A DNA stretch of 27,275 nucleotides, taken from Gemmatimonadales bacterium (GTDB taxonomy: Bacteria; Gemmatimonadota; Gemmatimonadetes; Gemmatimonadales; GWC2-71-9). Below are positions 1 to 27,275 of the stretch, one piece after another. The notes below the pieces were generated by a model. That model saw only the letters and a list, made by a program, of their open reading frames with translations, ran no database searches and was not told the origin of the DNA. Location: contig DASYPD010000071.1 of the NCBI GenBank assembly GCA_036007005.1, positions 1-27,275 of the forward strand. Reading direction: 5' to 3'. The first letter of the stretch is position 1. Each line of letters starts with the position of its first letter. The translations under genes and the position numbers were made by a program.

Positions 1-86
1 GGCGGGCTCTCGGGACCGACCGGGTTAGTCCGCTCGCACCCGGCGAGCAGCGCACCCAACAGGGTCAGCATAATCTGGCGCTTCAT
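1..86 (-). CDS. N-terminus of a putative lipoprotein (runs off the left edge of the window)
   Basis: ATG at 86 (minus) follows a perfect SD, TAAGGAGGT (100-92), with 5 nt spacing. It translates MKRQIMLTLLGALLAG-C-ERTNPVGPESP: basic n-region, hydrophobic h-region and lipobox LAGC. Absent from the ORF track because no stop lies in the window. Confidence 0.8.
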   Translation of the reverse strand, partial: MKRQIMLTLLGALLAGCERTNPVGPESP

Positions 87-91
87 AGAAC

Positions 92-100
92 ACCTCCTTA
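92..100 (-). promoter_or_regulatory. Shine-Dalgarno sequence of the lipoprotein gene
   Basis: The minus strand reads TAAGGAGGT-GTTCT-ATG. Confidence 0.85.
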
Positions 101-374
101 AAGAGCGCCCAAGACAACCGAGTCGGTGATCCTGGGACGCCTCCAAGGAGGATGCGAGATGCGACGCCCTCGTTGGGGCCAGCGACTCGGCGGAACAAAC
201 CCTTTGGAATTCTTGACGGGCCGTAATCCAGAATGAGCACAGAATTGCATATTGCAGCGTCGAAATCAGGCGGCCGATTTTCAATCCTGCTCTTCAGCGG
301 AAAATGCAAATGGTGGCGCGGGACTAACTGCAGAATTCAGGTCATTGTGGTGGGGACCACTCCAGTAGGGGCCG

Positions 375-1502
375 TCATTTGATCATCGTACCGAACACGA
401 ACACCGTTTGGGAGCGGTACTCCTGCCCGGGCCGGAGGATGGTCGAAGGAAACTGTGGCTGGTTGGGAGAGTCAGGATAGTGCTGGGTTTCGAGACAGAA
501 GCCGAAGCGATGCCGGTAGACGTGTCCTCCCTTTCCCGTGATGCTGCCGTTCAGAAAGTTGCCGGAGTAAAACTGCAGCCCCGGTTCGGTCGTGTAGATG
601 TCGAGCGTACGGCCGGTGCTGGGCTCCTCCACCTTCGCCGCGTGCGGGAGCCCCGCGCCCTCCCGCCGCAGGACGAAGTTGTGGTCGTACCCGCCCCCAA
701 AGCGAAGTTGTTGATCGTCCGCCTCGATCCTGGCCCCGATGGCAGTCGGAGTACGAAAATCGAACGGCGTATTACTCACAGACGCGATCTCGCCGGTCGG
801 GATGAGCGTTGAGTCGACCGGAGTGAATTCGTCCGCATTGATCCAGAGCCGGTGATCCAGCACGTCACGCCGTCCCTCGCCTGCCAGGTTGAAGTAGCTG
901 TGTTGCGTGAGGTTGACCAGGGTGGCCCGGTCGGTGGTGGCCGCATAGTCGATGACGAGCTCGTTGCGGTCAGTCAGAAGGTACCTAACCCGCGCGGTGA
1001 GCGTGCCCGGGTAGCCTTGGTCGCCATCAGGGCTGGTATACGTGAAGGTGACACCGGCTCCGCTATCGCCGCGGAACGGTTCTCCCCTCCAAGCCACCTT
1101 GTCGAACCCCTTCACCCCTCCATGCAGGTGATTGGGCCCGTTATTGGTGGCCAGCTGGTAGGTGGTTCCTTCCAGGGTGAAGCGTCCCTTCGCGATGCGG
1201 TTGGCGTAGCGGCCCACGATCGCGCCGAAGTAGGGCGTCTCCCGCAGATAGCCATCCAGCGAATCGTAGCCGAGCACCACATCATCCAGGTGCCCTGCCC
1301 GATCCGGCACGCGGAGCGAGCTGATGATGGCTCCGTAGCTGATGGCACGGACTTCCACGCCGTGCACGTTGCGGAGGATAAACATCTCGACAGTCCGGCC
1401 GTCCGGCGTTTTCCCAAACGGCGCTCGGCTGAGGGTGGTCTCAGATTGATGGGCACAGGTCGCGATCACGAGCAGTGCTCCCGCGCGCCAGGCCCGACTC
1501 AT
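375..1502 (-). CDS. galM: Aldose 1-epimerase (mutarotase) with N-terminal export or lipoprotein signal, 375 aa
   Basis: Motifs GRYANRIAKG, NHLHGG, NLTQHSYFNL, GYDHNF and CLETQHYPDSPN. The ATG at 1502 overlaps the upstream stop (ATGA), which favours it over the track's start at 1826. N-terminus MSRAWRAGALLVIATC. Confidence 0.93.
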   Translation of the reverse strand: MSRAWRAGALLVIATCAHQSETTLSRAPFGKTPDGRTVEMFILRNVHGVEVRAISYGAIISSLRVPDRAGHLDDVVLGYDSLDGYLRETPYFGAIVGRYANRIAKGRFTLEGTTYQLATNNGPNHLHGGVKGFDKVAWRGEPFRGDSGAGVTFTYTSPDGDQGYPGTLTARVRYLLTDRNELVIDYAATTDRATLVNLTQHSYFNLAGEGRRDVLDHRLWINADEFTPVDSTLIPTGEIASVSNTPFDFRTPTAIGARIEADDQQLRFGGGYDHNFVLRREGAGLPHAAKVEEPSTGRTLDIYTTEPGLQFYSGNFLNGSITGKGGHVYRHRFGFCLETQHYPDSPNQPQFPSTILRPGQEYRSQTVFVFGTMIK

Positions 1503-4063
1503 GGAATTCGGTCCCACACCATCAATTCGGTGACTCCGCTCACCGCGGGGCGCTGGTGCTGGAAAACTACCCGGATCTTCCGGGTTCTCACCGGGGTGAT
1601 CCGCACGGTGTTCACGGCCCAGGTCGCGGGGCGGCCCGGCAGCTGTGCCTCTACGCGAGCGTCCGACCAACGCGCTCCGTCCCAGTACTGTACCGTGTAC
1701 CGGCGCGGGGCCTGGACTGCCGCACTGTCGCCCCACAGGTAGAGATCGAGCTGCCGTACGGTGTGGACCTGGCCGAAATCGAGCTGGACCCAGTCGCTCG
1801 AGTGGGGCGAACCATACGCGGTCCACCGATTACGCGAATAGCGCGTGAAGGCGATTCGCAGGTCATTCAGCTGCTCCACCTTGTCATAACGGGAGGTGAA
1901 GGAGGCCGACGGCGTGGCCCCATAGGCGATGTCATGCACCGGTTCCGTGGGCGGCGTCAAGGGTAGCTCCGCATGCGCCCACGCCTCAATCTCGCTGAGC
2001 CCGCTGGAGGCCCCCGGACGGTGGGTGAGGATTATTCGCAGCTTGGCGGTCTGCCGGCGCTCGAACGACACGACGTTCGCCTGCCGTCCCACCGGCTCGG
2101 CCGGAGTGCGCTGTTGAGCGGCAATGTCCGCCCACTCCCCGTCACGCCACCACTGAATCTGGTAGCGCGCCGGTGGCCGGATGCCGGTCTCGTCATCCAG
2201 AAAGTAAAGCTTCACCGTCTCCACCGGGCGGCTCACGCCGAAATCGAGCACCAGCCAGTCCGCTTGATTTCCCGAGCCTTCCGCGGTCCAGCGATTAGGG
2301 GGCGATCGGTGGTACCAGTAATTGCCGTCATTCAGATAAAACGCTGGATGCTCGGGCGCGCTGTAGGACGCGGTGATCCAGGGGTACGGGCCCCGCCCGT
2401 TGTTCACCGCGAGGTTGCGCATCGGGGATGACGCCGCCGCTCTTTTCTCGGGTCCCAAGGCGGCGGTGAGGCGCTGCAGCTTCGGCGCCCTCGCGGCGGG
2501 GCGCCCGTCCACGAGCAGGGTGAGCCCGGCGCCTCGGCGGTATCTGGTTCCGTCCCGATCCCACAGCACGGAGACCGAATGACCGTGATAGGCGACCGCG
2601 TCCAGTGCGAACCAGGGCCAGTCGTCCGGGGCCAGCGGGTTAAGCTCCAGGGTGTCGTCCGCGCGCGGGCGCAACCCCACCAGGCCCGTGATGATCAGGT
2701 CCACGTAGCCGGAATGGAAATAATGCTCGCTGTGATAGAAGGTATTGTGCCCCTCCCACGAGCCGGTGAAGGGGTCTGCGGCCTCAGCGATGTAAGGGCG
2801 ACCGCCGCGACGCTGGCTGCGCGTGTAGGTCTGGAGCAGCCGCAAATAATCGGCTTTGGTCACGTATGACTGCTGATAGTTGTTGAGCAGATTGGCAAAT
2901 GCTACCAGGGTTTGGGTGGTGGCGTAGGGCCAGGAATTGCCGCTCCAGACGCAGCACGTGGGGGAGACGTAAAACTGGGGATCGTGTTGCTCCACGGTAG
3001 TGGGGCCGAACGGGGCCAGAAAGTACTGCGGATCCATCAGGAGCCGCCACGCCGTCTCATAGCCGGGATCCGGCAAGTTGAACTGCCAGGGAACGAAGCC
3101 GATCTCCTCGCGGCCGTGAGCATTGCCGTGGTATGGTCCGGAGCGATAGGTACGAGTGCCGGCGCGGATGCCGCCTTTCTCGTTCCGCGCGAACTGGTGC
3201 AGAAAGAATTGCCGCTCGGGATCCCAGAGCTCCTGCTGTACCCGTTGCTTCAACGCCGAGGCCCGGTCCGCGAATATCCGGCTCTTGGCCGAGTCGCCCA
3301 GGAGCGCCGCGGCACGGGAGAGGGCGAGCTCGTCGGCGTAGAGGTAGCTGTTCAGGGTAGGGCGGTAGCCGTCGGCGCCGCTGCCCGGGTCGTCGGTGAG
3401 TCGGCTGTTGATGTTCACCTCCATGCCATCGTGCAGGCCATCCCAGTGAAACATGCCGTGGGTCGAGTCGAAGCGCTCGGCCACCCAGCCGGCATACTGC
3501 GCCTCCATGTGTGGGAGCACGGTCCGGACGAATCCCGTATCGCCGAGCACAAGATAGGTGGCCCACAGCGCGTCTCCGTACCAGTTGCTGTAGCTGCGCG
3601 GTTGAGCCCCCGGCGTCTCGAACCAGTAGCGCGCGAATTCTCCGACGATGGCGGGGTCTTTGAGCCAACGTGCTTCGTAGAACTGATGTCCGGCTGGGCA
3701 GCTGATGGAGCCGTATGCCCCGGACCAGAAGGGCCGATCAATGAACTCGGTGAAGCTGTAGCCGGTTTCCGGCGACCCGTAGGTAAGATGCTTGGTGAGC
3801 AGTTCCCAGCGGTAATAGTAGGTCGCGTCGATCGCTGTATCCGGGGACTCGAAGAAGGGGATATGGCTCCGGTACCAGTCCCAATCCCGGTTGTCCCACC
3901 AGCTCTGCCGCTGGAGAATCGCCTCCTGGTCCAGGATGGGCGATGGGGTGCGGGAGGGGGTGCCGCAGGCCAGAAGACCCACCGCCAGCGGTAGTAATGC
4001 CGAGCGTGATAGTCTTGCCGGGTTAGGTTCGCTCACTCCTCCGGACCTGCGGCTGCTGCTCAT
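1499..4063 (-). CDS. Exported (lipoprotein-like) six-hairpin (alpha/alpha)6 glycoside hydrolase, MGH1/GH63-like, with two C-terminal F5/8 type C (CBM32-like) modules
   Basis: Signal LLPLAVGLLAC. The catalytic region contains IPFFESPD..YYYRW, HDGME, RPTLNSYLY, LWD, IGFVPW and WSGNSWPY. The two C-terminal repeats share NRWTAxGS...DWxxLDFG and an aromatic strand (YQIQWW / YTVQYW). Confidence 0.8.
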   Translation of the reverse strand: MSSSRRSGGVSEPNPARLSRSALLPLAVGLLACGTPSRTPSPILDQEAILQRQSWWDNRDWDWYRSHIPFFESPDTAIDATYYYRWELLTKHLTYGSPETGYSFTEFIDRPFWSGAYGSISCPAGHQFYEARWLKDPAIVGEFARYWFETPGAQPRSYSNWYGDALWATYLVLGDTGFVRTVLPHMEAQYAGWVAERFDSTHGMFHWDGLHDGMEVNINSRLTDDPGSGADGYRPTLNSYLYADELALSRAAALLGDSAKSRIFADRASALKQRVQQELWDPERQFFLHQFARNEKGGIRAGTRTYRSGPYHGNAHGREEIGFVPWQFNLPDPGYETAWRLLMDPQYFLAPFGPTTVEQHDPQFYVSPTCCVWSGNSWPYATTQTLVAFANLLNNYQQSYVTKADYLRLLQTYTRSQRRGGRPYIAEAADPFTGSWEGHNTFYHSEHYFHSGYVDLIITGLVGLRPRADDTLELNPLAPDDWPWFALDAVAYHGHSVSVLWDRDGTRYRRGAGLTLLVDGRPAARAPKLQRLTAALGPEKRAAASSPMRNLAVNNGRGPYPWITASYSAPEHPAFYLNDGNYWYHRSPPNRWTAEGSGNQADWLVLDFGVSRPVETVKLYFLDDETGIRPPARYQIQWWRDGEWADIAAQQRTPAEPVGRQANVVSFERRQTAKLRIILTHRPGASSGLSEIEAWAHAELPLTPPTEPVHDIAYGATPSASFTSRYDKVEQLNDLRIAFTRYSRNRWTAYGSPHSSDWVQLDFGQVHTVRQLDLYLWGDSAAVQAPRRYTVQYWDGARWSDARVEAQLPGRPATWAVNTVRITPVRTRKIRVVFQHQRPAVSGVTELMVWDRIP

Positions 4064-4205
4064 AGACCGAAGGAATCTACTACGAATTGCAGGGAGCCCA
4101 ATTCCTCGTCAGGCTGGGAAACGAAGCAAGGCGAAGCCCCCCCCATGGCCCCTCGACAATATCCCGGCTAACGTACGGAGTCCCTCCCGGCGAAGCGATC
4201 GTCCC

Positions 4206-6143
4206 GTGACCCAAGTACCTGACCAACTGAGCTCCGTGCTGGCCGGCTCCTATCAGATTGAGCGCGAGCTCGGCGCGGGCGGGATGGCGACGGTCTACCT
4301 GGCCCGCGACCTCAAGCATCTGCGCGGGGTGGCCCTCAAAGTCCTGCATCCGGAGCTCGCCCACGCGCTCGGCCCAGAGCGCTTCCGGCGCGAAATCGAG
4401 ATCGCCGCCCGGCTCCAGCATCCCAACATCCTTCCGGTCTTCGATTCCGGCGAGCACGACGGGATGCTCTGGTACACGATGCCTTTCGTCGAAGGGGAGA
4501 GCCTGCGCGACCGGCTCGAGCGCGAAAAGGAGCTTCCCCTGGAAGATGCGGCGCAGATTATCCGCGAGGTGGCCGACGCGCTCGATTATGCGCACGCGCA
4601 GGGGGTGATCCATCGGGACATCAAGCCCGAGAACATTCTGCTCTCACGGGGCCATGCGCTGGTCGCCGACTTCGGGATCGCGCGGGCGCTGAGCGAGGAG
4701 TCGGGCCGGCTCACCGCCACCGGCATGGCGATCGGAACGCCCGCCTACATGAGCCCGGAGCAGAGTGAGGGTGACCGCCGGGTCGAGGCGCGGAGCGATG
4801 TGTACAGCCTGGCCAGCGTGAGCTACGAGATGCTCACGGGGGAACCCCCGTATGCGGGCGCGACGGCGCGCGCGGTGATGACCAAGCGGATGACCGATCC
4901 CGTCCCCTCGGCCCGCCGGCTGCGCCAGGCGATTTCGCCCGCGCTCGACCAGGCCATCATGCAGGGACTCGCCCCGACGCCGGCCGACCGTTTTGCCTCG
5001 GCCGGCGAATTTGCCCGTGCGCTCTCCGCCGCGCCGGCGACCGCGATGCGGAGGCGATCGTGGCGATGGGCCCTCGCCGGCTTGGCGCTCGCGGCGGTGG
5101 GGGCCCTGGCAATCTGGATATCGAGGCCCGCGGAGTCAGCGCGACTCGCTTCCGGCGCCGCGGCGCACGTCGCCCAGGGCAATGTGCTGCTGGCCAAACG
5201 CACGCCGGAGGCGGTTGGACAGGCCATCGCCGAATACGAAAAGGCGCTCGCGGTGGACTCGAGCAACGCGAGTGCCCTCGCGAAAGCGGGTTATGCGTAC
5301 ACCTTGCTGGTGGATTGGGGCTGGCCTTTCCGCGGCCAGAACATTCCGGAGCTGCGGGCCCGGGCGATGCAGCTTTCGGAACGGGCGATCGCGCGCGATT
5401 CGGGCTCTCCCGACGCCTGGCTCACGCGGGCATATGTGCTGAGCGCCGACGATCCCTATCATCTCCGCGGTGCGGTCGAGGCCTTTACCCGGGCGCTGGC
5501 GCTGGATTCTACGACGGCGGAGGGCTGGTATCAGTTCGGACAGTCGCTTCAGATCCTCGGCCGTTTCGATCAAGCAGCGAGTGCCTACCGCCGGGCATTC
5601 CGGCTGGATCCGAACCGGCCCATGGCGTACATGTCGCTCGCGGCTTTGTCCATGCGGAAGGGCAGGATCGCCGAGGCGCGCGGGCTCATCGACAGCGCGA
5701 TCGCGGCCAGCCGGACGGTGACTAGCCCCTATGTACGCGTGGTGCGGGGACTGATCGCCCTCGCAGGGGGAGACCTGCGCCTCGCGCACGACGAGGCGGA
5801 TCTGGCGCTGGCGATGGACGCGGTGTATTCGATCCCCGCGCGGTCACTGCTCGTCAAGGTCTTGGTCGCCGAAGGCAACCGGGTCCACGCAGTAAGGGAA
5901 ATCGCCAAGCTCCGCGCGCAGCTTGGTAACGGCGCTCCTTCTCCTACCGCCGCTCGCTTCATGGCGAGTGCGCTGGTGAGTCTGGGGGAGAAGCGCGAAG
6001 CCCTGGATCTGCTGGAACGGGCGCGCCCGCGTGGCGCAGGCTTCTGGTTCTACCTGCAGAGTCACGAGTTCGATCCGATCCGCGCCGAGCCCCGCTTTCA
6101 GGAGCTCTATCGTCAGGCGGATCCGACCACTCCGGCTCCTTAA
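4206..6143 (+). CDS. Hanks-type Ser/Thr protein kinase with a transmembrane helix and C-terminal TPR region, about 645 aa
   Basis: LGAGGMATVY, VALK, HRDIKPEN, DFG and GTPAYMSPE, followed by TM segment WRWALAGLALAAVGALAIWI and TPR-like helical repeats. GTG start chosen at 4206; the track's start at 3891 overlaps the opposite-strand hydrolase gene. Confidence 0.92.
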   Translation: MTQVPDQLSSVLAGSYQIERELGAGGMATVYLARDLKHLRGVALKVLHPELAHALGPERFRREIEIAARLQHPNILPVFDSGEHDGMLWYTMPFVEGESLRDRLEREKELPLEDAAQIIREVADALDYAHAQGVIHRDIKPENILLSRGHALVADFGIARALSEESGRLTATGMAIGTPAYMSPEQSEGDRRVEARSDVYSLASVSYEMLTGEPPYAGATARAVMTKRMTDPVPSARRLRQAISPALDQAIMQGLAPTPADRFASAGEFARALSAAPATAMRRRSWRWALAGLALAAVGALAIWISRPAESARLASGAAAHVAQGNVLLAKRTPEAVGQAIAEYEKALAVDSSNASALAKAGYAYTLLVDWGWPFRGQNIPELRARAMQLSERAIARDSGSPDAWLTRAYVLSADDPYHLRGAVEAFTRALALDSTTAEGWYQFGQSLQILGRFDQAASAYRRAFRLDPNRPMAYMSLAALSMRKGRIAEARGLIDSAIAASRTVTSPYVRVVRGLIALAGGDLRLAHDEADLALAMDAVYSIPARSLLVKVLVAEGNRVHAVREIAKLRAQLGNGAPSPTAARFMASALVSLGEKREALDLLERARPRGAGFWFYLQSHEFDPIRAEPRFQELYRQADPTTPAP

Positions 6144-6144
6144 C

Positions 6145-6759
6145 TCATACCGGCGTGAGGCGGGCGGGCCGCTTCCCCCGCCGGACCGCACCGGCCAAGC
6201 GTCGATAGGCCAACTCCTCGTTCTGGCGCGCCGCGCGCAGCAGCAAACCGCCCCGGCTCATATCGCCCCGGCCCACGAAGGACTCGGGAAACTTGAGTCG
6301 CGGTCCGAACACCCGCTGCAAGATGCCGGCATACTTGTCCGTCGCGATGCTGCCGAGCAAGACCACCTCCGCGCCGCGACCGAGCAGCGCGGCGAGCTGC
6401 TCGGCGTCCCGCTCAAGGGGAATCCGGTAGGCCGGGTGCCCGGGATCAATGGTCCCACGGGCCATACTCCGCAGATCCTCGAGGGTGACACGCTGATCCG
6501 GTGAGACCAGCCCCCGGTCACAGGTGATGACGCGGATCGCCGAGCCGGGCTGCGCGAACGCGCGAGCATAGGCGAGCTTGCCCCGGAAGTAGAGGCCGCT
6601 CAAGAATGAAAAGACTTCTCCGACGGGCTCGCCTTCGGGCCCACGGATCCGCAGCGCGAGCGCGAAGCTCGCGCGGGGCGAAAAGAGGATGCGGGCTCGC
6701 CGGCCGGACGTGCTGGCGGGCGAAAGCAGGAAGATGCGGCGGAGTCTGAGCGGCTTCAT
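6145..6759 (-). CDS. Conserved hypothetical protein, 204 aa (possibly YaaA-like)
   Basis: Fills the gap between the kinase and the REP element and has globular composition. Motif-like blocks LLSPA, FSFLSGLYFRGKLAYA, VVLLGSIATDKY and FVGRGDMSRGGLLLR, which I recall from a conserved uncharacterised family. Confidence 0.75.
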   Translation of the reverse strand: MKPLRLRRIFLLSPASTSGRRARILFSPRASFALALRIRGPEGEPVGEVFSFLSGLYFRGKLAYARAFAQPGSAIRVITCDRGLVSPDQRVTLEDLRSMARGTIDPGHPAYRIPLERDAEQLAALLGRGAEVVLLGSIATDKYAGILQRVFGPRLKFPESFVGRGDMSRGGLLLRAARQNEELAYRRLAGAVRRGKRPARLTPV

Positions 6760-6791
6760 GCGGCTGCGCGGGTTAGGGAACCTCTGCCTGG

Positions 6792-6861
6792 GTCATTGCG
6801 AAGAGCCGAAGGCGACGAAGCAATCCAGATCGCCACGGGCGCTTCGAGCCCTCGCGATGAC
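6792..6861. repeat. REP-like palindromic doublet (CGTC/GTCATTGCGA-type extragenic repeat)
   Basis: GTCATTGCGA (6792-6801) and TCGCGATGAC (6852-6861) form a 10-bp inverted repeat with one mismatch. Inner arms are GAAGCAATC and GATCGCCAC, and there is an internal hairpin GGGC-GCTTCGA-GCCC. Confidence 0.8.
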
Positions 6862-6885
6862 GTGTGCTTCGCGCCCCCGCGACGG

Positions 6886-7794
6886 CTAGCGGCGGTTGGT
6901 CTTGTCCAGCGCGGCGCGGAGGCCGTTGGCGAGCTTCACGGCGTCGTCATTCGCCCAGAAATGCATGAAGAAGAGCCGAGGGGTCTCACCCAGCATGTGA
7001 CTGTGGATGGCGGTGACCTCGATGCCGTTGTGCCGCAGCGCCTGGATGACGGAATTGACTTCGCTGTCGAGCAGCACGAAGTCACCGGTGATCGCGGCCC
7101 TGGCTCCGGTGGTGGGCTGGAAGTTGATCGCGGTGGCCACACCCATCGCGGGCGGCACCTCCATCCCTTCCAGCGTGATCGACTCGGCGCGCGGAACGCT
7201 GAGCTGATACACTCCGCCGTTCAGTTTGCCGGCAGCACCGACGGCCCGGCTGATTTGCGCGGTGTCGAGCGCGAACAGTGCGGGAGCCGGGGACGCCGCC
7301 GCTGGGTTCTCGAGCGGGGTCTTGCTGAGCGCTAAGGCGGCGCGCACCGCGGCGGCGAGTCTGGCGGGTTCCCCGCGGCCGGTGATGTGCATGTACAGTA
7401 CCCGCGGCGTCTCGTGCAGCACATGGTTGTGGAGCGCGGTCGGCCGGATGTTGCCGTCCTGCAGCTTGCTCATGACCCGCGCGACTTCGGCCTCGGTGAG
7501 CACGAGGTCCCCCATCAGCATCGCTTCATTGGGACCAGTCTGTTTGAAGGCGACCCAGGAGCCCAGCGCGAAAGCCGGCTTGAGCCGGACTCCGCTCGCC
7601 ATCACCCGCAGGTCGCTGCGGGGCAGACTGACTCGGTAGACGTCGCCGGGTTGCAGCGCGCCTGGCCTGCCGAGCGCCTGAGCGACGGGCTTCCAATCGA
7701 GGGCCTGGCGCGCCGAAGCGAGCTCGGCGGCGAGGCAGCTGAGGACGACGACGGTGGTGAGAATCACTCCGATGCTTCCGGCCCGATTCAGCAT
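6886..7794 (-). CDS. Secreted tandem DUF1259 (LppY/LpqO-like) domain protein
   Basis: Signal-peptide-like N-terminus and two internal repeats, each with GDxVL...TAxHxH...PRxxxMH. SD GAGGGAG precedes the ATG. Confidence 0.85.
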   Translation of the reverse strand: MLNRAGSIGVILTTVVVLSCLAAELASARQALDWKPVAQALGRPGALQPGDVYRVSLPRSDLRVMASGVRLKPAFALGSWVAFKQTGPNEAMLMGDLVLTEAEVARVMSKLQDGNIRPTALHNHVLHETPRVLYMHITGRGEPARLAAAVRAALALSKTPLENPAAASPAPALFALDTAQISRAVGAAGKLNGGVYQLSVPRAESITLEGMEVPPAMGVATAINFQPTTGARAAITGDFVLLDSEVNSVIQALRHNGIEVTAIHSHMLGETPRLFFMHFWANDDAVKLANGLRAALDKTNRR

Positions 7795-7819
7795 GGCTCC
7801 CTCGAAGTTCAGCGGCGGA

Positions 7820-10135
7820 TCACGGGGCGACCGGCGCCGGCGATCGCAGCTGGTAGTTGGCGGGCGGCTCCGCGCCCAGCAGATTCCGGACGAAATAGTC
7901 CCAGCGGCGGCGGATCATGTAGGGCTCGCCGCCAAAGCCGTGGCCGCGGTTGGGCAGCAGCAGCAGGTCGAAGTCCTTGTTCGCCTTGACCAGCTCGTTC
8001 ACCACCAGCAGGGTGTTGTAGGGTGGGACGTTGGTATCGAGCGTCCCATGCACGATCAGCAACTTGCCCTTGAGGTTGCGGGCAAGATTCTGATTCGCCT
8101 GATTGTCGTAGCTGTCGCCGCCGGCCCCGCGGGTGAGCAGCCCCTGCCACTTCTCTCCCCAGTCGTCCTCGTATTCCCGCTGGTCGTGGTTGCCCGCCTC
8201 TGAGATCGCCACCTTGAAGAAGTCGGGATAGCGCAGGATCGCGTCGGCCGCCGCGTAGCCGCCGCCCGAGTGGCCCCAGATGCCGGTGCGATCGAGGTCG
8301 ATCCAGGGGTACCGCGCGGCGAGCTGCTGCATTCCGGCGACCTGATCGGGGAGCGTGTTATCTCCCATGTTGCCGTAGTAGGCGGCGTGGAACGACTTGG
8401 AGCGCAGCGGCGTGCCCATGCCGTCGAGCTGGACGACGACAAAGCCGAGCTCGGCGAGCGCGCGGTGATCGCTTCGCGTGGGGGAGAAGCTCCGGCTGCC
8501 GACGCTGCCGGTCTGGGGGCCGGGATAGATGTAATTGATGATCGGGTACTTGCGGGTCGAATCGAAATTGCTGGGCCGGTAGAGCAGCCCGTAGAGATCG
8601 GTCCTGCCGTCGCGCGCCTTCACGCTGAAGGGCAGCGGCGGGGTCCAGCCCGTGGCGACGAGCCGCGAGATATCCGCCCGTTCGAGCGCGAGGACCAGCT
8701 TGCCCCGGGCCTCGCGCAGCACGCTGGTGGGCGGCAGCTCCGGACGCGAGTAGCTGTCGGTGAAAAAGCGGCCGTCGGGAGCGAGGGTAATGTCGTGGTC
8801 GGCATCCTCGGGGGTGAGCAGGGTGAGGTGCTTTCCGTCCAGCCCGATGCGGTAGAAGTGGCGGAAGTAAGGGTCCCGTCCCGGCTCGCGGCCTACCCCG
8901 GTGAAGAAGAGAGTGCGGCCCTTCTCGTCCACGCGGGTTAAAGTGAGAACGTTCCAGGCGCCGCTGGTGAGCTGGGCCTTGAGCCGGCCGGTCTGAAGAT
9001 CGTAGAGATAGAGGTGGCCCCAATCGCTGCGCTGCGAATACCAGAGCAGCTCCTGGGTCTCCCAGAGCACGCGCCAGTTCCGGCTGGCGAAGCCCGATTC
9101 GAAGAACGTGGGCACGGTCTCGCTGAAGAGATCGCGCACCGCTCCGGTTTCCGCGTCGGCGATGCGGACGTCGGCACGCTTGTGGTCGCGCGAGGTGGAG
9201 ACGAAAACGAGGCGCGACGCATCCGGGCTCCACTCCACATCGGCGAAGACCCCGTCACAGGACACGTGATCGCAGGTGGTGGAGCGATGCGGGTCCGGTG
9301 GCAGCTGCAGCCGGACGACGCGGGGTGTGGCGCCGCTCAGGTCCAGCACCACGCGGTGAATCATCTGGATGACGCTGTCGCCGGGGAGCGGGTACTTCCA
9401 GGCCTGCAGCGAGGGATGGCCGACCCGGGTCTCCACGACGTACATCTCGCCGACGGCGCGCTCGTCCTGCTGGAACGTCGCGATCTTTCTGGAGTCGGGC
9501 GACCAGAGCAGCACGGGGCGGTCACTCCTGATCCAGCCCGCGTTGTCGGTCGCGTAGCCGAAATCCTTGACGCCGTCGCTGGTGAGCTGGGTCTCCGTGC
9601 CGCTCGGCTCCTCGCGCACCCAGAGGTTCTCGCCGCGGATGAAGGCGGCGCGCTTGCCGTCGGGGGAGAGCACGGAGTTGCGGCCGCCGGGGCTCCGTGC
9701 GGCGGCGACGCCGCTGCAGCGATCGCCGATCACCCCGCAGGTCCAGCGCCGGCCCGCGAGCTCGAAGCTGATGCTCTGCTTGTCGGCGGAGAATTCGAAG
9801 TCGCTGAAGGGAAGTCGCAACGAATCGTACGGGGTTCCCGCCGCGGCAGCGAGCGCTGCAGCGAGTTTCGCCTGGTCGAAGGCCCGGCCGCGGGTGCGCT
9901 GCAGCGGGTCCACCAGCATCAGCGCGGTTCCCCCCGGGATGCTGTTGCGGTACCAGAAGCGGCCGTCGGGCAGCCAGGTGGGACGGAGCGCCATGCCGAA
10001 GACGAGCGGTGCGGTGTTGTAGCCCATGAACTTCTCCGCCCGGGCGTAATCGGCGGCGGTCAACTGGGGACGCTGCTGCGCGGCTGCCGGCGGGGCGGCG
10101 ACGGCGAGCAGCAAGGCGACGGTCAGCGTGCGCAT
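7820..10135 (-). CDS. Secreted S9B-type dipeptidyl peptidase IV-like serine peptidase (propeller plus alpha/beta hydrolase)
   Basis: Signal MRTLTVALLLAVAAPPAAA, YPGP, nucleophile GHSGGG, HGTLD (Asp) and RGHGF (His). Alternative start at 10171. Confidence 0.92.
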   Translation of the reverse strand: MRTLTVALLLAVAAPPAAAQQRPQLTAADYARAEKFMGYNTAPLVFGMALRPTWLPDGRFWYRNSIPGGTALMLVDPLQRTRGRAFDQAKLAAALAAAAGTPYDSLRLPFSDFEFSADKQSISFELAGRRWTCGVIGDRCSGVAAARSPGGRNSVLSPDGKRAAFIRGENLWVREEPSGTETQLTSDGVKDFGYATDNAGWIRSDRPVLLWSPDSRKIATFQQDERAVGEMYVVETRVGHPSLQAWKYPLPGDSVIQMIHRVVLDLSGATPRVVRLQLPPDPHRSTTCDHVSCDGVFADVEWSPDASRLVFVSTSRDHKRADVRIADAETGAVRDLFSETVPTFFESGFASRNWRVLWETQELLWYSQRSDWGHLYLYDLQTGRLKAQLTSGAWNVLTLTRVDEKGRTLFFTGVGREPGRDPYFRHFYRIGLDGKHLTLLTPEDADHDITLAPDGRFFTDSYSRPELPPTSVLREARGKLVLALERADISRLVATGWTPPLPFSVKARDGRTDLYGLLYRPSNFDSTRKYPIINYIYPGPQTGSVGSRSFSPTRSDHRALAELGFVVVQLDGMGTPLRSKSFHAAYYGNMGDNTLPDQVAGMQQLAARYPWIDLDRTGIWGHSGGGYAAADAILRYPDFFKVAISEAGNHDQREYEDDWGEKWQGLLTRGAGGDSYDNQANQNLARNLKGKLLIVHGTLDTNVPPYNTLLVVNELVKANKDFDLLLLPNRGHGFGGEPYMIRRRWDYFVRNLLGAEPPANYQLRSPAPVAP

Positions 10136-10226
10136 GGCAGAGCTCGAGTTCCGGGAGGGGGATGGGGCCATCGAGGGAGCTGAATATGCCGGCGACGGAA
10201 TACGGCGGCAACGGGCGCGAGCCGAT

Positions 10227-10255
10227 TTGAGCGACGGGCCGGGACGCGGTAAGTT
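10227..10255 (+). promoter_or_regulatory. Putative sigma70-type promoter
   Basis: TTGAGC (10227-10232), 17 bp spacer, TAAGTT (10250-10255). It lies upstream of SD GGAGA and the ATG at 10291. Confidence 0.55.
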
Positions 10256-10290
10256 GGCCGGAGACTCACCCTCACCTCACGGAGAACGCC

Positions 10291-10704
10291 ATGCTGGGAA
10301 GCGAGCTGGGTACTTTGCGCGGGAAGGTCACGGGGCAGCGGGTGCTGCCCGCGGAAGGACCGGGTCCTCGAATGGAAGTGTCGTTCGAGCTGAGCGGGAC
10401 GCTGCTGGGGAAGAAGGTGACGATGCTGGGCACCTACTGGTCGCAGGTGCGGCCCGATGGCTCGCTCTACGGCGAGTGTCCCCGACAGGGCGTGCTCATG
10501 ACGCCGGCGGGCGAGATGGGCACGTGGACCGGCGCGGGCGTCGGGCAGTTTACGGGAAAAGGTTCGGCGGTGAGTTACCGGGGAGCGGTGTATTTCACCG
10601 TGGGAGGCAAGTCGCTGGCCCGGCTCGGCAAGATGGCGGTGGTGTACGAGTGGGAGATTGATGAACAGGGCAACGGAGAGGCACGCTTCACCGAGTGGAA
10701 ATAG
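10291..10704 (+). CDS. Conserved hypothetical beta-rich protein, 137 aa
   Basis: Has an SD and a promoter. Alternating beta-strand pattern (GKVTGQRVL, MEVSFELSG, GTYWSQVRPDGSLYG, WTGAGVG, VSYRGAVYF, VVYEWEIDE..EWK). No signal peptide. Confidence 0.8.
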   Translation: MLGSELGTLRGKVTGQRVLPAEGPGPRMEVSFELSGTLLGKKVTMLGTYWSQVRPDGSLYGECPRQGVLMTPAGEMGTWTGAGVGQFTGKGSAVSYRGAVYFTVGGKSLARLGKMAVVYEWEIDEQGNGEARFTEWK

Positions 10705-10713
10705 GAGCTCCCC

Positions 10714-13700
10714 ATGTCGAGTAGTCCCCGATCAATCGTCCTGACCCTGCTCGCCGGCCTCGGAGCTTTCGCGCCGGCCGGGGCGCAACCGGCGGCCCGC
10801 GCGCCGCGCGATCCGATGCAGGAAGGCCTGCCGCTCAAGCCGGCGCGCACGGCCTCGTTCACGACGAAGGTCGGAAGCTGGATGTCGCTGGACGTGAGCC
10901 CCGAGGGGCAGACCCTGGTCTTCGATCTGCTCGGCGATCTCTATACCCTGCCGATCTCGGGAGGAAAGGCGGTGCCGTTCACCCGCGGCATGGCGTTCGA
11001 CGCCCAGCCGAGGTTTTCGCCGGACGGGAAACGGATCGTGTTCGTGAGCGACCGCGATGGCGGCTGGAACGTCTGGACGATTTCGGTGGACAAGAAGGAC
11101 ACGGTGCAGGTTACCCGCGGGAAGACCAACGCCTACGAGTCTCCCGAGTTCACTCCCGACGGCAAGTTCATCGTCGTCACGCGCGGCAACAAGCTGTGGA
11201 TGTTCCATGTGGACGGCGGCCAAGGGCAGCGCATCATTCCGGCCCCGACCGCCGGCGCGGGAGCCGGCGGTCCCGGCGGCGGCAACCCGGCGGATGTGCT
11301 GCGCCAGACCGGCGCCGCGTTCGGTGCCGCGCCGCGCTTCATCTGGTTCGCGCAACGACGGGGCTCGTGGATCTACAACACTCCGATGAGCGACTACGAC
11401 CTGGCGGTGTACGACCGCGAGTCGGGGGAAACCAGCATCCGGGAAAACCGCTGGGGCTCGGCGTTCCGCCCGACGCTCTCGCCCGACGGGCACTGGTTGG
11501 TGTACGGCACGCGGCACCTCGATGAAACCAGGCTCCGGATCCGCGATCTCAAGTCCGGGGACGAGCGCTGGCTGGTCTATCCGGTGCAGCGCGACGATCT
11601 CGAGTCGCGCGCGACGCTCGACGTCTATCCGGGAATGAGCTTCACGCCGGATTCGAAGTCTCTGGTGGCGACCTGGAACGGGAAGCTCTGGAAGGTGCCG
11701 GCAGAGGCGGGTGCCCCCGTCGAGATCCCGTTCGAGGCCGAGGTGGTGCAGGCGCTGGGGCCGCACGTGGCATTCGATTATCGCATCAGCGACTCGGCGA
11801 CCTTCCCGATTAAGCAGATCCGCGACGCGGTGGCGTCGCCGGACGGTAAGCGGCTGGCGTTCGTGGCGCTCGACCGGCTCTACGAGATGAGCTGGCCCAA
11901 CGGCATCCCGAAGCGGATGACGAGCATGGAGGTAGGGGAATACCAGCCCGCTTGGAGTCCGGATGGGCAATGGATCGCCTACACGACGTGGAGCAACACG
12001 GAGGGTGGCTTTCTCTACAGGGTGCGGGGCGACGGAAGCGGCGCGCCGCAGAAGCTCACCACGGCCTCGGCGTTCTGGCAGCAGCCGGTATTTTCGCCGA
12101 CCGGAAGCCGGATCGTCGCGCTGCGCTCACCGGCGCGGTCGTTCCGCGAAGCGCTCGGAGGCGGGGGAGGGGGTGGCTCCCGGGATCTGGTGTGGCTGCC
12201 GGCCGCGGGGGGCGAAGCGGTTTTCATCGCGCCGGCGAGTGGCTTCTCGACCCCGCAATTCACGCACGACTCCACCCGCATCTATGCGTACGGCGGGGGG
12301 CGCGGGCTCCTCTCGATGCGCTGGGACGGGACCGAGGTGAAGAGTCATCTGCGGGTAACTGCTGGGGCGGTTGGGGGCGGTGGTGCTGGGGGCGGAGCCG
12401 CCTCGGCGGTGCTGATCTCGCCCGGCGGTGATGTCGCGCTCGCGCAAGTCAACAATGATCTGTACACGGTGACGATCCCCTGGATGGGGGGAGAGGAGCC
12501 GACCGTCAGCGTGGGAAATCCGGAGGGCGCGACGTTCCCGGTGCGCAAACTGACCGACATCGGAGGACAATTCCCCTCGTGGGGGGCCGACGGCAAGACG
12601 GTGCACTGGTCGATCGGAAACGCCCACGTGGTGTACGATCTCGAGCGGGCACGCGCGTTCGACGATTCGGTGCGGCGCGCTAACCCGCGGCGCGCCGGCG
12701 GGGGAGGAGCCGGTGGCGAGGGCGCGCGTGATACCACGGCCCAGGGCGATTCGGCTGCGCGGGCCGCCCGGCAGGCGCCGCAGTACCAGCCGGTGGAAGC
12801 ACGCATCCACCTCTCCGCCCCGCGGGATATTCCGCAGAGCTCGGCGGTGCTGCGCGGCGCGCGCGTCATCACGATGAAGGGCATGGAAGTCTTGGAGAAT
12901 GCCGACGTGGTGGTGGTGCATAACCGGGTCAGCGCGATCGGGAAGCGGGGCAGCGTCAGGGTGCCGGCCGGAGCGACGGTGATCGAGCTGAGCGGGAAGA
13001 CCATCATTCCCGGGTTTGTGGACACACATGGTCACCTGCGCCTCGCGGCGGGAATTCACCGGCAGCCGGTGTGGAGCTACGTGGCCAACCTGGCCTATGG
13101 CGTCACGACCTCGCGCGATCCGCAGACCGGCACGACCGATGTGCTCACCTACGAAGACGAGGTGAATGCGGGCCAGCTTCTCGGGCCGCGTATCTATTCG
13201 ACAGGGCCGGGGGTCTTTTCGGCGGAGGACATCCGCGACCTCGATCAGGCGCGGAAGGTGCTCAAGCGCTACAGCGACTACTACGACACCCACACCCTCA
13301 AGGAGTACCAGACCGGCAATCGCGAAGTACGCCAGTGGGTGATTCAGGCGGCCAACGAGCTGCACCTGATGCCGACCACCGAAGGCGGGCTCGACATCAA
13401 GATGAACATCACCGAGGCGATCGATGGATACAGCGGCCACGAGCATACGATCCCGACCTTCCCGCTGCAGGCCGATCTGATCCGGCTGCTGGCGGAATCG
13501 GGAATCACCTACACGCCGACCATCATCGTGGCCTACGGAGCTCCCTGGGGCGAAAACTACTGGTACGAGCACGAGGACCTGCTCAACGACGCCAAGCTCA
13601 AGCGGTTCACGCCGTGGAGCGATTTGGAGGAGAAGATCCTGCGGCGCGGCGGCTCGCCCAACGCCGTGACGACGGGGGCGAGCGCCGGCTGGTTCCACGA

Positions 13701-14103
13701 CAGCCAGTACGGGATGAAACTGATCGGAGAATCGATTCGGGACCTGGTCGCCGCGGGTGGCCACGCGGGGATCGGCTCGCACGGCCAATTACAGGGCCTG
13801 GGGTATCACTGGGAGCTCTGGATGGTGGGGATGGGCGGGATGAGTCCCCATGACGCGTTACGGGTCGCCACGATTCTCGGAGCCGAGTCCATCGGGTTAG
13901 GAAAAGACGTCGGATCGCTCGAGCCGGGCAAGCTGGCGGATCTAATCGTGCTGGACCGTAACCCGCTGCAGAACCTGCGGCACACCAGCACGATCCGGTA
14001 TGTGATGAAGAATGGGCGGCTCTACGACGGCAATACGCTGGACGAGGTCTATCCGCGGCGGCAGCAGGCGGAGCCGTTCTATTGGACCGCTGAGGACAAG
14101 TAA
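10714..14103 (+). CDS. Secreted amidohydrolase with N-terminal PD40/TolB-like beta-propellers, 1129 aa
   Basis: Signal peptide ending in AGA. Repeated SPDG/SPEG/TPDG propeller motifs. The amidohydrolase region has IIPGFVDTHGH, AYGVTT and GSLEPGKLADLIVLD. SD AGGAG overlaps the upstream stop. Confidence 0.9.
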   Translation: MSSSPRSIVLTLLAGLGAFAPAGAQPAARAPRDPMQEGLPLKPARTASFTTKVGSWMSLDVSPEGQTLVFDLLGDLYTLPISGGKAVPFTRGMAFDAQPRFSPDGKRIVFVSDRDGGWNVWTISVDKKDTVQVTRGKTNAYESPEFTPDGKFIVVTRGNKLWMFHVDGGQGQRIIPAPTAGAGAGGPGGGNPADVLRQTGAAFGAAPRFIWFAQRRGSWIYNTPMSDYDLAVYDRESGETSIRENRWGSAFRPTLSPDGHWLVYGTRHLDETRLRIRDLKSGDERWLVYPVQRDDLESRATLDVYPGMSFTPDSKSLVATWNGKLWKVPAEAGAPVEIPFEAEVVQALGPHVAFDYRISDSATFPIKQIRDAVASPDGKRLAFVALDRLYEMSWPNGIPKRMTSMEVGEYQPAWSPDGQWIAYTTWSNTEGGFLYRVRGDGSGAPQKLTTASAFWQQPVFSPTGSRIVALRSPARSFREALGGGGGGGSRDLVWLPAAGGEAVFIAPASGFSTPQFTHDSTRIYAYGGGRGLLSMRWDGTEVKSHLRVTAGAVGGGGAGGGAASAVLISPGGDVALAQVNNDLYTVTIPWMGGEEPTVSVGNPEGATFPVRKLTDIGGQFPSWGADGKTVHWSIGNAHVVYDLERARAFDDSVRRANPRRAGGGGAGGEGARDTTAQGDSAARAARQAPQYQPVEARIHLSAPRDIPQSSAVLRGARVITMKGMEVLENADVVVVHNRVSAIGKRGSVRVPAGATVIELSGKTIIPGFVDTHGHLRLAAGIHRQPVWSYVANLAYGVTTSRDPQTGTTDVLTYEDEVNAGQLLGPRIYSTGPGVFSAEDIRDLDQARKVLKRYSDYYDTHTLKEYQTGNREVRQWVIQAANELHLMPTTEGGLDIKMNITEAIDGYSGHEHTIPTFPLQADLIRLLAESGITYTPTIIVAYGAPWGENYWYEHEDLLNDAKLKRFTPWSDLEEKILRRGGSPNAVTTGASAGWFHDSQYGMKLIGESIRDLVAAGGHAGIGSHGQLQGLGYHWELWMVGMGGMSPHDALRVATILGAESIGLGKDVGSLEPGKLADLIVLDRNPLQNLRHTSTIRYVMKNGRLYDGNTLDEVYPRRQQAEPFYWTAEDK

Positions 14104-15014
14104 GGGCCCTTCTTCTTACGCCAGTACCGCGCCAGCCCCTGCCAGCATGCCTCGGGGCCGGCGCCCGCGAGGAGGTGCTGTGCCAGCGCCGCCGGGACGC
14201 GGCCGGCGATCCAGTCGACGAGCTGCCGCACGAACCAGCGGATCCGGTCGGCGTCGCTGCCTGGCAGCTCGAGGCTAACCCGCGCATATTCGGCCCAGGC
14301 GAGGAGCCCGGCGCGCAACTCGTCGCAATGCCGCACCGGATCGCCCGCCGGCCCGTAGTGGGTCAGCACGATCTCTCGGGGGCGCCAGGCCAGGATTCTG
14401 TCCAGCGAGCCGAGCCAGGCCTCGAGATCGAAATCGGGCGGCGGCGTGACCGGGAGCACGACGGGAAGTCGCGGCCCGAAGATCCCGGCGGTATCTCCTA
14501 CGAAGGCCACGCCGGTGGCCCGCTCGTAGTAGCTCACGTGATGCCAGGCGTGGCCCGGCGTGTAGGCCACCTCGATCTCTCGGTGCCCCAGCGAGAGCCG
14601 CTCTCCGCCTTGGAGCGCACGGACCCGGTCGAGAGGGACAGGCGCCACCTCGCCCCAGAGAGTCGCCATTCGATCGCCGTAGAGCCGCGTCGCACTGCTG
14701 AGCAACTTGCTGGGGTCCACGAGGTGAGGGGCCCCCGCTTCGTGCACGTAGACCCGGAGCTTCGGGTTCTCGCGCGCCAGGCTGCCGCTCGCCGCCGCGT
14801 GATCGAGATGGATATGGGTGAGCAGGAGCGCCGAAACATCCGCGAGGCTATGCCCCCGCGCTGCGAGCCCCGCGCGAAGGGTGGGGAGGGCGGAGGTGGG
14901 TCCCGGGTCGACGAGCAGCGGGCCGTCATCGCTCTCGAGCAGGCAGGCCGCCACCGATTGCGGCCGGCCTTGGTGCTCGAGGTCGATGATCGCATAGGGT
15001 GCCCCTGAAGCCAT
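14079..15014 (-). CDS. Metallo-beta-lactamase-fold hydrolase
   Basis: VDPGP, THIHLDH (HxHxDH), TPGHAWHH, VGD and LTHYG. Cytoplasmic, no signal peptide. Confidence 0.9.
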   Translation of the reverse strand: MASGAPYAIIDLEHQGRPQSVAACLLESDDGPLLVDPGPTSALPTLRAGLAARGHSLADVSALLLTHIHLDHAAASGSLARENPKLRVYVHEAGAPHLVDPSKLLSSATRLYGDRMATLWGEVAPVPLDRVRALQGGERLSLGHREIEVAYTPGHAWHHVSYYERATGVAFVGDTAGIFGPRLPVVLPVTPPPDFDLEAWLGSLDRILAWRPREIVLTHYGPAGDPVRHCDELRAGLLAWAEYARVSLELPGSDADRIRWFVRQLVDWIAGRVPAALAQHLLAGAGPEACWQGLARYWRKKKGPYLSSAVQ

Positions 15015-15016
15015 GT

Positions 15017-15046
15017 CTTATATATAAGGCGCCGCGGCGATAGCTT
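15017..15046. promoter_or_regulatory. Compact divergent promoter region with 12-bp perfect palindrome CTTATATATAAG
   Basis: Palindrome at 15017-15028 and TAGCTT (TAnnnT) at 15041-15046, 8 nt before the solA ATG. No SD precedes either flanking gene. Confidence 0.5.
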
Positions 15047-15054
15047 GCTGCCCC

Positions 15055-16161
15055 ATGACCCGGTTTGACGTCGGGATTGTGGGCTTGGGCGCGATGGGGA
15101 GTATGGCCGCGCGCGAGCTGGCGGCCCGCGGCAAGCGGGTTATCGGGTTCGATCGCTTCCATCCACCCCACCCCTTCGGCTCCTCTCACGGCAAGAGTCG
15201 CATCATCCGCGAGGCGTACTTCGAGCATCCGCAATACGTGCCGCTGGTCCAGCGGGCCTACGAGTGGTGGGCTCTCCTCGAGCGGCAGAGCGGCCGGAGC
15301 CTGCTCGTTCCCACCGGCGGGCTCATGATCGGCATGCCCGATGGCGCGCTGATCGGTGGCGCACGCCGCAGCGCGCTCGAGCACCGCCTGCCTTACGAGG
15401 AGTTCAGCGCGGCACAGGCGCGCGAGCGGTTTCCCTTGTTTCGGCTGGGGGAAGGCGAAGTGGGTTTGTTCGAGCCTAGAGCCGGCGTGCTGTTTCCCGA
15501 AGCGGCGCTGGAAGCCGCCTTGCAGCTCGCCGAGGCCGCGGGAGCGGAGCTGCATTTCGACGAGCCGGTCACCGCCTGGAGCGCCGGCGAGGGAATCACC
15601 CTGCGGACAGCGGCCCGCCACTGGGGGGTGGACCGGCTGATTCTCTCGGCGGGTGCCTGGCTCGCGAATGGAATCGCGCGCGCGCCGCTGCCGTTGCGCG
15701 TCGCGCGCCAGACCTTGTTCTGGTTCACCCCCGCGTCCGACGCGAGGGGGATCCCCGTGTTCATCTGGGAATGGGCACCGAACCAGCTGTTCTATGGATT
15801 TCCCGATCTGGGCGACGGGGTCAAGGTCGCCATCCATCATCAGGGCGAGGAGACCACTCCGGAGCAGGTGCGGCGCACGGTCTATCCCGACGAGGCCACC
15901 CGCTTGCGCGAGGTCATGGCGACACGGACCCCGCAACTGCTGGGCCCGCTGCGGGACAGCGCGGTCTGTTTGTACACCAACACCCCGGATGGCGATTTTC
16001 TGCTGGACCGCCACCCGGAAGATGGCCGCGTGTTAGTCTGCAGTCCCTGCTCGGGGCACGGCTTCAAGTTCGCCCCCACGATCGGCGAGGTGCTGGCCGA
16101 TCTGGTGGAGGACAAGCCACCGCGGTTCGATCTGTCGCCATTCCGTCTGAGCCGTTTCTAG
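15055..16161 (+). CDS. solA: Monomeric sarcosine oxidase / N-methyl-L-tryptophan oxidase family FAD oxidase
   Basis: GLGAMG Rossmann motif, SSHGKSRIIR, AVCLYT (Cys at the covalent-FAD position in this family) and CSGHGFKF. Confidence 0.88.
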   Translation: MTRFDVGIVGLGAMGSMAARELAARGKRVIGFDRFHPPHPFGSSHGKSRIIREAYFEHPQYVPLVQRAYEWWALLERQSGRSLLVPTGGLMIGMPDGALIGGARRSALEHRLPYEEFSAAQARERFPLFRLGEGEVGLFEPRAGVLFPEAALEAALQLAEAAGAELHFDEPVTAWSAGEGITLRTAARHWGVDRLILSAGAWLANGIARAPLPLRVARQTLFWFTPASDARGIPVFIWEWAPNQLFYGFPDLGDGVKVAIHHQGEETTPEQVRRTVYPDEATRLREVMATRTPQLLGPLRDSAVCLYTNTPDGDFLLDRHPEDGRVLVCSPCSGHGFKFAPTIGEVLADLVEDKPPRFDLSPFRLSRF

Positions 16162-16192
16162 CTAACCTCAGTCCGCCTTCTTCACGAAAGCA

Positions 16193-17110
16193 GTGGGTGC
16201 AAGCGTGGATGAAGCCCTGGACAATTACTCTTCACTTCACCGCCTGCTGAGCGGGGCGATCGACTATGCCGGCCTTTTTCCGCCCGCGGGGTTGGATCTG
16301 GCCACGGCGCTCGCGAATTACCGGGCCTACCGCGGCTCGGCCGACGCCTGGGCACTGGGCCGGTTCGTGGTACCGGCGGCACAATTGAACGAGCTCGAGG
16401 GGCTGCTCCGGGACGGGAACGTCACCGTCGCAGAGCGCTTGCCTCTCACTGTTCTGCTGGGAACCGCCGGGGCGGACGAGGTCAGAGCGATCGAGCATTT
16501 CAATGCCCGGAGCGGCGAGCATGGGGGACGGGTCGAGAGCGTGGAGGTCAAGGCGGCGTCGGACAATGCGGCCCGCGCGGTGCTGGCCGTGCTGCCGGTG
16601 GAATGGAACCGCTATCTCGAGATTTCCCTCGATTCCGCCAGCGAGGCGGTTCTCGAGGCCCTCGCCGCCGGCCGGGCGTTTGCCAAGATCCGCACCGGGG
16701 GCGTCACGCCTGATGCGTTCCCCGAGGTCGACCAGCTGGTGCATTTTCTCCAGGCAGCGGCCCGCCGGAGGCTCGCGTTCAAGGCGACGGCCGGGTTGCA
16801 TCACCCGCTGCGAGGCTGCTACCGGCTCAGCTATGCCGAGGCTGCGCCGCAAGGCGTCATGTATGGCTTTCTGAATCTTTTCCTCGCCGCAACGCTCGCC
16901 TGGGGGGGCGCTGCCGCGGTCCAGCTGCGGGCGGCGCTGCGGGAAGATGACCCGGCGGCGCTGCGGCTCGATCCGGCGGCCCTGCAGTGGCGCGAGCTGC
17001 GGATCGGAGCGACGGCGCTCGCCCAGCTGCGGGAGAACTTCTGCCATAGCTTCGGGTCTTGCTCCTTTCGCGAGCCGCTCGATGAGCTCGCTGCGGGAGG
17101 CTGGACGTGA
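16193..17110 (+). CDS. Conserved hypothetical protein (probable alpha/beta barrel) coupled to fahA
   Basis: Motif-like blocks IDYAGLFPPA, GRFVVP, AKIRTGG, FKATAGLHHPLR, GFLN and SFGSCS..EP. Its stop overlaps the fahA start (GTGA). Start could be GTG 16193 or 16205. Confidence 0.8.
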   Translation: MGASVDEALDNYSSLHRLLSGAIDYAGLFPPAGLDLATALANYRAYRGSADAWALGRFVVPAAQLNELEGLLRDGNVTVAERLPLTVLLGTAGADEVRAIEHFNARSGEHGGRVESVEVKAASDNAARAVLAVLPVEWNRYLEISLDSASEAVLEALAAGRAFAKIRTGGVTPDAFPEVDQLVHFLQAAARRRLAFKATAGLHHPLRGCYRLSYAEAAPQGVMYGFLNLFLAATLAWGGAAAVQLRAALREDDPAALRLDPAALQWRELRIGATALAQLRENFCHSFGSCSFREPLDELAAGGWT

Positions 17111-18420
17111 GACCGGGGCTCGACCAGACGCACACCTTGGAGCTCGCGTCGTGGGTGAACTCGGCGCGGCAGGCGGCGACCGATTTCCCGCTCCAGAACC
17201 TTCCGTTGGGCGTGTTCCGCCCGGCGGGTCGGGCGCCGCGGATCGGCGTGGCGATCGGCGAGCACATCCTCGACCTTCAGCGCACAGTGCAGGTTGGCGG
17301 GTTAGGCCCGCTCGAGCCCTCGCTGCGCGGCGCGGCCCTGGCGCCGACGCTGAATCCGCTCTTTGCGCTGGGACGCACCGCGGTGACGGCACTCCGGCAC
17401 GCGGTGCACGCCTTGCTGCGGGAAGACTCCGCGCTGCCGCGTCCGCCCGAGGAGTGCCTGGTCGCGATGAGCGGCGCGGAGCTCCTGTTGCCCGCCGACA
17501 TCGGCGACTACACGGATTTCTATGCCTCGATTCACCACGCGATGAATGTCGGCAGCATGTTCCGGCCCGAGCAGCCCCTGCTGCCGAACTACAAATGGGT
17601 GCCGATCGGTTATCATGGCCGGACGTCCTCGATCGTTCCCAGCGGCCGCGCGATCCGCCGGCCTCGCGGGCAGCTCAAGGAGGACGCGGCGCCCGCGCCG
17701 GTGCTGCAGCCGACGGAGGCGCTCGATTACGAGTGCGAGCTTGGCCTCTGGGTGGGGCAGGGTAACCTGCTGGGCACCCCGGTCCCGATCGAGGCTGCCG
17801 AAACCCATCTGATCGGGCTCTGCTTGCTCAACGACTGGTCCGCGCGCGACGTGCAGCGCTGGGAGTATCAGCCCCTCGGCCCGTTTCTGTCCAAGAATTT
17901 CGCGACCAGCATCTCGCCCTGGGTCGTGACCCTCGATGCGCTGGAGCCGTTCCGGGTGGCCGCCGCGACGCGTCCCGAGGGAGATCCCGCACCGCTCCCC
18001 TATCTGCTCGACCAGCGCGACCAGGAGCGTGGGGCGATTGCCGTGGAGCTCGAGGTCTGGCTGCGCTCCGAACCCATGCGCACGATGGGCTGCGAGCCGG
18101 TGTGTCTCAGCCGCTCGCGCGCCGCTGAGCTCTACTGGACGCCGGCCCAGCTCGTCACCCATCACGCCAGCAACGGCTGTAATCTTCGGCCCGGAGATTT
18201 GCTGGCGAGCGGAACGGTGTCGGGACCGGCGCGCGAAAACCGCGGCTGTCTCCTGGAGCTGACTTGGCGCGGCCGTGACCCGCTCGAGCTGCCGAGCGGG
18301 GAAACCCGTCGCTTTCTCGAGGACGGCGACGAAGTAGTGCTGCGCGGCTTCTGCCGGCGAGCAGGCTTTGCGACCATCGGATTCGGAGAATGTCGGGGGG
18401 TGGTCCTTCCCGCGCGATGA
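17107..18420 (+). CDS. fahA: Fumarylacetoacetase
   Basis: FPLQNLPLGVF, GDYTDFYASIHHA, IGYHGRTSSIV, LDYECELG, NDWSARDVQRWEYQPLGPFLSK and GDLLASGTVSG. Confidence 0.95.
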   Translation: MRPGLDQTHTLELASWVNSARQAATDFPLQNLPLGVFRPAGRAPRIGVAIGEHILDLQRTVQVGGLGPLEPSLRGAALAPTLNPLFALGRTAVTALRHAVHALLREDSALPRPPEECLVAMSGAELLLPADIGDYTDFYASIHHAMNVGSMFRPEQPLLPNYKWVPIGYHGRTSSIVPSGRAIRRPRGQLKEDAAPAPVLQPTEALDYECELGLWVGQGNLLGTPVPIEAAETHLIGLCLLNDWSARDVQRWEYQPLGPFLSKNFATSISPWVVTLDALEPFRVAAATRPEGDPAPLPYLLDQRDQERGAIAVELEVWLRSEPMRTMGCEPVCLSRSRAAELYWTPAQLVTHHASNGCNLRPGDLLASGTVSGPARENRGCLLELTWRGRDPLELPSGETRRFLEDGDEVVLRGFCRRAGFATIGFGECRGVVLPAR

Positions 18421-18974
18421 GGACTCTCGTCCGCACCACGCACCTCGAAATGTTGTCGCGCTCCAGCTTGCGACCCGCGCTCACGCTCCCGGCCGACCTG
18501 CTGCTGCTGCGGGCGGGCATCCCCTCTCCTGAGCTTGGGCGCTTCCTGTATACTGCGGTGGGCGGCGACTGGTATTGGCGCGAGCGACTGAGCTGGAGCT
18601 ACCCCCGCTGGCTGACCTGGCTGTCGCGCCCCGAAATCGAAACCTGGATGGCTCTGGAAAGCGGCACCCCCGCGGGCTATTTCGAGCTCGAAGCGCAATC
18701 GGAAGGCAGCGTCGAAATCACCTACTTCGGGCTGCTGCCACAATTTGCGGGGAAGGGAATCGGCGGCTACCTGCTGACCCAAGCGGTCGATCGCGCCTGG
18801 CAGCTGCGGCCCTCGATCCGGCGCGTGTGGGTGCACACCTGTAGCCTCGACCACTCCCGCGCCCTGCCGAACTACCTGGCGCGCGGTTTCACGATATTCA
18901 AGGAGGAGGAATACCAGGTCGAGCTTCCCGGCGAGCCGCCGGGTCCCTGGCCCGGCGCGGAGCGGCCGCGATGA
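18417..18974 (+). CDS. GNAT family N-acetyltransferase, 185 aa
   Basis: Motif A FGLLPQFAGKGIGGYLL and motif B VWVHTCSLDH..AL.NY..RGF. ATG at 18417 overlaps the fahA stop. Confidence 0.88.
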   Translation: MRTLVRTTHLEMLSRSSLRPALTLPADLLLLRAGIPSPELGRFLYTAVGGDWYWRERLSWSYPRWLTWLSRPEIETWMALESGTPAGYFELEAQSEGSVEITYFGLLPQFAGKGIGGYLLTQAVDRAWQLRPSIRRVWVHTCSLDHSRALPNYLARGFTIFKEEEYQVELPGEPPGPWPGAERPR

Positions 18975-19606
18975 ATCTCGCGGAGCTGCGGCGCGACTAT
19001 GCCCGCGCCGTTCTCGATGAGAGTTCGGCCGAGGCCGACCCGTTGCAGCAACTGCGCCGCTGGCTGAACGACGCGGCGGACGCCCAGGTGGCCGAGCCGA
19101 GCGCTATGACGCTCGCGACCGCGACGCGAGAAGGGCGGCCCAGCGCGCGCATCGTGCTGCTCAAAGGCCTGGACGAGCGAGGACTGGTGTTTTTTACCGA
19201 CTCGCGCAGCAGAAAGGGGGAGGAGCTGGCGCAGAATCCCCTGGCCGCGCTGGTATTCTGGTGGTGCGAGCTCGAGCGGCAGGTGCGGGTTAGCGGCACT
19301 GTCACGCGGATCGCCGAAACGGAGTCCGAGGCGTACTATCGTTCGCGTCCCCTCGGCAGCCGGCTGAGCGCCTGGGCCTCGCATCAGAGCCAGGTGGTCT
19401 CCGGCCGCGCGGCGCTCGAAGCCCAATGGGAGGCGCTCTCGCGACGCCACGCCGCCGAAGCCGTGCCCAAGCCGCCGTACTGGGGCGGCTACCGCGTGCA
19501 GGCCGACGAATACGAATTCTGGCAGGGCCGCCCGAACCGGTTGCACGACCGGCTGCGCTATCGGAAAGGCACGGATGGCTGGCTTGTCGAAAGGTTGAGT
19601 CCGTAA
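18971..19606 (+). CDS. pdxH: Pyridoxine/pyridoxamine 5'-phosphate oxidase
   Basis: RRDY, AMTLATA, PSARIVLLKG, SRKG, RQVRV, SRPLGSRLSAWAS, YWGGY and EFWQGRPNRLHDR. Confidence 0.96.
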   Translation: MNLAELRRDYARAVLDESSAEADPLQQLRRWLNDAADAQVAEPSAMTLATATREGRPSARIVLLKGLDERGLVFFTDSRSRKGEELAQNPLAALVFWWCELERQVRVSGTVTRIAETESEAYYRSRPLGSRLSAWASHQSQVVSGRAALEAQWEALSRRHAAEAVPKPPYWGGYRVQADEYEFWQGRPNRLHDRLRYRKGTDGWLVERLSP

Positions 19607-22023
19607 TGGCACCCTTCGTCGTTGCGCGGGCCGCAGTCCGGGAAGTCATTGCGAGGGCCGCAGGCCCGAAGCAATCCCAAGCGCTTTGCGCCGTCGCGAT
19701 CCTGGGCGGCGTGCTGGCGCTTCCTGCTGCGGCCCAGACGAAGTTCGCACTGGAGGTTCCCACTATCATGCGCGGCCCCGAGAATACCGGCCGCGAGCCG
19801 TCCGCTGTCCGCTGGTCTCCCGATGGGCAGTGGATCTCTTTCCGTTGGCTGCCGCCTGGCGCGGACTGGCGCGAGACGCTGAAGCCCTATCGGATCCGGG
19901 CCGTGGCGGGCGCCGCACCGGAGCGGCTGACGCAGGCTCAAGCTGACTCGCTCGAGCCGCTGTTCGCCAGTGGGGCGCTCGCCCCGGACCGCAGGCTCCG
20001 GGTCGTGTCGGTGCGGGGAGACCTCTATCTCGTTGAGCTGCCCTCCGGCCAGCTGCGCCGGTTGACCAGCACCCCGGGCGTCAGCGAGACCGATCCCCGC
20101 TTCGACCGCGAAGGCCGCCGGGTCTTCTTTCGCAGGGACAACAACAGCTTTGCGCTGGACATCGTCCAGGGCGGCGTGCAACAGCTCACCGACATTCGCA
20201 CCGGGCCCGGACCGGAGGAGCCCAAGCGCGCCGAAGGCCAGCGCGCCTTCGTGGAGGCGGAGCAGCGCGCGCTATTGGGCGCGGTGCGCGACCGCCGGAT
20301 GCGCGACAGTCTCGATAAGGCGGAGCGAGAAGCCCGGGATGCCGCACAGCCCAAGGCCTTCTATCTCGCGAGCGGCGAGCAGGTACGAGAGCTTTCCCCT
20401 TCGCCGAGCGGCGAAGCGGTGCTCGTTCAGCTGGTGACGCCGACGCCGAGTGCGCGAACGGCACAGGTGCCGAACTACGTCACGCTGTCGGGGTACACCG
20501 AAGAGATCGCCTCGCGCACCAAGGTCGGAGACCTGCAGAGCCGGACCCGTCTCGGCCTCTTCTCGGTCTCCAGCGGCGCGGTGCGCTGGATCCAGCCGCT
20601 CGCCCCTGACAGCAGCGGCACGTATGCCCAGCTCAGCGTGGCCGGCTGGAACGATCGCGGCAACTCTGCGCTGCTCTTCGCGTGGAATCGCAGCTTCACC
20701 GAGCGGCGGCTGGTGCGGGTGGATGCGGATTCGGCGCGGGTAACCCCGCTCGACGTGCAACGCGATACCGCGTGGGTCGGCGGCCCCTGCGCCGCGCCCT
20801 GCGACGGCGTCGGAGGCTGGCTTCCGGGCGACGGCGGCGTCTGGCTCGTGAGCGAGGCGGACGGGTACGCGCACCTCTACACGATGAGCGCCGACGGGAG
20901 CAACCGCCACCAGCTAACCCGCGGGAAATGGGAAGTCCTCGACGCCGAGCTGCTGCCCGACCGCTCCGCCTGGCTGCTGCACACCAGCGAAGTGTCGCCC
21001 TATGAGCGCCACGCGTATCTGCTCCCGCTGGCGGATCGCGCGACTCCCCGACCTCCTGACCGCCTGACCGCCGACGTCGGCGGCCACACCGTCACCCTGA
21101 GCCCCGACGGCCGGCAGCTGGTCGACCTCGCTTCCTCCGCCAACCGGCCGCCCGAGCTCTTTCTGCAGGCGACGCGGGCCGGCGCTCCGCGTGGCCAGCT
21201 CACCAGCTCAGCGACCGCCGCGTGGCTGAGCTTCCCCTGGATCAAGCCCGAAATCATCGGGATCCCCGCCTCGGACGGCGTTCAAGTTCCCGCCCGCATC
21301 TATCGCCCCGCGGAGCTTGGCGCGCGGCCGAACGGCGCGGCGGTCATCTTCGTGCACGGGGCGGGTTGCCTGCACAATGTGCACAATTACTGGTCCACCT
21401 ATTTCCGGGAATACCAGTTCAACCAGCTGCTGGCCTCGAAGGGCTATGTCGTGCTCGACCTCGACTACCGCGGCTCAACCGGGTACGGACGGGACTGGCG
21501 GCTCGCGAACTACCGCCACATGGGTGGCCGGGATCTGCAGGACCAGGTGGATGCGGTGCGCTGGCTGCAGAAGACCCATGGCATCTCACCCGACCGGGTC
21601 GGCATCTACGGCGGCAGCTACGGTGGCTTCATCACTTTGATGGCGCTCTTCACCGAGCCCAAGTGGTTTGGTGCCGGCGCCGCTTTGCGCCCCGTGACCG
21701 ACTGGGCCCACTACAATCACCCGTACACCGCGGAGATTCTGAACGAGCCCCAGGAAGATTCGCTTGCCTACCGTCAATCGTCGCCCATCTACTTCGCTCA
21801 GGGCCTCGAGGATCCCCTGCTCATCCTCCACGGGATGGTGGATGTCAACGTCCATTTCCAGGATGTCGTCCGGCTCACCCAGCGGCTGATCGAGCTCGGC
21901 AAGACCGACTGGCAGCTCGCGGTGTATCCCGTGGAGGACCACGGGTTCATTCGGCCCGATTCGTGGACCGACGAATACCGCCGGATCCTCGAGCTCTTTG
22001 AGCGGTGGCTCAAGCCGAAGTGA
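19606..22023 (+). CDS. Secreted S9 family serine peptidase (propeller plus alpha/beta hydrolase), 805 aa
   Basis: TAATG coupling to pdxH, signal peptide ending in PAAA, LDYRGS.GYGRD, GGSYGG, HGMVD and EDHGF. Confidence 0.92.
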   Translation: MAPFVVARAAVREVIARAAGPKQSQALCAVAILGGVLALPAAAQTKFALEVPTIMRGPENTGREPSAVRWSPDGQWISFRWLPPGADWRETLKPYRIRAVAGAAPERLTQAQADSLEPLFASGALAPDRRLRVVSVRGDLYLVELPSGQLRRLTSTPGVSETDPRFDREGRRVFFRRDNNSFALDIVQGGVQQLTDIRTGPGPEEPKRAEGQRAFVEAEQRALLGAVRDRRMRDSLDKAEREARDAAQPKAFYLASGEQVRELSPSPSGEAVLVQLVTPTPSARTAQVPNYVTLSGYTEEIASRTKVGDLQSRTRLGLFSVSSGAVRWIQPLAPDSSGTYAQLSVAGWNDRGNSALLFAWNRSFTERRLVRVDADSARVTPLDVQRDTAWVGGPCAAPCDGVGGWLPGDGGVWLVSEADGYAHLYTMSADGSNRHQLTRGKWEVLDAELLPDRSAWLLHTSEVSPYERHAYLLPLADRATPRPPDRLTADVGGHTVTLSPDGRQLVDLASSANRPPELFLQATRAGAPRGQLTSSATAAWLSFPWIKPEIIGIPASDGVQVPARIYRPAELGARPNGAAVIFVHGAGCLHNVHNYWSTYFREYQFNQLLASKGYVVLDLDYRGSTGYGRDWRLANYRHMGGRDLQDQVDAVRWLQKTHGISPDRVGIYGGSYGGFITLMALFTEPKWFGAGAALRPVTDWAHYNHPYTAEILNEPQEDSLAYRQSSPIYFAQGLEDPLLILHGMVDVNVHFQDVVRLTQRLIELGKTDWQLAVYPVEDHGFIRPDSWTDEYRRILELFERWLKPK
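19618..19700 (+). repeat. Degenerate REP-like element lying in frame inside the S9 peptidase signal peptide
   Basis: GTCATTGCGA (19645-19654) and GAAGCAATCC (19668-19677) are identical to the 6792 element. 19681-19700 matches 6839-6858 at 17 of 20 positions. An imperfect 27-bp tandem unit precedes it at 19618-19644. Confidence 0.75.
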
Positions 22024-22886
22024 ATCGCGGCATCTCTCTGGCACGGACCGGCCTCGTCACCAATGGCCTGCTCGCCCTCGCCAAACTGCTCGCGGGGATC
22101 CTGGGCCATTCCTACGCGCTGATCGCCGACGCGGTGGAGTCCGTCGCCGACATCTTTTCCTCGCTGGTCGTCTGGGGCGGGCTCCGGGTCGCCTCGCGTG
22201 ATGCCGACCAGCGCTATCCCTTCGGCTATGGCAAGGCCGAATCCGTCTCCTCCGCCATCGTCGGCTTGATGCTGGTCGGGGCGGCACTCGGCATCGCCAT
22301 CGAAGCGATCCGCGAGATCCGTATCCCGCATCACACGCCCGCGCCCTTCACGCTCATCGTGCTCGTGGCCGTGGTCGGCATCAAGGCCCTGCTCTTCCGC
22401 CGGGTCGCGCGCGGCGCCGCGGAGCTGGGCAGCCAGGTCGTCGCGGCCGATGCGTGGCATCATCGCGCCGACGCCATCACCTCCTCGGCCGCATTCATCG
22501 GCATTTCGATCGCCGTGCTTGGCGGTCCGGGCTGGGAAGCCGCGGATGACTGGGCGGCGCTGTTTGCTTCCCTCGTGGTGTTCTACAATGGGGTGCAGAT
22601 CATTCGTCCCGCGCTGGCCGACCTGATGGATCAGTCCCCCGAGGAAGAGGTCTTTCGCGCGGTCGATGCCGCAGCGCATGCGGTGGACGGGGTGCTCGCC
22701 ACGGAAAAGCTCCGGATCCGGAAGAGCGGCACCAAGTATCTGCTGGAGCTCCATGTCCAGGCCAACCCCACGCTCTCGCTCCACGATGCCCACGTGCTGA
22801 GCGGCAAGGTCAAGAGCCGAATTCGTAGCGCGGTGCCGCGGGTCGAGAACGTGCTGGTCCATATGGAGCCGTTCGAGGACGCGTGA
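22020..22886 (+). CDS. Cation diffusion facilitator (FieF-like) transporter, 288 aa
   Basis: ALIADAVESVAD, YPFGYGKAE, WHHRAD, multiple TM segments and a C-terminal domain (LELHVQ..LSLHDAH..VLVHMEP). GTG at 22020 overlaps the upstream stop. Confidence 0.92.
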   Translation: MNRGISLARTGLVTNGLLALAKLLAGILGHSYALIADAVESVADIFSSLVVWGGLRVASRDADQRYPFGYGKAESVSSAIVGLMLVGAALGIAIEAIREIRIPHHTPAPFTLIVLVAVVGIKALLFRRVARGAAELGSQVVAADAWHHRADAITSSAAFIGISIAVLGGPGWEAADDWAALFASLVVFYNGVQIIRPALADLMDQSPEEEVFRAVDAAAHAVDGVLATEKLRIRKSGTKYLLELHVQANPTLSLHDAHVLSGKVKSRIRSAVPRVENVLVHMEPFEDA

Positions 22887-24208
22887 CCCTCGCGGAGCGT
22901 TTCGAGCGCCATCTGAGCGGGATGGCGTTGCCGGCCGGCCCGGCGCTGGTCGCCGTCTCGGGCGGTCCCGACTCGCTCGCCCTGCTCGATCTCCTCGCGC
23001 GCTCTGCCGCGGCGACCCGCTTCGCGCTGCACGTTGCGCACGCCGATCACGGGATCTCCGCCGGAAGCGCGGAGGTCGCCGAACGGGTGCGCGGCGAGGC
23101 GGCACGCTACCATCTCCCGTTCCATGTGACACGACTCGAGCTCGGGCCTGCCGCGGGCGAGACCGTGGCGCGCACCACGCGTTTCGCCTGGCTCGAGCGA
23201 CTCGCCGACCAGCTCGGCGCCGAGCTCATCTTTGCCGGCCATCAACAGGACGATCAGATCGAGACGATTCTCATGCGGGTGCTCCAAGGATCCGGTCCCG
23301 CCGGTCTGGCCGGGATCGCGCCTCGGCGGGGCAGAATCGTCCGGCCCCTGCTGCCGTTTCGACGCGAGGAGCTGGCCGCATATCTGCAGGAGGTGGGGCT
23401 CTCAGCATGGGAAGATCCGGCGAATCGCGATCCGCGTCACGAGCGCTCCTGGATTCGCTGCGAGCTGTTGCCCGCGCTCCGGCAGCGGGTTCCCTGTGTC
23501 GAGGGCAACCTCCTCGCGCTTGGCCGCCAAGCCGCGGCCGCACGCGCGGCCTGGGACAGCGTGCTGGAGCGATTACCGGACCTCGACGTAACGCTCGCGT
23601 GCGATGGGGTTTCCGTTGCTGCGTCCCCCCTGCATGGGTATGATTCCAGCAGCGTGCGGGCCCTGCTCGGCGCCCTGGGGCGCCGGGTTGGTTGTCTCAT
23701 CGGCCCGCAACGAGCGGCGCAGATCGAACGGCTGCTCGAGAGCGGCCGAAGCGGGGCGGTCGCGGAGCTTGGCAATGGATGCGCAGCCGAGCTCTCGTTC
23801 GGCCGCCTTCGTCTCTTTCGGGGCTCCGCGCATCCTTCCCCGTGGATGGCGCAGCGGCTCGAAGGGGCAGCCGGAGAGTTGGTCGCGGGCGGCTGGCGTG
23901 TCGCTTGGCGCCGCACGCTCGCACCGGATCGGCTGGAACGGAGCTCGACGTCGAGCTGGTTCAGCGAGGACGCCTACGTGGTGCGGCCCTGGCGGGCCGG
24001 CGATCGCATCCGGCCGCTGGGCGCCGGCGGAAGGAGACTCGTGGTGCGGTGCATGCAGGACGCGCGGGTCCCGCGCAGCCAACGCGAGGCGTGGCCGGTC
24101 ATCGAGGCTGGGGGAACTATCGTGTGGGTTCCCGGCGTTTGCCGCTCGGACGAGCGGATTCCGCGTCCCGAGACCGAAGCGGTCCGGATCGATGCCCAGC
24201 TCAGCTGA
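22883..24208 (+). CDS. tilS: tRNA(Ile)-lysidine synthetase
   Basis: PP-loop AVSGGPDS, GHQQDDQIETILMR, RPLL and EDPAN, plus a TilS C-terminal domain (RPWRAGDRI..., IVWVPG). Sits upstream of hpt-ftsH. Confidence 0.94.
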   Translation: MTLAERFERHLSGMALPAGPALVAVSGGPDSLALLDLLARSAAATRFALHVAHADHGISAGSAEVAERVRGEAARYHLPFHVTRLELGPAAGETVARTTRFAWLERLADQLGAELIFAGHQQDDQIETILMRVLQGSGPAGLAGIAPRRGRIVRPLLPFRREELAAYLQEVGLSAWEDPANRDPRHERSWIRCELLPALRQRVPCVEGNLLALGRQAAAARAAWDSVLERLPDLDVTLACDGVSVAASPLHGYDSSSVRALLGALGRRVGCLIGPQRAAQIERLLESGRSGAVAELGNGCAAELSFGRLRLFRGSAHPSPWMAQRLEGAAGELVAGGWRVAWRRTLAPDRLERSSTSSWFSEDAYVVRPWRAGDRIRPLGAGGRRLVVRCMQDARVPRSQREAWPVIEAGGTIVWVPGVCRSDERIPRPETEAVRIDAQLS

Positions 24209-24745
24209 GGTTCTCCGCCGAACCGGCGGGCGCACCGTCAAGTCGATCGTCTATGACGAGGCGGCGATCGCTGCGAAAGTGGCCGAGCTGGGCACCGAGA
24301 TCACCAGCACGTACCCGGACGGGGAGCTGCTGGTGCTCGGTCTGCTCAAGGGCAGCTTCATCTTCCTGGGCGATCTGGTGCGGAAGATCGAGCGGCCGCT
24401 GCAAGTGGACTTTCTGGTGGCGAGCTCCTACGGCGCCGGGACCACCAGCTCCGGTCTGGTGCGGCTGCTCTACGATCCGGAGACCCGGCTCGAGGGCAAG
24501 CACATTGTGCTGGTGGAAGACATCGTGGATAGCGGCAACACCGTGCGCAAGCTGATCGGCATGTTGCGCGAGCGCGAGCCGGCCTCCCTGGCGGTCTGCG
24601 CCCTGCTCGACAAGATCGCCATGCACGCGCCGATGCCCGAGGTACGCTTCGTCGGCTTCCAGGCCCCGACCGCGTTCCTGGTCGGATATGGACTGGATCA
24701 CGCCGAAGACTTCCGGCATCTACCTTTTATTGCGGATTTGATGTA

Positions 24746-24746
<1 letters not shown>
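24192..24746 (+). CDS. hpt: Hypoxanthine phosphoribosyltransferase, 184 aa
   Basis: GLLKGS, PRPP loop VLVEDIVDSGNT and FLVGYGLD. ATG at 24192 overlaps the tilS 3' end by 17 bp. Confidence 0.95.

Positions 24747-27275
<2,529 letters not shown>

Follow-up and report, generated by a model that had tools for sequence, protein, structure and literature searches.

We report that the gene directly upstream of fahA in a 27,275-nucleotide stretch of DNA from a Gemmatimonadales bacterium (the window; the gene is called X below) almost certainly belongs to the homogentisate pathway, and that its product, a predicted DERA-like TIM-barrel enzyme, is probably a non-GST maleylacetoacetate isomerase (EC 5.2.1.2 reaction) acting between HmgA and FahA in bacteria without MaiA. 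In the usual route, maleylacetoacetate is converted to fumarylacetoacetate by the glutathione-dependent isomerase MaiA. Membership of the pathway rests on gene order, gene fusions and co-occurrence. We infer the reaction by elimination, since the aminotransferase, HppD, HmgA, FahA and acetoacetate activation each have a gene of their own in the same operons.

A preliminary description of the window had put forward a 305-aa reading frame with distinct motif blocks and a stop codon overlapping the start of fahA, all of which we verified (Table 1). The four motif blocks named there are present in the translation, and the TGA stop of X (17108-17110) overlaps the GTG start of fahA at 17107 by 4 nt (GTGA). 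The true start of X is probably the GTG at 16205, giving a protein of 301 aa, because the Atlas record opens at residue 5 and P0002, at 95% identity, also has a length of 301 aa. Within the window alone the 4-nt overlap is weak evidence of a functional link, as fahA and the GNAT gene, and the GNAT gene and pdxH, overlap likewise. It does count, however, since it is conserved across loci: of 70 loci scored with start codons chosen by a heuristic, 40 have a spacing of -4 between X and fahA, and in 62 the spacing stays within 30 bp. A scan of promoters and terminators gave a signal no better than chance.

Table 1. Coordinates of X, its predicted active-site codons and the adjoining genes in the window.
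Feature	Position	Strand	Details
Gene X, DERA-like TIM-barrel enzyme, candidate non-GST maleylacetoacetate isomerase	16193..17110	+	305 codons
GGGAGG ribosome site for fahA (17095-17100, inside the end of X) and GTGA stop/start overlap	17095..17110	+	
D24, barrel strand 1, at the position of the DERA strand-1 aspartate	16262..16264	+	259/266; invariant in deep alignment
E118, strand 4, at the position of the DERA proton-relay aspartate (E. coli D102)	16544..16546	+	264 E and 2 D of 266
K165 (KxRTGG), strand 6, predicted Schiff-base lysine, equivalent to DERA K167	16685..16687	+	265/266; DERA KTSTG lysine via alignment A4
K197 (FKATAGLHH), strand 7, predicted pKa-lowering lysine, equivalent to DERA K201	16781..16783	+	266/266; aligned by hhalign
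C290 (SFGSCS), just past strand 8, predicted nucleophile	17060..17062	+	265/266, the other a gap; invariant including Actinomycetota and Bacillota
fahA, long-type fumarylacetoacetase	17107..18420	+	TIGR01266, 522 bits (cut-off 375); PF09298 and PF01557
solA-like FAD amine oxidase, upstream of X	15055..16161	+	NF008425, 416 bits
GNAT acetyltransferase and pdxH, coupled 3' of fahA	18417..19606	+	lineage-specific neighbours

The label of uncharacterised protein given to X in the preliminary description is apt. Neither the single protein nor profiles matched anything in Pfam, NCBIfam or the sequences of the PDB, or any named Atlas cluster, and a literature search, with most subscription journals outside its reach, found no paper describing the family. 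A profile search recovered 5,698 clusters at 50% identity, with members in Gemmatimonadota, Acidobacteriota, Cyanobacteriota, Bacteroidota, Planctomycetota, Bacillota and Actinomycetota. Across these seven phyla, nine polar residues are invariant in a deep alignment (D24, E118, E143, K165, R167, K197, H203, N228 and C290), and among 266 closer homologues E143, R167, K197, T199 and H203 are invariant, with K165 and C290 present in 265. The family is thus real, widespread and unannotated, and its conservation pattern, as read from the alignments, is enzyme-like.

The survey of gene neighbourhoods bore out the earlier statement that the family is often found beside hmgA or fahA, and the absence of enrichment that had been named as evidence against the proposal was not seen. 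We found fahA within 8 kb of X in 77 of 81 loci, contig ends explaining three of the four exceptions, and hmgA in 24 of the same loci, mostly directly upstream; hppD (15 loci), a class IV aminotransferase gene (6) and an acyl-CoA synthetase gene (6) were also present. Acidobacteriota and Actinomycetota repeatedly show the order hmgA-X-fahA, which distant members (~30% identity) keep in Rhodococcus, Tsukamurella, Streptomyces and Pseudonocardia, with CoA transferase subunits following in Streptomyces, while a Priestia cluster reads hppD-X-fahA-aminotransferase-hmgA. In addition, there are fusions that join X to FahA (6 clusters) or to acetoacetyl-CoA synthetase (AACS; 14 clusters), and most of them keep its motifs. 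Two of these lie in full operons, hppD-hmgA-aminotransferase-AACS::X-fahA-phhA and hppD-hmgA-X::fahA. The operon with AACS::X holds a gene for each step from phenylalanine to acetoacetyl-CoA, that of the isomerase alone excepted, and its Sphingobium counterpart (phhA-hppD-hmgA-fahA-maiA) is without X. Two copies of X depart from the usual arrangement: one (L061, 7977-8894) does not adjoin fahA, hmgA being elsewhere in its genome, and for the other (L153:1498-2430, genome G105), in which the last motif is degenerate, no hmgA or fahA was found in the genome.

The fusions also bear on two readings in which X would not be an isomerase. As a C-C hydrolase or retro-aldolase it would convert maleylacetoacetate to maleate and acetoacetate via a Schiff base, bypassing isomerisation, which we consider quite improbable. 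In its favour, an aldolase fold naturally breaks C-C bonds, X is found fused to AACS, and direct hydrolysis was reportedly described by Crawford in 1976 in a Bacillus strain; but a tightly coupled or fused long FahA would then be redundant, and fahA lies 3' of AACS::X in both of the fusions examined. Moreover, no maleate-processing gene was recognised among the recurring neighbours in annotated clusters, and the short FahA of X-negative clusters appears the likelier direct hydrolase. Alternatively, X could act downstream on acetoacetate, for instance as a Schiff-base acetoacetate decarboxylase. The Schiff-base lysine chemistry of acetoacetate decarboxylase is established, such a lysine suits the decarboxylation of a beta-keto acid, and the AACS fusion again counts in favour. 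Such an activity would, however, compete with the acetoacetyl-CoA synthetase-like ligases or CoA transferases of the same operons, which conserve acetoacetate, and it would leave the isomerase step empty, so that we regard this reading as very improbable.

Some further arrangements were recorded along with these loci. In Gemmatimonadaceae, X-fahA is flanked by a SET-domain gene (18 loci, e.g. L007:5344-5943) and by an unannotated gene of ~165 aa (12 loci, e.g. L037:6993-7490); we regard the SET-domain gene as a lineage-specific neighbour. Three single long proteins, P0189, P0280 and P0289, join X to unrelated domains (CAAX protease-like, PF00361 and PF10459), possibly as read-through or gene-calling artefacts. 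On the Rhodococcus rhodochrous plasmid pNit (L178:2657-8109), hmgA-X-fahA is divergent from genes for an FAD monooxygenase and an MFS transporter, a layout that suggests entry of a non-tyrosine aromatic compound into homogentisate.

Within the window there is no hmgA, hppD or maiA, as the preliminary description correctly stated. Another contig (C389) of the source genome, however, has hppD directly next to a short-type hmgA. The assembly of this genome is 74% complete and also contains an acyl-CoA-synthetase homologue on C195, a single fahA and its own deoC. The homogentisate pathway is therefore present in this genome, though split, with hppD-hmgA on C389 and fahA beside X. A search with PF04209 (HgmA_C) had indicated that hmgA was missing from the source genome and from its phylum, a result that was overturned when the short-type HmgA was found; since PF04209 misses this type (L111:5492-6655, on C389 of the source genome, G000), Pfam-based profiling wrongly scores the pathway as absent in the window's phylum. 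The surroundings of X-fahA in the window (15055-19606) form a coupled run with the solA-like amine oxidase, GNAT and pdxH genes, an arrangement common to close relatives only. The solA-like gene adjoins X in 5 of the 81 loci, all in close relatives, and lies outside the conserved unit, and pdxH is near X in 11. Nearby, at 7820-14103 and 19426-22023, the window encodes two S9/DPP-IV peptidases and a 1129-aa PD40-amidohydrolase protein, consistent with the use of peptides.

Profiling against hmgA and fahA, which had been proposed as a check, pointed in the same direction as gene order. Among 41 genomes of the window's phylum, which are related and not independent observations and to which we attach no p-value, X, HmgA and FahA occur in an identical set of 13. 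These are scattered within families, and 11 of them have hmgA at a site not linked to X. In this panel we detected neither maiA, nor any GST-like match to the maiA model, nor gshB (0/41 for each). A panel of 61 genomes from a second phylum gave HmgA in eight of nine X-positive genomes and maiA in none. In Bacteroidota, a long FahA is present in all seven X-positive genomes, and the five of these that were tested all have HmgA and no maiA. Among the panel genomes searched for it, X-positive or X-negative, none had a maiA over the cut-off, Pseudomonadota lying outside the panels; the regular co-occurrence with maiA that would speak against the proposal was thus not seen in the X-positive genomes searched. 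For plasmids, X was found on 24 records, none from Pseudomonadota, whereas Pseudomonadota account for at least 189 of the 251 records with fahA, although the records are very redundant (130 of those with fahA come from Ralstonia) and the check for maiA covers Sphingobium only.

The link to glutathione-lacking bacteria that had been suggested for X holds in part. It agrees with the lack of gshB matches in the window's phylum, but Chlorogloeopsis carries X-fahA and hmgA even though gshB and several GSTs are present in it; a maiA over the cut-off was not detected there. For this reason, 'non-GST' is a safer label for X than one that restricts it to bacteria lacking glutathione.

The same profiles show that X is tied to the homogentisate pathway, yet that the pathway does not always depend on X or MaiA. 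Seven genomes of the second panel have HmgA and no X. Six of them have a short FahA, four of these with a flavin-reductase-like gene beside hmgA, and the seventh (G096), in which no maiA was found, has a long fahA with a DinB-superfamily gene directly after it. Likewise, 8 of 15 Bacteroidota genomes with a long FahA are without X, and of five tested none had maiA and four had HmgA. Genomes with HmgA and a long FahA that have neither X nor maiA weaken the argument by elimination, suggesting either that a further isomerase exists or that the step runs without a dedicated enzyme. They also lend some weight to a reading in which X is a damage-control or accessory enzyme. In that role it would either clear a reactive side product, such as maleylacetone, succinylacetoacetate or a thiol adduct of fumarylacetoacetate, or help FahA, and isomerisation would fall to something else or to free thiols acting non-enzymatically. 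In agreement with this, X is linked most tightly to FahA and not to HmgA. A repair enzyme should, however, serve beside MaiA as well, whereas the fahA plasmids of Pseudomonadota yielded no X and the X-positive genomes searched yielded no maiA over the cut-off; in several phyla, moreover, it is X that stands between hmgA and fahA. We therefore consider an accessory role unlikely.

Three features of the X-negative clusters may be of interest in their own right. The gene after the long fahA of G096 (L174:2778-3284) matches DinB_2 with 46.8 bits and is followed by a CoA transferase gene, and a DinB-type protein may fill the isomerase slot in that genome. Flavin-reductase-like genes lie beside hmgA or fahA at L167:2271-3014, L169:472-1092, L170/L171:2338-2958, L201:54-875, L207:350-1243 and L143:2339-2953, mostly in X-negative genomes and in one X-positive genome, with PF01613 confirmed for those of L143, L167, L169 and L201; they are candidates either for a second occupant of the isomerase slot or for pterin recycling for PhhA. 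Finally, a short FahA (~320 aa, without PF09298) is frequent in these clusters (L167, L169-L172) and might hydrolyse maleylacetoacetate directly.

The AlphaFold model of X (pLDDT 93.7) is a (beta/alpha)8 TIM barrel in which ~80 additional residues follow strand 7, ahead of strand 8. The matches returned by Foldseek were generic TIM barrels only. An exhaustive VIA search placed DERAs at ranks 1-5 and 8 (Z 14.0 to 12.3), the top five, all DERAs, having Z 14.0 to 12.8 and rmsd 3.4 to 4.1 over 191 to 216 residues and the best of them Z 14.0 and rmsd 3.7 with 207 residues aligned; other TIM barrels reached Z 11-12.6, so the lead of DERA is modest. We then compared the model strand by strand with a folded model of a DERA from the same phylum. 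In this comparison D8, D89, E128, K153, K182 and G205 of DERA correspond to D24, E118, E143, K165, K197 and G288 of X (strands 1, 4, end of 5, 6, 7 and 8, respectively), and K165 and its counterpart are both the third residue of strand 6. C290 sits two residues after G288, a position that we take to be that of the phosphate-pocket serine of DERA (E. coli numbering), and not at the position of DERA C47. In E. coli DERA, K167 is the Schiff-base lysine, K201 its pKa-lowering partner and D102 the relay acid (PMC6016325); by motif these are K153, K182 and D89 of the folded DERA, which lie opposite K165, K197 and E118 of X in the strand comparison.

By sequence the link to DERA is weak, profile comparison with hhalign giving a probability of 26-34% (E about 4e-4 to 7e-4). 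The divergent alignment A4 brought both lysine pairs, K165/K153 and K197/K182, into register (E 4e-4, probability 34%), whereas the narrower alignment A2 had strand 7 alone in register, a merged alignment also missed K165, and strand 4 (E118) was left out of register. As A4 alone aligned K165, the register with DERA rests mainly on the order of strands in the two models. The check by structure prediction and Foldseek thus points to a class-I-aldolase-like TIM barrel, which we do not count against the isomerase reading, and such a barrel, as modelled, would fit the roles proposed for the Lys and Cys residues that had been singled out as catalytic candidates.

DERA is the best structural match of X, with residues that strand order places as equivalent on strands 1, 4, 5, 6, 7 and 8, both lysines included. 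The two nevertheless share only 10-17% identity, X has no DeoC profile match, and no DERA is among its PDB sequence matches. X has Glu in place of the strand-4 Asp and Cys in place of the phosphate-binding Ser, does not keep the strand-5 Lys or strand-2 Cys of DERA, and differs from it by the insertion between strands 7 and 8. Its sequence thus sets X apart from DERA, and its context, namely tyrosine catabolism and a separate deoC in the genome, points the same way. We also rejected transaldolase, the automatic name of the Atlas cluster and the top Foldseek row. X, as modelled, and transaldolase are both class I aldolase-type TIM barrels, but the match had a TM of 0.33 and an rmsd of about 15, and TAL_FSA was not matched. 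Transaldolases carry their Schiff-base lysine on strand 4, where K120 of X varies (Lys in 183 and Arg in 73 of 266 homologues) and is not present in Actinomycetota. Among 145 X members, none matched GST, DeoC, DinB or TAL_FSA models.

Maleylacetoacetate has a ketone conjugated to a cis double bond, and by analogy with DERA we can outline how X might isomerise it. K165, made nucleophilic by K197 and E118, would form an iminium with the C4 ketone beside the cis double bond and so activate that bond. The C1 carboxylate of the substrate would lie in the former phosphate pocket (G201/H203 and G288-S291), placing C290 near the beta carbon. Reversible addition of C290 at C2 would permit rotation about C2-C3, after which the thiol would leave and hydrolysis would free fumarylacetoacetate for the coupled FahA, a protein cysteine thereby taking over the job of glutathione. 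If X is the isomerase, the case for this combination of a K165 iminium and reversible C290 addition seems to us about evenly balanced. Each half of it has support on the DERA scaffold, since K167 of DERA forms a Schiff base with crotonaldehyde, an enal, that then undergoes Michael addition by a cysteine (PMC6016325), and since DERA can be evolved to iminium-type Michael catalysis (PMC8576802).

The isomerase assignment also accommodates other chemistry, which we regard as possible but distinctly less than likely, and which takes its share of the probability given to the isomerase itself. X could use a free thiol as co-substrate (cysteine, mycothiol, bacillithiol or CoA), a metal held by D24, E118, E143 and H203, or an iminium or dienamine without a Cys adduct. 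To our knowledge, the characterised maleyl-ketoacid isomerases all use a free thiol, and the acidic residues and H203 of X are conserved to the same degree as its lysines. The mycothiol-dependent maleylpyruvate isomerase NCgl2918 of C. glutamicum, a non-GST isomerase of a maleyl ketoacid, is a case in point (PMC4360819). Actinomycetota have mycothiol and Bacillota bacillithiol (PMC4360819), and the active site of X is identical whether the lineage is of the glutathione, mycothiol or bacillithiol type, and also in a phylum where gshB was not found, which argues against any one specific thiol. The lysines on strands 6 and 7, being the DERA signature, also speak against this set of alternatives. 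Like the NCgl2918 type, X is predicted to carry out a non-GST cis-trans isomerisation of a maleyl ketoacid without glutathione; that type, however, needs a free thiol and acts on maleylpyruvate in the gentisate pathway, whereas X has no DinB match and is a predicted TIM barrel. We take NCgl2918-type isomerases to have a helical DinB-like fold, and the BagL/NagL type to be cysteine-dependent.

The closest functional counterpart of X is the zeta-class GST family MaiA/HmgC/GSTZ1 (TIGR01262), for which the predicted reaction and the place in Phe/Tyr operons are the same. The two probably share the logic of reversible thiol addition and bond rotation. They have no sequence match, MaiA having the thioredoxin-like and helical GST fold and X a TIM barrel, and X is predicted to use its own Lys and Cys where MaiA uses glutathione; they were not found together in the genomes searched. 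In Gram-positive bacteria, Hagedorn and Chapman are said to have described in 1985 a glutathione-independent maleylacetoacetate isomerase activity, and we know of no gene that has been assigned to it. X occupies the isomerase slot in clusters of Gram-positive Rhodococcus, Streptomyces, Tsukamurella, Pseudonocardia and Priestia, and we hypothesise that it is the enzyme behind that activity. More broadly, and tentatively, at somewhat below even chances, a cofactor-free isomerase derived from a DERA-like class I aldolase, with a Lys Schiff base and a Cys replacing glutathione, would be the principal means by which bacteria of many phyla carry out this step, and the activity reportedly seen in Gram-positive bacteria would be a case of it.

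If X is the isomerase, a hole would be closed in core amino-acid catabolism for Acidobacteriota, Gemmatimonadota, Actinomycetota and parts of Bacillota, Bacteroidota, Cyanobacteriota and Planctomycetota, and a name would be given to a family of more than 5,000 clusters (50% identity) that none of the profile libraries searched covers. Maleyl-to-fumaryl isomerisation would also gain a further fold, unrelated to those of the GST and DinB types. Should the mechanism prove right as well, X would be a natural case of iminium-activated cis-trans isomerisation on an aldolase scaffold, a chemistry reported for DERA either as a suicide side reaction or in variants obtained by directed evolution.
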